Below are positions 1 through 64,000 of a DNA stretch of 64,000 bases, in pieces; positions within the stretch are counted from its first letter, which is position 1; every line of letters starts with the position of its first letter. Below the pieces are notes generated by a model. The model saw only the letters and a program-made list of their open reading frames with translations, was not told the origin of the DNA and did not search any database. Source of the DNA: Dehalococcoidia bacterium (GTDB taxonomy: Bacteria > Chloroflexota > Dehalococcoidia > Lucifugimonadales > UBA1123); NCBI GenBank assembly GCA_963664365.1, contig OY761144.1, positions 318,424 to 382,423 of the forward strand. Reading direction: 5' to 3'. The translations under genes were made by a program, and so were the position numbers.

Positions 1-495
1 TTGCAGCATGAGAGCTATCAAAGACGCGCGAATCGAAGGGTGAAGGATGGCATGCCCACAGAACGGCGCGGTGGGGCGCCCTCGGGCCTCCGGAGGCTCC
101 GGCCAGACGAGCCGTCAAAGGCCATCACTGGAGCAGCAACCAATGAGTTCCTCCACCCGTCCCTGAACGGCTTTCTGACCATCCGTGAGTGCGCGAGGCT
201 CCAAACTTTCCCAGACGAGTTTGACTTCCTCGGAACCAAGAGTGAACAAGCCTTATTGATAGGCAACGCGGTGCCGCCGCTTCTGGCCGAGGCGTTCGGT
301 CAAACGGCGCTCTCCGACTACCAAGCATCTCTGATAAATGGGTCTCTGACGACAAGAGGCAAACTCCTGAGCTTCAGCCCAACGTTATCTACCGGAATGA
401 GTCCCATTCTGCGTGAGACCGTTCACCAAGTCACGAAGCGATACGGAGTGAGTACTCGTGAGGAGATTGGAACTCAACTAACACTCCATGCTTAG
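1..495 (+). CDS. DNA (cytosine-5) methyltransferase, C-terminal part (5' end outside window)
   Basis: Motif IX/X-like LTIRECARLQTFPDEF...IGNAVPP; overlaps the downstream nuclease-like ORF. Confidence 0.85.
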   Translation: MQHESYQRRANRRVKDGMPTERRGGAPSGLRRLRPDEPSKAITGAATNEFLHPSLNGFLTIRECARLQTFPDEFDFLGTKSEQALLIGNAVPPLLAEAFGQTALSDYQASLINGSLTTRGKLLSFSPTLSTGMSPILRETVHQVTKRYGVSTREEIGTQLTLHA

Positions 496-1504
496 TCAGA
501 ACCAAAAGGCAATCCTTGAACGAGCTCGCGCCCTTGGTGGAGGTAGACAGGGTATAGCCCTCACTGACGACCAGTGCGTAGGGCTCATTGCCGTTGTAGT
601 CCAAGATCTTGGACTCGGTGAGTCATTTCCGGACATTCCACTGCAGACACAGTCATTCTTTGACATTCCTCCCGAATCTTTGGACGTTCCGTCGTTCGAT
701 CTCTTCGAGTTGTTCGAACAACTGCTTAACCTCAACAGAGACGCCGACACCTACTTCCAATGCTTGGCAACCCTCCACAAGAGTCGCCTTAAGTATCAAC
801 GAATCTTATCGACGCAGCCGATTCCTACTCTCGACCAAGTAGGACTAAGAGGCCTTCTCGAATTCGGAATGCTGCCGTCTCCGGAACTCGCCGCGGTGTT
901 GTACTGGAGGAAGTGGATGTATGACATCGACAATCGAGCCGGCCAAGAAACAGGGTATCTCTTTGAACCTATTATTGCGAACGCGATCGGCGGTGTCTCT
1001 GTAAGCGCTCGGCAAAGTCCGATCAGGAGACGTAACCGCCCTAGCCAGGGGAGGCAAGTAGACTGCATTAAGGGTCAGCTAGCGTACGAGATCAAGCTCC
1101 AGGTAACCATTGCCGCCTCAGGCCAAGGAAGGTGGCAGGAAGAGTTGGACTTCCCGAAGGACGCAGTGGAAAGTGGGTTCAGACCGATCCTCATAGTCTT
1201 GGATCCCACACCCAACCCGAAGCTCACTGACTTATCAAACGCATTCGCTGGAGCAGGAGGCGTCGTATATGCAGGTGAGGCAGCTTGGGCACACTTGGAA
1301 GAGGAAGCAGGTGATACGATGGCAAAATTCCTGGAAATTTATGTGCGTTCTCCTTTAGATGACTTGCTCAATTCGGCTCCGGTTGACCTCCCTGACCTCA
1401 CTCTCTCAATGCAGGCTGATGCCGTCGTGTTCAACATTGGTGTCGTTGAGTATTCCGTACCACGGGAACCAACGGCAGACGCAGAAGCTGATCAGTCAGC
1501 ATGA
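488..1504 (+). CDS. Putative Type II restriction endonuclease (PD-(D/E)xK fold)
   Basis: Coupled to the C5-MTase; VDC...YEIK motif resembles a PD-(D/E)xK core. Confidence 0.6.
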   Translation: MLSQNQKAILERARALGGGRQGIALTDDQCVGLIAVVVQDLGLGESFPDIPLQTQSFFDIPPESLDVPSFDLFELFEQLLNLNRDADTYFQCLATLHKSRLKYQRILSTQPIPTLDQVGLRGLLEFGMLPSPELAAVLYWRKWMYDIDNRAGQETGYLFEPIIANAIGGVSVSARQSPIRRRNRPSQGRQVDCIKGQLAYEIKLQVTIAASGQGRWQEELDFPKDAVESGFRPILIVLDPTPNPKLTDLSNAFAGAGGVVYAGEAAWAHLEEEAGDTMAKFLEIYVRSPLDDLLNSAPVDLPDLTLSMQADAVVFNIGVVEYSVPREPTADAEADQSA

Positions 1505-1608
1505 GATCGAGGAGATCCATCAGGTCTTGCGCTTCACGAGCTAGTATGCCTAGTGTCTGCCACCCGAGAAGACTCAAACCCCACAACCAAGCATAGTTCC
1601 ACCCACCC

Positions 1609-1638
1609 TTGACACCCTCAGACCTTATGCTCTAACCT
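1609..1638 (+). promoter_or_regulatory. Sigma70-like promoter, paralogous to 11038-11067
   Basis: TTGACA-18 nt-TAACCT; TTGACACCCTCAGACC is shared with the 11038 copy. Confidence 0.5.
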
Positions 1639-1645
1639 AATGTTC

Positions 1646-1864
1646 GTGTAGATCGAAACCCACCAGTCCACCGTCAACCCCGTCTTCGCCGGACACGCCG
1701 CGCGGCAACTTCAGGATGCCGTCGGCGGAATCCACCGCGTCCTCGACAACCTCCTTGAAATCGCCAGAGGCAACGATCCCGACGCCAACACCTACGACCG
1801 TCTCAGGGCCACCCGCGTCCTCTACGACAAAGGCTTCGGCAAGCCCGTCCTGACAATGGACTAA
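1646..1864 (+). pseudogene. Truncated paralog of the N-terminus of ORF 11075-12091
   Basis: Reads V*IETHQSTVNPVFAGHAARQLQDAVGGIHRVLDNLLEIARGNDPDANTYDRLRATRVLYDKGFGK versus MQSQ...FDNLLEIADGDVPDATGYDRLRATRILYDRGFGK; codon 2 CAG is TAG. Confidence 0.75.
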
Positions 1865-1945
1865 CCGCCCAAACCGTAGAGCCTGCCCCGTGCTCGATAC
1901 GGGGGGCAAACCTCGTGGCTGCCCGAATCCTCTCTTGCCTTAGCC

Positions 1946-2584
1946 CTAGTCCAGCGCCCCCTTTGGCCACGGCGGCTGCGGACTCTTGATCTCGCCGACG
2001 TAGGTGCGTCCGCCGAAGAGCGACACGAAACTCTCGAATACCTCCACGGCCTCGTCCTCCGGCGGGATGAAGGTCTTCATGTACGCGGTGTGGCCGTTCT
2101 CGAACAAGAACGTCGGCGTCCCGAATATCCCCATGTCTCCCGTCGCCTCTTCGTGGTCCGAGGCCACCGCCGCCAGTACCTCCGGGTCGTCCAAGTCATT
2201 CTTGAACCGCTCGACGTCCAGCCCCGCCTCCGCCGCGATCTCTATCAAAGGCTCATCCTTGTTCAGCGGGACCCTGTCTCCGGCGTGCCTCGCGGTCAGC
2301 AGGCCCAGGTGGAAGCGTTGGAACGCCTGCGGGTCGCCTTGGCGCTTGGCCGCCTCTCCCGCCACTGACGCAAGCAGCGCCCGCGCCTCGCGCAGGTCGA
2401 GATCGTCCCACACCTTCCACTCCGGCCCGTTCTTGCTGTTGATCTGCTCCAGCGAGAAGTGCCGCCAGTTGACCTCCAGATTGTCTCCGTACTTGCTCCT
2501 TACCCTATCCAGCCACACGGCTGCATTGTAAACCCAGGGTCAGGCGTAGTCGAACCAAACATCGACCTTCACTTTCTCAGCCAT
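1946..2584 (-). CDS. DsbA/FrnE-like thioredoxin-fold protein, probable selenoprotein (UGA at codon 15)
   Basis: GGAGG RBS, then ATG at 2584; MAEKVKVDVWFDYA(TGA)PWVY is in frame with the tracked ORF; C-terminal GIFGTPTF cis-Pro motif. Confidence 0.85.
2503..2542 (-). promoter_or_regulatory. Candidate bacterial SECIS element
   Basis: 21 nt after UGA an apical loop GUGU closed by CAGCC/GGCUG; a lower CCCU/AGGG pairing is possible. Confidence 0.65.
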
Positions 2585-2728
2585 CTGTGCCTCCCATCAT
2601 GCTGTCTAGCGTTGAGTCCCGGTCAGCCGCATTGTATTCCCGACTGCCGGGCGTGTCAAAACTCTGAGCGTCCTTCAAATCTGCGTCAGTGCGGAGACTT
2701 TCGCTGCCAATGTCGGTAAACTAGGCGC

Positions 2729-3451
2729 ATGTCTTGGCACACGATCGAACTGGGCGAGGCCGCCATCAAGTACGAGGTGCGGCGCAGCGCGCGTCGCAAG
2801 AAGACCGTCCAGATCAAGATGGAGGACGGCATACCCCGCGTGCTGGTTCCGGCCAGGCTGCCGGATGCCGAGATTCAGGCGATAGTCCGCAAGCGGGCGG
2901 ACTGGATTCTCGAGCATACGTCGAAACCGAAACCCGAACCCGCCTCGAGGCGATTCGCTCATGGCCGGATACTCCCGTACCTGGGACGCGGCAACAGAGT
3001 AATAGTGCGCCGCGACGACGTATGGTTCCCGCGCGTTCGCCTCGATAAGCGGCGCTTTCGTGTGGTCGCCCCCAAGAACGGCAGAGACGGCGATCAGATA
3101 TACCGCGCGTTCATCGAATGGTACAGCGCGCGCGCATACGAGCGGCTGCCCGAGGTGGTGGACCGTTGGTGGCCCGAACTCGGCAGAGGCGACAGAGCCG
3201 GAATCGCGATTCACGTCCGCGACCAGAAGTCGCGCTGGGGGAGCTGCTCAACGAAGGGGTCTCTGAACTTCAACTGGCGCCTCATGATGCTTGAGCCCGC
3301 GCTGTCGGAGTACGTGGTCGTACACGAGCTCGCCCATCTCACCGAAATGAACCACTCCCCCGCATTCTGGAACGTCGTCGAAGCGGCGATGCCGGACATG
3401 CGCCAGCGCCGTCAGCGTCTCAAAGAGGTCGAGAAGACGATTCCGTTTTGA
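2729..3451 (+). CDS. M48/YgjP (DUF45)-family zinc metallohydrolase
   Basis: SRWGSCS...LNFNWRL...YVVVHELAHLTEMNHSPAFW signature. Confidence 0.9.
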   Translation: MSWHTIELGEAAIKYEVRRSARRKKTVQIKMEDGIPRVLVPARLPDAEIQAIVRKRADWILEHTSKPKPEPASRRFAHGRILPYLGRGNRVIVRRDDVWFPRVRLDKRRFRVVAPKNGRDGDQIYRAFIEWYSARAYERLPEVVDRWWPELGRGDRAGIAIHVRDQKSRWGSCSTKGSLNFNWRLMMLEPALSEYVVVHELAHLTEMNHSPAFWNVVEAAMPDMRQRRQRLKEVEKTIPF

Positions 3452-3519
3452 CCGCAGGCACGCGCCGCGCCTTCTTCTAAGGCAGCCGAACTTGGTATAA
3501 TCCGAGCGGGAGTGCAGAC

Positions 3520-4446
3520 TTGACCATCAACACGGACGCAGATGTAATCAGGGTCATTCAAGAGAACCCTCGACTCTTGCTGCGCGCGCTAACCGATAAC
3601 GCCGAGCTCTTGGCCGAGGTGCGCCGCGTCGTCCTGACCGACGAGCTACTGGCCATGCCCGGCCAACTGGCCGAGGTCGTCAAGACTCAGAACGAGATGC
3701 TAAAGACTCAGAACGAGATGCAAAAGACCCTGAACGGGGTGCTAAAGACTCAGAACGAGATGCAAAAGACCCTGAACGGGGTGCTAAAGACCCAAGATGA
3801 GATGCAAAAGACCCTGAACGGGGTGCTAAAGACCCAAGACGAGATGCAAAAGACCCTCAACGAGGTGCTAAAGGAGCAAGCCAACGTCCGCAGAGACATC
3901 GGAGCCTTGCATCGGATGTTCAGGCAGCAGCACGATGACTTCAGCAATTTTCGGGGCAACTTCGCGATTTCCGCCGCGAGGCGGAACGACGCGGATATAG
4001 CGCTGCTATTCTCCAAGGCTCACGGCTTCAATCGCCTGGATATGAGAGATTTCACTCGAAGGGATCTCAGCGACTTTCTCACCAGGCATTACGCGAAAGT
4101 AGATGCGTTGCATCTTCGGGAAAGAGCTTGGCGCACGTTCCCAAGGGGAGACATCATAGCCAGAGTCACCGAGCGCATGGGCGACAGTCCGGGCTTCTAT
4201 CTGGCGGTCGAAGCGTCATATACCGGAGACCTCGAGGACGTGCAGCGCGCGACGGACCACGCCAAGATACTGAGATGCGCGGGCGACCTCGACGCCTACG
4301 CGGTCGTCGCCGGAGTCAGGATGAACGACGCCATCGAGGGCAGCCTGTACGAAGACGTCGAAAGTTTCATCAGCGCGCGGGACGAAAACGCCGCGTTCTG
4401 GTTTCCGCTCGATCCGAAGAAGTTGGACCCCGACGAACTATACTAA
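3520..4446 (+). CDS. Coiled-coil heptad-repeat protein with C-terminal PD-(D/E)xK-like domain
   Basis: Repeats KTQNEMQ/KTLNGVL; C-terminal GDII...YLAVEASY; TGGTATAAT extended -10 upstream. Confidence 0.6.
   Translation: MTINTDADVIRVIQENPRLLLRALTDNAELLAEVRRVVLTDELLAMPGQLAEVVKTQNEMLKTQNEMQKTLNGVLKTQNEMQKTLNGVLKTQDEMQKTLNGVLKTQDEMQKTLNEVLKEQANVRRDIGALHRMFRQQHDDFSNFRGNFAISAARRNDADIALLFSKAHGFNRLDMRDFTRRDLSDFLTRHYAKVDALHLRERAWRTFPRGDIIARVTERMGDSPGFYLAVEASYTGDLEDVQRATDHAKILRCAGDLDAYAVVAGVRMNDAIEGSLYEDVESFISARDENAAFWFPLDPKKLDPDELY
3682..3873 (+). repeat. Intragenic tandem repeat, 21-bp unit with 42-bp higher-order period
   Basis: Alternating AAGACTCAGAACGAGATGCAA / AAGACCCTGAACGGGGTGCTA, about 9 units. 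Confidence 0.9.
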
Positions 4447-4529
4447 CGGCTTACGGCCGCTGCCCTCGATTCAGCGCTTCTTGACCCTCATTCGGGCCGT
4501 TCCTATAATGGCGCAAGCCAGACCCGCCA

Positions 4530-5306
4530 TTGGAGACGCTATTGACCTACGAACACCTCCTACTCGACATCCATGACCACGTCGGAACCATCAAGCTCAA
4601 CCGCCCGGAAGTGCTGAACGCGATGAACCGCAAGCTGTTCAGCGAGATAGACCAGGCCGTCACCCAACTTGAGAACGACGACGACGTGTACGCGATCATC
4701 TTCACCGGCGCGGGCGAGAGGGCGTTTTCGGCCGGAGCCGACATCCACGAGATGGCCGAGCAGGCCAAGATGGACAACCCTCCGCCGCCCGACCCACTCC
4801 GCGCGGAGTACTCCTGGCACATCGCCGCCGCGCGCAAGCCGACCATCGGCGCGCTGAACGGCCTAGCCTTCGGAGGAGGCGCCGTGCTCGCGTCGAGCTT
4901 CGACATCCGCGTCGGCTGCGAGCGCACCCGCTTCCGTTTCCTTGCCGTCCAGTACGGCAGAGTCAACTCCACCTGGAGCCTGCCCCAGCAGGTCGGCTGG
5001 CCCGTCGCCAAAGAGCTTCTCTTCACCGCCCGCGTGGTCGAGGCCGAGGAAGCCTACCGCATCGGACTCCTCAACCACCTAGTGCCCTCAGACCAGTTGA
5101 TGGACAAAGCGATGGAACTCGCGGGCCTAATCGCGGCGAACGACCCCCGGATGGTGCAGGGAGTCAAGGAACTCCTTGTGGATAACGTCGGCGACGACTG
5201 GAGGAGGCGCTACCAGAACGAGCTCGACGCCCAAGCGGACAAACTCGCCCCGACCCCGGTGCTTGAGGGCTTCAAGCCATTCCTGGACAGAAAGGGCAGG
5301 GCATAG
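4530..5306 (+). CDS. Crotonase/enoyl-CoA hydratase superfamily protein
   Basis: LNRPEVLNAM, AFSAGADI, NGLAFGGG motifs. Confidence 0.9.
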   Translation: METLLTYEHLLLDIHDHVGTIKLNRPEVLNAMNRKLFSEIDQAVTQLENDDDVYAIIFTGAGERAFSAGADIHEMAEQAKMDNPPPPDPLRAEYSWHIAAARKPTIGALNGLAFGGGAVLASSFDIRVGCERTRFRFLAVQYGRVNSTWSLPQQVGWPVAKELLFTARVVEAEEAYRIGLLNHLVPSDQLMDKAMELAGLIAANDPRMVQGVKELLVDNVGDDWRRRYQNELDAQADKLAPTPVLEGFKPFLDRKGRA

Positions 5307-5324
5307 CATTTCAGACCCAGAAGT

Positions 5325-5360
5325 CCCCCTCTCCCTTGGGAGAGGGCTGGGGTGAGGGTG
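5325..5360. repeat. REP-like palindrome family A (CCCTCTCCC-n-GGGAGAGGG...GGGTGAGGGTG)
   Basis: Same motif at 12115, 13816-13948 (x3), 44352, and partially at 17692. Confidence 0.85.
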
Positions 5361-5377
5361 AAAAGAGGCAAAACGGC

Positions 5378-6574
5378 ATGACAGAGTTGAATACGCCCCT
5401 CGAGGGCCTCAGACTCCTCGACCTCGGACGCTACCAGGCCGGCCCGCGCTGCGCCCTCATGTTCGCCCGCATGGGCGCAGAGGTCATCAAGGTCGAATCG
5501 ATCGCCGGGGACGAGAGCCGTCGCAACGGCCCGCGTGTCAGGGGACAGAGCGCCTACTGGGTCCAGTACAACTCCGGCAAGAAGAGCCTCGCCATCAACC
5601 TACGCGCCGACGCGGGCAAGGCCGTCCTCAGAGACCTCGTCAAGAAGTCCGACTTCCTACTCCAGAACTTCAGGCCCGGCACCATAGACATCATGGGGTT
5701 CGGATACGAGGAGATAAGCAAGCTCAATCCCAAGATCATAATGATAAACGTCTCCGCATACGGCCAGTACGGACCCTATCGAGACCGCGTCGGCTTCGAC
5801 CCCATTGGCCAGGCCATGGGCGGACTCATGTCCCTGACCGGCTTCCCCGACGACCCGCCGGTGAAGACCTTCTTCCCGCTGATAGACCGCATAACCGCGC
5901 TCCACGCCGCCATCGGCGCGCTCGCCGCGCTCAGGGAGAGGGAGATTTCAGGCCGCGGCCAGGCCCTCGACGTCTGCCTGGCGGACACCGGCTACACCGC
6001 CAACGAGATACCGATCTCCGCGTACCTCGGCGACGGTTACGAGCAGCCTCGAGAGGGCAACGGCAGCGGCACAGGCGGCGCCTACAAGACAAAGGACGGC
6101 TGGATCATCATAGCCGCCACCAACGAGTCGATGTGGAGCAGGCTGAGCGAAGCGATGGACAGACCCGAGTGGCTGGAGGACGAGCGATTCTCCAGCAGGG
6201 ACCTGCGAAGCAAGAACGCCGACGCCCTGGAGGCCGAGTTGGGCGCATGGTTCATCGACCGCAACATGCAGGAAGCCGCCGACCACCTGGCTTCTTACGG
6301 CGTGCCGTGCTCGCCCGTCAACAACACCGCGCAGGCCGCCAACGACCCCCACATGACCGAGCGCGAGATCATGATGGAGGTCCCGGACCCCATCGCGGGC
6401 ACGATGTGGGTGACGGGCAAGTCCATCAAGTTCAGCAGGACGCCAATGGTCGTCGGCTCCGCTCCCGTAGTCGGCGAACACACCACCGAGATTCTCCGAG
6501 ACATCCTCGGCTACGACGACACCCGCATCCGCTCCCTCCACGATTCCGAGGTGGTGAGTTCGGGGACTTCGTAA
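5378..6574 (+). CDS. CaiB/BaiF family III CoA-transferase
   Basis: GAEVIKVE, NSGKKSLAINL, QNFRPG, GFDPIGQA (catalytic Asp); ATG at 5378 preferred because the upstream extension is REP-derived. Confidence 0.92.
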   Translation: MTELNTPLEGLRLLDLGRYQAGPRCALMFARMGAEVIKVESIAGDESRRNGPRVRGQSAYWVQYNSGKKSLAINLRADAGKAVLRDLVKKSDFLLQNFRPGTIDIMGFGYEEISKLNPKIIMINVSAYGQYGPYRDRVGFDPIGQAMGGLMSLTGFPDDPPVKTFFPLIDRITALHAAIGALAALREREISGRGQALDVCLADTGYTANEIPISAYLGDGYEQPREGNGSGTGGAYKTKDGWIIIAATNESMWSRLSEAMDRPEWLEDERFSSRDLRSKNADALEAELGAWFIDRNMQEAADHLASYGVPCSPVNNTAQAANDPHMTEREIMMEVPDPIAGTMWVTGKSIKFSRTPMVVGSAPVVGEHTTEILRDILGYDDTRIRSLHDSEVVSSGTS

Positions 6575-6614
6575 TTCGCCAGGGAGACACCGGCAAGCGA
6601 AGGGAGGAAGAGTA

Positions 6615-7601
6615 ATGGCTGACACGGAAGACACGACAAGGCAAGTAAATGTCCGAGAGAAATGGCCGCACGAAGCTCTGGACTTCACCCCCTGGCTCGG
6701 CAATAACCTGGACCTATTAGGTAAGGCACTTGGATTGAAACTGGGGTTGATCCAGACGGAAGCGCCGGTAGGCGGTCCCCCATACTCCTGCGACATCCTG
6801 GCAAGAGAGACCGAGAAAGACAAGCCAGTCGCCATCGAGAACCAGTTGGAATGGACTGACCACAGCCACCTAGCCCAGACGCTCATCTATACTGCCGGAC
6901 TCGACGCTCGCATCACGATATGGGTCGCGACCGAGTTCAGACACGAGTTCGCCGAGGTTCTGAACTGGCTCAACAAGTGGACGAGCGATGAGATCGAGTT
7001 CTACGGCGTCAAGGTAGCGGTCACCAAGACTGGAGACTCGTTCAACGAACCGAGTTTTCACAAGGTTGTGTGGCCGGGAGGCTGGTCGAAGGACGATACA
7101 CTGCCACCAGTTCCGCCGCCATCCCCGCGTCGTCAGCAGTTCGATAACTTCTTCCAGCCGCTGACACGAGAGATGCTTCATAGGCGCTTCGCAGATGGGG
7201 CAACTCAGTACTATGACTTCACAGGTCGGTTCTTCCGCTCTCGGTTCGACAAAGACATAGGCTACGCGGCCAGCTTTTGGGAGAGCGGCGCATGGGTGTC
7301 ACTGCATGTCCACACTTGGGACAGCATTGAGCGAAACAATCGGATATTTGACACCCTGAAAAAGGCCCAGACTGAGATTGAAGAGGGTATTGATGCCGAA
7401 TGGAAATGGAGTAGATTCGAACGCAACTATTTTTTCACCGTAAACCTGAGAAGAGATGGCGCCATAGACGACCCACCCGACAAGCTGGATGAAATCAGGG
7501 CTTGGATGATCGACCACCTCCCCAAGCTCAAGGGAACCTTCGACCCACGCATTGAAAAGATCCTGCAAGAGATTCCACCGGCCCAAGAGACGAAAGGGTA
7601 G
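6615..7601 (+). CDS. DUF4268-type protein with N-terminal nuclease-like domain
   Basis: HEALDFTPWL, CDILAR...VAIENQLEWTDHSHLAQTLIYTAG. Confidence 0.75.
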   Translation: MADTEDTTRQVNVREKWPHEALDFTPWLGNNLDLLGKALGLKLGLIQTEAPVGGPPYSCDILARETEKDKPVAIENQLEWTDHSHLAQTLIYTAGLDARITIWVATEFRHEFAEVLNWLNKWTSDEIEFYGVKVAVTKTGDSFNEPSFHKVVWPGGWSKDDTLPPVPPPSPRRQQFDNFFQPLTREMLHRRFADGATQYYDFTGRFFRSRFDKDIGYAASFWESGAWVSLHVHTWDSIERNNRIFDTLKKAQTEIEEGIDAEWKWSRFERNYFFTVNLRRDGAIDDPPDKLDEIRAWMIDHLPKLKGTFDPRIEKILQEIPPAQETKG

Positions 7602-7606
7602 GGCAC

Positions 7607-8362
7607 ATGACAATGAACCAGGACAACCTACAAGGCAAAGTCGCCCTAGTAACCGGCTCAGGCCGCAACATCGGACGCGCCACCGTCCTCGAGCTCGCCA
7701 AGCGCGGCGCGGACGTCGTAGTAAACGCCCGGACGAATCGCGACGAGGCCGAGTCCGTCGCAGCCGAGGCGAGAGAGTTAGGCGTACGCGCCATCGCTAG
7801 GATCGCGGATGTCGGAGATCGGAATCGGGCCTTTGGCTTGATAGGGTCCGTGTTCTCCGAGTTCGGACGAGTCGACATACTTGTCAACAACGCCGGTATG
7901 AGGCAGTCGAAACCCTTCGTCGAAATGACCGTAGATGACTGGCGCGAGGTCAACGCCGTCAACATGGACGGCCCCTTCTTCACCTGTCGGGCAGTCGTCC
8001 CAAAGATGATCGAAAATAGCTGGGGCAGAATCATCAACGTGTCCGGCCTCAACGCCTTCAAGGGCAGGGCTGAGTGGGCGCACGTCTGCGCCGGAAAGAT
8101 GGGAGCGCTCGGCCTGACTCGCGCGCTCGCCGCGGAACTCGCCCCGCACGGAATCCGCGTCAACCACGTCGTCCCCGGCGCGTTCGACACCACCCTCGTT
8201 GAGGGCCAAGCAACCCCGTCCGCCGCCGCGTCCGAAATCCCCGCCGGCCGCCTCGGACTTCCAGAGGAGATCGGCAAGACCGTAGCATTCCTGGCCTCAG
8301 ACGGAGCCGACTACATCACAGGCCAGACCATCCACATAAACGGCGGCGCCCTGACGTGGTAG
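7607..8362 (+). CDS. Short-chain dehydrogenase/reductase (FabG-like, atypical active site)
   Basis: TGSGRNIG, ILVNNAG, YITGQTIHINGG. Confidence 0.9.
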   Translation: MTMNQDNLQGKVALVTGSGRNIGRATVLELAKRGADVVVNARTNRDEAESVAAEARELGVRAIARIADVGDRNRAFGLIGSVFSEFGRVDILVNNAGMRQSKPFVEMTVDDWREVNAVNMDGPFFTCRAVVPKMIENSWGRIINVSGLNAFKGRAEWAHVCAGKMGALGLTRALAAELAPHGIRVNHVVPGAFDTTLVEGQATPSAAASEIPAGRLGLPEEIGKTVAFLASDGADYITGQTIHINGGALTW

Positions 8363-8390
8363 ATGGGAATGTTAGAATAGTACATATCTC

Positions 8391-9581
8391 ATGATCATTA
8401 CTAGACTCAAGCTGACCAACTGGCGCAACTTCGCTCAGGCGGACATCACTCTGCGTGATCGCGCGTTTGTCATAGGCCCCAATGCGTCGGGCAAGTCTAA
8501 CCTCCTCGACGCCATCCGATTCCTGCGCGACGTGGCGAAGAGAGAGGGCGGCGGACTTCAGGCCGCCGTAGCTCGGCGCGGCGGCGTTCGTCAGGTGCGC
8601 TGTCTATCGGCGCGTGGCAAATCTTCCGTCGGAATTGAAGTGCATCTGAGCAAGGACGCCGACGCGCCCGCGGAGTGGGTGTATCGACTGGCGTTTAGTG
8701 TCGAGACGGCAGGCAATCGCCGGGTCTTGGTACAACAGGAAACGGTCGAGCGCAATGGCGAGATAGTCCTGGACCGTCCGGACGCTGACGATGTTGCTGA
8801 CTCGGATCGGCTTACTGAGACCGCCTTGGAGCAGATAATCGCCAACCGTCCGTTCCGAGACGTGGCAACCTTCTTCGATGCGGTTACTTATCTGCATCTG
8901 GTTCCCCAGCTAGTGCGGCACGGAGCCGAACTCGGCGGCAACAGACTTGAGAATGACCCGTTCGGGCAGGGTTTCCTGGAGAACATCGCGTCCACCAATG
9001 CGAAGACTCGCAAGAGCCGCTTGGACAAGATTCAAGGATCACTCGTCCACGTTGTGCCGCAGTTGAATGAGATTGCATTCGAGCGTGACGAAGTTACCGG
9101 GCAGCCCCACCTGAAAGCACGCTTCGACAACTGGCGTAGATACGATTCCTGGCTGAGAGAAGACCAACTCTCGGATGGTACGCTGCGCATGATTGGCCTG
9201 TTCTGGTCATTGCTCGACAATGACGGATTGCTGCTGCTCGAGGAGCCGGAAATCTCCCTGAACCGCGACATCGTCTTGCGTCTCCCGTCGCTGGTCTATC
9301 GCCTGAGTAGGCCGATCAGAAGGCGGCGTGGTGACCAGCGGCCCACGGAACAGCGCCAGGTCATTCTCACTACGCACAGCTCGGACCTGCTTTGCGATCG
9401 TGGGATAGATGGGCGGGAAGTTCTCTTCATCACGCCGGACACGGAAGGGGCGAGAATAAGCTCCATGGACGACGACCCCAAAATGCGCCAAGTGTTGCAG
9501 GCGGGTGTCATGCCCGGTGAGTTGGCCCCCTTCCGCGATCAGGAGCATCAACTCCCCATGGACCTCGGCCTTACGATCTAA
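8391..9581 (+). CDS. AAA_21/SMC-like ABC-type ATPase
   Basis: GPNASGKS, LSDGT signature, LLLLEEPE, TTHS. Confidence 0.88.
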   Translation: MIITRLKLTNWRNFAQADITLRDRAFVIGPNASGKSNLLDAIRFLRDVAKREGGGLQAAVARRGGVRQVRCLSARGKSSVGIEVHLSKDADAPAEWVYRLAFSVETAGNRRVLVQQETVERNGEIVLDRPDADDVADSDRLTETALEQIIANRPFRDVATFFDAVTYLHLVPQLVRHGAELGGNRLENDPFGQGFLENIASTNAKTRKSRLDKIQGSLVHVVPQLNEIAFERDEVTGQPHLKARFDNWRRYDSWLREDQLSDGTLRMIGLFWSLLDNDGLLLLEEPEISLNRDIVLRLPSLVYRLSRPIRRRRGDQRPTEQRQVILTTHSSDLLCDRGIDGREVLFITPDTEGARISSMDDDPKMRQVLQAGVMPGELAPFRDQEHQLPMDLGLTI

Positions 9582-9585
9582 CACA

Positions 9586-10194
9586 ATGTTTGTGACCATA
9601 GGAGCAGAGGATCCTGTGTCCGACTCAGTGGCCAGACGTCTAGTTGGCGAGTACGCGCCCGGCGCGCAGGTAGTGCGGACCATCGGGCTGCGCGGCAACG
9701 ACTATCTCAGGAGACGAATGAGAGACTTCAATCAAATTGCGGCCCACTACGGACCGGTCTTGGTCCTGACCGATCTCGACCGCCCACAAAGTTGTCCTCC
9801 CCAACTTGTGCGGGAATGGACCAGGGGAATGAGTCCGTCTCCCGACCTGCTGGTTAGGGTCGCCGTGTTGGAGATCGAGGCTTGGATAATGGCGGATAGG
9901 ATGGGCCTGGCTGAATGGCTAGGTGTCGCCCCTAACGTTGTTACTCGCCGGCCCGAGGAGATACTCGACCCAAAGAGGGAGCTTACAGCCCTCGCACGGC
10001 GCAGTCGTATTCGCAACCGTCGATCCGGAATGGTTCGCGAGCTAAGAGATGGCTCCTTCATACCCGGCCCGGACTACAACACACAGTTAGGGGGTTTCGC
10101 AAACGGCCGGTGGGACCCGGAGGCGGCTCGGCTTCTCTCGCCTAGCCTCGACAGAGCTATCAGAACTATCGAGGGTATTCTAAGGCAGCAGTGA
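9586..10194 (+). CDS. DUF4276-like (TOPRIM-like) partner of the ATPase
   Basis: N-terminal AED, TDLD, VLEIEAWIMAD, SPSL; ATG 4 nt after the ATPase stop. Confidence 0.7.
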   Translation: MFVTIGAEDPVSDSVARRLVGEYAPGAQVVRTIGLRGNDYLRRRMRDFNQIAAHYGPVLVLTDLDRPQSCPPQLVREWTRGMSPSPDLLVRVAVLEIEAWIMADRMGLAEWLGVAPNVVTRRPEEILDPKRELTALARRSRIRNRRSGMVRELRDGSFIPGPDYNTQLGGFANGRWDPEAARLLSPSLDRAIRTIEGILRQQ

Positions 10195-10433
10195 AAATCA
10201 CCGTGTACCTCTTCGCAACCTACCGTGAAATAGCCGGAACCGGACGGCTGACCCTCGATTTGGCCCCCGGCGACACGGTAGCATCCTTGGCGAGTTCCGT
10301 AACCGCCTTGGTTCCGGGACTCCCGCCCGCCGATCGACTTGTCGTAGCCGTCAACAACGAGTACCGTGACCACGACTTCATCCTCTCCGACGGAGACGAG
10401 GCCGCCCTGATTCCACCAGTCAGCGGCGGCTGA
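10191..10433 (+). CDS. moaD: Molybdopterin synthase sulfur carrier
   Basis: Ubiquitin-like, ends IPPVSGG; adjacent to moaE. Confidence 0.9.
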   Translation: MKITVYLFATYREIAGTGRLTLDLAPGDTVASLASSVTALVPGLPPADRLVVAVNNEYRDHDFILSDGDEAALIPPVSGG

Positions 10434-10452
10434 TATGGAGGTATGCCCGACC

Positions 10453-10890
10453 ATGATCGAAATTACCCATGACGAGCTAAACGCCGCAGAGGTCGAGGCG
10501 CGGGTCCGTCATCCCGGCGCGGGCGCGATCGTCGTCTTCGTCGGCGCCACGCGCGACAACACCGCCGGACGCAAGGTGCTGGCCCTCGAATACGAGGCCT
10601 ACCGCCCAATGGCCGACGAGCAGTTGGAGCGCGTAGCGTCGGAGATGCAAGAACGCTGGGACCTCACCGGCGTCGCTATCGCGCACAGGCTAGGCAGGTT
10701 GGACATCGGCGAGGCCAGCCTCGTCGTCGCCGTTTCGTCCGCGCACCGCAAGGAAGCCTTCGACGCCTGCCACTTCAGCGTGGACCGCATCAAGCAGATC
10801 GTCCCCATCTGGAAGAAAGAGTACTTCGAGGGCGGCGAAGTCTGGGTCGGAAGCCAAGCCGACTTCGACCCCATTGGCGTGCGCCCGTGA
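10453..10890 (+). CDS. moaE: Molybdopterin synthase catalytic subunit
   Basis: GAIVVFVG, LEYEAY, HRLG, PIWKKE. Confidence 0.95.
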   Translation: MIEITHDELNAAEVEARVRHPGAGAIVVFVGATRDNTAGRKVLALEYEAYRPMADEQLERVASEMQERWDLTGVAIAHRLGRLDIGEASLVVAVSSAHRKEAFDACHFSVDRIKQIVPIWKKEYFEGGEVWVGSQADFDPIGVRP

Positions 10891-10947
10891 TACAAACAAC
10901 TCAAATCTTCACAGAGTGCCCTGTTCCCATATCCACCAACCTTACCC

Positions 10948-11030
10948 CATCCTGAACATCCTCCACATCCCCTAAATCCTGCTTCTGACACCCCCACTAA
11001 AAACCATCCACTATCCACTATCCACTAAAA
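10948..11030 (+). repeat. Short tandem/low-complexity repeats (CATCCTGAA-like and ATCCACT x3)
   Basis: catcctgaacatcctccacatcccctaaatcctg; atccactatccactatccact. Confidence 0.6.
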
Positions 11031-11037
11031 CCCCCCC

Positions 11038-11074
11038 TTGACACCCTCAGACCACATGCGCTAAACTAACGTTC
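11038..11074 (+). promoter_or_regulatory. Leaderless sigma70-like promoter with a degenerate LexA-type box
   Basis: TTGACA-18 nt-TAAACT, 7 nt before ATG, no RBS; AAAC-TAAC-GTTC overlaps the -10. Confidence 0.5.
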
Positions 11075-12091
11075 ATGCAGTCGCAAACACAAACAGCCAC
11101 CATCAGCCCGGCCTTCGCCGGATACGCCGCCAAGTACATCCGCGACGTATCCGACGACCTCCAACGCGTCTTCGACAACCTGCTCGAAATCGCCGATGGA
11201 GACGTCCCCGACGCCACAGGCTACGACCGCCTAAGGGCGACACGCATCCTCTATGACCGAGGATTCGGCAAAGTCAACAAGAGCGTCCCCCAATCTCCGG
11301 CCCCGGTGCCGGAGCCACAGCCCGAGCCGGAGCCGGCACAATCAGAGAAATCCAATAATCACAGTTCAGACGAACCCGACCAAAGCCGGACAGAGGCGTT
11401 GGACCTGAAGAATGCGCCGCCCGGCGGTACCACCCAACTCATCTCCGGGATACAGCAAAAGCTCGATGACATCCTCGGAACGGCCCAGTCCCCGGAGCGG
11501 TCAAAGCCGAGCGCCCCCGCCGAAGTCCTGGAGGGATTCGTCCCCGACTTCGTCCGCGACTCCCAGCGCTACGTGCTCCAAATCACCGACTACGGCGCGA
11601 AGCTCGCCGACATACTCATGTCCATCCACGAGCCCGACCCCGACGACACCTCTATCAGGCAGTGCCACCGTGTCACCGCGGGCCAGATGATGATCGACCG
11701 CGTCCTCGGCCCCGCCGTCAGCCTCCAACAAGACCTCGACCGCGACTACGACCCCGCCGAAGATCCGCAATGGGTATTTAGGCGCCCCGACGAAATCGAC
11801 CCCAACCTGACGCCCGAGGAGTTGAAAGAGGCCGACCGCCGGACCCGCGACTTATTCGAGGGCATGAAACAAAAGGACGACAGCCCCTGCCCCGACTGCG
11901 AAGACGACTACCTCTGCGAGTACCACCACCCCGAAGGGGAGTTGCGCGAGTACGCCAACATGACCGACGAACAGGTCGATATTATCGCCCGTGGCATCAG
12001 CAACCTGGTTGCCAACCAAGACCGACTCTACTTCGACCCCGCCGACGGCGGACTAAAACTCCGACCCAAAGACCACGTCGACGACTCCTAA
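11075..12091 (+). CDS. Hypothetical protein with duplicated helical motif and Cys/His cluster
   Basis: DRLRATRILYDRGFG and HRVTAGQMMIDRVLG; CPDC...CEYH. Confidence 0.7.
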   Translation: MQSQTQTATISPAFAGYAAKYIRDVSDDLQRVFDNLLEIADGDVPDATGYDRLRATRILYDRGFGKVNKSVPQSPAPVPEPQPEPEPAQSEKSNNHSSDEPDQSRTEALDLKNAPPGGTTQLISGIQQKLDDILGTAQSPERSKPSAPAEVLEGFVPDFVRDSQRYVLQITDYGAKLADILMSIHEPDPDDTSIRQCHRVTAGQMMIDRVLGPAVSLQQDLDRDYDPAEDPQWVFRRPDEIDPNLTPEELKEADRRTRDLFEGMKQKDDSPCPDCEDDYLCEYHHPEGELREYANMTDEQVDIIARGISNLVANQDRLYFDPADGGLKLRPKDHVDDS

Positions 12092-12114
12092 GCCCTGAAG
12101 ATCCACCAACATAT

Positions 12115-12150
12115 CCCCTCTCCCTCAGGGAGAGGGCTAGGGTGAGGGTG
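12115..12150. repeat. REP-like palindrome family A
   Basis: CCCCTCTCCCTCAGGGAGAGGGCTAGGGTGAGGGTG. Confidence 0.85.
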
Positions 12151-12522
12151 AAAAGGTCCAATTACTACCCTGTCTGCCCTTGATGGGACAGGGCCAGAAC
12201 CTGCCATGCGCCACAAACCCCGGCTTACGGGAATTTGTGAAAAATTTATCGAATCGTTCCGTCTTCACCATCCGGGGCTATATCACCTGTTGTGAGAGCG
12301 TCATCCAACCGAGTATTCGGTAGCTTATTCGTAATGGCGGGTTGCGATAGTAACGAATTTCACAATCTCTTTCCTTGATCGTAAGTGTATTCTCTGATAT
12401 AGTTTTCTCCAACCTGCGCGGTACGCATACTACTGAGAACCCGGCGCCTGCCAAACTCTCCCGGCTTCGGCGGGCGCGTTGGCACAGGAAGCAATCCCGC
12501 AAGAATGAGAGAACTGGCCTGA

Positions 12523-13836
12523 ATGCAGAGCTACTTCGTCTGGACGATAGGCTGTCAGATGAACAAGGCCGACTCCGAGCGCCTCGAAAGCGCACTGGGT
12601 CAGATGGGCCTCGCCCCAGGCGACTCCGCCCGCGATGCCGATGTCATTGTCCTGAATAGCTGCGTCGTCAGAGAGAGCGCCGAAGACCGCGTCGTCGGTA
12701 TGCTCACCCACCTAAAGCCCGTCATGGAGCGCGACCCCGACAAGGTGCTCGGACTCATGGGCTGCATGGTCGGGCCGCGCAAAGACGCCCTCGCCGACAG
12801 GTTCCCCTACGTGGACGTGTTCATGCAGCCTCAGCAGTACGAGCCGCTGATCGATCTGCTGGGTGACAGGCTCGGCATCGACCCCGAAGGCTGCGTTGGC
12901 CCCCTGTCGGCGACGCCCAACGTGACCACCTACATTCCCATCATCCACGGCTGCGACAAGTTCTGCTCCTTCTGCATCATCCCATACAGGCGGGGCAGAG
13001 AGGTCAGCCGCACAGTCGAAGACGTTGTGAACGAGGCTGAACATCTCGCCCGGCGCGGGGTGAAAGAGGTCACGCTTCTTGGGCAGAACGTCGATTCCTA
13101 CGGACACGACCTCCCAGGCCGCATAGACCTCGGCGACCTTCTGGCCGCCGTCAACGCGGTCGAAGGACTGGACCGCATACGCTTTCTAACGTCGCACCCA
13201 AACGACATGAGCGACCACATCATCGACGCCGTCGCAGACCTCGACAAGGTCTGCGAGCACGTCAACCTGCCCTTTCAGGCCGGAGACGACCGGATTCTCG
13301 CCGACATGCGCCGCGGATACACCAACGGGGAGTACAGAGAGAAGATAGACAGGATACGTGACAGGATTCCCAACGTGTCCCTGGCGACCGACCTGATCGT
13401 CGGGTTCTGCGGCGAGACCGAGACGCAGTTTGAGAAGACGGCTGAGTTAGTGCGCGACATCAAGTTCGACAAGGTCCACGCCGCCGCCTACTCCACCAGG
13501 CCCGGCACCATCGCCGCCAGGCTCATGGACGATGACGTTCCCTCTGAGGAAAAGCAGCGGCGACTAAAGGTGATCGAGGAGATTCAGGAGCGGGTATCGA
13601 CCGAGATCAACTCGAAACTCATGGACACCCGGCAGGAGGTGCTGGTCGAAGGCGTCCGCAGGGGCAGGTGGTTTGGACGCAACCGCAACGACAAGCTGGT
13701 CTTCTTCGATTCGCCCGATGACCTGGCCGGAAAGCTGATAGATGTCAAGATCGACCGCGCCGGCCCATGGTCCCTCCAAGGCGAGCCAATGGAGAAGGCC
13801 GCGGTGAGACAATTGCAAAAGCCCCCTCTCCCTTGA
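12523..13836 (+). CDS. miaB: tRNA-2-methylthio-N6-isopentenyladenosine synthase
   Basis: GCQMN..DSE, NSCVVRE, CDKFCSFC radical-SAM motif, C-terminal TRAM domain. Confidence 0.95.
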   Translation: MQSYFVWTIGCQMNKADSERLESALGQMGLAPGDSARDADVIVLNSCVVRESAEDRVVGMLTHLKPVMERDPDKVLGLMGCMVGPRKDALADRFPYVDVFMQPQQYEPLIDLLGDRLGIDPEGCVGPLSATPNVTTYIPIIHGCDKFCSFCIIPYRRGREVSRTVEDVVNEAEHLARRGVKEVTLLGQNVDSYGHDLPGRIDLGDLLAAVNAVEGLDRIRFLTSHPNDMSDHIIDAVADLDKVCEHVNLPFQAGDDRILADMRRGYTNGEYREKIDRIRDRIPNVSLATDLIVGFCGETETQFEKTAELVRDIKFDKVHAAAYSTRPGTIAARLMDDDVPSEEKQRRLKVIEEIQERVSTEINSKLMDTRQEVLVEGVRRGRWFGRNRNDKLVFFDSPDDLAGKLIDVKIDRAGPWSLQGEPMEKAAVRQLQKPPLP

Positions 13837-13948
13837 GGGAGAGAGTTGGGCGAGACAGTTCAAAAGCCCCTCTCCCTTGAGGGAGAGGGTTGGGCGAGAC
13901 AGTTCAAAAGCCCCCTCTCCCTTGAGGGAGAGGGTTGGGGTGAGGGTG
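13816..13948. repeat. Three tandem family-A REP units (about 44-45 bp period)
   Basis: CAAAAGCCCCTCTCCCTTGAGGGAGAG repeated at 13816, 13861, 13905. Confidence 0.9.
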
Positions 13949-13996
13949 ATTAACTACGATCCCCTAGCCCAATTCCGACTAGAGGTTGGAGCAACC

Positions 13997-15208
13997 ATGG
14001 TAATTGCCGAAAAGAAGACCCCCACAATCCCTATCACCGAAATAGAGCAGTCGGCCTTCTGCACAGACGATGACGAGATCATATCCCGAACGCTGGCCGA
14101 CGAGTTCGCCGTAGGCGTGCGCTGGCAAAAGCTGCCCGTCGAATACATGCGAATGACCCCGGAAGACCTCGACTCCAGGATATTCGAGGCGCGCGCCAAA
14201 CTCGCCGACAGCCTCGTCGTTCTCGGACATCACTACCAGCGCGACGAGGTGATACGCTTCGCCGACTTCCAGGGCGACTCCTTCAAGCTGTCCCAGTTCG
14301 CCGCCTCCCAGGAAGACTCCGAGTTCATCATCTTCTGCGGCGTCCACTTCATGGCCGAGACCGCCGACATTCTCAGCGGCCCGCGCCAGAAGGTCATACT
14401 CCCCAACCTGACCGCCGGATGCTCCATGGCCGACATGGCCCAGATAGACGACGTGCTAGACTGCTGGGACGACCTTACCGACGTCCTTGGAGACCGCGGC
14501 GGCGTAGTTCCGATCACCTACATGAACTCCACCGCCGACATCAAGGCCCTCTGCGGACGCAACGACGGCATCGTATGCACCTCCTCAAACGCCCCCTCCA
14601 CCTTCGAGTGGGCATTCGAGCGCGGCAGCCGCGTTCTCTTCCTCCCCGACCAGCACCTCGGACGCAACACCGGCCTAAAGATGGGGATCGGCCTCGATGA
14701 CATGGTCCTTTGGAACCCGTTCAAAGAACTCGGCGGCAACACCGAGCGGCAGCTTGCCGACGCCAAGATCATCCTCTGGCAGGGACATTGCTCAGTCCAC
14801 ACCCGATTCACCGTCGAGCAGATAGCGCAGGCCCGCGATAAGCATCCCGACGTAAACGTCATCGTCCATCCCGAATGTACCATGGACGTCGTGGACTCCG
14901 CCGACTACAACGGCTCAACCGAGTACATCCGCGAGATGATCGAAGACGCTCCGCCCGGCTCCAAGTGGGCTGTCGGAACCGAGATCAGCCTCGTCAACAG
15001 GCTGGCAGCCCAGAACCCCGACAAGCTCGTATTCTGCCTCGACTCCGTCATCTGCCCCTGCTCCACCATGTACAGAATCCACCCCGCGTACCTCTCATGG
15101 GTGCTGGACGGCCTAAACGAGGGCGTCGTGGTCAACCGCATAGAGGTCGAAGAAGACACCGCCCAAGAGGCCAAAGTCGCCCTCGACCGCATGTTGGCAG
15201 TAGTTTGA
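13997..15208 (+). CDS. nadA: Quinolinate synthase
   Basis: LGHHYQ, FCGVHFMAE, AGCSMAD, TYMNS, HPEC, CSTM. Confidence 0.95.
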   Translation: MVIAEKKTPTIPITEIEQSAFCTDDDEIISRTLADEFAVGVRWQKLPVEYMRMTPEDLDSRIFEARAKLADSLVVLGHHYQRDEVIRFADFQGDSFKLSQFAASQEDSEFIIFCGVHFMAETADILSGPRQKVILPNLTAGCSMADMAQIDDVLDCWDDLTDVLGDRGGVVPITYMNSTADIKALCGRNDGIVCTSSNAPSTFEWAFERGSRVLFLPDQHLGRNTGLKMGIGLDDMVLWNPFKELGGNTERQLADAKIILWQGHCSVHTRFTVEQIAQARDKHPDVNVIVHPECTMDVVDSADYNGSTEYIREMIEDAPPGSKWAVGTEISLVNRLAAQNPDKLVFCLDSVICPCSTMYRIHPAYLSWVLDGLNEGVVVNRIEVEEDTAQEAKVALDRMLAVV

Positions 15209-15210
15209 CG

Positions 15211-15302
15211 ACCAAAATCCACCACCGATGCCCGTAGGGGCGCTTCGTGAAGCGCCCGCGCCCGCCAACGCCGCAATGCCATCGTTAGGCGGTGGATCTG
15301 GT
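15211..15302. mobile_element. MITE-like element with imperfect TIRs enclosing a GTAG REP hairpin
   Basis: ACCAAAATCCACCACC ... GGCGGTGGATCTGGT; same architecture at 60729-60807. Confidence 0.55.
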
Positions 15303-15308
15303 CATACT

Positions 15309-15334
15309 CGTAGAGGCGGGTTTCAAACCCGCCC
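15309..15334. repeat. GTAG-type REP hairpin (family B)
   Basis: CGTAGAGGCGGGTTTCAAACCCGCCC. Confidence 0.75.
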
Positions 15335-15416
15335 AAAATCAGCCAAATCACCGCAATCACAAAAACCACAGTTCAGACACCCCCACATTGACCTCCACAT
15401 ACGAACCAAAAACGCC

Positions 15417-16271
15417 TTGCTAATCACCCCCGACATCCTAAGCGCCATAGACTCGGCCCTCGCCGAAGACCTCGGCATGGGCGACCCCACAACCGACATC
15501 CTCATCCCCCCCGACCTGTCCGGTAGGGCCGACGTGACCGCCCGCGAGCCCGGAATCCTGGCCGGAATTGAGGTTGCCGCCGCCGTTTTCAAACGACTCG
15601 ATCCAAACCTGACCGTCGAAACCGTCACTCAGGACGGCTCCAAACTCGCCCCCGGCGACCGGCTCGCCACCGTAGCCGGCAGCATGGTCTCGATTCTCAA
15701 GGCCGAGCGCACCGCCCTGAACTTCGTCCAGCGCCTGAGCGGAATCGCCACCGAGACGAACCGCTACGTCAACGCTATCGAAGGCGCTCGCGCCCGGATA
15801 GTCGACACCCGCAAGACCACCCCCGGACTCCGAAAACTGGAGAAATACGCCGTAACCATGGGCGGCGGTCAGAACCACCGCCACAACCTCGCCGACGGAA
15901 TCCTGATCAAGGACAACCACATAGAGGCGATGGAACTGCAAGGCTTGGGCATCGGAGACACGGTTCGCCGGGCACTCGACGCCGCGCCCCACACCATCAA
16001 GGTCGAAATCGAAGTCGAGACCATCGAACAGCTTGAAGAGGTACTCGAAGCCGGCGCAGACCTCGTCCTTCTCGACAACATGGGAATCGAGCAGATGGCT
16101 TCCGCCGTCAAGATCGCGGCCGGCCGCGCCGTGCTGGAGGCCTCCGGCGGCATTACCCTCGACACCGTCCGCGCGATCGCCGAGACCGGAGTTGACATCA
16201 TCTCCGTCGGCGCGCTCACACACTCCGCCCGCGCCCTGAACGTCGGCCTCGATATGGCTATTGACCGATGA
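15417..16271 (+). CDS. nadC: Nicotinate-nucleotide pyrophosphorylase (quinolinate PRTase)
   Basis: ERTALN, DTRKTTPGLR, LIKDNH, LLDNM, EASGG; start chosen after the repeat-derived extension. Confidence 0.95.
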   Translation: MLITPDILSAIDSALAEDLGMGDPTTDILIPPDLSGRADVTAREPGILAGIEVAAAVFKRLDPNLTVETVTQDGSKLAPGDRLATVAGSMVSILKAERTALNFVQRLSGIATETNRYVNAIEGARARIVDTRKTTPGLRKLEKYAVTMGGGQNHRHNLADGILIKDNHIEAMELQGLGIGDTVRRALDAAPHTIKVEIEVETIEQLEEVLEAGADLVLLDNMGIEQMASAVKIAAGRAVLEASGGITLDTVRAIAETGVDIISVGALTHSARALNVGLDMAIDR

Positions 16272-17587
16272 TCGGCTCGTTCAGACTCTACGCCGGCGTC
16301 GCCGTGCTGGCATCCGTGGTCATCGTTCTGACCATCGTCGGAGGCCGGGGAGGATCGACCGGCGATGGATTCGAGTGGCCGCCCGACTACGACGTCAACC
16401 GGATTGCCGTCGTCAGTCCCGACGCCCGTATTCGCACCTACTCCCCCGACGGCACGGAAGAGTTCCTGCTCACCCCCGACGAAGGCGTCTTCACATGGCC
16501 CACCTGGTCCCCGAACGGACGCAGCATCGCCTATTCGAGGGTTGTAAGAGACGCCCAGCGTCAACAGATGATCGCGCTGGACTCATACGACCGTGTTTCC
16601 GAGGAGTACAGCGTCATCCACCAAGGCGAGCCCGGATTCGCCGGCCTGCTCGCCGAAGGAGTCGTCCACTACCCCCTCTGGTCGCCCGACAGCAATAAGC
16701 TGGCTTTCGTTCTCGTTACCCAAAATCACGGCCTGTCGCTCTACCTCAGCGACACGACGACCGACGATGAGCCCCGATTCCTGCTCGATAGAGGGCCGTT
16801 GTGGATGTCATGGTCATCCGACTCCGGCCATCTCGCCGTGCATCGTGGCGGCCAGCATTTCCTCGTCCCGATGGACGACGACCCGAAAGCGCAGAGCCTC
16901 TGGCTCGAACCCTCCGACGGATACCGCGTCCCCGCCTGGCGTCCCGGCCGCGACGAGATCGCCGCGTCCAGCCCGGTAGGCGGTCTGGCTCACGGCGTTT
17001 ACACCGTTCCGGTTTTGTTGACCGACAACAAGGTCTCCATAAAGGCGACGGTGGTGGACGGTCGGGACGCTGCGTTCCTTTGGTCCGCCGATGGCTCCTA
17101 CCTCGCCGTCACGGACGACGCTCAACCCGCCCTCTACGGCAGAAGTCCCGTGCTTGTGTACCGCAAACTCAGGATCCTTGACGGCGACTCTTTCGAGGAG
17201 GTCGCGCGAGTCAATCGGCACGTCCTGGCCTACTTCTGGTCTCCCGACGGCTCCAGAATAGCGGTCGCGGCGATCAGGGGACGAGGGCAGGGACTCGGAT
17301 GGACGATCCTTGACCTGGAGACCGGCGCCGCCGAGGACATGGTGGACTTCATTCCGTCCCCCGACCAGATGACGATGTTCCAGTTCTTCGACCAGTACGC
17401 CTACTCGCACCGGCTCTGGTCCCCCGACGGACGCTACATCGTCTTCGCCGGCATACTCCGCGAACGCGCCGTCGATGCCGGACTCAGTTCCCAGACCTCC
17501 AGCCGCGTTTACATACTAGACACCGGCCCAATGCGTACCATCGAAGTCCTAGCCCCCGGAGTCCTAGCATTCTGGTCACCCGTCTAA
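16268..17587 (+). CDS. TolB-like (PD40) beta-propeller secreted protein
   Basis: N-terminal hydrophobic segment; repeated WSPDG motifs. Confidence 0.8.
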   Translation: MIGSFRLYAGVAVLASVVIVLTIVGGRGGSTGDGFEWPPDYDVNRIAVVSPDARIRTYSPDGTEEFLLTPDEGVFTWPTWSPNGRSIAYSRVVRDAQRQQMIALDSYDRVSEEYSVIHQGEPGFAGLLAEGVVHYPLWSPDSNKLAFVLVTQNHGLSLYLSDTTTDDEPRFLLDRGPLWMSWSSDSGHLAVHRGGQHFLVPMDDDPKAQSLWLEPSDGYRVPAWRPGRDEIAASSPVGGLAHGVYTVPVLLTDNKVSIKATVVDGRDAAFLWSADGSYLAVTDDAQPALYGRSPVLVYRKLRILDGDSFEEVARVNRHVLAYFWSPDGSRIAVAAIRGRGQGLGWTILDLETGAAEDMVDFIPSPDQMTMFQFFDQYAYSHRLWSPDGRYIVFAGILRERAVDAGLSSQTSSRVYILDTGPMRTIEVLAPGVLAFWSPV

Positions 17588-17663
17588 AGACCATTCCACA
17601 ACCGCCATTCCAAGCGCACCCACCTGTCACTACCATGAAAATAGCAACCATGCCCACCCAACC

Positions 17664-17690
17664 GTCATTCCGGCGAAGGCCGGAATCCAG
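17664..17690. repeat. REP-like palindrome family C
   Basis: GTCATTCCGGCGAAGGCCGGAATCCAG between convergent genes, followed by a partial family-A tail. Confidence 0.7.
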
Positions 17691-17727
17691 AGGGGAAGGG
17701 TGCGGGGCGAGGGTGAAAACCCGCCCA

Positions 17728-18633
17728 TCATTCCGCAAACATTTGCCGCAAAACCGCCATCCGAGCATACAAAGAGTTCTCAGCCTGTCGGTAGAACGCC
17801 AGCCTCTCGTCCTCCACCGCTATCGTGAAGTCCCCCGTCCGCTGCATCGGATCCATGATGATGCAGTGCGGCTTCAGCGAGTCCATGAACGACCCGTCGA
17901 TCACCAGCCGCTCGTGTCCCCGCGACACCAGCAACTGCACGTGCGCCGCCGTCCTGGGACCGTTCAGGTAGATGGCGTCGGCCTCCGACACCGCGGATAT
18001 GTCGTCCACGGTCGTCAGATCCAGCCCATTCTCAGCGCAGTGCTGGACGACCTCCTGTGGGACCCCACCGCTGAACGGCACGACCACCGCCTTCACCCCG
18101 TCGAACATCGCCAGCCCCGTAAGCAGCGCGCTGACGTTCCGATGCTCCGGCCTGCCGACTATGGCGACCGTCTTCCCGTCGATGCCGCCGAGTTCCCGGT
18201 GCAGCGTGTACAAATCCGCCAACGCCTGCGTCGGATGATCGTTCGGACTGCCGCCGTTGATCACCGGAACCGCGTCCACCGCCGCGGCGCGCTCGATAAC
18301 ATTCGCGTCCCCCGTCCTGATTACGACCACGTCGATCTTCAGACTCGCGAGAATGCTCGTGATGTCGTCGATGTTTCTCGGATTGTGTACCGGGAAGAAC
18401 TGCGATGCGTCCTCCGTATGATGCGCCTCTCCCCCCAGCAGCCCGGCGGCCCGCTCGAACGACGTCCGGGTCAGAAAGCTCGGCTCGTAGAACAGGCAGT
18501 AGAGCGCCTTGCCCCACATAACAGGTTCGCGCTCATCCTGGTTACGCAGCGACTCGCACAGCGGAAACAGATCGCCCTCGACCCACTCCCGCGTAACCCG
18601 CGCCGTCTGTATCAAGTGTCGAAGAGTCGGCAT
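17728..18633 (-). CDS. Aspartate carbamoyltransferase-like protein (divergent active site)
   Basis: FYEPS..TRTSFE, VPVINGG, HPTQALADLYT, FYRQAEN..ARMA. Confidence 0.8.
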   Translation of the reverse strand: MPTLRHLIQTARVTREWVEGDLFPLCESLRNQDEREPVMWGKALYCLFYEPSFLTRTSFERAAGLLGGEAHHTEDASQFFPVHNPRNIDDITSILASLKIDVVVIRTGDANVIERAAAVDAVPVINGGSPNDHPTQALADLYTLHRELGGIDGKTVAIVGRPEHRNVSALLTGLAMFDGVKAVVVPFSGGVPQEVVQHCAENGLDLTTVDDISAVSEADAIYLNGPRTAAHVQLLVSRGHERLVIDGSFMDSLKPHCIIMDPMQRTGDFTIAVEDERLAFYRQAENSLYARMAVLRQMFAE

Positions 18634-18724
18634 CTACAAGCTCCAAAAGTCTGATTCAGCAACACACCGCCTCCATGTCCATCCAGGAATTGGGTAGTGG
18701 ATTTCGGTTCAAGAGGTTTCAGGT

Positions 18725-18949
18725 TCACAAACCCTGCCATTCATCGCGAGTCAATTGAGCCTGACGCATGATGCTGCGCTGGGTGCCGACGGATACCTCT
18801 CTGTGACGAGGCACGATGGCTACAAGGGTTCTCTCATCAGTTTGTTTGGTAAACTTGACGTGGCTCCCCTGTTGACTGACTGCGATGAATCCCGCTGCCA
18901 ACAGCTTGCGTACAACACGCCGATATGGGAGTGGTCTAACCGGCGGCAA
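18725..18949 (-). CDS. hicA: HicA-family toxin
   Basis: GF...QQGSHVKF...VPRH, GT..SI.RQA. Confidence 0.88.
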   Translation of the reverse strand: MPPVRPLPYRRVVRKLLAAGFIAVSQQGSHVKFTKQTDERTLVAIVPRHREVSVGTQRSIMRQAQLTRDEWQGL

Positions 18950-19142
18950 TCTCTATATTCAGGTGGTGGAGTTGTGGAGTAGGTTCGGGCCTAGGCGGCG
19001 CGAAGTATAATTCGAGCGCCTCTCGCAGATTGGCTAGAGCGTCATCTACAGACTCCCCCTGGCTGGCTATGTCCACGTCCAGGGCTTGAGCCACGTACCA
19101 GTTGCCTTCACGCCATACGCTGGCGGTTATCGTTCGCTCCAT
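18936..19142 (-). CDS. hicB: HicB-family antitoxin (short form)
   Basis: YVAQ...ASQGESVDDALANLREALELY. Confidence 0.88.
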   Translation of the reverse strand: MERTITASVWREGNWYVAQALDVDIASQGESVDDALANLREALELYFAPPRPEPTPQLHHLNIEIAAG

Positions 19143-19270
19143 TTGTTCACCCGTCCTAGCGATTTCATTTCACAGCCCGACGTATGCGATTCTCCACCAA
19201 TTCTACCACACCCTCATGCCCGCGTTCCGTTCCCCAATAGTCAGGACCAGCGCGTTGAGCGCAGCATCGT

Positions 19271-19380
19271 CCAATCTCACACATCGTAGCACAGGCTACA
19301 CGTTCGGCAGAAACAGGGTAGAGGACGTTCACATAGTCAGCGACTCATCGCGCAACAGCGCGACGAACCCCGTCTGCTCT
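19271..19380 (-). repeat. TA-array junction repeat (vapC 3' end plus promoter block), copy upstream of hicBA
   Basis: ccaatctcacacatcgtagcacagg...gaggacgttcaca..gtcagcgactcatcgcgca matches 24775-24870 and 25586-25690. Confidence 0.85.
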
Positions 19381-19613
19381 ACCACATCCACATCAGGGTT
19401 CGTTCTGATTGCGGACACGCCGTCATAAGCGAGTCTGCGCTTATATTCGCCCAGCCCGCTCATATGGTTGAGCGCTTCAACGAGCGTCATGTCAGTCGTG
19501 ACTATCCGATGCTGTCCAAGGCATGAAACTATGTGCCGAGCCGTCGCGTGCAATTGGTCATCCTCATCAAGCGCGGCTATCCAGTATCCGGCGTCAGCGA
19601 AAAGAGTCTTCAC
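19329..19613 (-). pseudogene. vapC: VapC/PIN toxin with internal in-frame deletion (cassette 4)
   Basis: FADAGYWIA and VEALN are present, but VVEQT joins directly to GFVALL; the SLTDC segment is missing. Confidence 0.8.
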
Positions 19614-19615
19614 CG

Positions 19616-19927
19616 CTACTCTTCTTTCGGATGCCCGTAGAGGTAGTGCTTATAGTTCTTTGCGCCGTCTGTCGGACCATGTTCCTTGGGGATGTGAGAC
19701 AGCGACTTGCGTATGTTGTCGAACATATCATTGATCGAATGAGTATTGGGATTATCAGACCCTTTTCCGCCGCCGGAAGCCGACATCCTCGTCTTGGGAC
19801 GGTCCTCGTCGGAAAGTTGAGTCTGAGGCTTGATGGACACCGTCACCTCCTCACCCTCCTCCAGGTCCAGCGGTTCCAACGGCGTCAGCGCCCCATTCGA
19901 GAATCTGGCTTTCACGTTTGCAATCAT
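19616..19927 (-). CDS. AF2212/DUF104-like antitoxin (cassette 4)
   Basis: MIANVKARFSNGALTPLEPLDLEEGEEV...PTDGAKNYKHYLYGHPKE. Confidence 0.8.
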   Translation of the reverse strand: MIANVKARFSNGALTPLEPLDLEEGEEVTVSIKPQTQLSDEDRPKTRMSASGGGKGSDNPNTHSINDMFDNIRKSLSHIPKEHGPTDGAKNYKHYLYGHPKEE

Positions 19928-19992
19928 CCCGATTCCTCCCAGCGAGGTTTTGCATTTCGTGCGTGTCCTCACCCAATTCTGCTTTTACGGAT

Positions 19993-20343
19993 TTAGTGGA
20001 TTGTTGCGATCTCGTAGGTCATGCCGCGCCGACGGCACCACTCTCTCGCCGCACTTTCCTTGCGAGTCACGGCCGACGAGTCCATCAACGCTGGATTCTT
20101 AACCTCGATCAGCGCCTTGCGACCGTCGGCGTATTCCACTAGGAAATCGGGCCGATAGTTGCACTTTCGCCCCCTGGTGTCGATCCACGGAATCGAAATT
20201 CCGTGCCGTTTCTGCCACTTGGCGACCTCGGCGTCATTCTCGAGTCTCAGCATCATCTTTCGTTCGAGGTCGGAGTCGTAATTCTCAAAACTGAACGGGC
20301 TTTTACCCGGGCTCTCATACCTGCCCCGTTTACTTATCGCCAT
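19993..20343 (-). CDS. TnsA N-terminal-like PD-(D/E)xK endonuclease
   Basis: YDSDLE, YRPDFLVEY, LIEVK; overlaps the res 3' end by 14 nt. Confidence 0.8.
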   Translation of the reverse strand: MAISKRGRYESPGKSPFSFENYDSDLERKMMLRLENDAEVAKWQKRHGISIPWIDTRGRKCNYRPDFLVEYADGRKALIEVKNPALMDSSAVTRKESAAREWCRRRGMTYEIATIH

Positions 20344-22339
20344 ACTTCACCATCCCTTCGATCAGGCCAGGGACGGCCTTTATCTTCTCCTCTACCTGCG
20401 GCAGCATTCGCCGCGTAGCTTCCAGGCGATACCTTTCGGCGAGTCCAAGTGACGAACCGTCAAGGAACTTTAGCCTGATGTGCCCCAGCAAGATGCCATA
20501 TATTCGACCCTTGAACTGCGAAGAGTGTCCGGCATGTTCCAGCAGTCCCTCCGCCATGCCGAGCAGTTCCTGCTTGATGCCCTCCGCCAATTGTTCCGAG
20601 TCGAGGTCAACATCTGACCCGGCTTCGTAAGTAGGTTCCTCTTCCCGAATCGTCCAGCCCTCCGAGGTAAGCTCCGTGCTCTCGACGCCTGAAATCTCCT
20701 GGTCGGTAATTGTCACAGTCTCGGTCGGATAGGCCAACCCCTCCAGTACTTCACGCCAGTTTTTCAACGGATCGGCTGGCTGATCAGGTAGATCGAGAAT
20801 GAACTCTTCAAAATCATCTTCGGACGGCTCAGGAACGTCGATCAGGTTCTCCGGGTTGACCAGTTCTTGGCGGGGTGGGGGCTCGGGTAGGTCCTCCTCC
20901 TCGTCGTATTCGTCATCTACGCCGACACCCGTACGGACTTTGCTCGTAAATATATCCCACAGCCACTGATGGTCCAGCTTGGGATGGTCCACCACCGCGC
21001 ATATCTGAGGCTCTTCCTCGGTGACTCCACCACTTCTTACACGACGCAGGCCGCGCCCAACAACCTGCTGGCCGTAAACCCGACTTCCGAACTTGCGCAG
21101 GAGTAGTATTGTGCCCACCTCTGGTACGTCCCATCCTTCTCTAAGCATCAGCACACTCACCACCGCTTCATACGGTTTACCGCTGCGGCGGGCTTTGCCC
21201 AGTTCCGTCGCCTTCCTGCGGTCTTCGACAGGACTGTCTTCGGTGACCAGCAGAGTTTTAACCTTGAAGTAGTTGCTGAGCGTCCGCTCTGCCTTCTGAG
21301 CATCCAGTTTGCACACGGCAACCACGAATAGTATCGGCTGGTAGCGGCTCTTGGCGCGCCGTTTCTGCTCGGCTAGCCGTTGGAGGGCGATGGCCATCTG
21401 CTGCTGCATAGGCTTATCGTCCGTAACCCACTGCGTCGCGTTCAACCCAAGCCGATCAATCTCATCCCAGTCGATCTCTTCGACACTACGCGTCTCCCCC
21501 GTTTGGGCGTCGGTATAGGTAAGCTCCACGGTTTCTATATTGGGCTGATATACAACCGGCGTCTTGACGAGTCTATCTGCAAGCGCGTCTTGAATCAGAT
21601 ACTCGTAAATCATGCTGCTATCAGGAGATTTGCCGTCCGCGCGGTCAGGTGTCGCCGTGGTGTCGACGCGCAGAATGGTCTTGGGCCGCATCTTTTCAAG
21701 TGCTGCGTCCCACTCCGGCGCAGGCGAGTTGTGCGCCTCGTCATTGAACAGAGCGAACGATCGGCCGTTCATCAGGCCCGATAAGTTGCTCAGACCGCTG
21801 GCGTTGCTGACATAGAACTGGTGGATGTTGCCCAGAACAAGATTGGCCCCCAGCATATCGGCCCAACCGCCGGCCCGGTCACTGCCCAAGGTGGTCAGCG
21901 CAAAGTCATCCTTGCTTACAATGGACCCCTTGGGGATCAGATCCCGGTCCTCGAACACCTTCCCGTTCTGGAAGTCTTCTTCTAGCCGGTCGCGCACGAT
22001 TAGGTTCGGACAGAGCATAACGAATTTCTGCACGTCGTGAGCTATGCGCAGCCATGCGATCAGAGCTGCGATAATGGCGGTCTTGCCCCCGCCTGTCACC
22101 ACGTTCAGCAGAACGCCGTTGGGCAGCGCGAGCGCGTTACGCTCTATCTCAAAAGAGTAGATGACACGAAGAAAGCTATCCCACTGGTGAGGCCACAGAG
22201 TTCCCACACGCGGTTTTGTGTCGTCTTCCGGATCGCTTAGGTGCCGTATGTAGTCTAGGGTCTCAGGCTTGGCGTCAGGGTAGCCGCCCTTGACCCACTG
22301 CTGGAACTCGTCTTCATATCGGCTGAACTCGTTGAACAT
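20330..22339 (-). CDS. Type III restriction Res-like SF2 helicase/ATPase
   Basis: TGGGKT, DEAH, TATP, MLREGWDV, QVVGRGLR. Confidence 0.88.
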   Translation of the reverse strand: MFNEFSRYEDEFQQWVKGGYPDAKPETLDYIRHLSDPEDDTKPRVGTLWPHQWDSFLRVIYSFEIERNALALPNGVLLNVVTGGGKTAIIAALIAWLRIAHDVQKFVMLCPNLIVRDRLEEDFQNGKVFEDRDLIPKGSIVSKDDFALTTLGSDRAGGWADMLGANLVLGNIHQFYVSNASGLSNLSGLMNGRSFALFNDEAHNSPAPEWDAALEKMRPKTILRVDTTATPDRADGKSPDSSMIYEYLIQDALADRLVKTPVVYQPNIETVELTYTDAQTGETRSVEEIDWDEIDRLGLNATQWVTDDKPMQQQMAIALQRLAEQKRRAKSRYQPILFVVAVCKLDAQKAERTLSNYFKVKTLLVTEDSPVEDRRKATELGKARRSGKPYEAVVSVLMLREGWDVPEVGTILLLRKFGSRVYGQQVVGRGLRRVRSGGVTEEEPQICAVVDHPKLDHQWLWDIFTSKVRTGVGVDDEYDEEEDLPEPPPRQELVNPENLIDVPEPSEDDFEEFILDLPDQPADPLKNWREVLEGLAYPTETVTITDQEISGVESTELTSEGWTIREEEPTYEAGSDVDLDSEQLAEGIKQELLGMAEGLLEHAGHSSQFKGRIYGILLGHIRLKFLDGSSLGLAERYRLEATRRMLPQVEEKIKAVPGLIEGMVKYGDK

Positions 22340-22342
22340 GAT

Positions 22343-24232
22343 CTATCGCACCTCAACCGTACAAACCTGCATACCCTCGCCGCCGCGGCTGTCCTGCACA
22401 CGGCAGGCGATAGAGAACTTACCCATGCGGGAGAACTTGTGGGTAATCTGGAGCTGAGGCCTCTTGTTGTTGCCGCTGCCTTTCTGGAACGAGTAGCCAG
22501 GTGTAGCGACAAAGCGCTTTCCATCGTGGTCGAGGTCCCACTGGACGTTGATTATCTCCGCGCCTGAGTTGACGACAACCGAGTCGCCGGCGTCTAGTGT
22601 GACGGAACGACTCCCAAGAGCGCGGTACGTGACCGACACTTCTGGCGGCTGTATGAACGTGAGAAACTCGCCGTAGTCGGCCCTGTCGGTCGAACGTCCG
22701 ACTATGTGCTCGCGGAAGTCGGATTCACCAATACGGATCTGTTTAAGACGCACAAAGTTGACATCGATGTGCTCGCGCTGTCTAAGTGTGTCGGCGGCTT
22801 GCCTTGCGTTTTGTCCGAAGCCCCAGGCCAGCATCACGCCGTCGCGCAGACTGGAGTCGCGGTACTCTACTGTGCGCCGTATCGCATTGGCGAAGTCCTG
22901 AACGTCACGGGCGGTGGCCTGCGAATCTAGACCGGGAGCTCCTACCCAAATAGGAAGCCGGTTTCGCCAGCCGTGAATGTAGGGACTGTCTCCATCATCC
23001 CCAATTCGGCTGGCCCCGTATGACCGCAGAACGAACTCCCTGAACTCCGTTGGTTGCATGTGCGACAATCGATTCGCTTCATATATTCCCCATTGCTCGA
23101 TAGTGAAGTCGGGTACAGCCGCTCCTTGCATGCTTCGCGTTACTGCCTGTTGCTTCAGACGCTCGGCCGTAACAGCAACAGCAACGCGAGACTGATCGCA
23201 ACCTATGAATCGCCTGCCAACTCCTGCACTGAAGTCAATAGCTGGGCGTCCTTTCTGCGTGCGTGTTGATCTAGCACCTAAAGCTGCAACCACAAAGCTC
23301 CCACCTCCCACGAAGAAATCTGCCACTAGATCGCCGGGGTCACTTGCTGCTTCGATTAACCGCTGAAGTAACTCTAGTGGCTTCTGAGTCGGATAACCAA
23401 TTCTTTCTACCTTCTCTGACGGCATGATCGGCTGGACTTCAAAATAATCCTCTGGATGCTTCCCTTTCTTATTGGGCCTATATGTGTCGTATGTTCCGGA
23501 TTGCCGGAACGCGCGAGCAGTATAGTTCAATCTTTCCACGGACTCATCAGAGTAGGGCACCCTTACGGCATCCAAGTTGAACTTGCATGTAGGTCCTTTC
23601 TTGTACCAAAAGATAATGTCATGCTTCCTCGCGAACCGATCCTTTGGCACTCCGCCGCCGCGGTAACACCACACGAGTTCATTCAAGAAGTTTTGATACC
23701 CGAATATCTTGTCCATCTCCACCTTGATGTAATGGCTAGCGTGCCAGTCGCAGTGGACGTAGATGGAGCCGGTGGGCTTGAGGAGACGCTTCATCTCGTA
23801 GAGGCGCGCATTCAGCCAGATAAGGTAGCCCGGCATGCCGTCTTCCCATATGTCGCCGAAAGAGCGCAGTTCGTTGGCATCACCCCATATCACGTTGTAT
23901 TGCTTTCCCGAGAAGAAGGGAGGATCGATGTAGATCAGGTCGATGCTATTGGGTGGAAGCTGACGCATGACGTGCAGGTTGTCGCCCCAGATCAGGCGGT
24001 TCGGCTCGTGATCTTCCGAGTTGCCCATGGGCACACGCTCGATAATCTGTGTCGGCAGATCGACCCGGGGATAGTGCTTGCAAAACTCCTGTCGCCGGTC
24101 CCAGCCCAGCGGCTCGGCCTCTACCGGGATCGACCCGAACCGCGCCGGCGGACGCCAGAACTCTTCCTGCTGCGGCAAGGGCTCATGGACTTCTACGTCG
24201 TCAGGATTTGCGTTGGTGACGAATTCTTGCAC
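22343..24232 (-). CDS. N6/N4 DNA methyltransferase (Mod-like, beta class) with C-terminal extra domains
   Basis: GDNL, IYIDPPF, YPTQKP, DFFVGGGS. Confidence 0.9.
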   Translation of the reverse strand: MQEFVTNANPDDVEVHEPLPQQEEFWRPPARFGSIPVEAEPLGWDRRQEFCKHYPRVDLPTQIIERVPMGNSEDHEPNRLIWGDNLHVMRQLPPNSIDLIYIDPPFFSGKQYNVIWGDANELRSFGDIWEDGMPGYLIWLNARLYEMKRLLKPTGSIYVHCDWHASHYIKVEMDKIFGYQNFLNELVWCYRGGGVPKDRFARKHDIIFWYKKGPTCKFNLDAVRVPYSDESVERLNYTARAFRQSGTYDTYRPNKKGKHPEDYFEVQPIMPSEKVERIGYPTQKPLELLQRLIEAASDPGDLVADFFVGGGSFVVAALGARSTRTQKGRPAIDFSAGVGRRFIGCDQSRVAVAVTAERLKQQAVTRSMQGAAVPDFTIEQWGIYEANRLSHMQPTEFREFVLRSYGASRIGDDGDSPYIHGWRNRLPIWVGAPGLDSQATARDVQDFANAIRRTVEYRDSSLRDGVMLAWGFGQNARQAADTLRQREHIDVNFVRLKQIRIGESDFREHIVGRSTDRADYGEFLTFIQPPEVSVTYRALGSRSVTLDAGDSVVVNSGAEIINVQWDLDHDGKRFVATPGYSFQKGSGNNKRPQLQITHKFSRMGKFSIACRVQDSRGGEGMQVCTVEVR

Positions 24233-24334
24233 GGCGCCTTCTCGACTCGACTGTTGCTTGCTGGTCGGGCAAATGGGTCGGCGCTATTCTATCAGCATGT
24301 GCCCAGCCGCAAAAGGTCGCAGAGAACCGCCATG

Positions 24335-24470
24335 TAGCACAGGCCCGCGCGTTCAGCGGAGACGGCGTAGAGGTCGTTCACGGGGTCAGCGACTCATCGC
24401 GCAGAAGCGCGACGAACCCCGCCTGCTCGAAATCGCGGTCATACGCCAGCGCTTCGGTTATGCCTCGTTC
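24335..24470 (-). repeat. TA-array junction repeat, copy upstream of the methyltransferase
   Basis: tagcacaggcc...gacggcgtagaggtcgttcac..ggtcagcgactcatcgcgcagaagcgcgacgaacccc. Confidence 0.85.
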
Positions 24471-24488
24471 TCCGAAGACCAACGCCAT
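24378..24488 (-). pseudogene. vapC: VapC remnant, 36 aa (cassette 3)
   Basis: MALVF fused directly to GERGITEALAYDRDFEQAGFVALL; TGATG coupling to its antitoxin is retained. Confidence 0.8.
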
Positions 24489-24742
24489 CAGTCTTCCTCT
24501 TTGGGATGACCATACAGGTAATGCTTGTGGTTCTTGGCCAAGTCCGTCGGGACATCCGCCCATTCTTCTGGTGGGATGTCTTTCTGTCGTTCCTTCACCA
24601 TTTCCACAATGGCGGCCAACCCTCGATTCGGCGCCGGCGTTGCCTCAACCGACACCATCACCTCGTCGCCCTCCTCCAGGTCCAGCGGTTCAAGTGGCAT
24701 CAGCGCCCCGTTGGAGAATCTGGCCTTCACGTTCGCGATCAT
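24488..24742 (-). CDS. AF2212/DUF104-like antitoxin (cassette 3)
   Basis: MIANVKARFSNGAL...KHYLYGHPKEED; GGAGG RBS. Confidence 0.85.
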   Translation of the reverse strand: MIANVKARFSNGALMPLEPLDLEEGDEVMVSVEATPAPNRGLAAIVEMVKERQKDIPPEEWADVPTDLAKNHKHYLYGHPKEED

Positions 24743-24965
24743 CCCAAGTCCTCCGGTTCCACACTCATACGAATCCAATCCCACACATCGTAGCACAGCC
24801 GATGCGCGGGCAGAGACGGCGTGGAGGACGTTCACATGGTCAGCGACTCATCGCGCAGAAGGGCGACGAACCCCGCTTGCTCAAAGTCCTGGTCATAGGC
24901 CAGCGCCTCGGTTATGCCCCGTTCTTCCATCAGCAGGAAACTCGCACAATCGGTGAGGCTCCACC
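24650..24965 (-). repeat. Near-identical junction repeat (about 315 bp), offset 811 bp from the next copy
   Basis: Matches about 25461-25776; vapC stops at 24832/25643 and antitoxin starts at 24742/25553 both differ by 811. Confidence 0.9.
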
Positions 24966-25260
24966 GCTGATCCAGCCGGAAAGTGTATCTCTGGACGGAT
25001 GCCACAAACTGGGTGCTAGTCTGGGGGACGACTTCCACGCTGTCATCATTCTGAATCCTCTTCACCGTATCAGAGGCGAGTCCGCGTCTGTGCGCTCCCG
25101 TTCGACACATAAAGTTGAGAAACTCGACAAGAACCATCTCGGTTGTAACTATCCGACAAGGACCTAGCCGTTCCGTAACCATGATTGCTTCCTCGTGGAA
25201 CTGATCATCAGGGTTCTGGACAGCTACCCAATATCCGGAGTCTGCGAAGACCTCTCTCAT
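24832..25260 (-). CDS. vapC: VapC/PIN toxin (cassette 2)
   Basis: VFADSGY, VEFLN, SLTDC, YDQDFEQAGF. Confidence 0.9.
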   Translation of the reverse strand: MREVFADSGYWVAVQNPDDQFHEEAIMVTERLGPCRIVTTEMVLVEFLNFMCRTGAHRRGLASDTVKRIQNDDSVEVVPQTSTQFVASVQRYTFRLDQRWSLTDCASFLLMEERGITEALAYDQDFEQAGFVALLRDESLTM

Positions 25261-25553
25261 CGGTCATCTTCCTTCGGCCACCCATACAGATAATGCTTTA
25301 GGTTCTTGGCGCCGTCGGCAGGAAGGTCGTCCCAACTAACCTTTGTCGCAGACTCACGAATCTCCCTGAGCAAATCCGAGATGGATGGAACTTCCGGAGC
25401 GGGAGAAAGCTTCCCTTCCGACTCCTGGGAAATTGTATCCAGTACGGGGCCGTCTTCAATCGACACCATCACCTCCTCGCCCTCCTCCAGGTCCAGCGGT
25501 TCAAGCGGCATCAGCGCCCCATTCGAAAATCTGGCCTTCACGTTCGCAATCAT
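25257..25553 (-). CDS. AF2212/DUF104-like antitoxin (cassette 2)
   Basis: Same conserved ends as the other copies; ATGA overlap with vapC. Confidence 0.85.
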   Translation of the reverse strand: MIANVKARFSNGALMPLEPLDLEEGEEVMVSIEDGPVLDTISQESEGKLSPAPEVPSISDLLREIRESATKVSWDDLPADGAKNLKHYLYGWPKEDDR

Positions 25554-25776
25554 CCCAAGTCCTCCGGTTCCACACTCATACGAATCCAATCTCACACATC
25601 GTAGCACAGTCGATGCGCGGGCAGAGACGGCGTGGAGGACGTTCACATGGTCAGCGACTCATCGCGCAGAAGCGCGACGAACCCCGCCTGCTCGAAATCG
25701 CGGTCATAGGCCAGCGCCTCAGTTATGCCCCGTTCTTCCATCAGCAGGAAACTAGCGCAGTCGGTGAGGCTCCAGC
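25461..25776 (-). repeat. Near-identical junction repeat, second copy
   Basis: Matches about 24650-24965. Confidence 0.9.
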
Positions 25777-26071
25777 GCTGATCGCCTCGGTCAGCGTAGC
25801 GTTCCACTGCGGCCCTGAACTGCCTGTCTGTCTGCGGGACGATTTCGACGTCGGGATTATCCTCTAACTCTCGAATCATCTGCACCGCAAGACTACGAAG
25901 GTGTTCGCCCCCTCGCGACACGTAGTTGAGCGCTTCGGTGACTACCATCTGACTTGTCGTGATCCTAAACGATCCCAACTCCGCAGCCACCTCACTCGCC
26001 CGTTCGTGAAGCGGGTCTCTGTCGTCCAAGTTCGCTATGAAGTATCCAGCGTCAGCGAAGACCATGGTCAT
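25643..26071 (-). CDS. vapC: VapC/PIN toxin (cassette 1)
   Basis: VFADAGY, TEALN, SLTDC, YDRDFEQAGF. Confidence 0.9.
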   Translation of the reverse strand: MTMVFADAGYFIANLDDRDPLHERASEVAAELGSFRITTSQMVVTEALNYVSRGGEHLRSLAVQMIRELEDNPDVEIVPQTDRQFRAAVERYADRGDQRWSLTDCASFLLMEERGITEALAYDRDFEQAGFVALLRDESLTM

Positions 26072-26343
26072 TAGTCTTCAACCTTTGGATGACCGTAAAG
26101 GTAATGCTTGTAGTTCTTGGCGCCATCCGTGGGCATATCGTCCCATGCCTCGGGCGGGACTGATTTGCGGAGCCTCTCAAACATCTCCAGAATGGACTCC
26201 TTCCTTTTGGCAGGCGGAGACGAGTCCCCTATAGACACCGTCACCTCTATAGACACCGTCACCTCCTCACCCTCCTCCAACTCCAGCGGTTCAAGCGGCA
26301 TCAGCGCCCCATTCGAAAATCTGGCCTTCACGTTCGCGATCAT
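26071..26343 (-). CDS. AF2212/DUF104-like antitoxin (cassette 1)
   Basis: Conserved ends; 18-bp internal duplication (EVTVSI x2). Confidence 0.85.
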   Translation of the reverse strand: MIANVKARFSNGALMPLEPLELEEGEEVTVSIEVTVSIGDSSPPAKRKESILEMFERLRKSVPPEAWDDMPTDGAKNYKHYLYGHPKVED

Positions 26344-26525
26344 CCCAAGTCCTCCCAGCGAGGTTTTGCATCTCGTGCGCTCTCGATATCACACATCGTA
26401 GCACACGCCGCATAGAAACTTGCGAGGATCACTAATCTACGATAGAATTAGTACAAATGCCCGTGCTGATGTGACGACTTGGGGCCGCTCCCTACCGGCT
26501 GCGGACTCAGGCAATTGGAGCGATT

Positions 26526-27923
26526 ATGGGTGGCGAAGGCCGTGTAGTAGTAGTCTCCAACAGGATACCGTCTGTATCCGCGCCTTCCAGCGTGGAGGAA
26601 AGGCGCAGCCTTCCCGTCGGCGGACTCGTGAGCTGCCTGCGGCCCTTCCTCGAGAACGTGGGAGGCGTCTGGATGGGCTGGGACGGAAACTCCGACGCCC
26701 CGGAAGGCGCCGCCTCTGTCGCCGTCAACGAGGTCGAAGGCATGAGCCTGGCCTCCGTCGCCCTTTCCAATTACGAAGTCGAGCGCTTCTACGACATCTT
26801 CTCCAACCGCACCCTCTGGCCGCTGCTCCATGGCTTCTCCGACAAAGCCACCATTAACCATGACAGCTACGATGTTTACCGCAGCGTAAACCGAAAATAC
26901 GCCGCCTCCCTCATAGACATCCTGAAGCCCGGCGACCTGGTCTGGGTCCACGACTTCCACCTCTTCCCCCTTGGCCATGAGCTTCGTAAGCTCGGCTGGA
27001 AGGGCCGGATCGGGTTCTTCCTTCACATCCCCTTCCCATCCTCCGAGATCTTCGGCATCCTGCCCTGGGCCCGAAAGCTGCTTACCTGCCTCTTCGACTA
27101 CGACCTCGTAGGTCTTCAGACCCCAAAATATCTTCACAACCTTGAGGAGTCCTTGCGTGACGAGCTTGGCGCCGTACTCGTCGGCGACACGGTGCGCCAC
27201 CGCGACAGAACCCTGAAGGTGCGTTCATTCCCCGTTGGCGCCGATGCCGAAGCATTCCGCGAGATGGCCATCAGCCAAGTCCCGACCCCCGTTAGCCGTT
27301 TCCTAGAGGACTTCCCCAAGGACACACAGATTCTTCTAGGGGTGGACAGACTTGACTACACGAAGGGGATAGTCCAGCGGATGCAGGCCATCGAGCGGTT
27401 GTTCGACGACCGCCCGGAGCTCCGCGGTCGCGTCACTCTCATCCAGATCTCCGCGCCCAGCCGGGTCAGCATCCCCGAATATGCCCGTGAACGCGAGCGA
27501 TACGACTCACTCGTCGGCAAGATCAACGGCAAGTTCGGGGAGGCTCATTGGATGCCCATTGTCCCCCTGCACCGCCCCTATTCCCAGCAGGACCTGGCCC
27601 ACTTCTACCGGGAGGCCGACGTTTGTCTCGTCACCCCTCTCCGGGACGGCATGAACCTGGTCGCCAAGGAGTTCGTAGCTTCCCAGACCTCCGACCCCGG
27701 CGTCTTGGTCATCTCCCGATTTTGTGGCGCCGCGGAGTCCATGCAGGACGCTCTTCTGGTCAACCCTTACGACTTTCAGGGGACGGCCTCCGCCATCTAC
27801 CGCGCCCTGACCATGCCCGGACCCGAGCGGCAGCGGCGCTGGAAAGCCCTCTTCGACGACGTGAGCAGTCACACCGCCCCCGACTGGTGTTACAGCTTCC
27901 TTGCCGCCCTCGGCGACGCGTAA
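26526..27923 (+). CDS. otsA: Trehalose-6-phosphate synthase
   Basis: [36 protein letters not shown]. Confidence 0.95.
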
Positions 27924-28714
27924 GCCATCCAATGCAGAAACTCCTCCACCTCACCCGACCCCGACAGGCAGTAGTCCGCCTTCCGCAGCGCGGATTCCGG
28001 CGTTTCCTCATCCACGACGACCACCGCCGCTCCCTTCAGATCTCCTTGACCCATCAGCCCGTGCAGCGCATCGAATGCGTCACTGTCCGTCACGTCATCC
28101 CCAACGACTATCGCTCCCGCCAACTCGAACTCGCGAGCCAAGCGATCCACTGCCGTGCCCTTATTCACCCCTTGCCCAGGCCCGATCTCCAATACCATCT
28201 TGCCTTCCCTGACCTCCAGACCACGGGCGGCAGCCAACGACTTCAGCGCTTTCCACAACGCGGACCGTGCTTCTGTGACATCCGGAGCGTTCCGGTAATG
28301 CGCCGCCACGCTCAGACCCTTGTTCTCCACGGACAATCCGGAGATCCCAATTCCCGCAACTCCCATCTCGACTTCTTCCAAGAGGCCATCCGAGACCCGC
28401 ATATCGTACTCCCGTTGTTCTACTCCGCTTCTCCACTCCTCCAGCCCGTGATTTCCGACATACGTCAAACTCTCCAAGCCGACCATCTCCCGCAGAACTC
28501 TCACCTCTCTCCCGGACACCACCGCCACTAACTCCACCCTCTTTGACAACTCACATAGTATGTCCCTTATCGCCGAAGACAATACCGTGTCCCGAGGATC
28601 ATCGAATAGAGGAGTCAGAGTCCCATCGAAGTCGCTGAACAGTCCCACGCGGCCCGCGTTCAGGATTTGGGAGAAGGAATTGAGGTGGTCCAGGACACGA
28701 GGCGGAAGAGTCAT
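27890..28714 (-). CDS. otsB: Trehalose-6-phosphate phosphatase
   Basis: DFDGTL, VSGR, HYR, NKG, GDDVTD. Confidence 0.92.
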   Translation of the reverse strand: MTLPPRVLDHLNSFSQILNAGRVGLFSDFDGTLTPLFDDPRDTVLSSAIRDILCELSKRVELVAVVSGREVRVLREMVGLESLTYVGNHGLEEWRSGVEQREYDMRVSDGLLEEVEMGVAGIGISGLSVENKGLSVAAHYRNAPDVTEARSALWKALKSLAAARGLEVREGKMVLEIGPGQGVNKGTAVDRLAREFELAGAIVVGDDVTDSDAFDALHGLMGQGDLKGAAVVVVDEETPESALRKADYCLSGSGEVEEFLHWMAYASPRAARKL

Positions 28715-28828
28715 CGGTTATATTTACCAGTTTGGGGGTGACGAGGACATTGTAGCGCAGGTTAGGTATCGCGGCTGTGGGATGCTAGAATGGTGCAACC
28801 GTCATACACCTGACCCCGAGGTGGCGAT

Positions 28829-30691
28829 ATGTACGACTACGGACTAATCGGAGATATGTCCTCCGCGGCGCTGGTCGGCGCCGACGGCTCCGTTGACTGG
28901 TGCTGTCTGCCCCGGTTCGACTCGCCCAGCGTCTTCGCGTCCATCCTCGACGAGAACGTCGGCGGCCGGTTCCGCATCCAACCCAGCGGCGCGTATGCAG
29001 ACGCGCGCCAAGCCTACATGCGGGACACCAACATCCTGGAGACCACCTTCACGACCCCAGACGGCGTCGTAAAGATTACCGACTTCATGCCAATTCAAGA
29101 TAACGACAAGGATGGCAAACCCGACACCAACCCCGCCGTCCCCCCCGAACTGCACCGCATCGTCGCGTGTACGTCCGGGAGCATGGAGATGCGCTGTGAC
29201 TATGAGCCTCGGCACGATTACGCCCGCGCCATGCCGGTTTTTCGCCAACTCCGAAGCGACGGCAACGGCGGCGCGGTCGAGACGAACGGCGGCGGACAAA
29301 CCATGATGCTGCTCAGCAGCGTCCCGCTGTCGGTCGGCGCCGATGGCGCAATGGGCGAGTTCGCGCTGTCGCAGGGCGAGTCGGCAATCTTCGTAATGGC
29401 CTACGGCGCCGGGAGACCGCCAAGTCTAGATCGTTACCGCACGCGGGAAAAGCTTCAACTGACCCGGCGATACTGGCAAGACCTAGTCGCGGGGATGAAC
29501 TACGGCGGCCTGTGGCGCGAGCAGGTAGTGCGATCGTTTCTGGTCTTGCACCTGATGATGTACCGCGGCACCGGCGCCATTGTGGCCGCGCCGACGACGA
29601 GCCTGCCCGAGACCCTCGGCGGCTCAAGGAACTGGGACTATCGCTACTCGTGGCTGCGCGACACGAGCTTCACCGTCGACGTCCTCTACCGTCTCGGAGA
29701 CCTCTACGGAGCGGACCACTACATCCATTGGCTTCTGGAACAGTGCCAGTTGAATCGCCGCGACACACGAATCTTATACGGGATCACGCAGTCGTCGTCA
29801 CTCGAAGAAGAGATCCTCGACCACCTGAGCGGCTACGAGGGTTCTCGACCCGTTCGCATAGGCAACGCCGCCGCCGAGCACCTGCAGTTGGACGTATTCG
29901 GCGAGGTCATCGCGACGATCCACTCGCTTCTGGTGCTGAACGGCGAGATACCGGAGGAAGCCTGGGAGCTGGTCTGCTCCTTTGCCGAAGTGGTCATCAA
30001 GAACTGGCGGCGGCGCGACCGAGGCGTTTGGGAGGTGCGCGGAGAGCAACAGCATTTCGTCTATTCCAAGGTGATGTGCTGGGCCGCCCTCGACACGGCC
30101 GCGTACATCGCGGCGGCTGTGGAGCGGAGGCGGCTCTACCGACGCTGGGCGCAGGCGGCGTTCGACATCAAGACGGAGATACTCGACCTCGGATGGAGCG
30201 AGTCGAAGCGGGCGTTCCGGCAGCGGTACGGCAGCGACGCCCTCGACGCCTCCAACCTGGCCATCCCCTTCTTCGGATTCATCCCCGCCGAAGACCCGCG
30301 CGTGCGGCAGAACCTCGACGCGACCGAGCGGGAACTGGCCGATGGGCCGCTGGTATGGCGCTACATCCCGGAAGAAACGGACGACGGCCTCGATGCGCAG
30401 CCGGAGGGCGCATTTACGATGCTCAGTTTCTGGCTGCTTGGCAACCTGATCTACACGGGACAGGCTGATAAAGCCCTTGACCTATTCCATGAAACCATGA
30501 CGCGGTGCTCCAACCACCTCGGCCTATTCGCGGAAATGTTAGACCCCTCAACCAACCGCCAATTGGGCAACTTTCCGCAAGCCTACTCGCACATCGGCCT
30601 CATTCACACCGCCCTGAACCTCTCCGGCTACATCGCCGACACCCCAACGCGGCTCATTCGCAGGCGCGAGATGAGCAAGGCTCAGCAGTAA
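28829..30691 (+). CDS. Glycoside hydrolase family 15 (trehalase/glucoamylase-like)
   Basis: PRFDSPS, AAPTTSLPE, RNWDYRYSWLRD, WEVR, GNFPQAYSH. Confidence 0.92.
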   Translation: MYDYGLIGDMSSAALVGADGSVDWCCLPRFDSPSVFASILDENVGGRFRIQPSGAYADARQAYMRDTNILETTFTTPDGVVKITDFMPIQDNDKDGKPDTNPAVPPELHRIVACTSGSMEMRCDYEPRHDYARAMPVFRQLRSDGNGGAVETNGGGQTMMLLSSVPLSVGADGAMGEFALSQGESAIFVMAYGAGRPPSLDRYRTREKLQLTRRYWQDLVAGMNYGGLWREQVVRSFLVLHLMMYRGTGAIVAAPTTSLPETLGGSRNWDYRYSWLRDTSFTVDVLYRLGDLYGADHYIHWLLEQCQLNRRDTRILYGITQSSSLEEEILDHLSGYEGSRPVRIGNAAAEHLQLDVFGEVIATIHSLLVLNGEIPEEAWELVCSFAEVVIKNWRRRDRGVWEVRGEQQHFVYSKVMCWAALDTAAYIAAAVERRRLYRRWAQAAFDIKTEILDLGWSESKRAFRQRYGSDALDASNLAIPFFGFIPAEDPRVRQNLDATERELADGPLVWRYIPEETDDGLDAQPEGAFTMLSFWLLGNLIYTGQADKALDLFHETMTRCSNHLGLFAEMLDPSTNRQLGNFPQAYSHIGLIHTALNLSGYIADTPTRLIRRREMSKAQQ

Positions 30692-30768
30692 AAGCGGTCC
30701 TAGAAAAACCGGCCCACGCCATCCCATCCTGACCAATCCCCCCACTATCAGTCACGCCATGAACACCA

Positions 30769-32370
30769 TCATCGGCCAGGAGTCTTGAGCGCGTACACCC
30801 GGTATCTGAACCAGTCTTCGTCCGACTCCACCGGCTCGTACTCAGACTCCACGAAGTCGAACAGCGCTTGGAACGCCGCCGGGTCGTGCTCGTACCTCGC
30901 CTTCGGCTGCCAGTTCGCCCGGTCAGGTTCGTCCAGGGGAGGCAGCCGGCCGTTTCGCGTGTCTATTATCATGGCGGGACGCGCGCTTATCACGTCCGAG
31001 ATGAACTCGCCCCTGTTGACCTCGTCGGCGTATCCCGGCTTGAGCAGCGGGTACTGATAGAAGAACCGCGTAGGCGAGTCGCGCCCGGCGAGGAGGTAAA
31101 TCCGCGTCTGCGCTCCCCATACCAGTATGGTATCGTCGGCGTCCGTAGCCTGTTTGACCAGTTCGGCCGCCCGCTCATCCGCGTTCGGAACCGGCCCCGC
31201 CGTCCCGGGGCGCATAATCCCATACACCGCATCCTTTATTCTGGGGTAGTGGGTGGGCACGAAGTGAAAGTTCACGACCGCCAACATTAGCAAGAACGTC
31301 AGAAATGCGGGCGCGACCAGCTTATTGCTAGCGACGAGCCAAACCAGAAATCCAACGTACACCACACCGACCGGAAGTAGAGCAAGATAGTAGTGAGACC
31401 ACGGAAAGCCCGACATCAGTGTCAGAGCGACTTCGATGGGCCCGAGAATCAGCGCGAACGGCAAAATCCGCTCGAACGCCTCACCGCGCTTCTCCCCTCT
31501 AAACTGATGCCAGACCCCGGCGCACCAGCCGACGGCAAGCGGCAGGGCCACCCACGACATGTGCCGCGCCAGCGAATCGCCCGCGTCGAGTATGTCATAG
31601 AGCGAGGGATCCGAGTACGCGAGATTGTAAACGACCGTCGCGTCCCAGTACTCCGCCCACGCCCCGACGGCTGCGAGCACAGCCGAAACCGCCGTCAGAA
31701 CCGAAAGACCGCCGACCACGCTCCACGCGATCCGTGCGCGAGAGTCCCGCCACCTGAACAGCCAATAGACGCCCATCGCCAGCCACACCCCCACCAAGTT
31801 GCCGCGAAGCAGAAACGTGACGCCGCCCAGCGCGCCGATTGCCAGGCACGTCCACACGTCCGCCCGCTCCCTCCTCTCCACGCGCGCGAACAGCAGAAGC
31901 GCAAGGAGTTGGAACGGCAGGGCATGTTCCTCCGTGAGTCCCCCTCCCCCGAGTTTCTCCGAATAGACCAAGAAGATGGCTACGGAAAACAGTGCGGCCT
32001 GAACACCAAAGTGGAGACGTGTCAGCCTGAACGCGAGCCATGCCGAAACAAGCAGAATGACGGAGTTGACCAGCCAGGCGCCCCAGGATCCCGACACAAG
32101 CAGCCCCAGAGCGTGAATCAAGTAGGTGACGGGCCCCTTGTGGTCCCACCTGTCGAGGTAGGGCGCTTCCCCCCTCAGGATTCCCTGCGCCACGTACATA
32201 AACGCGCTGGTGTCCCGGCTCGGAGGCGAGGACAGCCCGTGCAGAGCGTCGAAGGCCAGGACCGCCAAGACCGCGGCCCAGCCGGCCCACGCCAGCTTTT
32301 GCGGCACGGTCATGCCCGAATAGCCCAAGCGGAGCTTGTCCAGACTCGTCAGAACCGGGCGCGCCGCCAT
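30769..32370 (-). CDS. Multi-pass GT-C (family 39/ArnT-like) glycosyltransferase
   Basis: Many TM segments; RD...PYLDRWDHKGP motif. Confidence 0.75.
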   Translation of the reverse strand: MAARPVLTSLDKLRLGYSGMTVPQKLAWAGWAAVLAVLAFDALHGLSSPPSRDTSAFMYVAQGILRGEAPYLDRWDHKGPVTYLIHALGLLVSGSWGAWLVNSVILLVSAWLAFRLTRLHFGVQAALFSVAIFLVYSEKLGGGGLTEEHALPFQLLALLLFARVERRERADVWTCLAIGALGGVTFLLRGNLVGVWLAMGVYWLFRWRDSRARIAWSVVGGLSVLTAVSAVLAAVGAWAEYWDATVVYNLAYSDPSLYDILDAGDSLARHMSWVALPLAVGWCAGVWHQFRGEKRGEAFERILPFALILGPIEVALTLMSGFPWSHYYLALLPVGVVYVGFLVWLVASNKLVAPAFLTFLLMLAVVNFHFVPTHYPRIKDAVYGIMRPGTAGPVPNADERAAELVKQATDADDTILVWGAQTRIYLLAGRDSPTRFFYQYPLLKPGYADEVNRGEFISDVISARPAMIIDTRNGRLPPLDEPDRANWQPKARYEHDPAAFQALFDFVESEYEPVESDEDWFRYRVYALKTPGR

Positions 32371-32377
32371 GTCCGCC

Positions 32378-33082
32378 CTAAAGCTCCGTCAGCAGCGACG
32401 GCAGTTCCATCAGCGTCTCGATACGCGGGCACTCGCTGAATCCGTCGTGATTGCCGTCCCGGTCCAGAAGCACCGGGTTGATCCCGACGTTCGCGGCCCC
32501 CTGAACGTCCGACATCGGCTGGTCTCCCACGTGGACCGCGTTCGCGGCCTCGGCCCCGGACCGTCGCAGCGCCTCTTGGAAGATCGGCGCGTGCGGCTTC
32601 TCGAAGCCCACCTCGCCCGATGTCACCGCGAAGTCCAGGTACGGTGTCAGCCCCATCTCCTCGACCATGTTGTGCGCCGGGACGTCCATATTCGATATCA
32701 GTCCCAGCGTCAGCCCCTGCTGCATCAGGATGTCCATTGCGGGGAGAACGTCGTCGAATCGCCGCATCCGGTAGGGGATCTGCCTGATCGCGCTCCATAT
32801 CCGCCCCGCCTGCTCGGGCGTGACCTCGACGCCCGAACCCCGAATCACGCGCCTTTCGTACTCGGCGAAGAACGCTTCCCTCTCGTCGCGGTCCAGCAGC
32901 CGCACCGGGCGCGTGGCGTTCTGCTCGGACATGAAAGCGTCCGCGAGAGCGTAGCCGCGCAGGACGCCCTCGGGCGTAAGCTCGATGCCGAACTGGGCGC
33001 AGGCCTGAGACTGCACCTCGAATCGGTCAGGCTGGAATCCCGCGAGGGTTCCGTAAAGGTCGAAGAAGACAGCTTGGATCAT
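32378..33082 (-). CDS. HAD-superfamily hydrolase
   Basis: FFDLYGTL, ISN, EKP, HVGD...DVQGA. Confidence 0.9.
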   Translation of the reverse strand: MIQAVFFDLYGTLAGFQPDRFEVQSQACAQFGIELTPEGVLRGYALADAFMSEQNATRPVRLLDRDEREAFFAEYERRVIRGSGVEVTPEQAGRIWSAIRQIPYRMRRFDDVLPAMDILMQQGLTLGLISNMDVPAHNMVEEMGLTPYLDFAVTSGEVGFEKPHAPIFQEALRRSGAEAANAVHVGDQPMSDVQGAANVGINPVLLDRDGNHDGFSECPRIETLMELPSLLTEL

Positions 33083-33112
33083 GTCGATGGTATGATAGCA
33101 CGAGTTCATGAC

Positions 33113-34126
33113 ATGAAACCCGGCAAACTCCCTCTCCATCTTCTCGCTCGTCTGCTGGACGACGTTCAGCCCTCAGACCCGAGGGTCGTCGTCGGCCCGC
33201 GAGTGGGCGAAGACGCCGCCCTCATAGACTTCGGCGACCGTTGCCTCGTCGCGAAGACCGACCCCATCACATTCGCCACCGACCTGATCGGATGGTACAT
33301 GGTCAACGTCAATGCCAACGACATCGCGGCGATGGGCGCGACCCCGAAGTGGCTGCTCGCGACCTTCCTGCTGCCTGAAGCCGCTTCCGAGGCCCAGGCG
33401 GCAGAGGTGTTCCGACAGGTCCTGTCCGCGTCCGCGGAACTTGGCGTCACGCTGGTCGGGGGGCATACCGAGATCACCGTCGGACTCGACAGGCCCATCG
33501 CCGTCGGCGCGATGCTGGGCGAGGTGGACAAAGACCGCGCGATCCTCAGTTCCGGCGTCCGCCCCGGCGACGCGGTGATCCTCACCAAGGGCATCGCGCT
33601 GGAGGGGACTTCCATTCTCGCGCGCGAGGCAAGGGACCGCCTCGCCGAGTCGAGCGTCGGCGCCAACCTGCTGGAATCAGCCGCGAACCTGCTGTTCGAT
33701 CCCGGCATCAGCGTGGTGGCCGATGCCCGCATCGCTTGTTCCGCCGCGGACGTCCACGCGATGCACGACCCGACGGAAGGCGGACTTTCAGGCGGACTCT
33801 ACGAGTTGGCCGTCGCCGGCGTCGGGTTCGAGATCGACGAGGCGGCCATTCCCATCCTGCCGGAGTGCGCCCGGATCTGCGAGTCTCTGGGCCTCGATCC
33901 GCTCGGCCTGATAGCCTCCGGCTCGCTCCTAGTCGCGGTGGACCCCGACGACGCGCCCGCTGTGGTCAACTCACTGCGAGACAACGGGATAGGGTCTCGC
34001 GTCATCGGCTTCGCCAACACGAGGGCCGGCGAAGTCACGCTCCGGACACGCTCCGGCGTGGTGGATTTCCCCCGATTCGAGCGCGACGAGCTCGCCCGCT
34101 GCTTTGGCGGCTTGGAGACAGCTTAG
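33113..34126 (+). CDS. AIR synthase-related (PurM/HypE-like) protein
   Basis: MKPGKLP, GEDAA, NANDIA, GGHTE, MHDPTEGG, ERDEL. Confidence 0.85.
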   Translation: MKPGKLPLHLLARLLDDVQPSDPRVVVGPRVGEDAALIDFGDRCLVAKTDPITFATDLIGWYMVNVNANDIAAMGATPKWLLATFLLPEAASEAQAAEVFRQVLSASAELGVTLVGGHTEITVGLDRPIAVGAMLGEVDKDRAILSSGVRPGDAVILTKGIALEGTSILAREARDRLAESSVGANLLESAANLLFDPGISVVADARIACSAADVHAMHDPTEGGLSGGLYELAVAGVGFEIDEAAIPILPECARICESLGLDPLGLIASGSLLVAVDPDDAPAVVNSLRDNGIGSRVIGFANTRAGEVTLRTRSGVVDFPRFERDELARCFGGLETA

Positions 34127-34228
34127 AGCCTCGTCCCGGCCCCTCGAATTGGTCGCCGATTTTCAGAGTTCCCGCCTTGCGAGGGCAGCCTTTGCCCATG
34201 ATATGATCTGACCTCTCAGAGGAGCCAC

Positions 34229-35608
34229 ATGACCACAATCGCCGCCGGCCCCAGGCAGTTGTGGGAGGCCACGCTTGGTCACCTGCAATTGCTTGTCACC
34301 CGGCCTAACTACGATACTTGGCTGAAGCATACCGTTGGAAAGGACTTCCGCGACGGACTGTTCATAGTTGGCACACCGAACGCATTCGTCTCGGAGATGC
34401 TCGAACAGCGCATGTACTCGGTCATCTCCCAGACCCTCGAAAGGGTGGTCGAGACGCCCGTCGAGATCAGGTTCGAGGTGGTGTCCGCCGAGGCCGCGCT
34501 TCCCGCGCCGGAACCGGACGCCGACGAGTCGCCCGCGCCGCTCATGCCGCCGGCCCCGGCAGATTCCGCGCGCGCCAACGGCCACACGCCCGTTGCGCTC
34601 AACCCGAAGTACACCTTCAACTCGTTCATCGTCGGCAAGTCCAACGACCTGGCGCACGCCGCCGCCGCGGGAGTAGCGCAGAAGCCCGGCGAACTGTACA
34701 ACCCACTTGTGATGTACTCCGACGTCGGGCTGGGCAAGACACACCTCATGCAGGCGATCGGCCACGCGCTGGCGAGACGCGGAATGGCGCCGCTGTACGC
34801 CACCACAGAGGAGTTCACCAACTCATACATCAAGGCAATCCGCGAAGGCACAACCGAAGACTTCAGAGAGCGCTACCGAACCGCCGACGTGTTGCTCCTC
34901 GACGACCTCCAGTTCCTAATCGGCAAGGAGCAGACGCAGGAAGGCTTCTTCCACACCTTCAACGCGCTCCACATGACCAACAGGCAGATCGTGCTGACCT
35001 CGGACCGTCCCGTGTCCGGCCTGAAGCTGCTCGAAGATCGGATACAGTCGCGGCTCGCGGGCGGCCTCGTCGTTGACATCCAAACGCCCGACGTCGAAAC
35101 CCGCATCGCCATTCTCAGGGCCAAGGCCGAGGGATCGCGGCAGCCCGTATGTGACGACGCTCTCCAATTCCTGGCCGAGCGCGTACACAGGAACATCCGA
35201 GAGCTTGAGGGGGGCCTCAACAGGGTTCTAGCCCTCGCCGACCTCACCGATCAGCCTGTCACCGTCGATCTTGTCAAGCGCACTATCACAGACGTGAGCG
35301 AGGACGACGCCGGTCGCAGAGTTCCCGAATCGGACGTGGTCAAGGCCGTCGCTGCTTACTTCAGCCTTGAGGTCGGTATCCTCAAGGGACGCAGGCGTGA
35401 CAAGAAGACCGCTAGGGCGCGGCAAGTCGCGATGTACCTGCTGAGAGAGGAATCCGGACTCAGACTGTCATCCATCGGCTCTATCCTGGGCGGCAAGTCG
35501 CATAACACAGTCAAGCACGGCTGTGACCGCATAGCGAACCAACTCAACGTTGACCCCAACCTGCGGCGCGACATCCTCAACATCCGCACGTCCCTTTCCG
35601 GACGGTAA
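34229..35608 (+). CDS. dnaA: Chromosomal replication initiator
   Basis: LNPKYTF, YNPL..GLGKTHL, QEGFFHTFN, NIRELEG, domain IV helix-turn-helix. Confidence 0.97.
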   Translation: MTTIAAGPRQLWEATLGHLQLLVTRPNYDTWLKHTVGKDFRDGLFIVGTPNAFVSEMLEQRMYSVISQTLERVVETPVEIRFEVVSAEAALPAPEPDADESPAPLMPPAPADSARANGHTPVALNPKYTFNSFIVGKSNDLAHAAAAGVAQKPGELYNPLVMYSDVGLGKTHLMQAIGHALARRGMAPLYATTEEFTNSYIKAIREGTTEDFRERYRTADVLLLDDLQFLIGKEQTQEGFFHTFNALHMTNRQIVLTSDRPVSGLKLLEDRIQSRLAGGLVVDIQTPDVETRIAILRAKAEGSRQPVCDDALQFLAERVHRNIRELEGGLNRVLALADLTDQPVTVDLVKRTITDVSEDDAGRRVPESDVVKAVAAYFSLEVGILKGRRRDKKTARARQVAMYLLREESGLRLSSIGSILGGKSHNTVKHGCDRIANQLNVDPNLRRDILNIRTSLSGR

Positions 35609-35619
35609 CGGCCCCGTCG

Positions 35620-35914
35620 GGCTATTAGTTCCAGACAAGGGCTAACCTATTTCTGATATAGAATTAGACTCACCCCGATACAAATATGTCGATAACTCGG
35701 CATATAATGTCGATAAGTAGGTTGGCATGAACATAACCGACCTCCCAATTCCCCGGATTGGCAATGTACAAACATGAGAACCCCGATTTGTCTCACCGCC
35801 ATCGACAGTGAATCTCCAAGATACCCAACCCCTCTCCCAACGTAACCGAGAATGGAACCAAGTAACTATTGACAGCGCCGACACCCTTATTACTGTTATT
35901 GAGACACACAAAAT
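35620..35914. other. Candidate oriC (AT-rich intergenic region with TTATCGACA-type boxes)
   Basis: TGTCGATAA at 35687 and 35708; degenerate copies at 35799, 35866, 35896; directly downstream of dnaA. Confidence 0.6.
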
Positions 35915-37204
35915 ATGATTGACCAAGTTTTCATCAATATAAAAAGTGGCAAGGGCGGCGATGGCGCGATTAGCGGGCGACGGGAGAAGTACGTTCCAAG
36001 AGGCGGGCCGGATGGAGGAGACGGTGGAACCGGGGGTAGCATCTACTTAGAAGCCGACTTGAACGTCAACACCCTGCTCGCCTACCGCTACAAGCGACAT
36101 TTCACCGCCCCCGACGGCAGACGCGGCGAAGGCAGTCTGAAGCATGGCCGTGACGGCAAAGACTTGACTCTGCCGGTTCCCGTCGGAACCCAAGCATGGA
36201 CATCTGATGATCCCCCACATCTGATCGCGGACCTAGACGAGCCTGGTCAGTCCGCCCTCGTCGTGAAGGGCGGCAAGGGCGGCGCGGGCAACGCTCACTA
36301 CGCGACCTCCACCAATCGCTTTCCGCTCTTGGCCCAAGCAGGCGAACCCGGTGAAGAAATGACTCTTCGCCTTGAGTTGAAGCTGCTGGCCGATGTGGGC
36401 ATCATCGGTGCTCCGAACGCCGGCAAGTCCAGCCTGCTGTCGGTCGTCTCCGCGGCGAGACCCAAGATCGCCGGCTATCCGTTCACCACTCTTGAACCGT
36501 CTCTCGGGATGGTGGAGCACAGAGATGACTCATTCGTCATGGTTGACATCCCGGGTCTGATTGAAGGCGCGCACGAAGGCGTCGGCCTCGGCCTCCGGTT
36601 CCTGCGTCACGTCGAGCGCACGAGAGTATTGATTCACCTAGTCGATGGTTCACTGGACGACCCCGTTGCCCAATACCGCCGGATCAACGCTGAGCTTTCC
36701 CAGCATGAAATCGACCTCACTCTGAAACCTCAGATACTCGCTGTCAACAAGCTGGATCTCACCGATGTCCGTATCCTGAGGGACGACCTGGAAGATGCCT
36801 TCCGTGAAGCGACTGGGGGAGCCGACGTCTATTTCACCTCGGCGGCAACTCACGAGGGGGTTGCTCAGCTCCTTGACGCTGTCGTCTCAGCCCTGCGGAA
36901 TCCTCAAGCGGAACCTCCAGCTTGGGAGAGTGCCGCTCAAGATAACCTGCCCGTCGTCCGCCCGACTCCAAGGCAGCGTCGCCCCTCGGTTCGTATTGAT
37001 GAAGAAGGCGCATTCATCGTCGAGTGGCCCTCGGCGGCGCGAATGGCCCCGATGGTGGACCCCGACGACTGGACAGCGAAGATACAGTTCTTCAACCGCT
37101 TGGAACGCATGGGAGTCGTCAGAGCGCTTGAGGACGCGGGAGTCGGCCCTGGGGACGTCGTCAGGATCGGCGAAGTGGAGTGGCTGTGGGAGTTGGAGGA
37201 GTAG
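35915..37204 (+). CDS. obgE: Obg GTPase
   Basis: Gly-rich Obg fold, GAPNAGKS, YPFTTL, DIPGLIEGA, NKLD, C-terminal OCT-like domain. Confidence 0.97.
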   Translation: MIDQVFINIKSGKGGDGAISGRREKYVPRGGPDGGDGGTGGSIYLEADLNVNTLLAYRYKRHFTAPDGRRGEGSLKHGRDGKDLTLPVPVGTQAWTSDDPPHLIADLDEPGQSALVVKGGKGGAGNAHYATSTNRFPLLAQAGEPGEEMTLRLELKLLADVGIIGAPNAGKSSLLSVVSAARPKIAGYPFTTLEPSLGMVEHRDDSFVMVDIPGLIEGAHEGVGLGLRFLRHVERTRVLIHLVDGSLDDPVAQYRRINAELSQHEIDLTLKPQILAVNKLDLTDVRILRDDLEDAFREATGGADVYFTSAATHEGVAQLLDAVVSALRNPQAEPPAWESAAQDNLPVVRPTPRQRRPSVRIDEEGAFIVEWPSAARMAPMVDPDDWTAKIQFFNRLERMGVVRALEDAGVGPGDVVRIGEVEWLWELEE

Positions 37205-37231
37205 CGGCGGACTTCAGACCCGCCTCGTCGC

Positions 37232-37420
37232 TTACCGACGCCGACGGCGTCGGATGCGCCGCAAACTCCGCTGCTTGTCGAGGCGCGCCTGCTCTCCCTT
37301 GGATCGGAAGAACCGCCGGTTCCGAAGCTCCCTGAGTATGCCCGACCTCTGCATCGAGGTCTGGAACCGCTTCAGCAGAGCTTCCGGCTCTTCCCCGTCT
37401 CTAAGGCTTACGAATGCCAA
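37232..37420 (-). CDS. rpsU: 30S ribosomal protein S21
   Basis: 62 aa, basic; E..EALLKRF...GILRELRNRRFF; TTG start with RBS. Confidence 0.85.
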   Translation of the reverse strand: MAFVSLRDGEEPEALLKRFQTSMQRSGILRELRNRRFFRSKGEQARLDKQRSLRRIRRRRRR

Positions 37421-37496
37421 ATCATCTTCTCCTACAATCCTGACGTCGGAAGTGTTCTCTCACGTTGCGAATTGGATTATAGCACAGGACGCCCCA

Positions 37497-38288
37497 CTAC
37501 ACGAACGGCCACGGGATGTTGTAGTTCGGGTCGAGCCGCGGAACTTCCCGATCCTTCAGCAGAAACCTGATCCGCTTCTTCATAGCTTTGATCTCAGGCC
37601 CCCGCAGATGCTCGAAAAGCCCTGCGGCCTCCGGCGACTCTCCGTCCAACTTCCGGTGGAGCTCGCCCAGGTCCTCTATCAAGTCGTCCGGGATGCGCGA
37701 ACCCCAGAACTCCATCATCACCGTGCGCAGCTTGAAACTCGTGTGGAACGTCAGCCCGTGGTCTATGCTCCAGATTCTGCCGTCCGCGCTCCTGATGCAG
37801 TGGCCGCCCTTCCGGTCCGCGTTGTTCGTCACCAGGTCGAAGACCATGATCTTGTGCAACTCCCGGTGAGCGCTTTCGTCCTTCACCATCTCGAAGTAGG
37901 TGTCGTCGGGGTCGCAGTCCACGAAGCGCTGGAACATTCCGACGCCGTAAGGACCGTCCCTAACCAGCGTCAAGGGGATGTTCGGCCACCCCAGCAGCCG
38001 GCTCAGAAGGAACGACGCGTACTCCCGATTGTAGAGCGTGCCGATCGGGAAGTCCCACAGAGGACGCTCGCCATCGCGCGGCTTGTAGATCGCCCTGAGA
38101 TACTTCCCCGGCCCTGCGTCGATCCACACGAGGAAGGTATAGTTCGACCCCCAAGGCATCCGGTGGCCGCCCGTGATCTCTCCCGACTCCAGCAGCGGGC
38201 GCGCCGCTTCCTCGTCCAGGTTGACCGCCTCCGCGTCTTCGGGAACGGGCAGGACTATCCGTAAGTCTTGTCGAGAGAGGCGCGCCAT
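37497..38288 (-). CDS. SCO1664-family PI3/PI4-kinase-like protein
   Basis: GSNYTF, YKPRDGERPLWDFP, NADRKGGH, IDHGLTF. Confidence 0.85.
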   Translation of the reverse strand: MARLSRQDLRIVLPVPEDAEAVNLDEEAARPLLESGEITGGHRMPWGSNYTFLVWIDAGPGKYLRAIYKPRDGERPLWDFPIGTLYNREYASFLLSRLLGWPNIPLTLVRDGPYGVGMFQRFVDCDPDDTYFEMVKDESAHRELHKIMVFDLVTNNADRKGGHCIRSADGRIWSIDHGLTFHTSFKLRTVMMEFWGSRIPDDLIEDLGELHRKLDGESPEAAGLFEHLRGPEIKAMKKRIRFLLKDREVPRLDPNYNIPWPFV

Positions 38289-38315
38289 GACGTGAGATGG
38301 AGTTGTCTGGAACCG

Positions 38316-38849
38316 CTACTCTGAGTCCGGGTCCGCAAGCTGTTCGGGCGACAACTCTATGTGGCCGTTGACGCGCGCGCACCTATGCCCATCCGCGTCG
38401 ATGGAACGACCGCACAGCGGGCACAGAGGCCGTCCGGCGGCGCACACCCGCAGAGCGCCTTCGGAGAACGCTTCGAGCTGCTCCCTGCTGGCCCATACCC
38501 GGACCGCGGCATCCTCCTCGTCCGTCTCGTCGTGCGCCTCGATGGTGAAGATGCCACGTCCGGGCACGTGCCCCAGCGCCAGTTTCATCACCTTGAAGTC
38601 CAAGCTCGTCAGGCCGGGAGCCTCCCGGTCCGTGGGCGGGTCCGGAGGCCCAATGCGGCTCTCCGGTATGCCGGCCATCATCTGCTGGATCGCGAGCGCC
38701 AACTGGAAGAGTTGCTCCTTCTCGATCCAAATAGACGCGCTGCTGCTCGCGCTGTCCACGTGGATCCGGAACGTTCTCCTCCCAGGCTCTCCGAAGGCCT
38801 CCGCCTCAAGTCTTGAGACGCTCGTGAACTCGTTCTTGGGTACTGCCAT
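38316..38849 (-). CDS. DUF3090-family protein
   Basis: GEPGRRTF, EKEQL, AGRPLCPLCG...HRCARVNGH. Confidence 0.85.
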   Translation of the reverse strand: MAVPKNEFTSVSRLEAEAFGEPGRRTFRIHVDSASSSASIWIEKEQLFQLALAIQQMMAGIPESRIGPPDPPTDREAPGLTSLDFKVMKLALGHVPGRGIFTIEAHDETDEEDAAVRVWASREQLEAFSEGALRVCAAGRPLCPLCGRSIDADGHRCARVNGHIELSPEQLADPDSE

Positions 38850-39008
38850 GATACTAGGGTCATGTTAGTCTCTCAGCCCCAAGACTCGCAAGTTTGCCCG
38901 CCGCCGCCGAACTTCCCATAACCTTCAAACTTCCTTAACATTTACCCTATAAAGTGTCTGTCACAAGGGTCGGAGACCCGCATACACCCCAAAGGAGGTG
39001 ACGGAACG

Positions 39009-39431
39009 TTGAAGAAGAGATGGTTGATAGGAAGCGTACTCGCCGCGCTGATGGTCTTCGCGATCACCGGCGGCGTCATCATGGCGCAGGAGACTTCGGA
39101 CTCCAAGAGGTCCGGCTTCGCGGCCAGGGTTGCCGACATCCTGGGACTGGAGGCCGACACGGTCGAGGATGCCATGGAGCAGGCCAAGAAGGAGATGTTC
39201 GAAGAGCATCTGGACGCCAAGCTGGCCGCAATGGTATCCAGCGGCCGCATAACCCAGGAGCAGGCCGACGAGTACAGGGCGTGGATCGAGTCCAAGCCGG
39301 ACGGCGCGTTCGGCGGGCATCGCGGCTTTGGGAAGTTCGGCAAACGCGGCTTCAAGCGTGGCTTCGGAGACCGCGACGGCAAGATGCACCCCTGGAAGAA
39401 TGACTCTGATGAAGGGGCGCCGACCGGCTGA
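39009..39431 (+). CDS. Secreted helical protein co-transcribed with a two-component system
   Basis: Signal peptide; VSSGRITQEQAD motif; Gly/Arg-rich tail. Confidence 0.75.
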   Translation: MKKRWLIGSVLAALMVFAITGGVIMAQETSDSKRSGFAARVADILGLEADTVEDAMEQAKKEMFEEHLDAKLAAMVSSGRITQEQADEYRAWIESKPDGAFGGHRGFGKFGKRGFKRGFGDRDGKMHPWKNDSDEGAPTG

Positions 39432-39464
39432 TCGCGCCTAGCGCCCCAATAGAGAACTACACCC

Positions 39465-40154
39465 ATGCCCGGCAAGATACTGATCATCGAGGACGACCCG
39501 GACACCAGCAGGCTGGTCGGCCTATACCTGTCCCTCGACGGCCACAAGGTTCTCGCCGCGTTTGACGGGACGGAGGGCCTACGGCTCGCCCGCGAGACCA
39601 AGCCGGACCTCATCGTGCTCGACCTCATGCTGCCGGGCATGGGCGGCATGGACGTATGCCGCCAACTTCGGGATGAGTCTATGGTTCCCATCGTCATGCT
39701 CACCGCGCGCGTCGATGAGAAAGACCGCCTCGAAGGACTGGACTCGGGCGCGGACGACTATGTGACCAAGCCGTTCAGCCCCAGGGAACTCGCCGCCAGG
39801 ATAAGGGCCGTGCTGCGCCGCACAGCGAGAGAGGCGCTGGAGCGCGGCCCCGAGGAGATCGCGCACGGCGAGGTGATTCTCAATCTCCGCCAACACGTCG
39901 CCAGGGTCGGCGGAGTCCCGGTCTCGCTCACCCCAACCGAGTTCCGTCTGCTGTCCCTCTTCGTCCGCGAGCCGGGCCGCACCTTCACCAGGGATCAAAT
40001 CATCGACCGCGTCTTCGGATACGACTTCGACGGCTACGACCGCACCGTTGACGCGCATATCGCCAACCTCAGGCGAAGGCTCGGCGTCAAGCGCGGGGAC
40101 GCCGAATACGTCAATACCGTTTACGGCGTGGGATACAGGTTCGGAAATGCCTAG
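39465..40154 (+). CDS. OmpR/PhoB-family response regulator
   Basis: IEDD, LDLMLP, GADDYVTKPF, winged helix. Confidence 0.95.
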   Translation: MPGKILIIEDDPDTSRLVGLYLSLDGHKVLAAFDGTEGLRLARETKPDLIVLDLMLPGMGGMDVCRQLRDESMVPIVMLTARVDEKDRLEGLDSGADDYVTKPFSPRELAARIRAVLRRTAREALERGPEEIAHGEVILNLRQHVARVGGVPVSLTPTEFRLLSLFVREPGRTFTRDQIIDRVFGYDFDGYDRTVDAHIANLRRRLGVKRGDAEYVNTVYGVGYRFGNA

Positions 40155-41589
40155 CTGGATATTCAGCCTCCAGTTCCGACTCGTGGTCAGCTTCGCGCTG
40201 GTGCTCGCGCTGGTTCTGGGGAGCGTCGGCGTGTTCATCGGATTGGCCGCCGACAGAGAGGCCGAGCGCCTCGCCGGTCTGAGCGACAGGGCGCACGCGC
40301 TCCGAATCAAGCAGGTACTGGCCGAATACTACGAGCGCAACAAAAGCTGGAACGACGTCCAGCCGGTGCTGGACCGCACTGCTTTCGTCGCTGGACGCGA
40401 GATAGTGGCGCTCGATAAGGACGGCAAGCTCATCGGGCGAACCGGCGCGGACAAGGACAGGGCTGCGGCGTCGTGGAGGCGCGGCAAGCTCGCGACCCCG
40501 CTCGTCGTAAGCTCCGGCGAGGTGGGAACCGTGTACGTCGGGCCGGGCAGGAGAGACCCCAGGCACGTCGCGTACGCTAAGCCCGACGCGCCGCCTCCGG
40601 TCGAAATGCTCGACGCCGGCGGCGCGCTGCCTCTCGTCGGGAACGGCGAACTGGAGGAGCCGTCCTGGTCGCGCTTCTCGGACGTCACCAACCGCACTCT
40701 GATGTGGGGCGGGGCCGCCGCCGGAGCCGCCGGACTGCTGCTCATGTCATTGACCTCTCGCCGTATGCTCCGCTCGGTCCGCGCTCTCACGTCCGCCGCG
40801 CGGAAGATGGGCGCGGGAGACCTATCTCAGCGCGTTCCCGAAGAAGGCCGCGACGAGATAGGCCAACTGGCCCGGACCTTCAACAACATGGCCGACGGCC
40901 TGCAGAGCGCCGAACGCCAGCGGCGCAACATGGTCGCGGACGTGGCTCACGAGCTGAGGACGCCCCTCTCCAATGTCCAAGGCTACGTCGAGGCTCTCCG
41001 TGACGGCGTGCTGCAGCCCGACGCGCCGACCCTCGGAGCCATACACCAGCAGGTGCGCTACCTCGCCGACTTGGTGGAAGACCTGCGGCTCTTGGCCGAC
41101 ACCGAGGCCGGCGACTTCAGCCTGGACCGCGAGCCCGCTTCGCTGACCGACGTAGTGCGGGAGTCCGTCGAGGGCATCCGCGCGAGGGCGGACGCCAAGG
41201 GCGTCGCTATCGAGGCCGACCTTCCGACGGATTCGCCAAATGTGCGGTTCGACCGCACTCGGATAGCCCAGGTCGTCGGCAACCTGCTCGACAACGCCGT
41301 CCGCCACACGCCGACGGGCGGAAGCGTGAGAGTCACCGCGTCCGTCGGCCCTCCCGCCGCCGTCGTCTCAGTCGAGGACACCGGCGAAGGCATCCCCGCC
41401 GATATGCTGCCGTTCATCTTCGAGCGGTTCTACCGTGTGGATCCGTCCCGAAGACGCGCCACCGGCGGCGCCGGACTGGGGCTGACCATCGCCAAGCAGC
41501 TTGTCGAAGCTCACGGCGGCTCGATACGCGCCGAAAGCGCCGCGAACGAGGGAACCACCATCACGTTCGACCTCCCCCTCGACGCCTAG
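40147..41589 (+). CDS. HAMP sensor histidine kinase (BaeS-like)
   Basis: Two TM segments, HAMP, HELRTPL, N/G1/F/G2 boxes. Confidence 0.95.
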   Translation: MPSWIFSLQFRLVVSFALVLALVLGSVGVFIGLAADREAERLAGLSDRAHALRIKQVLAEYYERNKSWNDVQPVLDRTAFVAGREIVALDKDGKLIGRTGADKDRAAASWRRGKLATPLVVSSGEVGTVYVGPGRRDPRHVAYAKPDAPPPVEMLDAGGALPLVGNGELEEPSWSRFSDVTNRTLMWGGAAAGAAGLLLMSLTSRRMLRSVRALTSAARKMGAGDLSQRVPEEGRDEIGQLARTFNNMADGLQSAERQRRNMVADVAHELRTPLSNVQGYVEALRDGVLQPDAPTLGAIHQQVRYLADLVEDLRLLADTEAGDFSLDREPASLTDVVRESVEGIRARADAKGVAIEADLPTDSPNVRFDRTRIAQVVGNLLDNAVRHTPTGGSVRVTASVGPPAAVVSVEDTGEGIPADMLPFIFERFYRVDPSRRRATGGAGLGLTIAKQLVEAHGGSIRAESAANEGTTITFDLPLDA

Positions 41590-43213
41590 CCGAACCTCCG
41601 CCGCGGGCGGTCGCGCCACTTCCTGCGGGCGTCACGGACGGCGCCAAGCTCAGCGCTCGCCTTGCTTCTTGGTCTTTCCCTATGTTCTGCATCGCCTCCG
41701 CGTAACGCAGGTAAGGCTGGGGCGCCTCCGTCTTGTCCGGTTCCGCGTCGAAACGCTCGAAGATCGACGTGGCAAGATCCACCTTGTCCAGTGACGCGGC
41801 ATACTCGATTATCTGGCCCGCGAGAGCGCCCGAACCCGGCTGATCCTGTGCGGCCTTCAGCAGGTGATCCAACGCTCGGCGTCTGTCGCCCGTCGCCCAC
41901 ATCAGCGCGCTCTCCCTGAGCGCGTGCAGTGTCCTATACCGCGGATGGGCGGGAAGGGTTACCCTGAAGTATGTGCGCCCCGCGTCAAAGTCGAAGAGCG
42001 GTTCAGAGGACCCGTTTTCGCTCATGCGCCGGCGCATCTTCGGCAGTCCCGTTCCCCTCGCCTCCGCCAGCCTGAGCTCCTTTAGGAGTTCTCCAATCTT
42101 CCGATTTCTGGCAGGGACGGGAGGGACCGAACTCCCGCTGGCAAGGTGGCCCAACTCGACCCCTTGCACCGGACCAGGGTAGCTGATGATCTCCATTCGG
42201 TCCGGGTACATGTAAATCTTCGTCGGCTCCATGCTCTCATACGACCGGTGGTACACCGCGTTCACCACCGCTTCCCGGATAGCTTCGTATGGGTAGGTCA
42301 CCGTCCTATCTACTTCCGCTCTCCCCGGCGTCTTTTCAGAGAGAACGTCGCCCAGCGACTCCAGATAGATCAGCGCCTGTCTGACCTGATGATGAAGCGG
42401 GCCTCGAATCGTCCTCTCCTCCATGAGGTCCCCCCCGGCGTCGTCGGCGAACTGGACCACCTCGATTCTGGCCCCGGGGAATATATCGTCCGGATCGTCC
42501 ATGAAGAACAGGAGGGCAAAGTTTCTTGCGGCAAGGTGGGCATTCAGAGGGGAGACGAGCCGCATATTCGAATAGACGCGATCCCTCTCGAACGCGATGT
42601 CCCGCCCAATGTCGCTGCCAACGTCGGACAAGAACTCCCTTACGAGTCTCTCGGATATCTTCTCCACGCTTGCCGACAGGTTGCGCCGGTCGTCGAACGG
42701 AACCCTTGCGGCCTGCTCGAATAGCTGCGAGCGCGACGCTCCCACGGCTTCCACGGTTTCAGAGCCGCGCCGGACGTAGTAACTCCTGTCCCCGCCTCTT
42801 GCCGGAGCCTCATACGGACGGTTATCTCCACCCGGCGCCCATACCACCAGCACCCTTCTCCCTTCGTACGCTTCGGGGAACAGCACGGGCTGATATGAGG
42901 GACTTATTCTGTTGCACCGGCCCCGTATCTCCCTCTGAATCCTGTCCAGGTCGGCGTCTTCCATCCCTATTGGAGGAAGAACCGGCTGCCCCGTCTCGTC
43001 GGTGTCGATTCCTATGACCACGTACCCGCCGTTCAGGTTCAGCAGGTCGTTGGCGAAGGCGCAAACCGTCCGCACCACCGAATCACGGGTGAATTCGTTC
43101 CAAGCTGACTTGAACTCCCGCCGATTGTCTTCTACCGATTGGGCGTGGATAAGGTCACGCAGCGAAATAGGCAGACCGCTGCCCATTGCCGACGATTGTT
43201 TATTCACTGTCAT
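41561..43213 (-). CDS. AlbA_2 (Schlafen-like) plus HATPase_c_4-like protein with helical C-terminus
   Basis: REFKS, CAFAN..GGYVVIG, REAVVNAVYHRSY, RNRKI, EARGTG. Confidence 0.8.
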   Translation of the reverse strand: MTVNKQSSAMGSGLPISLRDLIHAQSVEDNRREFKSAWNEFTRDSVVRTVCAFANDLLNLNGGYVVIGIDTDETGQPVLPPIGMEDADLDRIQREIRGRCNRISPSYQPVLFPEAYEGRRVLVVWAPGGDNRPYEAPARGGDRSYYVRRGSETVEAVGASRSQLFEQAARVPFDDRRNLSASVEKISERLVREFLSDVGSDIGRDIAFERDRVYSNMRLVSPLNAHLAARNFALLFFMDDPDDIFPGARIEVVQFADDAGGDLMEERTIRGPLHHQVRQALIYLESLGDVLSEKTPGRAEVDRTVTYPYEAIREAVVNAVYHRSYESMEPTKIYMYPDRMEIISYPGPVQGVELGHLASGSSVPPVPARNRKIGELLKELRLAEARGTGLPKMRRRMSENGSSEPLFDFDAGRTYFRVTLPAHPRYRTLHALRESALMWATGDRRRALDHLLKAAQDQPGSGALAGQIIEYAASLDKVDLATSIFERFDAEPDKTEAPQPYLRYAEAMQNIGKDQEARRALSLAPSVTPAGSGATARGGGSARRRGGGRT

Positions 43214-43420
43214 GCCAAGTTCTCGGAAACGGTGGTGTGCGACTCTAGTCCTGCCGCTGCGATGGTTTATATCGGACTGACGGGGCAAATCATAGCACAG
43301 CACGGTTGCTGAAACACCCCGCCCCCACCCAGCGTTGACCCCCACTGCCTGAAGCGCTATCGTTGACGCCACTTCGAGCGTAGCCAAAGAATACTGACCG
43401 CATCCCAAGAGGTGTGACCC

Positions 43421-44341
43421 GTGCGGATGTATCTGTTCAGACGGGCGATTCAAAGCGTCATCACGCTTTTCGCGGTGGCCGTCGTCATCTTTGCCATGAC
43501 CAGGCTGACTGGCGACCCCGCCGCGATCATGCTCGGCGAGACTCCCGAGTTCAGCCAGGAGACCTACGAGCAGATGCGGGAGGAGATGGGCCTCAACGAC
43601 CCCATCTACGTCCAGTTCTGGATCTTCATGAGCGGAGCGCTCCGCGCCGACTTTGGCGAGTCCTTCATATACCGCGAGCCCGCCGCCAACCTCATCGCCT
43701 ATCGCTTCGGAGCGACACTCCAACTCATGGGCGTGGGGCTGGCGATCTCGCTGGTGGTGGGCATAACCATCGGCGTCCTTACCGCCGTCAGGAGAGACAC
43801 CTGGTTCGACAGGTTCGGAAAGGCCCTCGCCCTCGTGGGACAGGCCGCCCCGTCCTTCTGGATTGGGATCATGCTCATCGTCGTGTTCGCGGTCAACTTC
43901 AAAATCCTGCCCTCCGGCGGATACGGCTCTCCCCAGCAGCTTATCCTTCCGGGTTTCGCTGTCGCGCTTGGCCCAATCGCCGCCCTCCTGCGCCTGACTC
44001 GCTCCAGTATGCTAAACGTCCTAGACAGCGAATACGTCAAGATGGCTCGGCTCAAGGGACTGCACGAGGGGCGGGTCATCTGGAAGCACGCGCTCAAGAA
44101 CGCCGCCATTCCCATCGTGACCCTCATCGGACTGAACCTCGCCCACCTCATTACCGGCACCGTCGTCATCGAGAAAGTGTTCGACTGGCCCGGACTTGGA
44201 ACGCTCGCCGTCAACGGCGCGTTCGACAGAGACTTCTCCGTCGTCCAGGCCACCGTCCTAATGTTCGCCGCCGGCTACATCATCGCCAACCTGCTCGTTG
44301 ACATCACCTACGCCTACATCGACCCCAGAATTCGGTACTAG
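43421..44341 (+). CDS. Peptide/nickel ABC permease (DppB-like)
   Basis: GDPA, YVKMARLKGL, HALKNA EAA motif. Confidence 0.93.
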   Translation: MRMYLFRRAIQSVITLFAVAVVIFAMTRLTGDPAAIMLGETPEFSQETYEQMREEMGLNDPIYVQFWIFMSGALRADFGESFIYREPAANLIAYRFGATLQLMGVGLAISLVVGITIGVLTAVRRDTWFDRFGKALALVGQAAPSFWIGIMLIVVFAVNFKILPSGGYGSPQQLILPGFAVALGPIAALLRLTRSSMLNVLDSEYVKMARLKGLHEGRVIWKHALKNAAIPIVTLIGLNLAHLITGTVVIEKVFDWPGLGTLAVNGAFDRDFSVVQATVLMFAAGYIIANLLVDITYAYIDPRIRY

Positions 44342-44351
44342 AAGCTAAAAT

Positions 44352-44388
44352 CCCCTCTCCCTTGAGGGAGAGGGCTAGGGTGAGGGTG
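44352..44388. repeat. REP-like palindrome family A
   Basis: CCCCTCTCCCTTGAGGGAGAGGGCTAGGGTGAGGGTG. Confidence 0.85.
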
Positions 44389-44426
44389 AGAATCTCCCTA
44401 CCAAGGTCAATGACAAGAGATAAGCG

Positions 44427-45341
44427 ATGAGAGACCTGCAACGCTCCCAAAATCCAGACGCCACCCGGACGTGGTTGAGTAGCGCCTCGGCGCAAGTTGG
44501 GGACATCGTCAAACAGGCCCCCCTGATACCCTCGACGATCCTGGTCATATTCGTAATCGCCGGCATCTTCGCGCCGTGGCTCAGCCCCCGTGACGACCCC
44601 AACTCCGGCACTCTCAGGCAGCACCTCGAACAGCCCTTCTGGGAGGGCGAGGTCAGGGAGTGCTTCCTCGGATGCGACCAGCAGGGACGCGACGTTCTCA
44701 CAAGGCTGCTGCACGGCGCCCGCGTCTCTCTCATCGTGGCCTTCTCAGCCATCGCCATCGCCGGAAGCATCGGCGTCACCCTCGGACTCACCGCCGGCTA
44801 CTTTGGCGGCCCCGTCGATTCGTTCATAATGAGGCTCGTCGATATATGGTACGCCCTGCCGTCCATCCTTCTCGCGCTCATCCTGGTCGTCGTGCTTGGA
44901 CCGGGGCTGATCAACGTAATCGTGGTCATCGGCCTTACATTATGGGCCTTCTATGCCAGGATGGTCAGGGGCGAGGTGCTGAGCGTCCGCGAACTGGACT
45001 ACGTGGCCCTCGCGAGGGTCGCAGGCTCCGGCGGCTTCAGGATTGCCGTGCGCCATATCCTCCCCAACGTCTTCAACTCCGTCATCATCATAGCGACGCT
45101 CCAGGTCGGCGGCGTCATACTGTTCGAGGCGTCGCTCAGCTTCCTCGGCCTCGGCGTTCCCGTTGACGTGCCCTCCTGGGGCCAGATGGTCGCCGACGGC
45201 AGGCAGTACATGACCGTCGCCTGGTGGCTCGCCGCCATTCCCGGACTCGCCATCACTTTTGTCGTCCTATGCTTCAACCTCTTCGGCGACTGGCTGAGGG
45301 ACTACCTCGACCCCAGGCTCAGGCAGGTGGTGAACAACTAA
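44427..45341 (+). CDS. Peptide/nickel ABC permease (DppC-like)
   Basis: LGCDQQGRD, RHILPN, EASLSFLGLG, GDWLRDYLDPR. Confidence 0.93.
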   Translation: MRDLQRSQNPDATRTWLSSASAQVGDIVKQAPLIPSTILVIFVIAGIFAPWLSPRDDPNSGTLRQHLEQPFWEGEVRECFLGCDQQGRDVLTRLLHGARVSLIVAFSAIAIAGSIGVTLGLTAGYFGGPVDSFIMRLVDIWYALPSILLALILVVVLGPGLINVIVVIGLTLWAFYARMVRGEVLSVRELDYVALARVAGSGGFRIAVRHILPNVFNSVIIIATLQVGGVILFEASLSFLGLGVPVDVPSWGQMVADGRQYMTVAWWLAAIPGLAITFVVLCFNLFGDWLRDYLDPRLRQVVNN

Positions 45342-45452
45342 CGTCGGATGCGCCTCTGGCAATCCAAGGTTGGGGAATAGAGCGCCGCCTACTAAGCTGA
45401 CACAGTCTCCACGCTTCCCGTCCCACTGGACACCTCTCAGAACCCACTGGTA

Positions 45453-45582
45453 GGATTGTCTTTGCGAAGAGTCGAATATCGAAAAGCATTAGCGTGAGAA
45501 CCACGCAATGGAGTTGGGCACCTGCCGTGCCCTTCTCACGGTTCACGCTGAGGCTTTTGGACGACTCTTCGCAAGGTAGTTC
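45453..45582 (+). other. Long imperfect hairpin (structured leader, ncRNA or MITE candidate)
   Basis: TTGCGAAGAGTCG/CGACTCTTCGCAA 13-bp stem plus inner stems. Confidence 0.55.
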
Positions 45583-45609
45583 AAGTCCGTTGCCGTGAGG
45601 GGGTCCCAG

Positions 45610-47550
45610 ATGAAGAGCTGCACAAGCCCATTAGCCCTTTGCTCGATCATACTGATTGCCATATTCGCCGGATGTTCCGACGATCCCGGTCAGCCCACCG
45701 AGTCGCCCCCTCCTATCAACACGAGTACACCTGCTGCTAACACACCTGCGCCGCTTGCCACAAACATACCGGCGCCGTCCGACAGACCCGCGCTCAACAT
45801 CCAGTTCATCGGGGCCGCCGACCTCTCAGACGAGAAGAAGTCGTCCCTCGCGGACCTCATCGAAAGCATCCAAGCAGGCGTCGTTCAAATCACCACGAGT
45901 AGCGGCAGCGCGTCGGGGTTCATTATTTCCACGGACGGACTGGTGATAACCAACGAGCACGTCGTATCCGGCGAGAGCGGCGTCGGCGTCTGGCTGACCA
46001 ACGGACGCCGCTACGACGCTGCCGTGCTGGACCAAGACTCGACCTCAGACCTAGCTCTGCTAAAGATTGACGGCGTGAGCTTGGATCCCATCGCGGTCGG
46101 AGATTCGGACCGCGTCCGCATGGGCGACGAGGTTCTAGCGCTCGGCTTCCCGATCGCGGACACGATCGGAACCAACCTGACCGTCACCCGGGGCATCATA
46201 TCCTCCACCAGAATTGAGAACGGTGTCCGGCTGCTCCAGACCGACGCGTCGCTGAATCCGGGCAACAGCGGCGGGCCGCTGGTCAACCTCGACGGCGAGG
46301 TGATCGGCGTCAACTCGTCCAGAATCGAAGAGACCGACAGTGGCAGGCCCGTGACCAACATCGGCTTTGCCGTCTCCGTATCCGAGCTTCAGCGTAGGCT
46401 GCCCACGCTGGGAGGCCAGATCGCAAGTCCTGACACGCCCACGCCTGAACCAACTACAATACCTACATCCGATCCCACCTGGACGCCAGCGCCTACCTGG
46501 ACGCCTGAACCCACATTCACGCCTGAGCCAACCTCCACACCCACACTGACGCCGACCCCGACGATAACACCCACGCCGACCCTCACGCCTACTCCAACGG
46601 CAACGTACACCCCAACAGCCACAGCGACCTTCACGCCCACTCCGACGCCGACAATCACACCCACGCCGACACCGACGTTCACTCCAACCCCAACACCCAC
46701 TCCGATACCGCCATTCGTAGCCGTGAGCGTTGGGGGCGGGTTCACATGCGGGCTGCGCTCGGATGGCGCCGTCGTCTGCCGTGGGGACGATAGCGACGGC
46801 CGGGCTTCTCCGCCGGAGGATGAGCGATTCACGTTTATTAGCAGCGGTTACGACCACACCTGCGCGTTGCGCGCAGACGGGGTCGCTGTGTGCTGGGGAA
46901 ACGACGACTCTGGACAGTCCTCTCCACCCGATGATCAGCGTTTCATATCTATTAGCAGCGGTTACGGCCGCACTTGCGGTTTGAGAGAGGATGGCGTTGC
47001 TGTCTGCTGGGGAGACTATCCATATACTTGGTACAACCGCGGGCAATCCTCACCAGCGGATCACGAACGTTTTATAGCCATTAGCAGTGGTCAGTTCTAT
47101 AACCCAGACTATCAGCTCAATGCTCAACACCACGCATGTGGGTTACGTAATGATGGCTACGTCGTCTGCTGGGGGTACAACGAGCATGGCCAGTCCTCAC
47201 CACCACAACATGGCAGCTTCACAGCCGTAAGCAGTGGCGGTTGGCATACCTGCGGTCTTCGTGATGACGGTACTGCTGTATGCTGGGGATACGATGTGGA
47301 TGGCCGAACCGATGAGCAGAAAAAAGAGCGTTTCATAGCGATTAGCAGCGGCAGTGACTACACCTTGGGATTGCGTGAAGATGGTAGAGTCGTCTACTGG
47401 GACGAGGACAGTTACTCTCAGGGGCCAGACGACGATCCCTCCACAGCCATAGCCGCTGGCTACAGTCACGCTTGCAGGCTAGTAGAGGATGGCGTTATCG
47501 TCTGTTGGGGCAACAATGACTACGGGCAGTCTTCACCGCCGTTGAGGTGA
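45610..47550 (+). CDS. Lipoprotein: trypsin-like (HtrA/S1C) protease, Pro/Thr linker and RCC1-like repeats
   Basis: FAGC lipobox; TNEHV, DLAL, GNSGGP triad; (TP)n; repeated HTCGLRxDGxxVCWG. Confidence 0.85.
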
Positions 47551-47783
47551 GGCTGAGCAACGTCGGATAGATTCGCCATCAAAGTTGGGGCCACTGCCAC
47601 ATCTCACATGACGTGGCGTACTATACCTAAAACAAGTGGTTAGTATCTGCACTACTTCTTGACATCATACCTACTATGATGTAATGTATTCATATCCTTT
47701 GACAGATTGAACAGCCTTGTGCCAGATACTAGTAGTGCTGATGCTTGACGTTCCGAACTGAACTATGAAATTGGGAGTAACCG

Positions 47784-48617
47784 ATGATATTTTCATGTTT
47801 TCCAGCAAGCAAAAAATGCGAATGGCGCGATCTCATAGGTTTTGTAAACCACTACAATAATATTTCCCAGAAAGCATATCGTAGGTCGAAGTGCCTTGAC
47901 GTAGAATTGAGAAATCAGAAAGAACCTGAGTTGTTATTGGAAGCACCTGGAGAGGTTCCTATAGTAATTGAACGCAAATCTGTTGTATGGCCATCGGAAT
48001 ATCTTTCAGACCATGCAAATGAGCACGATCTTTATCACACCTTTGTTGACAGGATTCGCTTACGCGGCAATCTGTTCTCAGATTCAGCATACCAACTGAC
48101 TGTGAATGCTGAATCTCTGAGAGGAAAAGGGAAGAGAGAAGTTAGAAACTTTGCGGAACAGATTGCCGACTTCGTTGTATCGGCCCAATTTTCTGTAAAA
48201 TCTCCAAACGGTATTTCCAATGAAGATCCAATACCGTGGCGGTTTCGCCACCTTTCCCTTCACGAGAGAGACGAAACCGTTCCTGATATTGGTATCGGCC
48301 TAGTAACACACGAAAAGCTAGAATCCTTTGAATCGTTTCAGGATCTTCACAGGATTACAATTGCGAAATCTGGATACAGCGATGAATTTAACCGCATAGT
48401 AAAAGCTGCCGCTGAAAAATTTACGAAATATTCCGATTGTGAAAGATTGCTCGTGGTTCAGTTCTTTGGAAATAGTTCGATCTATCTACAAGACGAAGAA
48501 ATCGTCGAAATAATAACGACGGCTCAGTTGCCGGATGCAATTGACCAAGTTTGGCTTGCCAGACAGGAATGGATCAGCGAATCTGACTATGAAATAGCTT
48601 GGGACCGCGTCCGGTAA
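47784..48617 (+). CDS. Hypothetical protein (low GC), possible PD-(D/E)xK-like nuclease
   Basis: 277-aa ORF in AT-rich DNA; PE...IERK motif. Confidence 0.55.
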   Translation: MIFSCFPASKKCEWRDLIGFVNHYNNISQKAYRRSKCLDVELRNQKEPELLLEAPGEVPIVIERKSVVWPSEYLSDHANEHDLYHTFVDRIRLRGNLFSDSAYQLTVNAESLRGKGKREVRNFAEQIADFVVSAQFSVKSPNGISNEDPIPWRFRHLSLHERDETVPDIGIGLVTHEKLESFESFQDLHRITIAKSGYSDEFNRIVKAAAEKFTKYSDCERLLVVQFFGNSSIYLQDEEIVEIITTAQLPDAIDQVWLARQEWISESDYEIAWDRVR

Positions 48618-48687
48618 CCGACTATTGGAAGATCAGATACCTTCCTGGCAACTGGAATAAAAGTGAACCTAAGTATGGGGAGAGGCT

Positions 48688-49056
48688 ATGTCCACAATGG
48701 AACCTAACGAAATTGCTAATAATGTTATCATCAAACCTAAGGAGGGAGCGAATTTGGATACTCTCTCGGCTGAAGTAGACAGTATCCTGAATAGCATCAA
48801 GGCAGAGTACCTTGGTCGACTTATAACCGCAGAACTTCGCAACGAGATTCGTGAAGAGATAGGTAATAGGGTTCGGATACTTCCCGGGGTCACTGAGGTC
48901 CTTGTTACAACTCCTATTTCCGGCAATCCTCCAATGATTCGAGAGACATTTGTTGCTGATATGAACAGGGGCACAATTACTAAGACCAACACGGAGATCA
49001 TTGAAGGTCGCCCTGTCCCTCGACCTCGTTGGACAGACAAGCCTGAAGACGATTAA
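48688..49056 (+). CDS. Hypothetical protein (low GC)
   Basis: GGAGAGG RBS before ATG; 122 aa. Confidence 0.55.
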   Translation: MSTMEPNEIANNVIIKPKEGANLDTLSAEVDSILNSIKAEYLGRLITAELRNEIREEIGNRVRILPGVTEVLVTTPISGNPPMIRETFVADMNRGTITKTNTEIIEGRPVPRPRWTDKPEDD

Positions 49057-49083
49057 CGTCCGTTCACAGTTCAGACACACCCC

Positions 49084-49113
49084 TTGACGCGAACCGCCGT
49101 TCCCCAATATCAT
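49084..49113 (+). promoter_or_regulatory. Promoter with perfect GAAC-N4-GTTC (LexA-type) box in the spacer
   Basis: TTGACG-cGAACcgccGTTC-TATCAT, 18-nt spacer. Confidence 0.55.
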
Positions 49114-49156
49114 AAAGCGCATCGGTTCATCAACCTCAGTCACAAGGTGCAAGACC

Positions 49157-49446
49157 ATGATCGACCCGGAAATCAAAAGCCTCCTCTCCGAATTCGACAA
49201 GCTCACCACGCCCGAAGAACTGTCCGGGGCCTCCTCAACCGCGCCGACCTCTACGCCGCATACAAAGACTGGTGCGCGGCCAACCGCCAAAACCCCGTCA
49301 GCGCCCACCGACTCTACACCTCCGTCTGGGACATCTTCAGGATCGACACGCATAATTCTCACGGACGCCGCCTGTTCAAGGGCATCCGGCTAATCCCCGA
49401 GACACCACAAACGGGTGCAGAAGGTGCAGATAGGGAGCAGGAATGA
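49157..49446 (+). pseudogene. Phage/plasmid primase (D5/P4-like) C-terminal winged-helix remnant, apparently frameshifted
   Basis: DLYAAYKDWCAAN...PVS...GRRLFKGIRL lies in a different frame from the ATG at 49157. Confidence 0.6.
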
Positions 49447-49528
49447 CTTCCCCAAAATGCGCCGTCTCCCAAAGCTGGACCGCTCCCCTCTCAGCTTTGA
49501 CGGGTGCAGAGGGTGCAGAAGGTGCAGG
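49413..49528 (+). repeat. Iteron-like 9-bp repeats (GGTGCAGA) x5
   Basis: gggtgcagaaggtgcaga at 49413; gggtgcagagggtgcagaaggtgcagg at 49502. Confidence 0.7.
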
Positions 49529-49712
49529 TATTTCAAAAAACTTTTCACACCCATAAACTATACGAGTCAATAAACTTGATACAATCAGACTCAACCCCCT
49601 ACCCCAATAAGGGACCGGAACCCGCGCAGCGGCTCGCCGCTCGGCAATCCGGAGGAGCGGGGCAAGTGGGGTGATACCTTCACCTACCAAACCGACACAG
49701 GCTCCACAGCTA

Positions 49713-49740
49713 TTGACATTTCGCGCCAAAGGCGTATGAT
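49713..49740 (+). promoter_or_regulatory. Sigma70-like promoter of the substrate-binding protein gene
   Basis: TTGACA-16 nt-TATGAT. Confidence 0.55.
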
Positions 49741-49867
49741 TCACCCCAATACCGAGTATCGAGGCTGGACATACCCCATCACGATTCAGAATAGACTCCC
49801 GGCGAAGGATTGGCCTCCGCCGGCCCACACCTCACTGGCAGCGGCAAAAGAATAGAGGGAGGGACCG

Positions 49868-51592
49868 ATGCGTACACCATTCAAGATTAGTGCCCTGATT
49901 CTAGTCGCGGCCTTGGCAGTAGCCCTGCTTGCGGTCGCGTGTACTTCGGAAGAAGAGCAGACACCCGAGCAGCCGGTCGCTCCGGCCGTCGCGGCCACTG
50001 CGGCCCCCGCGCCGACTGCGGCGCCCGTGCCAACTACCCCGCCCCCGGCGCCGTCTGAACCGATGACGGGACCTCAAGGCTCGATCACCGTGGCCACAAG
50101 GCTAAACGTCGAGAGCAGGCACGCCGACCCGCATCAGCAGGTTCACGGCGGATACAGGACCACCCACCTCAACGCCTACGAGGGCCTCACCTGGCGCAGA
50201 CCCGACAACGGGGCGCTTGACGGGCTGCTCGCCAAGAGTTGGGAGATCGGTTCCGACAACCAGAGCTTCACCTTTACCCTTCAGGACGACGTGACGTTCT
50301 GGAACGGTGAGACCATGACCGCCGAAGACGTGCAGTATAGCTGGGACCGCGCCGTCGATCCCGAAAACAAGCAGTACACCGGCCAGGAGATGCGCGACGG
50401 CGTGGGGTCGGTGTCCGTCATAGACGGCTCAACCGTCAAGTTCAATCTCCTCAAGCCCTATGGCGGCCTGCTTGAGCGCCTGTTCCTATTCGCTCACATC
50501 TCGCCTAAGGCGGCTCTTGAGGCTGGGGGAATGGACTTCTGGCAGGACCCCGTTGGTACAGGCCCGTTGAAGTTCACGGATCTGCAGCCGGGTGAGTTCG
50601 TGAAGTTCGAGGCGCACGCCGACTACTGGAACCCCGACTACGTCTCCAGCGTCCAGAGCGTCGACATGCAGAACATCGAGGACCCGACCGCCCGCACGGC
50701 GGCCTTGACCTCAGGGCGCGTCGACATCATCGGCCGCGTCAGAGGCCCTATGATCGCGGAGCTTGAAGCAAGCTCCGACGCTAGGATAGTCACCGTGCCC
50801 GGAGCTTCCATCACGGTGCTCAAATTCGATCACTGGGTTGACGACATCATCGCCGACGAATACCCGATCCTGGACGGCCAGGAGGCAGTCGACAAGTACA
50901 ACAGCCCGCTGGGTGACATGCGGGTTCGTCGCGCCATATCGCTCGCAATCGACCGCCAGCAGATAGTCGATACTCTCTACGGCGGCTACGGCATTCCTTG
51001 GGCAACGGCGATGTGCCGCACCTCCAACGGCTTCAACGATTCGCTCCAGCCCCATGAGTACAACCCCGAAATGGCCAAAGAGCTTCTCGCCGAGGCCGGA
51101 TACGCCGACGGCTTCGAGTATGCCTACAACATGAACGCGGGCAACAAGGACCTCGCCGAGGCCATCGCCGGGTACCTCAGAGAGGTAGGCATCGAGCCTG
51201 AACTGGTACTCTGGGACGACGCCACCTACCGCGACAAGAAGCTGGTCAACCGCGCGGACGGATTCCGCGGCATCAGGGAAGACCCCTTCGGCTGCATAGC
51301 GATGGGCGAGAGCATGGCCATGCTTGCCACCTGGTACACGCTCAATCCCGCCCAGGGCTCGTTCGCCACGCCGGAGCTCGACGCCCTCATCGAGAAGGTG
51401 ACCAGCACGCTGGACTCCGACGAGAGAGCCGGATACGGTCGTGAGGCCGCCTTGGAGCTTTACGACAACATGGGAGATGCCGGACTCTGGCACCTCGACG
51501 CGCTCTTCGGCGTCGGCAACAGGATCGAGAGCTACAACCCCGGTCCTCCTAACAGCCAGCTTGTCCGCCTCTACACCGTCCAGCTAAAGTAG
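49868..51592 (+). CDS. ABC family-5 substrate-binding lipoprotein (DppA-like)
   Basis: AVAC lipobox; LAKSWE, PVGTGP, VRRAISLAIDR, AKELLAEAG. Confidence 0.93.
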   Translation: MRTPFKISALILVAALAVALLAVACTSEEEQTPEQPVAPAVAATAAPAPTAAPVPTTPPPAPSEPMTGPQGSITVATRLNVESRHADPHQQVHGGYRTTHLNAYEGLTWRRPDNGALDGLLAKSWEIGSDNQSFTFTLQDDVTFWNGETMTAEDVQYSWDRAVDPENKQYTGQEMRDGVGSVSVIDGSTVKFNLLKPYGGLLERLFLFAHISPKAALEAGGMDFWQDPVGTGPLKFTDLQPGEFVKFEAHADYWNPDYVSSVQSVDMQNIEDPTARTAALTSGRVDIIGRVRGPMIAELEASSDARIVTVPGASITVLKFDHWVDDIIADEYPILDGQEAVDKYNSPLGDMRVRRAISLAIDRQQIVDTLYGGYGIPWATAMCRTSNGFNDSLQPHEYNPEMAKELLAEAGYADGFEYAYNMNAGNKDLAEAIAGYLREVGIEPELVLWDDATYRDKKLVNRADGFRGIREDPFGCIAMGESMAMLATWYTLNPAQGSFATPELDALIEKVTSTLDSDERAGYGREAALELYDNMGDAGLWHLDALFGVGNRIESYNPGPPNSQLVRLYTVQLK

Positions 51593-51640
51593 CGCGCCTG
51601 CGCCCTGCCGACGTAAGGCCCGAAAACGTCAGGCAATGAA

Positions 51641-51670
51641 ACGGGGTAGGTCAGCAAAGACCTACCCCGT
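51641..51670. terminator. Perfect 12-bp hairpin between convergent genes
   Basis: ACGGGGTAGGTC-agcaaa-GACCTACCCCGT. Confidence 0.65.
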
Positions 51671-51697
51671 AATTCGCCAAACTAACCGCCCGATGCG

Positions 51698-51723
51698 CGT
51701 AGGGGCGATGCGCGAATCGCCCG
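51698..51723. repeat. GTAG-type REP hairpin (family B)
   Basis: CGTAGGGGCGATGCGCGAATCGCCCG. Confidence 0.75.
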
Positions 51724-51738
51724 CGCTCGCTCCGGTCT

Positions 51739-52731
51739 CTAAGCGCCGTCTCCCTCTCTCAGCCAGCAGGCAGACGTCTGCCCGTCGCCGATGTCGAACG
51801 TCGGCGGGTACTCCTCGCACCTGTCGTGGACGTGCGGACACCGGGGCGCGAAACTGCATCCCGAAGGCAGGTCCCACAATGCCGGAGGCTGTCCGGGGAT
51901 CGAGTAGAGCCGGTCCGCCTTGCCCTCTACCTTCGGGACCGCGTTTATCAGCGCCTCCGTGTATGGGTGCGACGGATTGTTGAATATCTGCCGCACGTCC
52001 CCCTGCTCCACGATCTTGCCCGCGTACATCACCGCGACGCGGTCGCACATCGTCGCCACGATGCCGAAGTCGTGAGTGATGAAGATGATCGCGCAGCCCG
52101 TCTCTTCCTGGAGGTCCCTCAGCAGACGGAGGTACTGCGCCTGAATCGTCACGTCGAGAGAAGTCGTCGGCTCGTCCGCAATGAGAACCAGAGGCCCGCA
52201 CGAGATGCCGATTGCTCCGGCGACTCGCTGCCTCATGCCTCCGCTTAGCTGGTGTGGGTAGTCCCGCATCCTGATGTCCGGGGCCGGAATCCGCACCCTC
52301 CGCAGCATCTCCGTGACCTGCGTCTTCAGGTCGGGGCCTGACATGTCCCTGTGGACCTGCAGCGGCTCGCCCACCTGGTCCTCTATGTCGAACACCGGGT
52401 TCAACGCGGTCATCGGGTCTTGCAGCACCATGCCGATCTTCGCGCCCCGGACCTCCTGCATCTCTTCCATGTCGATCTGGAGGATGTCCTCACCCTCCAG
52501 GATGACCTGCCCGCCGACGATGTGGCCCGGCGGCGAGGGCACCACGCGCATTATCGAGAGCGCGGTTACCGACTTGCCGCAGCCCGACTCGCCGACGATG
52601 CCCAGTGTCTCGCCGCGCTTCAGCGAGAAGCTGACGCCGTCAACCGCCTTCGTCGTGCCCCACCTAGTCACAAAGTGAGTCGTGAGGTCTCGCACCTCCA
52701 ATACGGTGTCTTCCGTTGCTGCGTTTGCCAA
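51739..52731 (-). CDS. Peptide ABC ATP-binding protein (DppD-like)
   Basis: GESGCGKS, LSGGMRQR, ADEPT, HPYT, Cys-rich tail; TTG start with GGAGGGAG RBS. Confidence 0.92.
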   Translation of the reverse strand: MANAATEDTVLEVRDLTTHFVTRWGTTKAVDGVSFSLKRGETLGIVGESGCGKSVTALSIMRVVPSPPGHIVGGQVILEGEDILQIDMEEMQEVRGAKIGMVLQDPMTALNPVFDIEDQVGEPLQVHRDMSGPDLKTQVTEMLRRVRIPAPDIRMRDYPHQLSGGMRQRVAGAIGISCGPLVLIADEPTTSLDVTIQAQYLRLLRDLQEETGCAIIFITHDFGIVATMCDRVAVMYAGKIVEQGDVRQIFNNPSHPYTEALINAVPKVEGKADRLYSIPGQPPALWDLPSGCSFAPRCPHVHDRCEEYPPTFDIGDGQTSACWLREGDGA

Positions 52732-52849
52732 GTCTCCCTCCGCAGAATGTTCCCAGATGCGGGAATCGTACATTGCGAGTCCACAAGACGCAACATGCGC
52801 AACGCTGCCAAAATCCACCGCCCAACCCGCCTGCCGCGCGAGGCCCCCC

Positions 52850-53401
52850 CTACCCAAATATCTCCCGAACCGGCATCCTCCACCCCTCCACCACGTCGCT
52901 CACGTCCAGCGTGTCCGACTCCTCCAGGACAACGACGTCTGTGAGCGAGCGGTGTACCCTCACGACTCTGCCGCGCGGATTTACGACGACGACCGCCTGC
53001 GCTCCGGCATTGAGCCAGTCGGCAACCTTCTCATCCACCTCTGCGTAGCGGTCGCTCGGCGATATAACTTCGACCACAAGGTCCGGCGCGCCAGGGAAGT
53101 AACCCGGCGCGTCCATAACCGCCTCGGCCCTCTCGCGTCGGACGAAGGCCGCGTCGGGAGCGCGAACGTGGTCCGGATCGGACGCCAGCTTGAAGCCCGT
53201 CTCAGCCGCGTACACTTCGCCCAGCCCGTTCGACTTCACATGAACCGCTAGAGAAGCCCCTATGGACATAGCGTATCTACCGTGAACGTGTCCTGGAGGC
53301 GTCATCTTCCGCAACTCCCCTCTCACAAGCTCGTACCGGAATCCGTCGTCCGGCATGTTCAGAAGCTCTTCCGCGGTCATGGGTCGAGTTGTCGTTACCA
53401 T
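52850..53401 (-). CDS. Uma2 (DUF820) family endonuclease-like protein
   Basis: ELVRGEL, RAPDAAF, APDLVVEVISP. Confidence 0.9.
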   Translation of the reverse strand: MVTTTRPMTAEELLNMPDDGFRYELVRGELRKMTPPGHVHGRYAMSIGASLAVHVKSNGLGEVYAAETGFKLASDPDHVRAPDAAFVRRERAEAVMDAPGYFPGAPDLVVEVISPSDRYAEVDEKVADWLNAGAQAVVVVNPRGRVVRVHRSLTDVVVLEESDTLDVSDVVEGWRMPVREIFG

Positions 53402-53553
53402 CTGTCAGTCCCCCAGCCCGTGAGAGAGTCGTTAGAGCGCTGGCGCGTCCGGCCGCGGCCTCCGTAGATGGGCGAATTATACACCCATCCGATTCATTGG
53501 GTGAAGATGCCCCACAGACGCGGCACAGGGTCTTGGAGAGCGGGCAAAGCCGC

Positions 53554-53630
53554 TGGCGACCCCGACCGGATTCGAACCGGCGATCTCTGCCTTGACAGGG
53601 CAGTATGTTAAGCCACTACACCACGGGGCC
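53554..53630 (-). tRNA. tRNA-Asp (GTC)
   Basis: GGCCCCGTGGTGTAGTGG...CTGCCCT-GTC-AAGGCAG...GGTTCGAATCC...GGGGTCGCCA cloverleaf with encoded CCA. Confidence 0.95.
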
Positions 53631-53814
53631 GCGCGGGTATCAATTCTAGCGCGGGACATTGGCGCCGGTCAACGCATTTCTCAGAACCAAGCGTCCGACT
53701 CTGCTATACTTGCCTCTTGTAGAACCTCCGACATCCGTATCGGGGATTCAAGACAGCCGGAGCCCCTTCGTCTGTCAGGCGATACCGGCTGAGAACTCCG
53801 AGCAAGAGACTCTA

Positions 53815-54501
53815 ATGACTCTAGACGCTGTGCCCGTTGTGGGCCTGAGAAATCAGGAGAACGAACTTGTCGCCCTTCTGCGGCGGCAGTCTATCCACTC
53901 CGTCCTGCTGACCTCGGACGAAGACATCGGCCTTCTTGATACAATCGCCCAAGGCGAGTCTCATCAGCTTGCCCTGCTGGACACCGGCTACATGACCGCC
54001 GCCGAAATAGAACGCTGCCTGCGCGCCTGCGTCGAGTCCGGCCTGCCGACCATCGCCCTCGTGCCTCGCAACCGCGTCCCGAATCTCAACACCACGCTTC
54101 AGCTTACAGACTTCATCGTGAGTCCGCCCGACCCCGACGAGCTGGTCATCCGTGCCCAGTTCGCCCTAAGAGCGGGGAAACGCGCCGGCAAGAACGACAG
54201 CAGCGTCATACGGGTGGGCGACCTTCAGATCGACACGTCCAGCTACGAGGTCACCATTCGGGGCCGCCGTATCGGGCTGAGGTTCAAGGAGTACGAGCTT
54301 CTGAAACTGCTGGCCGAAAACCCCGGCCGAGTCTTCTCCCGGGACGCCCTGCTCAACCAGATTTGGGGCTACGAGTACTTCGGCGGCACCCGGACGGTGG
54401 ACGTGCATGTCAGGCGTCTAAGAAGCAAGCTGGAAGACGCCGAGCACAACTTCATCGAGACGATCTGGAACGTCGGCTACAGGTTCAGAGAGTCGCGCTA
54501 A
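53815..54501 (+). CDS. Orphan winged-helix regulator with degenerate receiver (GlnR-like)
   Basis: KEYELL...GRVFSR...WGYEYFGGTRTVDVHVRRLRSKL; the receiver lacks the canonical K-P motif. Confidence 0.8.
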   Translation: MTLDAVPVVGLRNQENELVALLRRQSIHSVLLTSDEDIGLLDTIAQGESHQLALLDTGYMTAAEIERCLRACVESGLPTIALVPRNRVPNLNTTLQLTDFIVSPPDPDELVIRAQFALRAGKRAGKNDSSVIRVGDLQIDTSSYEVTIRGRRIGLRFKEYELLKLLAENPGRVFSRDALLNQIWGYEYFGGTRTVDVHVRRLRSKLEDAEHNFIETIWNVGYRFRESR

Positions 54502-54521
54502 CGCCGCATCAGGAGGAAGAA

Positions 54522-55427
54522 ATGACCGCTGAGAGAGTCGCTTATGTAAATGGCAGCATCGTTCCGGAGAGTGAAGCGGTGGTCTCGATCAGAGACAGAG
54601 GCTTCCTGCAAGGCGACGCCGTCTTCGATACGACCCGCACCTTTGGCGGGCGCATCTTCCGTCTGGACGAACACCTCGACCGCTTCTTCAACTCGCTCAA
54701 GTACATGCGAATAGACCCCGGCCTAACGAAAGACGACTTCGCGCGCCTCACCATGGAGGTGCTTCAGGCGAATCTGCCGCTTCTGGATGACGATGACGAC
54801 TACTGGGTGTCTCAGCGCGTGACCCGCGGCGTCAGAGTGGACGGGGAGAACAGGCCGACGGTCGTCATCGAGTGCGCTCCGCTTCCCTTCGAGGCCAGGG
54901 CGCGCTACTATCGCGACGGACTGCCCGTGATCGTCCCATCGGTGCGCCGGACGCCGCCCGAGTCGCAGAGTCCGAGGGCCAAGATGCACAACTACGTCAA
55001 TCTGGTACAGGCGGAGTTGGAAGTCAAGTCGCAGAACCCCGACGCCTGGCCGATTCTGCTCGACACCAACGGCAACCTCTGCGAGGGTCCCGGCTCCAAC
55101 ATCTTCGTCGTCAAGGACGGCGCGGTTATCACGCCAAAAGAGCAATTCGTACTCGCCGGCATCAGCCGCCGCGTGACCATAGAACTCGCCCAGGAACTCG
55201 GAATCGAGGTCCACGAGACGGACATAGACCTCTTCGACGCCTACACCGCCGACGAGGCGTTCGTCACCTCCACCAGCTTCTGCATCTGCCCGGTGTCTTC
55301 GTTCAACGGCTCGACCGTCGCTGACGGCGCGGTTCCGGGGCCTGTCACCGACAGGCTGACGCGGGCGTACAGCGGCATGGTCGGCCTCGACGTGGCCGCG
55401 CAGTACCTCGCGCGGCTCCAAGAGTGA
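54522..55427 (+). CDS. Class IV PLP aminotransferase (IlvE/Dat/PabC family)
   Basis: DRGF..GD.VF, HLDR, AKMHNY, EGPGSN, LAGISR, DEAF. Confidence 0.9.
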   Translation: MTAERVAYVNGSIVPESEAVVSIRDRGFLQGDAVFDTTRTFGGRIFRLDEHLDRFFNSLKYMRIDPGLTKDDFARLTMEVLQANLPLLDDDDDYWVSQRVTRGVRVDGENRPTVVIECAPLPFEARARYYRDGLPVIVPSVRRTPPESQSPRAKMHNYVNLVQAELEVKSQNPDAWPILLDTNGNLCEGPGSNIFVVKDGAVITPKEQFVLAGISRRVTIELAQELGIEVHETDIDLFDAYTADEAFVTSTSFCICPVSSFNGSTVADGAVPGPVTDRLTRAYSGMVGLDVAAQYLARLQE

Positions 55428-55439
55428 TGTTTTACCGAC

Positions 55440-56354
55440 ATGACCGACCGCAAAGTTACGGTAAGAGCGCCCGCGACCTCGGCCAACATGGGGCCTGGGT
55501 TCGACTGCCTCGGAATCGCTCTCGACATCTGGAACGTCATCACCGTTGAGACGGGCGACGAGATTGCCGCCGAGGGCTTTCATGTCTCAGGCCAAGGCGA
55601 AGACGACCTTCCCCGCGACCGCTCCAACATGGTATGGCAGAGCGTCGCCCGCGTCTTCGAGGAGACCGGCCTCCCGGTTCCGCCAATGTCGATCGCCTGC
55701 CGCAACGACATTCCCACCGCTCGCGGACTCGGCTCCAGTTCCGCGGCGTTGGTCGGAGGACTGACGGCAGGCAACGAGCTATGCGGATGTCCCTTATCCC
55801 AAGAAGACCTCCTCCAAATCGCCGCCGAGGTCGAGGGACACCCGGACAACGTCGCGCCCGCCCTGTTCGGCGGAATGCAGATAGCCGTCTATGATGGTGA
55901 CAAGGTTCTCAACGCCTCGGTCCCGGTTCCCGAAGACCTGTCCGCGGTGCTGTACATCCCAAACCTGCCCATGCCCACCGAGGAAGCGCGCGGACTTTTG
56001 GGGGACGAGGTGCCGCGCTCCGACGCCGTCTTCAACATCGGCAGGGCCGCGCTTCTAGTCAGGGCGATGGCCTCCGGCGACCTAGAGCGCCTCGACATCG
56101 CCACCGATGACCGTCTCCACCAGCCCGCCCGCCGGACAATCTTCTTCCCGATGAAGAACATCATCAGGGCCGCCCTCGGCGCGGGAGCTCTGGGCGCGTT
56201 CCTGTCCGGCGCCGGCTCGACCATCCTCGCGCTCGCCACCGAGAAAGAGTTCACCATCGGCTACGAGATGGCAGACGCCGCCGCCAAGTCCGGCATAGAC
56301 GGAGAGGTCCGCATAACCCGCCCTATGACCGAAGGCGCAAGCGTGGTTGAATGA
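55440..56354 (+). CDS. thrB: Homoserine kinase
   Basis: PATSANMGPGFD, PTARGLGSS, EGHPDN, SGAG. Confidence 0.95.
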   Translation: MTDRKVTVRAPATSANMGPGFDCLGIALDIWNVITVETGDEIAAEGFHVSGQGEDDLPRDRSNMVWQSVARVFEETGLPVPPMSIACRNDIPTARGLGSSSAALVGGLTAGNELCGCPLSQEDLLQIAAEVEGHPDNVAPALFGGMQIAVYDGDKVLNASVPVPEDLSAVLYIPNLPMPTEEARGLLGDEVPRSDAVFNIGRAALLVRAMASGDLERLDIATDDRLHQPARRTIFFPMKNIIRAALGAGALGAFLSGAGSTILALATEKEFTIGYEMADAAAKSGIDGEVRITRPMTEGASVVE

Positions 56355-56435
56355 GGCTTTCATTGCCTTTCAGAAACCCGGTCATTGGTGCATAATGTGA
56401 AACGGCAGACATAGAAGCGAGACGGGAGGGCAAAG

Positions 56436-56984
56436 ATGGTTGCCGTTGAAAGTCCGGCCAAGCTTACTTATGAAGACTACAGGAACACGCCCGAAGACGA
56501 GCGGTACGAGCTTCTGGATGGGGAGTTGGTCATGTCTGAAGCGCCACGAATAGTTCACCAGCAAGTCGACATGGACCTTGGAACACTGTTTAATTTATTC
56601 GTGAAGGAAAACGACTTGGGAAGGGTCTTTTCCGCCCCCACCGACGTCTTTCTGACCGACACCAACGTCGTTCAGCCCGACCTGCTGTTCATCTCCAAGC
56701 AGCGCGCTCACATCATTACCGAGCCGAACATCCAGGGCGCGCCCGACCTCGTCGTGGAGATTCTATCCCCATCCACCGCAAACCGGGACTGGACCATCAA
56801 ACGCGAGCTATACGCCAGGCACGGCGTGAAAGAACTATGGATCGTGGACCCTGACGCCAGAATCATCTGGACAATGCTGCTCCGAGATGGAGACTTCAAG
56901 CTTGTCGGTGTGCATGGCGCAGGTCAGTCCATCACCTCGACGGTCATCGAAGGCTTCGCCGTAGATGTGGATGAGATCGTCTAG
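56436..56984 (+). CDS. Uma2 (DUF820) family endonuclease-like protein
   Basis: YELLDGEL, VQPDL, APDLVVEILSP. Confidence 0.9.
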   Translation: MVAVESPAKLTYEDYRNTPEDERYELLDGELVMSEAPRIVHQQVDMDLGTLFNLFVKENDLGRVFSAPTDVFLTDTNVVQPDLLFISKQRAHIITEPNIQGAPDLVVEILSPSTANRDWTIKRELYARHGVKELWIVDPDARIIWTMLLRDGDFKLVGVHGAGQSITSTVIEGFAVDVDEIV

Positions 56985-57065
56985 CCTAGAGCCCGCCCGT
57001 TTGACAAGGCATGAGCCGCCGCGCTAAAACCTTTGGTGACCTATCCCTAGAAGCCGGTGGCAAGC

Positions 57066-58298
57066 ATGGCTCTGATTGTCCAGAAATACGGCGGCAGTTC
57101 GCTGGCCGACGCCGACAAGATCAAGAACGTCGCCCAGCGAATCGCGAGCGCAAAGGACAGTGGCAGCCGCGTCGTGGCCGTTGTCAGCGCCATGGGCGAC
57201 ACCACCGACGAACTAATCGACCTAGCCCGCCTGGTGGCCGACGACCCCGACCGCCGCGAACTCGACGTCCTCCTCTCCACCGGCGAGCTTAGGTCCTGCG
57301 CCCTGGTCGCCATGTCCTTGGTATCCTCCGGCCATCCCGCTATTAGTCTGAGCGGCGCCCAGGCTGGCATCCGCACCGACGACCGGTTCGGAATGGCGCA
57401 GATATCCGGGCTCGACCCAGACCGCATCATGAGCGAGCTTGACGACGACAAGATCGTCATCGTCGCCGGGTTCCAGGGCATCACCCCCGACATGGACACG
57501 ACCACGCTCGGCAGGGGCGCGTCCGACCTGACCGCCATCGCCATCGCCGCCGGACTTGGCGCAAAGAGGTGCGAGGTCTATACCGACGTGGACGGCATCT
57601 ACACCGCCGACCCTCGGCTGGTGCCCCGCGCGAGCAAGCTGGACGAGATCGGATTCGAGGCGATGCTGGAGCTTGCCAGCTACGGAGCCAAGATGAACCC
57701 CAGGTCTATCGAACTCGGAATGGTGTACGATACACCCATACTGGTCGGGTCGAGCTTCGAAGACCTGCCCGGTACACTCATTCACGGTGACGCGGACATG
57801 AACAGAAACGTAGGCGAAAAGCGCAACCGGGTTTCCGGCATCGCGACGGATACGAACGTAGCCAAGATAACCGTCCAGGGCGTCCGAGACAGGCCCGGTA
57901 TCGCGGCCAGCCTGTTCGAGCCTCTCGCGGAGGTGGGTATCAGCGTGGACGTGATCGTCCAGAACGCCAGCATCGGCGGGACCACAGACCTGACCTTCAC
58001 CGTAAAGCGCGACGACCTCGGCAGAGCCGAAAGCGTCGTCCGCAAGGTCGCGGAAGACCTCGGCAGCGAGCGATTGGTCACCGCGCAAAACCTGGCGAAG
58101 GTCAGCGTGGTCGGCACCGGAATGCAGGACGCCCCCGGCTACGCCAGCACGATGTTCCGAACACTCGCCGACGCGGACATCAACATCGAGATGATAACTA
58201 CTTCCGAGATACGAATAACCTGCATCGTCGCTGAGGAGCAGGTAGGCCCCGCGTCACGCGCGCTCCATACCGCCTTCGACCTCGATGCGCCCCGATAG
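57066..58298 (+). CDS. lysC: Aspartate kinase
   Basis: VQKYGGSS, VVSAMG, TTLGRG, DVDG..ADP, two ACT domains. Confidence 0.93.
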   Translation: MALIVQKYGGSSLADADKIKNVAQRIASAKDSGSRVVAVVSAMGDTTDELIDLARLVADDPDRRELDVLLSTGELRSCALVAMSLVSSGHPAISLSGAQAGIRTDDRFGMAQISGLDPDRIMSELDDDKIVIVAGFQGITPDMDTTTLGRGASDLTAIAIAAGLGAKRCEVYTDVDGIYTADPRLVPRASKLDEIGFEAMLELASYGAKMNPRSIELGMVYDTPILVGSSFEDLPGTLIHGDADMNRNVGEKRNRVSGIATDTNVAKITVQGVRDRPGIAASLFEPLAEVGISVDVIVQNASIGGTTDLTFTVKRDDLGRAESVVRKVAEDLGSERLVTAQNLAKVSVVGTGMQDAPGYASTMFRTLADADINIEMITTSEIRITCIVAEEQVGPASRALHTAFDLDAPR

Positions 58299-59034
58299 CG
58301 CTTTGGCAACGCCCGAAAGCCCCCTGCTCTCAGTCATCATTCCCGCTTTTAACGAATCGGATCGAATCGTTCCAACCCTGGACAAGATCGCGGCCTATCT
58401 CGAACGGCAGACATTCTCATGGGAAGTCCTGGTCGTGGACGACGGCAGCGCCGACGACACCTCCGACCTCGTCACCCGGTGGGCCGGGGATCGTCAGAAC
58501 GTCAGGCTGATCGCCAGAGAGCACTTCGGCAAGGGCTGGGCCGTGAGGGCCGGTATGCTGGAAGCAAAGGGCCGGTACCGCTTCATGTGCGACGCCGACC
58601 TCGCCATGCCGATCGAGTGGATCGACGCCTTCTTAGAGAGGATGGAGGCCGGAGCGGACATCGTCATCGGCTCGCGCGAGGCTCAGGGTGCCAGGCGATT
58701 CGACGAGCCCGGCTACCGGCACCTCATGGGCAGGGTCTTCAACAGGGTCGTTCGGCTGATGGCCGTGAAGGGGATCGAGGATACCCAATGCGGATTCAAG
58801 TGCTTCCGAGAAGGCGCCGCGACGGACCTGTTCAGCCGTCAGCGCATACGCGGAATGGGTTTCGACGCCGAGATCCTGTACATGGCCCAAAAGAGGGGAT
58901 ACGCCGTCGAAGAGATGCCGATAGACTGGTACTTCCAGACGGTCAGCAAGGTCAGGCCCGTGGCCGATACTATTGATATGTTCAAAGACACCGTTCTTAT
59001 AAGACTCAGGGACGTTTTCGGAAAGTATGACTGA
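58285..59034 (+). CDS. GT2 dolichyl/polyprenyl-phosphate glucosyltransferase-like
   Basis: IIPAFNE, DDGS, DAD, DTQCGFK, FDAE. Confidence 0.88.
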   Translation: MRPDSALATPESPLLSVIIPAFNESDRIVPTLDKIAAYLERQTFSWEVLVVDDGSADDTSDLVTRWAGDRQNVRLIAREHFGKGWAVRAGMLEAKGRYRFMCDADLAMPIEWIDAFLERMEAGADIVIGSREAQGARRFDEPGYRHLMGRVFNRVVRLMAVKGIEDTQCGFKCFREGAATDLFSRQRIRGMGFDAEILYMAQKRGYAVEEMPIDWYFQTVSKVRPVADTIDMFKDTVLIRLRDVFGKYD

Positions 59035-59818
59035 ACAGGATACATCCAACACGGCGTCCGCCCCCCGCGTCGCGGTCGTCGTCCCGACCTACAACGAGGC
59101 CGACAACCTGCCCGAGCTTTCCAAGCGGCTCTTCGACCTGGGAATCGCCGACCTCCGCCTGTACGTCGTGGACGATGGCTCGCCCGACGGGACCGCCGAC
59201 GTTGCCCGTGCCCTCTCCCAACGCTGCGACGGCCGTGTCCACGTCATATCGAGGCAGGAAAAGCAGGGACTTGGGACGGCCTACATAGCCGGGTTCAGAA
59301 GGGCGCTCGACGACTGCAGCGACTTCGTCGCGCAGATGGACGCCGATCTGTCCCATCCGCCCGAGCAGTTGCCCGCGATGCTCGAAAGATTGGAACAGGC
59401 CGACGTCGTCGTCGGCTCCCGCTACACCGCCTGCGGACGTGTTGACCCCGGTTGGAGCAAGAAGCGCCGACTGCTTAGCGCGTTCGGAAATCACGCCATA
59501 CGCATCGTGACCGGCGTGACCGTCAAGGATGTCACGTCCGGGTTCAAGATGTTCAGGGCCGACGCGCTCAGGTCGCTCGACGTGTCCGCGCTGCGCTGCA
59601 AGGGCTTCGGATTCCAGGCTGAGGTGGCCCACCAGTGCCAGGCTAGGCGATACACGGTGGTCGAGCATCCTATCACGTTCATAGACAGGATAAGGGGCAG
59701 GTCGAAGATGTCCCTGCATATCGTGGTGGAAGCGATCTGGCGGCTCTCTATGCTCAGGCTAAGAAACATCTTGACAAGCGCCAAATCTCGCTTGCCCGGC
59801 TTTTTCCGAATCGGCTAA
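59027..59818 (+). CDS. Polyprenol-phosphate mannose synthase (DPM1/Ppm1-like)
   Basis: PTYNE, DDGSPDGT, GLGTAY, MDADLSH, RIRGRSKM. Confidence 0.88.
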   Translation: MTEQDTSNTASAPRVAVVVPTYNEADNLPELSKRLFDLGIADLRLYVVDDGSPDGTADVARALSQRCDGRVHVISRQEKQGLGTAYIAGFRRALDDCSDFVAQMDADLSHPPEQLPAMLERLEQADVVVGSRYTACGRVDPGWSKKRRLLSAFGNHAIRIVTGVTVKDVTSGFKMFRADALRSLDVSALRCKGFGFQAEVAHQCQARRYTVVEHPITFIDRIRGRSKMSLHIVVEAIWRLSMLRLRNILTSAKSRLPGFFRIG

Positions 59819-59850
59819 GATTCTTCACACTCTCAAATGGGCGGACGCAA

Positions 59851-60714
59851 ATGAGCACACGCGGATTTGTGGACAAACGGAAAATCAGAGATGAGAGGGC
59901 AAAGAAGGCCGTCGCCCTCGCCATGAAGAACAGGTGGGAGGATGCGGCGGCGGTCAACCGCTCGATTATCAGGGAGTTTCCCAACGATATCGAGGCGTAC
60001 AACCGCCTCGGCAAGGCTCTGAGCGAACTGGGCCGGAACCGCGAGGCCCGGCAGGCTTTCCGGTTCGTCCTTCAGCGCTCACCCAACAACTCGATCGCCA
60101 AGAAAAATCTCAGCAGACTAACAAAGCTGGCCGACGCCGACGAGCCCAGGGCGATCAGCCGCGCCAGCCGAAATCCGCACACCTTCATCGAGGAGAGCGG
60201 CAAGGCCGGCGTGACCCTCCTGACCAAGCTCGCCCCGCCCGACGTGCTGCTGAAGCTCACGCCCGGCGACCTCGTCCACCTCCATACCGGACCCAGGGGG
60301 CTGAGCGTCACGGACGAGTCGGGCGCCTACCTCGGCGAAGTCGAGCAGAAGGTAGGCAAGCGCATCGCCAGGCTGATTCTGGGCGGCAACCGCTACGAGG
60401 CCACCGTCACCAGCGTCGAGGAGGGAGAACTTGCGATCATCATTCGAGAGACGTACAGAAGCGCGGCCCAGGCCGGATTCGTCTCGTTCCCCTCGCGCGG
60501 CGGCGTGGACTACCGCGTGAACATGGCCGCGGCGTCCGTCGGATACGGGGTCGGGATCAGGGAGCGAGAATTGGCCGTCGCCGAAACCGTCGCCGTAAAG
60601 GACTGGTCCAGCGACGATACCGAGCCCGGCGACGACGAGGCTTTCACGCCCGTAATCCACCGCATCATCAACTCCCCCGGCGAGGACGATGAAGACGACG
60701 TGGGACTGTTCTAA
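59851..60714 (+). CDS. TPR-containing protein with acidic tail
   Basis: EAYNRLGKAL...PNNSIAKKNL. Confidence 0.75.
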   Translation: MSTRGFVDKRKIRDERAKKAVALAMKNRWEDAAAVNRSIIREFPNDIEAYNRLGKALSELGRNREARQAFRFVLQRSPNNSIAKKNLSRLTKLADADEPRAISRASRNPHTFIEESGKAGVTLLTKLAPPDVLLKLTPGDLVHLHTGPRGLSVTDESGAYLGEVEQKVGKRIARLILGGNRYEATVTSVEEGELAIIIRETYRSAAQAGFVSFPSRGGVDYRVNMAAASVGYGVGIRERELAVAETVAVKDWSSDDTEPGDDEAFTPVIHRIINSPGEDDEDDVGLF

Positions 60715-60728
60715 CCCGCGCTATTCCC

Positions 60729-60807
60729 CCAAATCCACCACCACGTCCGTAGGGGCGGTTCGCGAACCGCCCCTACGGACATCCGGCGACTTGGTGGTGG
60801 ATTTTGG
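60729..60807. mobile_element. MITE-like element with TIRs around a GTAG REP hairpin
   Basis: CCAAATCCACCACCA ... TGGTGGTGGATTTTGG enclosing CCGTAGGGGCGGTTCGCGAACCGCCCCTACGG. Confidence 0.6.
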
Positions 60808-63800
60808 CCAGACGGAGTCGAGATGAGAAGAACACTCCTCCGGCAAGGACGATTGCCACGATCGCGATGACCGCCATCGTCCATAGTGGGAAGCCGCTCT
60901 CCTCGATGTTCGCATCCGCGCCGGCCGGAGTTGGCGTCGCGGTGGGCGTCGGCGTAGGCTCAGACGCCGGCGCCGCGGAGGGCAGCGGTGTGTGAGTCAC
61001 GGGGATCGCCAGCGTGAGTATCTTGATGGGCGTTGGCGCAAGAATCCCCTCAGGTTCAGGCGTCGGCGTTATAGTGGGCGCCGGGATTGGCGTTGGGGTC
61101 GGCGACGCGGCGGGCCGCCTCGCAGGTGTGGGCTTGGGCGTCTGCGTGGGCGTTGGGGTAGGCGAGAGCGTTGGCTCAGATGTGGGCGCTGGGGCAGGCG
61201 GGAGCGTATGCGCCGGTGTGGGAGTAAATGTCGGCGGCGGCGCTGGAGTAGGCTCAGGGGTTGGCGTGGATGTCGGCGGCGGTGTGGGAGTAGGCTCAGG
61301 GGTTGGCGTGGATGTCGGCGGCGGTGTGGGCGTTCGAGTAGGCGGGAGCGTTGGCTCAGGCGTTGGCATGGGTTGGGGCGTGGGGGAAGCGGTAGGCGTG
61401 GGATCGGGTCGAACAATGTCACTCGCGCCTGCCTCGGGCGTAGTCGATGCCAGCGCCATCGCGTCCGGATCGGGCGAGGGCAGAACCGGCAGCGTGGCCG
61501 GGCTCTCAGCCATCTTGCCGGGTCCGTGAGCGTCGGCGTAGGCAGCCGTCACCCTCAGCAGCTTGTCTTCGTCACCGGGCGTTGGCGCGTAGTCGGGGGA
61601 CGACGCTCCTTCCACGTCTATCCAGACCGTCCCGTCAGATGATGTCTGCCACTGCCAGGCGGTATCCGATACGCTGCCGTCGGGGTCGGACAGGATGGCT
61701 GTGACAATCTTGCCGGTCTCGGGTTCGTTGGAAGAGAGCGTTATCGCGCCGGGTTCGTCCACGTTGTTCACTTCGATGGTTATGGCGATATCGGCGCTCG
61801 AACCTTCCCTGTCAGTGGCGAACACGATTATCGAGTAGGCGCGCTTCGTCTCATAGTCCAGTTTTGCCGCGACCGTAATCTGTCCCGATTCCCGGTCCAC
61901 GCGGAAAGCCGAAGCGTCGGCTCCCAAAAGCGAGTAGGCGACATCGGCGTCGGGGGCCTGCTCCTTGACGATTACAGGACTGCCAACAGGAGACCCCTCA
62001 GCGGAGTTTTCATTCACCTTGAGGGTGATCCTTCGGGAATCGAATTGGGGCGCCGTCCACTTCACATTTGAGGTAGTCGCCTGGTTATCCGCGTTGGTTG
62101 AAACCGTCACGTCGCCGGGGGAAGCCGGCGGCTCGTCAACGTCACTCACAGGGTTGGCTTCATCGTCGTCTATGACGGTGACTGTGGAGGTAGAAGGACT
62201 GCCCGCGTTCACGCCGTCGTCGTTCGTGTCCAGTGTGAGCGTGACTTCGTCGTCCGCGGCGTCGTTGTCCTGGTCTCCTGATATCGTGAAACTGACGAAA
62301 CTCAGGCCTCGGGAGATGGTCAGATCGCCGTTTGAGTCGAGGCCGGAGAGAGTCGCGCCGTTCCCTGTCTTGGTGATCGTCAGCGTTACGTCGCGGTCGG
62401 CGGACGGGGTTACGTTGACCGTGGCGGTGGCGGTCGCCCCCTCGGCGACTGAGTAGGCGACCGCGCTGAAGCGGACGGTCAATGGCATCTTGTCAGTAGC
62501 GCCGCTGCCCTCGGCCCATGGGCCTTCGCCCTCGTCGTTGTTGGCGCGGACCCGCACCCGGTACGTGGCGCTGGAGTCCAAATTGGATATCGTCGTCTCT
62601 CTGGCGTCGTCGTCGAAGTTTAGATCGATCCAGTCAGTCTCTCCGTGAGCTCGGTACTGTACTTGGTACTTCAAGGGCGGACCAGTATTCTGAGCTATGG
62701 GCCACCGCGCCAGCAGTTCACTCGTACTCAGCGCGGATACCGTGACCGGAGCGACGCTGCCCGGCGGCTCAGCGACATCGCTCACCGTAACGTTCAGCGT
62801 GACGCTGGCGTCGGTTTCAGAGTCGGGGTTTCCGACGTTGTCCTTGCTGTCGCGCACACTTAGAGTCAGCGTAAACGATGACGCATCCTCGTAGTTCAGG
62901 CCGGATATCAGCGTGACCTGGCCGAGGCTGCTCACCTCGAAGCGCTCCGACCCTTCACCGGAGAGCGAGTAGGTCAACGGGTCGCCTTCGGGGTCAGTGG
63001 CAGCAATAGGATTGCCCAGCAATGCCCCTACTGGTGAGTCTTCGGGGATTGTGCGGTTCACAGTGGTAGATGCGAACGCCGGCGGAAGATTGGGGGTCTC
63101 GTCGTCCATGACGGTCACGGTGGAGGTGGAAGGATTTCCTACGTTCACGCCGCCGTCGGTCGTGCTCAGTGTGAGCATGATCTTGCCGTTCGTGGCGTCG
63201 TTGTCATGGTCGCCTGAGATCGTGAAACTGCCGGAGCTTAGGCCGCGGACGATGGTCAGGTTGCCTTTTGAGTCGAGGCCGGTTAGTGTCGCGCCGTCCC
63301 CGGCCTTGGTTATCGTCACCGTCACGTCGCGGTCGGCGGACGGGGTTACATTCACCGTGGCGGTGGTCGTCGCCCCCTCGGCGACTGAGTAGGCGGTCGC
63401 GCTGAAGCCGACGGTCAGCAGAGCCTCCGCGGTCTTGGCGCCGGACGTCGGCGACCACGGACCTTCACCCTCGACGTTGACCGCTCTTACCTGTGCGCCG
63501 TAGTAGGTATTGGAGGATAGGCCGGTAATCGTCGTCTCGGTGGTAGTGGCGGTGGATGCAAAGTCGTGAATGATCCAGTCAGTCTCACTCTGCGCTCTGT
63601 ATTGCGCCTCATATCCTGTGACGCTGGGAGCGCCAACCGGGAGGACGGGCGCGACCCATTTGAGTATCAGCATACTGGTCATGTCGGAGGCGCCGGAAGC
63701 GGAGAACCCCGGCTGTTTCATCGAGGGCGGCGGCTCGTCGATGTCAGTCACGTTTACCGTAATCGTCACCGGGGCTGAATTGTCTGTACCGTCGCTGGCG

Positions 63801-64000
63801 GTGACTGCCAACTCGTATCCGTTGTCTCCGCCCGTGTCGCTCGGGCTCTCGTAGTCGGGGGCGGTGACGAAGGACAGAACGCCTCCGTTGGTCACGCTGA
63901 ACAGCGCTCCGTCGGCCCCGGAAGCGATGCTCCAGCCGGTTATCGCGTCTCCGTCCGGGTCGGTAGCTTGCAGCGTGGCGACGGACGTTTGGTTCTCCGG
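60773..64000 (-). CDS. Large surface protein: cadherin, FN3 and Calx-beta-like repeats, Pro/Thr stalk, C-terminal TM (5' end outside window)
   Basis: Frame is open to 64000; DYE/LNYE cadherin motifs, Y.VRVRA.N.EGEGPW FN3 motifs, (TP)n. Confidence 0.88.
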   Translation of the reverse strand, partial: PENQTSVATLQATDPDGDAITGWSIASGADGALFSVTNGGVLSFVTAPDYESPSDTGGDNGYELAVTASDGTDNSAPVTITVNVTDIDEPPPSMKQPGFSASGASDMTSMLILKWVAPVLPVGAPSVTGYEAQYRAQSETDWIIHDFASTATTTETTITGLSSNTYYGAQVRAVNVEGEGPWSPTSGAKTAEALLTVGFSATAYSVAEGATTTATVNVTPSADRDVTVTITKAGDGATLTGLDSKGNLTIVRGLSSGSFTISGDHDNDATNGKIMLTLSTTDGGVNVGNPSTSTVTVMDDETPNLPPAFASTTVNRTIPEDSPVGALLGNPIAATDPEGDPLTYSLSGEGSERFEVSSLGQVTLISGLNYEDASSFTLTLSVRDSKDNVGNPDSETDASVTLNVTVSDVAEPPGSVAPVTVSALSTSELLARWPIAQNTGPPLKYQVQYRAHGETDWIDLNFDDDARETTISNLDSSATYRVRVRANNDEGEGPWAEGSGATDKMPLTVRFSAVAYSVAEGATATATVNVTPSADRDVTLTITKTGNGATLSGLDSNGDLTISRGLSFVSFTISGDQDNDAADDEVTLTLDTNDDGVNAGSPSTSTVTVIDDDEANPVSDVDEPPASPGDVTVSTNADNQATTSNVKWTAPQFDSRRITLKVNENSAEGSPVGSPVIVKEQAPDADVAYSLLGADASAFRVDRESGQITVAAKLDYETKRAYSIIVFATDREGSSADIAITIEVNNVDEPGAITLSSNEPETGKIVTAILSDPDGSVSDTAWQWQTSSDGTVWIDVEGASSPDYAPTPGDEDKLLRVTAAYADAHGPGKMAESPATLPVLPSPDPDAMALASTTPEAGASDIVRPDPTPTASPTPQPMPTPEPTLPPTRTPTPPPTSTPTPEPTPTPPPTSTPTPEPTPAPPPTFTPTPAHTLPPAPAPTSEPTLSPTPTPTQTPKPTPARRPAASPTPTPIPAPTITPTPEPEGILAPTPIKILTLAIPVTHTPLPSAAPASEPTPTPTATPTPAGADANIEESGFPLWTMAVIAIVAIVLAGGVFFSSRLRLAKIHHQVAGCP

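Follow-up and report, generated by a model that had tools for sequence, protein, structure and literature searches.

DsbA-like proteins with selenocysteine (Sec, U) at the active site have been known from 2005-2006, when UxxC forms were described (PMC1088965, PMC1794560, PMC9312934, as far as the consulted parts of these papers show). A different type was reported from ocean DNA by Zhang and Gladyshev in 2008, whose GOS survey, in the sections consulted, lists a family 'DsbA 3' (pfam01323) with the motif UxxV, 5 Sec sequences and 72 Cys homologs (PMC2398784). In Table 1 of a 2026 review, a 'DsbA-like protein form 2' (PF01323, motif DxxUP, MDP6049977.1) is given as predicted only (PMC13188914, table and adjoining text). 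Two Cys-containing proteins are also pertinent, namely, I) DR2335 of Deinococcus radiodurans (PDB 7DK9; C24S mutant 7DKA), to which the consulted passages of a 2022 review ascribe a predicted cytoplasmic location, a single conserved Cys and no reported function (PMC8945050); and II) Rv2466c (mycoredoxin-2) of Mycobacterium tuberculosis, which, according to the consulted part of its description, acts on S-mycothiolated proteins by a monothiol route and also reduces small nitro compounds (PMC6178380). In the literature searched, no function was found for DR2335, no paper joined SAR202 with selenoproteins, and nothing on 'DsbA 3' or 'UxxV' was found beyond the papers cited here.

This study followed up a gene in a 64,000-nucleotide stretch of Dehalococcoidia DNA (the window), which belongs to a genome of one 3.40-Mb contig that is 96% complete (G000). 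On the minus strand, a frame of 212 codons runs from an ATG at 2584 to a TAG at 1948-1946, and its sole break is a TGA at codon 15 (Table 1). The translation reads MAEKVKVDVWFDYA-TGA(2542-2540)-PWVYNAAVWL, with 197 further codons after PWVY up to the TAG. The ribosome-binding site, the ATG and the in-frame TGA followed by PWVY, which a first-pass annotation had noticed in the letters of this DNA, read as claimed; its name for the active site, UxxY, was off by one. The residue at +3 is Val18 (Tyr19 being at +4), and the motif is therefore UxxV (DYA-U-PWV), which places the gene in 'DsbA 3 (UxxV)'. The earlier statement that a resolving Cys is absent was correct, as the full-length translation contains zero Cys residues. 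GGAG-type sites precede the equivalent ATG in most relatives. A promoter-pattern scan returned 2 sites against 0.2 expected, and the TTGACA-17-TACAAT match suggests a candidate promoter of the gene's own.

Table 1. Features of the predicted selenoprotein locus (window positions) and positions of further candidate genes in the same genome (G000:C1).
Feature	Position	Strand	Remark
Coding sequence, 212 aa with TGA as Sec	1946..2584	-	DsbA-like thioredoxin fold (PF01323)
In-frame TGA, codon 15, putative Sec	2540..2542	-	D-Y-A-U-P-W-V (DxxUP / UxxV), directly before helix 1
Shine-Dalgarno-like GGGAGG	2590..2595	-	5 nt upstream of ATG 2584
Sigma-70-like promoter match TTGACA-17-TACAAT	2631..2659	-	11/12; consensus match only
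Bacterial SECIS-type hairpin	2507..2526	-	Folding energy, synonymous-site constraint, stem retention in orthologs
GTG within SECIS loop	2516..2518	-	False start of gene callers; 190-aa product without active site
G-T-P-T loop, residues 155-158	2111..2122	-	G155, P157 and T158 invariant in 23/23 aligned rows
C-terminal PQPPW, residues 202-206	1967..1981	-	Clade marker; invariant in 23/23 rows; pLDDT 54-62
Ten further candidate selenoprotein genes (G000:C1)	1832314, 412884, 1517075, 1486460, 2506954, 1244175, 1563467, 2841018, 3345013, 1668109	-, +, +, +, -, -, +, -, +, -

The gene shares with the GOS 'DsbA 3' family the Pfam family PF01323, the motif UxxV and conserved blocks throughout, as judged from the sequences consulted in that paper (PMC2398784). 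Counted by eye over residues 5-59 without gaps, 33 of 55 positions are identical to JCVI_READ_1091141065421, and blocks of the GTPTF and C-terminal ELKRPQPP types are common to both. From these similarities the gene is assigned to 'DsbA 3 (UxxV)', i.e., to a selenoprotein family already predicted in 2008. The GOS entries are anonymous reads, whereas the present gene is whole, lies in a single-contig Dehalococcoidia genome with full Sec machinery, and has a measured SECIS constraint; there is no difference in kind, and the anonymous metagenome family is hereby linked to whole genomes. The 'DsbA-like protein form 2' likewise combines PF01323 with D-x-x-U-P (here D12-Y-A-U15-P16) and one Sec, and by motif and Pfam description it is likely identical with the clade of this gene, although DxxUP also fits the UxxC DsbA-like forms (PMC13188914, table and adjoining text). 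The 'DsbA-like form 1' (UxxC; Sargasso 2005, GOS 'DsbA 1') and FrnE also have the DSBA fold, and their nucleophile, in the same column, is likewise Sec or Cys, but they keep a resolving Cys where this protein has no Cys at all. UxxC-type second DsbA-like TGA genes were observed in two related genomes, G037 and G032 (L049:1529-2128 (+) and L050:1064-1687 (-)); in the tree, they form a separate long branch with support 100/100.

Conservation of the TGA was assessed in relatives of increasing distance. A match was present in 36 of 41 genomes searched, G000 included, and the 35 orthologs from relatives have TGA (34) or TGT (1) at the codon-15 column. A scan of GTDB confirmed at least 463 relatives among 600 stretches; the best 80, from loci titled Dehalococcoidia, SAR202 or Chloroflexota, were kept, with 77 TGA, 3 TGT, and Val at +3 in 80/80. 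The pooled set of 95 distinct orthologs (its GTDB part being the best 80 of at least 463) contains 91 TGA and 4 TGT. Val occupies +3 in 34 of the 35 relatives as well, the exception being the G034 ortholog (L043:1477-2106 (-)), which reads U-P-W-C and has a possible resolving Cys. TGC or TGT in close relatives had been named beforehand as the sign of a sequencing error or recent nonsense mutation; what was found instead was TGA in all 22 same-genus genomes with a match and in the above 77 of the best 80 GTDB loci (of at least 463).

If the TGA were a true stop (from sequencing error or in a pseudogene), or if the real start were the GTG at 2518, the product would have no active site, and an ORF of that kind (1946..2518) does exist and is called so by databases. 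Against this stand the retention of TGA in the 91 genes (GTDB part as above) with protein identities as low as about 45%, the equally conserved 14 codons before the TGA together with a ribosome-binding site ahead of the ATG, the replacement of TGA at the DNA level by TGT or TGC alone (seen in L046, L098, L099, L109 and L158-L160), and the constrained hairpin described below. We regard the true-stop reading as already refuted by this conservation and give it next to no probability; it is very likely, from the same comparison, that the UGA at the nucleophile position is decoded as Sec. Contigs of three runs (X1-X3) are identical to the window over 2528-2700; this agreement was not taken as support, because it extends only 12 letters beyond the TGA and the runs are possibly the source sample. 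In RNA run X11, matches came only from relatives less than 95% alike.

Standard annotation conceals the active site. Database homologs (P0002 and most matches) are 185-195 aa long, and 113 of the 120 listed begin downstream of the UGA, typically at the hairpin-loop GTG, which bears out the earlier expectation that standard pipelines truncate the protein. No NCBIfam model scored over its cut-off for the target protein, and the JGI name for homologs is 'predicted DsbA family dithiol-disulfide isomerase'. The significance is thus mainly one of annotation: with 113 of 120 listed homologs lacking the active site, function prediction misses a conserved redox selenoprotein in a group of Chloroflexota that is abundant in marine and host-associated settings. 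Residues 'C' and 'W' shown at the codon-15 column of database proteins were not counted as real; the 'W' forms correspond to TGA genes (L091, L094), in which the TGA has likely been translated as Trp, and part of the 'C' may stand for U.

selA or selB was found in 13/13 tested TGA-carrying genomes from outside the genus, and the two genomes in which no selA was found (G190 and G039; 97% and 85% complete) have Cys codons; selA is also present in six genomes with a Cys codon. Those Cys-codon orthologs in selA-containing genomes (L046, L098, L099, L109, L158, L160) form natural Sec/Cys pairs, which offer material for testing what Sec adds. Across the phylum, a match at 1e-20 was obtained in 23 of 201 genomes; Sec forms occur beyond the order in G222 and G134, and the distant forms examined were CxxV or CxxA. 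A tree of 31 rows (22 of 53 loci, missed by the motif pattern, were left out) requires 4-5 Sec/Cys changes, and no direction of change is claimed because 13 of its 28 inner branches are open.

The CAGCC-GUGU-GGCUG hairpin is present as previously described, its loop starting 21 nt 3' of the UGA. Its upper stem has 5 bp (CAGCC 2523-2519 / GGCUG 2514-2510) closed by the GUGU loop at 2518-2515, and 2 extra pairs lie below a 1x1 loop; the folding energy is -9.8 kcal/mol for 2527-2506 and -6.8 when only the 14 nt of the upper hairpin are considered. In the section consulted, the published model of bacterial SECIS elements requires a 3-9 nt loop, a 4-16 bp stem, a spacing of 16-37 nt, G in the first two loop positions and an MFE of at most -7.5 (PMC13188914), and the hairpin fits it with its 4-nt loop, 5+2 bp, 21 nt and -9.8 kcal/mol. 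The energy was nevertheless dropped as evidence, since it does not exceed chance (z-scores +0.65 to -0.92) and loose G-loop hairpins trail 45,841 of the 100,997 TGA triplets (45%) in this genome of 60.5% GC. A comparative test was therefore needed.

At the four degenerate positions that build the hairpin, a single codon accounts for 94-97% of the 34 orthologs with TGA, and none of 53 comparable degenerate sites elsewhere in the gene is as fixed (mean 56%). When each family is represented by a single genome, the hairpin codons remain 83-100% fixed, and other sites reach this level in 0 of 38 cases; no P value is attached to this synonymous constraint, as the orthologs are kin and not independent. 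All 5 stem pairs are kept in 85 of the 91 TGA genes and 4 pairs in the other 6, and the full stem occurs in none of the 4 TGT genes (in both sets, the GTDB part is the best 80 of at least 463), these controls being few, AT-rich and, for three of them, close kin. The changes seen in the stem are one-sided G-U only (8 cells), with no two-sided compensatory change; as the stem lies within the conserved AAVWL helix, its structure is deduced from codon fixation. It is conservation, rather than energy, that lifts the hairpin above chance.

The Sec machinery, whose absence the first-pass annotation had named as grounds for giving up the Sec reading, is complete in G000, with all four genes over curated cut-offs: selC (tRNA-Sec, UCA anticodon; 66.2 bits, cut-off 47), selA (521.8 bits, cut-off 267.9), selB (305.1 bits, cut-off 242.25) and selD (385.3 bits, cut-off 125). 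selB lies at G000:C1:391006-392856 (+), about 8.6 kb past the right end of the window, and the selD frame itself contains a TGA, accompanied by a GGA-loop hairpin of 8 bp. A motif-plus-hairpin scan of the genome gave 1,412 candidates and was swamped by noise, so that it was replaced by a scan for coding-like sequence flanking a TGA on both sides, in which the target gene ranked 6th of 97 candidates. Sixteen other candidates were fetched, and nine of them show a redox family across or beside the TGA: a thioredoxin-NHL protein, two AhpC/TSA-like proteins, a rhodanese, two Rdx proteins, DUF3179, UGSC and an ArsC-like protein. Each of the nine has a G-containing loop 16-25 nt 3' of the TGA; the thioredoxin-NHL candidate reads CUxxC and the two AhpC/TSA-like ones are lipoprotein-like. 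Of the other seven, L140, L142, L145 and L146 were dropped because the TGA looks like an ordinary stop, located ahead of a gene or between two genes; L141, L143 and L144 were dropped for having no family match. Including SelD, at least 10 further candidate selenoprotein genes are present (Table 1), the TGA of each being followed at 16-27 nt by a G-loop hairpin, and by these predictions G000 is a selenoprotein-rich genome.

The protein matches Pfam DSBA (PF01323) with E 8e-19 and 68.6 bits (cut-off 25.6). An AlphaFold2 model with Cys at residue 15 (pLDDT 92, pTM 0.88) has strand 1 from residue 5 and helix 1 from residue 16, so that residue 15 falls at the thioredoxin nucleophile site; the same early strand leaves no room for a signal peptide, and an N-terminal export signal is accordingly absent from the modelled protein. 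Pro157, in the loop listed in Table 1, is presumably the cis-proline of the thioredoxin fold, its cis state being assumed from the fold. The top solved relative by both sequence and fold is DR2335 (7DK9; E 1e-13 over residues 7-204; Z 23.3, rmsd 2.0 over 192 residues, TM about 0.8). DR2335 resembles the target in its single redox residue at the same column, the absence of a resolving Cys and its predicted cytoplasmic location, but has Cys instead of Sec and about 30% identity. Cys thus stands at the UGA column both in DR2335 and in the natural TGT/TGC orthologs, and the alignment of homologs that had been proposed as a check agrees with the UGA occupying the position of a nucleophilic Cys.

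The kinship with DsbA and FrnE drawn by the first-pass annotation holds for the DSBA fold and the nucleophile column but not for the nearest relatives, which are one-Cys, DR2335-like proteins and not CxxC FrnE. Rv2466c comes second by fold (Z 17.5-18.1), followed at Z 15-17 by kappa GST, YjbH, HCCA isomerase and FrnE. A search of 1.84 billion proteins yielded 150 representatives, 52 of which bear the motif: 20 CxxV, 19 CxxA, 8 CxxT/S, 3 CxxC and 2 WxxV. With CxxC in just 3 of 52, the single-residue site is a trait of the wider family and no result of Sec. Rv2466c shares the DsbA-like fold, but has an added dithiol route via a second Cys where the target has no Cys; its Pfam model (PF22234) gives 17.2 bits on the target, under the cut-off of 27, and some Cys homologs pass it.

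The Pfam DSBA match and the JGI name might suggest that the protein oxidizes or isomerizes disulfides of exported proteins in the manner of DsbA, and the Thr ahead of the Pro157 loop presumably recalls DsbC/DsbG. Such a role is very improbable for a protein whose modelled first strand precludes a signal peptide, which has no CxxC, and to which periplasmic DsbAs are related at Z 14-15.7 only. Judged on sequence and fold, the protein would work like a monothiol redoxin, but it falls outside the groups of Rv2466c, FrnE and the periplasmic DsbAs.

With neither another Cys nor a signal peptide, the protein is predicted to work, likely in the cytoplasm, as a mono-selenol reductase that a small thiol would recycle. 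The overall reading, UGA as Sec in a predicted cytoplasmic single-selenol thiol-disulfide reductase, is given a probability of roughly 0.6. In the proposed sequence of events, SelB-Sec-tRNA would almost certainly bind the GUGU hairpin and insert Sec15, and Sec15, at the start of helix 1 and beside the Pro157 loop, would with high probability be the catalytic nucleophile. The probable next step would be an attack of Sec15 on a disulfide, likely a mixed one between a protein and a small thiol, yielding an Se-S intermediate. By analogy with the monothiol route of Rv2466c, a free small thiol may release this intermediate, because there is no resolving Cys to do so.

Sec also suits the chemistry of a peroxidase or oxidant sink. 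A one-Sec enzyme of that kind, recycled by a thiol or thioredoxin, would agree with the single redox residue without a resolving Cys, and several thioredoxin-fold selenoprotein candidates in the genome could recycle the selenol; we nonetheless consider it improbable, as no peroxiredoxin or GPx family match was obtained in Pfam or NCBIfam, the PxxxTxxU motif is absent and the nearest folds are disulfide reductases. Kappa GST and HCCA isomerase use Ser at the nucleophile position. Their appearance among the top folds (Z 15.5-16.8 and 16.1-16.2), together with the small nitro compounds reduced by Rv2466c (PMC6178380, part consulted), raises the question of a thiol-cofactor-dependent enzyme acting on small molecules, in the manner of kappa-class GST, HCCA isomerase or the Rv2466c nitroreductase. 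This is as improbable as the peroxidase: both folds have 16-23% identity and stand far behind DR2335 in the ranking, the family has Sec or Cys only at the position of that Ser, and the gene is single-copy and located beside rnc and glnA, not catabolic genes.

For the favored single-selenol reductase, leads to the thiol partner point to a mycothiol-like thiol or CoA. Neither gshB nor bshC was found in G000, and the bshC search did recover the gene in Deinococcus, its positive control. Genes resembling mshA, mshB and mshD lie within 4.3 kb in G000 and all score below the mycothiol cut-offs (mshA-like, 395 bits against 462.5; 131 as BshA). The cluster, consisting of a PIG-L deacetylase, an mshD-like GNAT and an mshA-like glycosyltransferase (G000:C1:1110357-1114976; L155:6358-10977), is a possible mycothiol-like thiol pathway in Chloroflexota. 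No clear mshC was found in G000, as both matches score higher as CysRS, and one of them is a CysRS joined to a glycosyltransferase-like domain. Besides an ordinary 451-aa CysRS, the genome encodes a second cysteine-tRNA ligase with a C-terminal glycosyltransferase-like domain (L150:2184-4385 (+), at G000:C1 about 2188183-2190384; 413 bits, over the cysS cut-off), and this fusion might supply the otherwise lacking cysteine-ligase step towards a sugar-thiol. Of the 22 genomes searched, 19 have an mshA-like gene, but its occurrence does not track that of the selenoprotein gene: an mshA-like gene was present in G016, G027 and G030, all without a selenoprotein-gene match, and was not found in G038, G040 and G190, all with one.

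The lead to CoA comes from one-Cys homologs fused behind dephospho-CoA kinase (CoaE), which make up 3 of the 150 representative clusters (P0129, P0133, P0186; multi-member). Their mutual likeness is 38-49%, and a single event may lie behind all three. coaE was adjacent to the selenoprotein gene in 0 of 142 loci, and a search for longer fused forms gave 4 weak matches and missed the CoaE fusions. The lack of gshB and bshC hits, the 19/22 mshA-like genes and the 3/150 CoaE fusions are hints that the near-universal Dehalococcoidia/SAR202 selenoprotein is the dedicated 'redoxin' of an undescribed small-thiol system (mycothiol-like via the mshA/B/D-like genes, or CoA), a proposal that we hold as doubtful. 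With CoA as the thiol, the protein would be a de-CoAlating enzyme; should the partner prove to be CoA, or else a new thiol of the mycothiol type, the redox chemistry of this Chloroflexota group would become accessible.

No redox partner was found among the gene neighbors. An ORF cluster containing RNase III lies 3' of the gene in 51 of 81 loci, glnA and amtB are often divergent, and the neighbors across loci are housekeeping genes. In the window, the gene (63% GC) instead has a YgjP-like gene on one side and, on the other, a DNA methylase paired with a possible nuclease. The pair, at 1-1504 (+) (54% GC), consists of a C5 DNA methylase C-terminus (PF00145) and, overlapping it, an ORF of 338 aa whose match to an ApaLI-like nuclease is weak (E 0.026, under the cut-off); it is a possible restriction-modification pair. 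Further along, at 3520-4446 (+), a 308-aa ORF has a tandem 14-residue coiled-coil-like repeat and weak Pfam matches only.

Follow-up and report, generated by a model that had tools for sequence, protein, structure and literature searches.

It is still an open question by which route paralogous toxin-antitoxin pairs can acquire new, insulated specificities and yet avoid a lethal mismatch, and it is raised by a locus of a Dehalococcoidia bacterium (contig OY761144.1) in which related pairs share their ends and differ in their middles. The locus was analysed within a 64,000-nucleotide stretch of this contig (the window), to which all positions refer, and all features given with positions lie on the minus strand. 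It holds four genes for AF2212-like antitoxins, each located 5' of a VapC/PIN toxin gene or its remnant, and is arranged as three tandem units and a fourth one (A4 and T4, 19329-19927) on the far side of a Type III-like restriction module of 4.4 kb. The initial annotation had described four antitoxin-vapC units in head-to-tail order; the four pairs are indeed present, but unit 4 is split off by the Mod-Res-nuclease module (19993-24232), and only T1 and T2 are predicted to be intact toxins, since T3 is reduced to 36 codons and T4 carries a 48-codon in-frame deletion.

The locus is predicted to be of the type II vapBC kind, composed of an AF2212-like antitoxin and a PIN toxin, as indicated by Pfam profile matches to PF01954, above the cut-off in all four antitoxins, and to PF01850 in T1 and T2; NCBIfam and PADLOC gave no name for these genes. 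Antitoxin and toxin genes are coupled by a stop/start overlap or a 2-nt gap. The acidic PIN residues D7, E46, D104, D123, and D125, which are invariant among 50 homologues, are complete within the array only in T1 and T2. The closest solved sequences are distant matches with conserved PIN acidic residues, namely VapC20 for T1 (PDB 5wzf and 5wz4, "23S rRNA-specific endonuclease VapC20"; E 8e-7, residues 3-134) and AF_2212 for A1 (PDB 2nwt; E 0.003, residues 5-47). A monomer model of A1 was of low confidence (pLDDT 64, pTM 0.24), and a fold search with it gave no match at E <=0.001 (best-ranked 2nwt, E 0.25) and was excluded from the evidence. The same two families in the same gene order are known as the COG2880/DUF104 (AF2212-like)-PIN pair, a predicted type II toxin-antitoxin system which has been discussed in the context of toxin-antitoxin "islands"; in Archaeoglobus fulgidus, its closely related copies are clustered, which points to tandem duplication (PMC2701414).

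Read in the direction of transcription, the array starts with a leader (26344..26405) containing an extended -10 motif (TGTGCTACGAT, 26395-26405), which also precedes the one orthologous unit that the sister genome G017 has. It is followed by A1 (26071..26343; 90 aa) and the intact toxin T1 (25643..26071; 142 aa), both with native cores that are 93 and 90% identical in DNA sequence to the G017 orthologues, and by the junction spacer J1 (25554..25642), which consists of a stub of a PLD-SNF2 helicase gene, a promoter (-10 at 25598-25608), and a ribosome-binding site. The next unit contains the chimeric antitoxin A2 (25257..25553; 98 aa), in which a local 5' end is joined to a core of the G001/G002 type (68-72%), and the intact toxin T2 (24832..25260; 142 aa) with a G001-type core (70%) and a local 3' end. 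Behind the second spacer J2 (24743..24831; -10 at 24787-24797) follow the chimeric orphan antitoxin A3 (24488..24742; 84 aa), with a local 5' end and a G023c/G010-type core (85-86%), and the internally deleted remnant T3 (24378..24488; 36 aa), which lacks D7, E46, and D104. A partial junction block (24334..24377), broken within the -10 motif, lies at the left edge of the restriction module. On its other side, a leader of the A1 type without the -10 block (19928..19963) precedes the chimeric orphan antitoxin A4 (19616..19927; 103 aa), whose first 90 nt are 87-93% identical to those of A1 and whose core is of the G014c/d type (86-87%), and T4 (19329..19613; 94 aa), which combines a G014c-type core (85%) with a local 3' end and has lost D104, D123, and D125 through a deletion between short direct repeats. 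The last junction block (19270..19328), again made up of helicase stub and promoter (-10 at 19283-19293), now stands 5' of hicBA.

The ends of the units are indeed constant and their middles diverged, as initially noted: all four antitoxins carry the N-terminus MIANVKARFSNGAL and a KHYLYG motif, and all four toxin frames terminate in GFVALLRDESLT. The core, defined as the segment that starts at the putative neutralising helix of the antitoxin, includes the KHYLYG/FAD hinge, and takes in roughly the N-terminal two-thirds of the toxin, shows 52-70% DNA identity between units of the array, while antitoxin codons 1-32 show 84-93% within the array and 60-68% against the relatives of the respective cores. 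The switch from end to core is abrupt in unit 4, near codon 33. The same cores match units in other genomes, with 93 and 90% identity of unit 1 to G017, 72 and 70% of unit 2 to G002 and G001, 86% of unit 3 to G023c, and 86 and 85% of unit 4 to G014c; the true donors were not found, the nearest relatives being 70-87% alike.

Phylogenetic trees were calculated separately for cores and 5' ends, leaving out G017_2 (other subfamily), G004b (fusion), G035_1 (TPR insert), and the near-duplicates ML119, ML124, ML130, and G012c. The array cores fall into four separate clades marked as supported together with homologues from other genomes, and a single array clade is rejected by the AU test (p-AU 4.4e-85). 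The 5'-end tree in turn rejects the trios of unit 4 with G014c/d (p 1e-4), unit 3 with G023c/G010 (7e-6), and unit 2 with G001/G002 (0.024), which had been picked by core identity; an array clade of the 5' ends, with only 99 columns available, occurs in 32% of the bootstrap trees and is unsupported yet unrejected (p 0.46). The ends are locally homogenised, and each core groups with different homologues elsewhere, which supports the proposal that the constant blocks serve as recombination handles for swapping or adding cores.

A reading without any recombination would explain the array by ordinary duplication and purifying selection on the ends, or as an assembly artefact. Ends are in fact more conserved than cores throughout the family, with median DNA identities of 0.64-0.76 and 0.50-0.51, respectively, in 51 intact pairs matched by motif; since the ends are conserved family-wide, handles of this type require no special system. 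The identity within the array nevertheless exceeds what purifying selection would provide, because units 1 and 2 have the highest end identity (0.92) of 1007 core-divergent pairs from the 51 intact homologous units (median 0.69, 99th percentile 0.83) and agree at 26 of 31 four-fold synonymous sites, against a median of 0.33, and the 89-bp non-coding spacers J1 and J2 are 97.8% identical. As to misassembly, short-read unitigs cross the chimeric joints without mismatch and at about the depth of the flanks in three runs from a single study that may be the source, although unitigs are blind to recombination inside identical repeats; unitig joints such as that from 25729 to 19566, with short sides and extra letters, were excluded. 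Misassembly was rejected on these grounds, and the whole reading, already refuted by the incongruent trees together with the unitigs and the spacer and synonymous identities, is scarcely credible.

The repeated junctions were reported as near-identical over about 315 bp with a period of 811 bp, and this is what is found, with 94% identity over 315 bp between two copies 811 bp apart. J1 consists of the first six codons of the helicase gene, whose start overlaps the toxin stop, fused to the presumed ancestral promoter, and the junction is made up of the toxin end, the helicase stub, and the promoter known from the region upstream of the one G017 unit. The helicase start comes after the toxin in 8 of the 51 intact units, including units 1 and 2, G017, and G014c, the core relative of unit 4. 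The joining of helicase stub and promoter probably marks a local duplication. The promoter block varies along the array, being broken after T3, absent 5' of A4, and present as a fourth full copy 3' of T4, where it heads hicBA.

The constant blocks had suggested an accordion or integron-like array, and in an integron-like system a recombinase acting in trans would recognise the junction block and excise or insert units. The presence of the block at cargo boundaries in G000 and G017 and the existence of two tyrosine recombinases in the genome would agree with such a system. However, the block combines a stub of the helicase gene with the extended -10 promoter motif that is ordinary for this genome; the motif occurs at 55 sites genome-wide against 26 expected, and every full unit has its own promoter. 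A promoter scanner that demands a -35 match missed all blocks. No inverted repeat of at least 20 nt overlaps the blocks, and by that criterion no attC-like palindromic site was seen. With regard to an operator for autoregulation, inspection of the aligned junctions by eye showed no conserved palindrome. The breakpoints of the mosaic lie inside coding sequence rather than at cassette boundaries or the block, and other genera swap cores without the block. That no recombinase is visible at the array was a correct observation, as the only two PF00589 matches of the genome (96% complete) lie at distances of more than 1.5 Mb, and a search for resolvases gave none. An integron or dif-like site was rejected on account of the promoter motif, the missing inverted repeats, and the distant recombinases, and a site-specific system of any kind is highly improbable.

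Swapping of cores is not confined to the array, as units with the same ends and different cores occupy orthologous loci in three other genera. Between G170 and G245, most flank windows are 91-100% identical, and one antitoxin core and its toxin core share only 49 and 52%; G035u1, G446, and G451u2 have ends of 89-93% and cores of 45-60% identity. In a reciprocal exchange, the ends are 89-97% identical within a genus and 69-80% between genera and thus track the genus, in contrast to two core types that are found on both sides (G245/G446 with 82 and 76%, G135/G035u1 with 74 and 80%), and the two non-adjacent replaced cores of G245 are a pair that is adjacent in G446. Candidate intermediates are recent and largely uniform duplicates (antitoxins of G767, 89%, and G546, 85%) and, in G086, a duplicated leader and 5' end that is joined to another core and accompanied by a truncated toxin. 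The cores do not always move as matched pairs. G086u2 and G253b share 100% of the antitoxin core and 63% of the toxin core, and among the 20 pairs whose antitoxin cores reach 80% identity or more, the toxin cores spread from at least 79% (13 pairs) over 63-74% (six pairs) to 47% (one pair, G170/G245). Regarding the moved region as specificity determinant, the co-occurrence in G245/G446 would speak for it and G086u2/G253b against it.

The sister genome G017 shares the pyrB-like carbamoyltransferase flank (17728..18633) and contains, within a restriction island on the upstream side of that gene, one unit ahead of the helicase gene, together with other cargo; a second promoter copy heads different cargo. 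G017 was the only genome with which the orthologous locus could be compared, with one genome per species: no array was found in the 29 other genomes of the genus, and the 28 without G017 gave no match to toxin-antitoxin, restriction-modification, or otsA genes upstream of the pyrB-like gene in the stretches compared. A metagenome scan gave single units at 17 of 17 loci. We infer the direction of transfer from G017 alone, a 63%-complete genome. Between unit 1 and its orthologue in G017, the 5' ends share no more than 76%, with flanking-gene windows at 72-92% and mostly above 80%, which indicates that even this "local" end has recombined in one lineage.

These comparisons make it very unlikely that the array is old and shaped by concerted evolution, with cores diverging in place long ago, junctions kept similar through gene conversion between neighbours, and solo homologues of other genomes representing exported or inherited pieces. 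Patchy conversion would give the uneven differences seen between junction copies (84-94%), and conversion between neighbours probably occurs on top of any origin. An old array is nevertheless hard to reconcile with the single unit of the sister genome, with the lack of arrays in the 29 other genomes of the genus, and with core relatives that carry different ends common among themselves; moreover, core identities of 85-87% are reached with units from genomes in which the identity of the pyrB-like protein is no higher than 67-69%, which calls for recent transfer.

The neighbouring cargo bears on the mode of growth. The restriction module contains a Type III-like Mod methyltransferase (22343..24232; N6_N4_Mtase plus a PKD tail) followed by a Res helicase without nuclease domain (20330..22339; positions 120-375 of the REase_III profile), as in Type III restriction-modification systems, yet helicase and nuclease do not form one Res polypeptide, the C-terminal part of the same profile (positions 740-826) matching a separate TnsA-like nuclease of 116 aa (19993..20343), an organisation shared with G004. 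Cargo of the same hot spot also includes a gene pair for HicB-like (DUF7387) and HicA proteins (18725..19142), which has a separate -10 motif (19200-19210). Foreign fragments, including the restriction module, may have been inserted at junctions and duplicated them, so that the array grew by one cargo at a time without a stage of full-unit duplicates. Such ends-in capture with long target duplication would yield the same junction-cargo-junction pattern, and it would agree with the restriction module and hicBA at junction copies, with the second promoter copy of G017, and with a mechanism known for restriction-modification genes without other mobile elements, where a module without integrase or transposase also lies between repeated sequence (PMC2853133). 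A duplicated AbrB-VapC pair bracketing a large ORF elsewhere in the genome would fit as well. This course of events is still unlikely, as cores were replaced without gain of units at orthologous loci (G035u1 versus G446, G086u2 versus G253b), near-uniform duplicates exist (G767, G546), and, differing from the published cases, the restriction module is flanked on its two sides by different junction parts rather than by copies of one sequence; an empty site with both flanks was not found among the genomes compared. The array sequence as such would be compatible with either order, duplication then replacement or insertion with junction duplication.

The array thus probably arose by tandem duplication of one resident pair and subsequent replacement of cores by homologous recombination with incoming relatives, with deletions in the toxins leaving A3 and A4 as orphan antitoxins. 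The ancestor would have been one promoter-antitoxin-toxin unit ahead of the helicase gene, as still seen in G017, and a local duplication would have joined the first helicase codons to the promoter, giving the present junction. Foreign cores would then have entered between the conserved ends to form the observed mosaic, presumably by RecA-type recombination with transformed or transduced DNA, and a dedicated recombinase would be unnecessary; genes for the uptake proteins ComEC and DprA are present in the genome. The cores are each likely to bring a toxin-antitoxin specificity that is matched, and because they have the N-terminal domain and the promoter in common, all units would be subject to a single autoregulatory circuit. 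Subsequent deletions have taken the catalytic parts of T3 and T4, whose orphan antitoxins may neutralise incoming toxins of the respective types, and the Type III-like module and hicBA would have come in at the junction promoters where they are located.

The principle has precedents in other gene classes. Tandem paralogues of T7SS immunity genes, esaG in Staphylococcus aureus and tipC in Streptococcus, undergo block recombination resulting in mosaics, losses, and expansions, with changes recorded between strains, and their variable regions are likewise surrounded by homology blocks, one of which comprises a gene end plus the intergenic region (PMC9484751). The array shares the tandem paralogues with intergenic homology blocks and the mosaics in region-wise trees. 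Accordion-like change of copy number within a species would be a further candidate feature; with one genome per species compared, the sister species has one unit, and three runs of one study show even depth. It works like such an array but is not one, as it consists of intracellular two-gene toxin-antitoxin operons with their own promoters instead of immunity genes against secreted toxins, and its variable core spans both genes and matches other species rather than neighbours. Target-recognition domains of Helicobacter pylori Type III mod genes move between non-orthologous loci and between species via DNA encoding conserved motifs, as shown by tree incongruence (PMC3467074). The variable region of the array units likewise crosses non-orthologous loci and taxa, as seen in the four core clades and the reciprocal exchange between two genera, with the difference that a DNA-recognition domain within one gene is replaced by a two-gene protein-protein module whose role in specificity is a presumed one (PMC3467074). 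Relative to the COG2880/DUF104-PIN pairs, the mosaic of local ends and foreign cores, the orphan antitoxins, and the intergeneric exchange of cores are on the side of the array only, within the available sections of that account (PMC2701414). A literature search that left most subscription papers outside brought up neither core exchange nor mosaic arrays for type II systems; in the accessible portions of two papers, one mentions only a gene-level "mix and match" (PMC10305079) and the other describes a variable defence locus (PMC5398294). The novelty therefore appears to lie in the extension of a known principle, that of immunity-gene arrays and restriction target-recognition domains, to a new gene class, and no new machine is involved.

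As a more tentative extension of duplication and core replacement, the array may serve as an acquired library of antitoxins, the cell capturing foreign VapBC cores that guard incoming restriction islands and then deleting the toxin. The captured cores would be kept under the cell's own promoter and DNA-binding domain, and the tandem orphans would accumulate as both a heritable record of past addiction modules and a source of immunity to them; we regard this joint proposal as possible but doubtful. If true, it would represent a recombinase-free, protein-level analogue of orphan-immunity arrays, spread across genera of the Dehalococcoidia. The locus also offers a natural test panel of four antitoxins that differ in their cores but hardly in their DNA-binding domain, accompanied by two intact toxins and extended by the matched swaps in other genera, in which cognate specificity, cross-regulation, and anti-addiction are directly testable. 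With respect to the question of new insulated specificities, the genomes make a candidate route visible in which the whole interacting module, encompassing both genes, is exchanged between conserved ends while a duplicate shelters the old antitoxin. Through core swapping of this type, toxin-antitoxin pairs would be able to acquire new specificities and to keep antidotes in reserve.

The region between otsA (26526) and the gene of a pyrB-like carbamoyltransferase (18633) on the minus strand of the window carries a mosaic array of antitoxin-toxin units (U1-U4, composed of antitoxins A1-A4 and VapC-type toxins T1-T4), which is real and well supported. In transcription order, it consists of a promoter, A1-T1, a junction, A2-T2, a junction, A3 with a T3 remnant, a broken junction, a Type III-like Mod-Res module with a separate TnsA-like nuclease gene (19993-24232), a leader, A4 with the deleted T4, a junction, and hicB-like and hicA genes. 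The initial annotation was right about the constant ends and the 811-bp period (94% identity over 315 bp, 97.8% in the spacer), but the units are not four in head-to-tail order, as the restriction genes separate the A3-T3 remnant from A4-T4, and this 4.4-kb module and the two dead toxins had been missed. All four antitoxins match the AF2212-like family (PF01954), and T1 and T2 match the PIN domain and retain its acidic residues, which do not vary among 50 homologues. T3 is reduced to 36 amino acids and T4 lacks 48 codons, the PIN acidic residues being lost from both. Misassembly, which the initial annotation had named as a possible refutation, finds no support in the unitigs of three runs from one study, which show no mismatch over most of the array region, run through the chimeric joints of A2 and A4 and resemble the flanks in depth; since the runs may include the source sample, this is a check of the assembly only. 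As side observations, A1 contains VTVSIE twice (26255-26290), a short in-frame duplication absent from the orthologue in the sister genome G017; a short, REP-like intergenic repeat of very high depth in sequencing runs, with a copy in G017, lies at 17657-17700; a long array that repeats in tandem every ~950 bp begins at about 62150-64000 (C1:380576-390678 of the genome); and the genome is rich in local tandem repeats and gives 30 PIN-domain matches.

As judged from sequence comparison, the cores of the array (antitoxin helix through the N-terminal two-thirds of the toxin) are foreign. Instead of the uniform divergence along the units that was to be considered, antitoxin codons 1-32 of the units match one another best (84-93%), while each core has its best match in another genome: U1 in G017 (antitoxin 93%, toxin 90%), U2 in G002/G001 (72%, 70%), U3 in G023c/G010 (85-86%) and U4 in G014c/d (antitoxin 86-87%, toxin 85%). 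The 5' ends of the relatives of the U2-U4 cores are only 60-68% identical to the array ends, and U4 switches sharply from local to G014c-like sequence near codon 33. In the core tree (41 rows), U1-U4 fall into four starred clades and a single array clade is rejected (p-AU 4.4e-85). The 5'-end tree (99 columns) rejects the core groupings of U4 (p 1e-4), U3 (7e-6) and U2 (0.024), but not U1 with G017 (0.10). An array clade is neither rejected by the 5'-end tree (p 0.46) nor supported by it (32% of bootstrap trees). An old array whose ends were kept alike by concerted evolution is quite improbable. A fifth, solo member at C1:54961-55679 has unrelated ends, and its toxin frame meets a stop codon close to the start; dispersed family copies in the genome have not been homogenised with the array.

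Ends are generally more conserved than cores across 51 intact homologous units, with median DNA identities of 0.64 (antitoxin 5' end), 0.71 (the KHYLYG/FAD hinge) and 0.76 (toxin 3' end) versus 0.50-0.51 for the cores. Selection alone might produce such a gradient, yet this, or an artefact, is hardly credible here, the end identity of the array lying well beyond the family-wide conservation: among 1007 pairs with both cores <60% alike, U1/U2 rank top (0.92; 99th percentile 0.83), and 26 of their 31 four-fold sites are identical (median 0.33).

The origin of the junction can be traced in G017, the closest genome (63% complete; pyrB-like protein 93% identical). Its orthologous locus contains one A1/T1 orthologue, then what is left of two collapsed genes, for a PLD-SNF2 helicase and a Type IIG enzyme, which enclose a second promoter-block copy (L051:2221-2872), and, further on, an AF2212-VapC pair of another subfamily. 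On the 3' side of each array toxin, the first six helicase codons are joined to the promoter region that precedes the antitoxin in G017, which makes the junction a scar left by local tandem duplication. Ends-in insertion with duplication of the junction would give a similar pattern and is an unlikely, though not negligible, alternative. The array's own genome also has a complete helicase gene, along with a partial homologue of the Type IIG enzyme, near C1:2780364-2787894. The repeated block represents an extended -10 motif (TGTGnTAnnAT) with 55 occurrences genome-wide, where 26 would be expected; many copies lie, by eye, shortly upstream of apparent gene starts. The suggested integron-like nature was not borne out, as the array fails integron tests; a site-specific system is very improbable, the only two tyrosine recombinases of the genome being >1.5 Mb away and a search of the genome for a resolvase giving no match. 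ComEC and DprA are both present.

No tandem pair of the array subfamily was found in 29 other genomes of the genus (23 toxin-positive, 20 antitoxin-positive). Of 400 genomes of the class, 42 were positive and 3 of these have adjacent pairs (G245, G170, G086); of 400 genomes of the order, 72 were positive and 4 have such pairs (G767, G175, G546, G451); G035 is a further case. None has more than two units, so the window's array is the longest seen. Core-only replacement is seen at orthologous loci. G170 and G245 agree at 91-100% in most windows of the flanks, against 49% in one antitoxin core and 52% in the toxin core; G035u1, G446 and G451u2 share 89-93% in their ends and 45-60% in their cores. 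The exchange between two genera is reciprocal, the ends tracking the genus and two core types crossing (G245/G446, 82% and 76%; G135/G035u1, 74% and 80%). The two replaced cores of G245, which are non-adjacent, correspond to a pair adjacent in G446, arguing for cores as matched specificity units. Evidence against strict matching comes from G086u2 and G253b (antitoxin core 100%, toxin core 63%); also, of 20 pairs closely alike in the antitoxin core, 7 have a toxin core below 75%. The antitoxin duplicates in G767 (89%) and G546 (85%) are recent and largely uniform; in G086, leader and 5' end are duplicated, the core differs and the toxin is truncated; G175 has two unlike tandem antitoxins without a homogenised end, and solo copies in G010, G014d, G004b and G015 also carry internal toxin deletions. 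One family member lies at four separate places on contigs C3, C4 and C5 of G245 with equal scores, suggesting a repeated element as carrier.

Taken together, the observed local ends and foreign cores, the scar at the junctions, the deletions in the toxins and the swapped cores of orthologous loci are probably best read as follows. Duplication would have preceded core replacement, which the duplicate would make survivable because the old antitoxin is retained, as reasoned from general toxin-antitoxin biology. Replacement may have been of the RecA type, with homology arms at the 5' end of the antitoxin, at the hinge and at the 3' end of the toxin together with the helicase start. The cores would represent matched specificities, the units may share autoregulation, and the orphan antitoxins A3 and A4 may be protective.

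The gene pair corresponds to the COG2880-PIN system, a predicted one with tandem clusters noted in Archaeoglobus fulgidus (PMC2701414), and the array resembles in its working, without being a member, esaG/tipC arrays (PMC9484751) and the movement of target-recognition domains in Type III mod genes (PMC3467074). The literature searched, which covered few subscription papers, contained no account of core exchange among type II toxin-antitoxin systems.

A homologue of the restriction insert in G004 (L146:6060-10283) has Mod split into two frames and no toxin-antitoxin neighbour. Outside the window, at C1:74936-80100, a duplicated AbrB-like/VapC pair (82% over 735 bp) flanks a 604-aa ORF that looks McrB-like on reading the sequence; a McrC-like ORF comes next, along with a third VapC pair. 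This makes a second case of duplicated toxin-antitoxin genes around probable restriction genes. In G449 (L273:11833-13266), the AF2212 domain of the antitoxin that immediately precedes the toxin is replaced by a long TPR-repeat protein, to which the helix and KHYLYG module are fused; long open frames occur likewise in G042, G473, G539, G630, G666, G693, G712 and G761, and a shorter insert similar to the TPR part in G035. The neutralising module is portable, and a sensor role is conceivable for the TPR part. The surrounding locus (L273:3942-17214) and its orthologues upstream of polA in genus g12 form a variable defence hot spot, whose content (Type IIG restriction-modification, ParE/RelE-family toxin, duplicated AF2212-VapC pair of another subfamily, TPR-antitoxin/VapC pair, helicase) varies among 9 genomes.

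The recombination pattern of the array is family-wide. That its orphan antitoxins form an acquired immunity library is doubtful.

Follow-up and report, generated by a model that had tools for sequence, protein, structure and literature searches.

We found that a 64,000-nt stretch of genomic DNA from a Dehalococcoidia bacterium (contig OY761144.1; hereafter, the window) carries a real, intact and conserved cassette of three genes on the minus strand, in the order methyltransferase, helicase, nuclease. We consider it probable that the cassette forms a restriction-modification system of a Type III-like kind, with a nuclease that is predicted to dock on the linker of the helicase, thereby rebuilding a two-chain Res. 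Gene order, the split and its conservation, intact catalytic motifs, selection on the genes and a shuffled recognition region were all observed directly. Judged from its sequence, the cassette is likely a DNA-cutting defense system conserved across many bacterial groups. Since its nuclease is encoded by a separate gene and not within a single-chain Res, we file the cassette as Type III-like rather than canonical.

Anatomy of the cassette

In window coordinates, the cassette comprises the following features:

22343..24232, minus strand: Mod-like beta-class N6-adenine methyltransferase, 629 aa (Pfam N6_N4_Mtase, 6.6e-42; PADLOC)
23402..23671, minus strand: Mod hypervariable target-recognition region, ~residues 188-277 (column conservation, allele count)
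22673..23110, minus strand: Mod C-terminal alpha/beta domain, ~residues 375-520, likely helicase-binding (model topology)
20330..22339, minus strand: Res-like SF2 helicase/ATPase without a nuclease domain, 669 aa (Pfam ResIII, 3.3e-16)
20822..20875, minus strand: predicted nuclease-docking peptide, helicase residues 489-506 (complex model, conservation)
20330..20343, minus strand: helicase/nuclease gene overlap of 14 nt, with the nuclease ATG within the final helicase codons
19993..20343, minus strand: stand-alone PD-(D/E)xK nuclease, 116 aa, E27/D66/E80/K82 (Pfam, PADLOC and NF046055 matches)

The end of the methyltransferase gene and the start of the helicase gene are separated by 3 nt, and the nuclease ORF lies in the +1 frame relative to the helicase. 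The host genome, a 3.4-Mb single contig, holds a single copy each of helicase and nuclease, and the nearest relatives of the cassette belong to Dehalococcoidia. Surrounding the cassette (window 18725-19972 and 24356-26406) is an array that holds four AF2212-like antitoxin genes, whose PIN-domain partners comprise two intact genes and two apparent fragments; this flanking array contains repeats of 100-300 nt that are 60-94% alike, as well as a HicA gene pair. Elsewhere, the window showed a dispersed repeat at 17642-17722, with dozens of 83-97% matches across the relative G244, perfect palindromes at 60745-60780 (18-bp stem) and 51641-51670 (12-bp stem), and a low-GC stretch (0.44-0.49) at 47001-49000. 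Matches in a promoter scan were at chance level.

Conservation of the split

Among the best 80 of at least 157 confirmed genome loci, the nuclease was a separate gene in 79 and was fused in none, the contig of the 80th stopping 34 nt past the helicase. A mod sequence lay upstream of the helicase in 72 of the 80, and seven of the remaining eight had at most 740 nt of upstream sequence. The split and the three-gene order, whose conservation the original prediction had proposed to check, therefore recur in other genomes, and its reading of the locus as a three-component Mod/helicase/nuclease variant, against which it had itself named fused close homologs, is supported. The best 120 of 2096 helicase homologs were 562-678 aa long, though lengths of up to 1171 aa were searched. 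By record title, the genome loci came from Chloroflexota, Planctomycetota, Verrucomicrobiota, Bacteroidota, Proteobacteria and others. On viral contigs (28 loci in all), the six full-length relatives were all split, at 35-63% full-length identity, and the 22 distant loci comprised 19 fused proteins and three long proteins without a nuclease match. Annotated phages gave no match, and plasmids gave only partial matches of 22-26%. Eighty metagenome loci were chosen with a divergent alignment (at least two repeat genome loci), and 66 of these were split, down to ~31% identity. The other 14 consisted of eight that end too early, three fused outgroup proteins (25-28% identity), one deletion remnant, one truncated helicase and one intact helicase without a nuclease. 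Within the class, a nuclease profile matched 17 of 301 genomes (a tally that includes the unpublished G227) at E 1e-10, 13 of the 17 at 1e-47 or below; the distribution of the cassette in the class is patchy.

Two single loci depart from this pattern. At L126:2856-5965, an unrelated gene directly follows an intact helicase of the same sub-branch, where the nuclease would be expected, through loss or misassembly. L190, from a genome of the same order (G292), is a decaying copy, with a stop and a frameshift in mod, a stop in the nuclease and an open helicase frame.

The junction itself was inspected in 80 close sequences and in 66 loci of the wider family, and in neither set did another gene separate helicase from nuclease. 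The nuclease ATG occupied the overlap position in 80 of 80 close sequences, all of which keep the +1 frame with an overlap of 11 or 14 nt. Such constancy of frame would fit a programmed ribosomal frameshift, by which the two genes would really be one and yield an ordinary fused Res. However, the wider family uses all three junction frames (+1 in 44 loci, -1 in 19 and in-frame after the stop in three), which argues against a programmed frameshift. The ATG is also invariant, whereas the helicase residue encoded across it can be Y, H, D or N, and the nuclease frame is closed within six codons upstream in 70 of the 80 sequences, so that we regard a frameshift as very improbable. From its sequence, the 14-nt overlap likely reflects translational coupling.

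Short-read contigs from three of three public runs (one study, possibly the source) crossed the junction with identical letters and no gaps; therefore, the split is not an assembly error. Estimates of dN/dS were 0.05-0.11 for the helicase in six of seven pairs and 0.05-0.09 for the nuclease in five of seven, the other pairs being saturated. The split is natural, conserved and under purifying selection.

Identity of the nuclease

The 116-aa ORF overlapping the end of the helicase carries YRPDF...IEVK, as originally noted, and its residues E27, P65, D66, E80 and K82 were invariant in 70 of 70 nucleases. Its description as TnsA-like held for the Pfam label and the PD...ExK motif: Tn7_TnsA-like_N matched the window nuclease at E 2e-12 (47.9 bits; cut-off, 26.5), and a TnsA-like model was the best Pfam label in 70 of 70. 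As an account of origin, it did not hold. The nuclease ends two residues past the match to the TnsA N-terminal domain, with no C-terminal TnsA domain, and along its whole length it can be aligned with the nuclease domain at the C-terminus of fused Type III Res proteins, relatives at 25-28% identity; "TnsA-like" is therefore a Pfam label and not an origin. RE_endonuc, the Res endonuclease model, also matched 61 of the 70, and the window nuclease matched the C-terminal nuclease parts of PADLOC REase_III PDLC03648 (positions 740-826 of 871, E 1.6e-9) and of NF046055 (positions 849-940 of 970). On these alignments, the small nuclease is a Res tail made in trans, its domain coming from a Res endonuclease and not from a borrowed transposase subunit.

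The uniform TnsA-like label would also fit a sequencing artefact, a recent pseudogenization or a stray Tn7 TnsA gene. We give this explanation next to no credence, since reads match the junction, dN/dS is at most 0.11, most of the nucleases also match RE_endonuc, and no fourth gene family, transposition genes included, recurred beside the cassette in 80 loci; conservation of the cassette across phyla refutes it.

No solved structure matching the nuclease by sequence was found. Likewise, there were no longer fused nuclease homologs among 93 candidates, which is weak evidence by the search tool's own caution; profile searches did bring up distant relatives that are fused. An identity with HEC-02B was rejected, as the matches in 43 of 70 nucleases were weak (best, 5e-4); the HEC-02B system consists of an ABC ATPase and a NERD nuclease, as given in the accessible part of the preprint (bioRxiv 10.1101/2024.01.29.577857).

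Three of the 80 metagenome loci carried a second nuclease gene in tandem, encoding 179-183 aa and keeping the E/PD/ExK motifs intact (L124:2581-3132, L156:1727-2266 and L159:2031-2570). The products have a hydrophobic C-terminal stretch (Kyte-Doolittle 1.9-2.7), so the duplicated nuclease is possibly membrane-anchored.

The helicase as a motor without a nuclease

The 669-aa Res-like helicase had been described as ending in an acidic linker and helices without a nuclease, and the structural model agrees, with two RecA lobes, a beta-rich insertion (~262-306), an acidic linker and a four-helix domain (581-666) at a mean pLDDT of 76. Pfam ResIII was present in 70 of 70 helicases, and none of the 70 matched a Pfam nuclease family. 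The motifs Walker A GGGKT, DEAH, TAT, REGWD and QQxxGRGLR were invariant or nearly so among 70 homologs. NF046055 scored 74.1 bits against the helicase and 35.2 bits against the nuclease, both below its curated cut-off of 800. EcoP15I Res, from the nearest characterized Type III enzyme, matched the helicase by profile at E 6e-6, ranked behind the Type IV enzyme chain 7clg, and by fold it came ninth among generic SF2 proteins. The accessible text on EcoP15I Res gives it the same domain order as the window helicase, followed by the nuclease (PMC4490356).

We also considered that the helicase might be a processive translocase in the style of Type I, ISP or CglI enzymes, taking the nuclease along or activating it, either at a distance from a second site or without regard to one. 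There is precedent for ATP-dependent systems of three genes in which helicase and nuclease are separate, with heavy ATP hydrolysis (CglI/NgoAVII, as far as the accessible text of PMC4267653 goes), and the beta-rich insertion of the window helicase, at ~45 aa, falls short of the 77 aa reported for the Pin domain of EcoP15I in the part of PMC4490356 available. However, a single REase_III model, PDLC03648, was the best PADLOC match of the helicase (6.8e-14) and of the nuclease alike, and the methyltransferase is a beta-class enzyme with Mod-like domains, whereas CglI has a C5 methylase and a PLD nuclease. A translocase of this kind is thus unlikely in our judgment.

Predicted docking of the nuclease

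A complex model of helicase residues 470-669 with the nuclease scored 0.62, compared with 0.00 for the best of three controls. Among solved complexes 116 of 157 attain this mark, and among mismatched pairs 2 of 215; these counts are only approximate for the alignments used, and the halves of split genes pass the mark easily. The model runs shared at least 90% of contacts, with a partner pLDDT of at least 76. The predicted interface joins helicase residues 489-506 to nuclease residues 13-21, 42-49, 68-70 and 102-108, with the catalytic residues E27, D66, E80 and K82 outside it. Modeling the Res C-terminus with the nuclease, as the original prediction proposed, thus returned the expected docking (0.62 vs. 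0.00), but at a peptide of the acidic linker and not at the C-terminal helices.

Peptide residues Q491, P496, I500 and P503 were 91-100% conserved, and conservation at the interface was slightly raised (0.68 vs. 0.64 for the helicase tail; 0.80 vs. 0.74 for the nuclease); the peptide was unrecognizable in one sub-branch (P0137, P0149 and L087). With a loose pattern and no chance control, 27 of 36 fused relatives were found to have a similar motif equally far behind motif VI, so that the contact probably descends from one made within a single chain. The model supports docking of the nuclease on linker peptide 489-506 and suggests that the nuclease, originally inferred to be detachable, is a bound subunit.

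The nuclease could, on the other hand, be a released effector: Mod and the helicase would sense unmethylated DNA, and a free, non-specific nuclease would then shred DNA or kill the cell. The separate gene in every informative close relative is in keeping with such a role, as is the second nuclease copy of the metagenome loci, which shows the module to be redeployable. Since fused enzymes, in which release is impossible, have a peptide corresponding to the predicted docking site, and the start of the nuclease is coupled to the stop of the helicase, as fits a fixed subunit, we think release distinctly unlikely.

Origin of the two-chain form

Trees of the helicase core (drawn with midpoint rooting, as was the nuclease tree) placed the short helicases apart from fused proteins of 820-1150 aa (SH-aLRT 100), the split status of P0124-P0149 being taken from protein length and not from DNA. 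Two fused proteins, P0185 and P0190 (1006-1026 aa), fell inside the short-helicase group on a long branch; monophyly of the short helicases was not rejected (p-AU 0.32; 27 of 56 rows). In the nuclease tree, 20 stand-alone copies lay on one side of a branch (SH-aLRT 92), with P0185 and P0190 adjacent. A single fission is the simplest reading of these sequences, and P0185 and P0190 may represent either the ancestral state or a re-fusion. Fused relatives adjoin methyltransferases that match the same profile, often through to its C-terminal end.

Methyltransferase and specificity

The methyltransferase has DPPF at 103-106 and FxGGG at 307-311, with a variable region (188-277) between them. Over residues 61-473, PADLOC gave MTase_II (1.1e-51) and MTase_III (4.6e-50), and the best sequence matches of the catalytic core were Type II beta methyltransferases. 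Foldseek aligned EcoP15I Mod (4zcf_B) over 577 columns at an rmsd of 15. VIA gave Z 26-27 for 6k0w (rmsd 3.0, 280 aligned) and 4zcf (rmsd 5.5, 309 aligned), tied with Type II beta enzymes, and its alignment extended to residue 521 with Mbo45V (7dsu_B) alone. The tail is PKD/Ig-like (Pfam PKD, 8.4e-5, just under cut-off). For the Mod C-terminal domain, Atlas offered T3RM_EcoP15I_C at a score of 0.88, to be taken as a lead; by analogy with EcoP15I, as described in the accessible text of PMC4490356, this domain likely binds the helicase. A dead Mrr-type nuclease fold was also considered for the domain and was discarded, with no Pfam support in 46 members.

Column conservation was 0.25-0.57 in the recognition region and 0.88-0.92 in the catalytic core. 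The region varied from 65 to 131 aa in length and occurred as 34 alleles among 44 loci, and pairs with helicase cores 93-94% identical had recognition regions just 21-29% identical. Across 45 loci, identity correlated with that of the helicase core at rho 0.79 for the nuclease and 0.85 for the Mod C-terminus, with the helicase tail also within 0.79-0.85, and at -0.02 for the recognition region, these values coming from locus pairs that are not independent. Since the recognition region is shuffled independently of helicase and nuclease, the nuclease cannot track the site. A nuclease of Type II would need to evolve along with its site, which, by sequence identity, the nuclease of the cassette does not. 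Independent shuffling is as expected if Mod alone sets specificity. The window's own allele is common to L021, L042 and L045, and these three loci, together with L068 and L139, share with the window a 20-aa insertion after motif I (~318-338).

In at least ten genome loci, mod was interrupted by a stop or a frameshift, with the helicase and nuclease frames open, a count biased by the ranking of loci on helicase match and open to sequencing errors; a broken mod beside such frames would be tolerable if cutting depends on Mod. Seven loci (L033, L044, L045, L053, L060, L066 and L076) had one or two small genes inserted between mod and helicase, which we take to resemble toxin-antitoxin, HD-domain or GIY-YIG genes.

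Candidate mod switches, absent from the window copy, were seen in relatives. Four loci (L006:5113, L008:5112, L011:5119 and L192:4284, minus strand) had a TAG at the same mod codon, within the 3-base loop ATA of a hairpin with a perfect 14-20-bp stem, the arms of which differ between genomes. At L010:5115, a 14-bp stem encloses the reverse-complement loop TAT and the codon reads Met (ATG). The other 101 of 106 motif matches had stems of at most 6 bp at this site, and neither the helicase sequences (160 kb) nor the nuclease sequences (28 kb) contained a perfect stem of 11 bp or more. The hairpin looks like a candidate recombinase-free on/off switch that works by loop flip. Pyrrolysine read-through of the TAG was rejected, as no PylS scored above cut-off in five of five genomes. 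Tracts of C10-C13 were also found in mod (L013:4200, L014:4217, L030:4194, L036:4220, L067:4189 and L029:5285), five of them (C11-C13) just after the likely start codon; counted over the mod region, C tracts occurred in seven loci, compared with none in helicases. They are candidates for slipped-strand phase variation or for long-read error.

Proposed mechanism and significance

By analogy with EcoP15I and EcoP1I, a Mod dimer would read a short asymmetric site and methylate one adenine on host DNA. The helicase would bind Mod, and ATP hydrolysis at an unmethylated site would start sliding; two complexes from inverted sites would then meet, each nicking one strand. For the split form, we infer that coupled translation would supply about one nuclease per helicase and that free nuclease, for lack of a recognition domain, would be inactive before assembly.

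In the EcoP15I crystal structure, the nuclease domain is reportedly disordered. With a natural two-chain Res, how the motor switches on the nuclease becomes directly testable, as the nuclease could be added, withheld, labeled or swapped with the motor unchanged. Should the predicted docking prove correct, a family that naturally offers dozens of recognition alleles would recruit its 116-aa nuclease through a short peptide. The cassette is widespread, and tools that look for a single long Res gene probably call it too seldom. A broader and rather doubtful proposal is that it represents an undescribed, cross-phylum sub-type of ATP-dependent restriction, with a plug-in nuclease on a short docking peptide, assembly-gated cutting, an effector that may be exchanged, duplicated or tied to the membrane, and, in some lineages, a whole-system activity that is turned on and off when a 3-base hairpin loop in mod flips.

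Comparison with known systems

Type III systems are described as mod plus res, with no split form mentioned in the accessible portions of three articles (PMC3874151, PMC6158711 and PMC3424549), and no description of one was found in the literature searched, which covered main texts, few of them from subscription journals. The available text of PMC6158743 states that Type III cleavage requires two cooperating activated nucleases. The window cassette shares with EcoP15I/EcoP1I (Mod2Res1; PDB 4ZCF) the order of mod then res with a 3-nt gap, a beta-class adenine methyltransferase with its recognition region between motif blocks and an extra C-terminal Mod domain, an SF2 motor followed by a helical region, and a PD-(D/E)xK nuclease. 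However, its nuclease is on its own chain, its helicase is ~300 aa shorter, its Mod has a PKD-like tail and the similarity is remote.

Separation of methyltransferase, helicase and nuclease on three chains also occurs in CglI/NgoAVII, where, in the accessible part of PMC4267653, helicase and nuclease form a complex, the C5 methylase acts alone and the PLD nuclease cuts as R2N2; the window cassette has instead an N6 Mod-like enzyme and a bare PD-(D/E)xK domain. Tn7 TnsA (PF08722) shares the fold family and PD...ExK motif of the nuclease, but the nuclease lacks the C-terminal TnsA domain and has no conserved transposition genes beside it, and the neighbors of the cassette in the window are toxin-antitoxin pairs. 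MANTIS/Gao_RL (bioRxiv 10.64898/2026.09.23.753747, accessible part) likewise bases defense on methylation, has more than two components and uses a helicase-nuclease effector; it differs in having four genes, an AAA+ loader and a fused helicase-nuclease, MtsD. The nearest outgroup is formed by the fused Res proteins, 820-1150 aa, of the PDLC03648/NF046055 (BPTD_3080) neighborhood, a name for which we found no literature. They share the nuclease domain, a similar linker motif and a similar methyltransferase partner with the cassette, and differ from it in being single chains with ~25-35 extra residues past the nuclease core and 23-29% identity.
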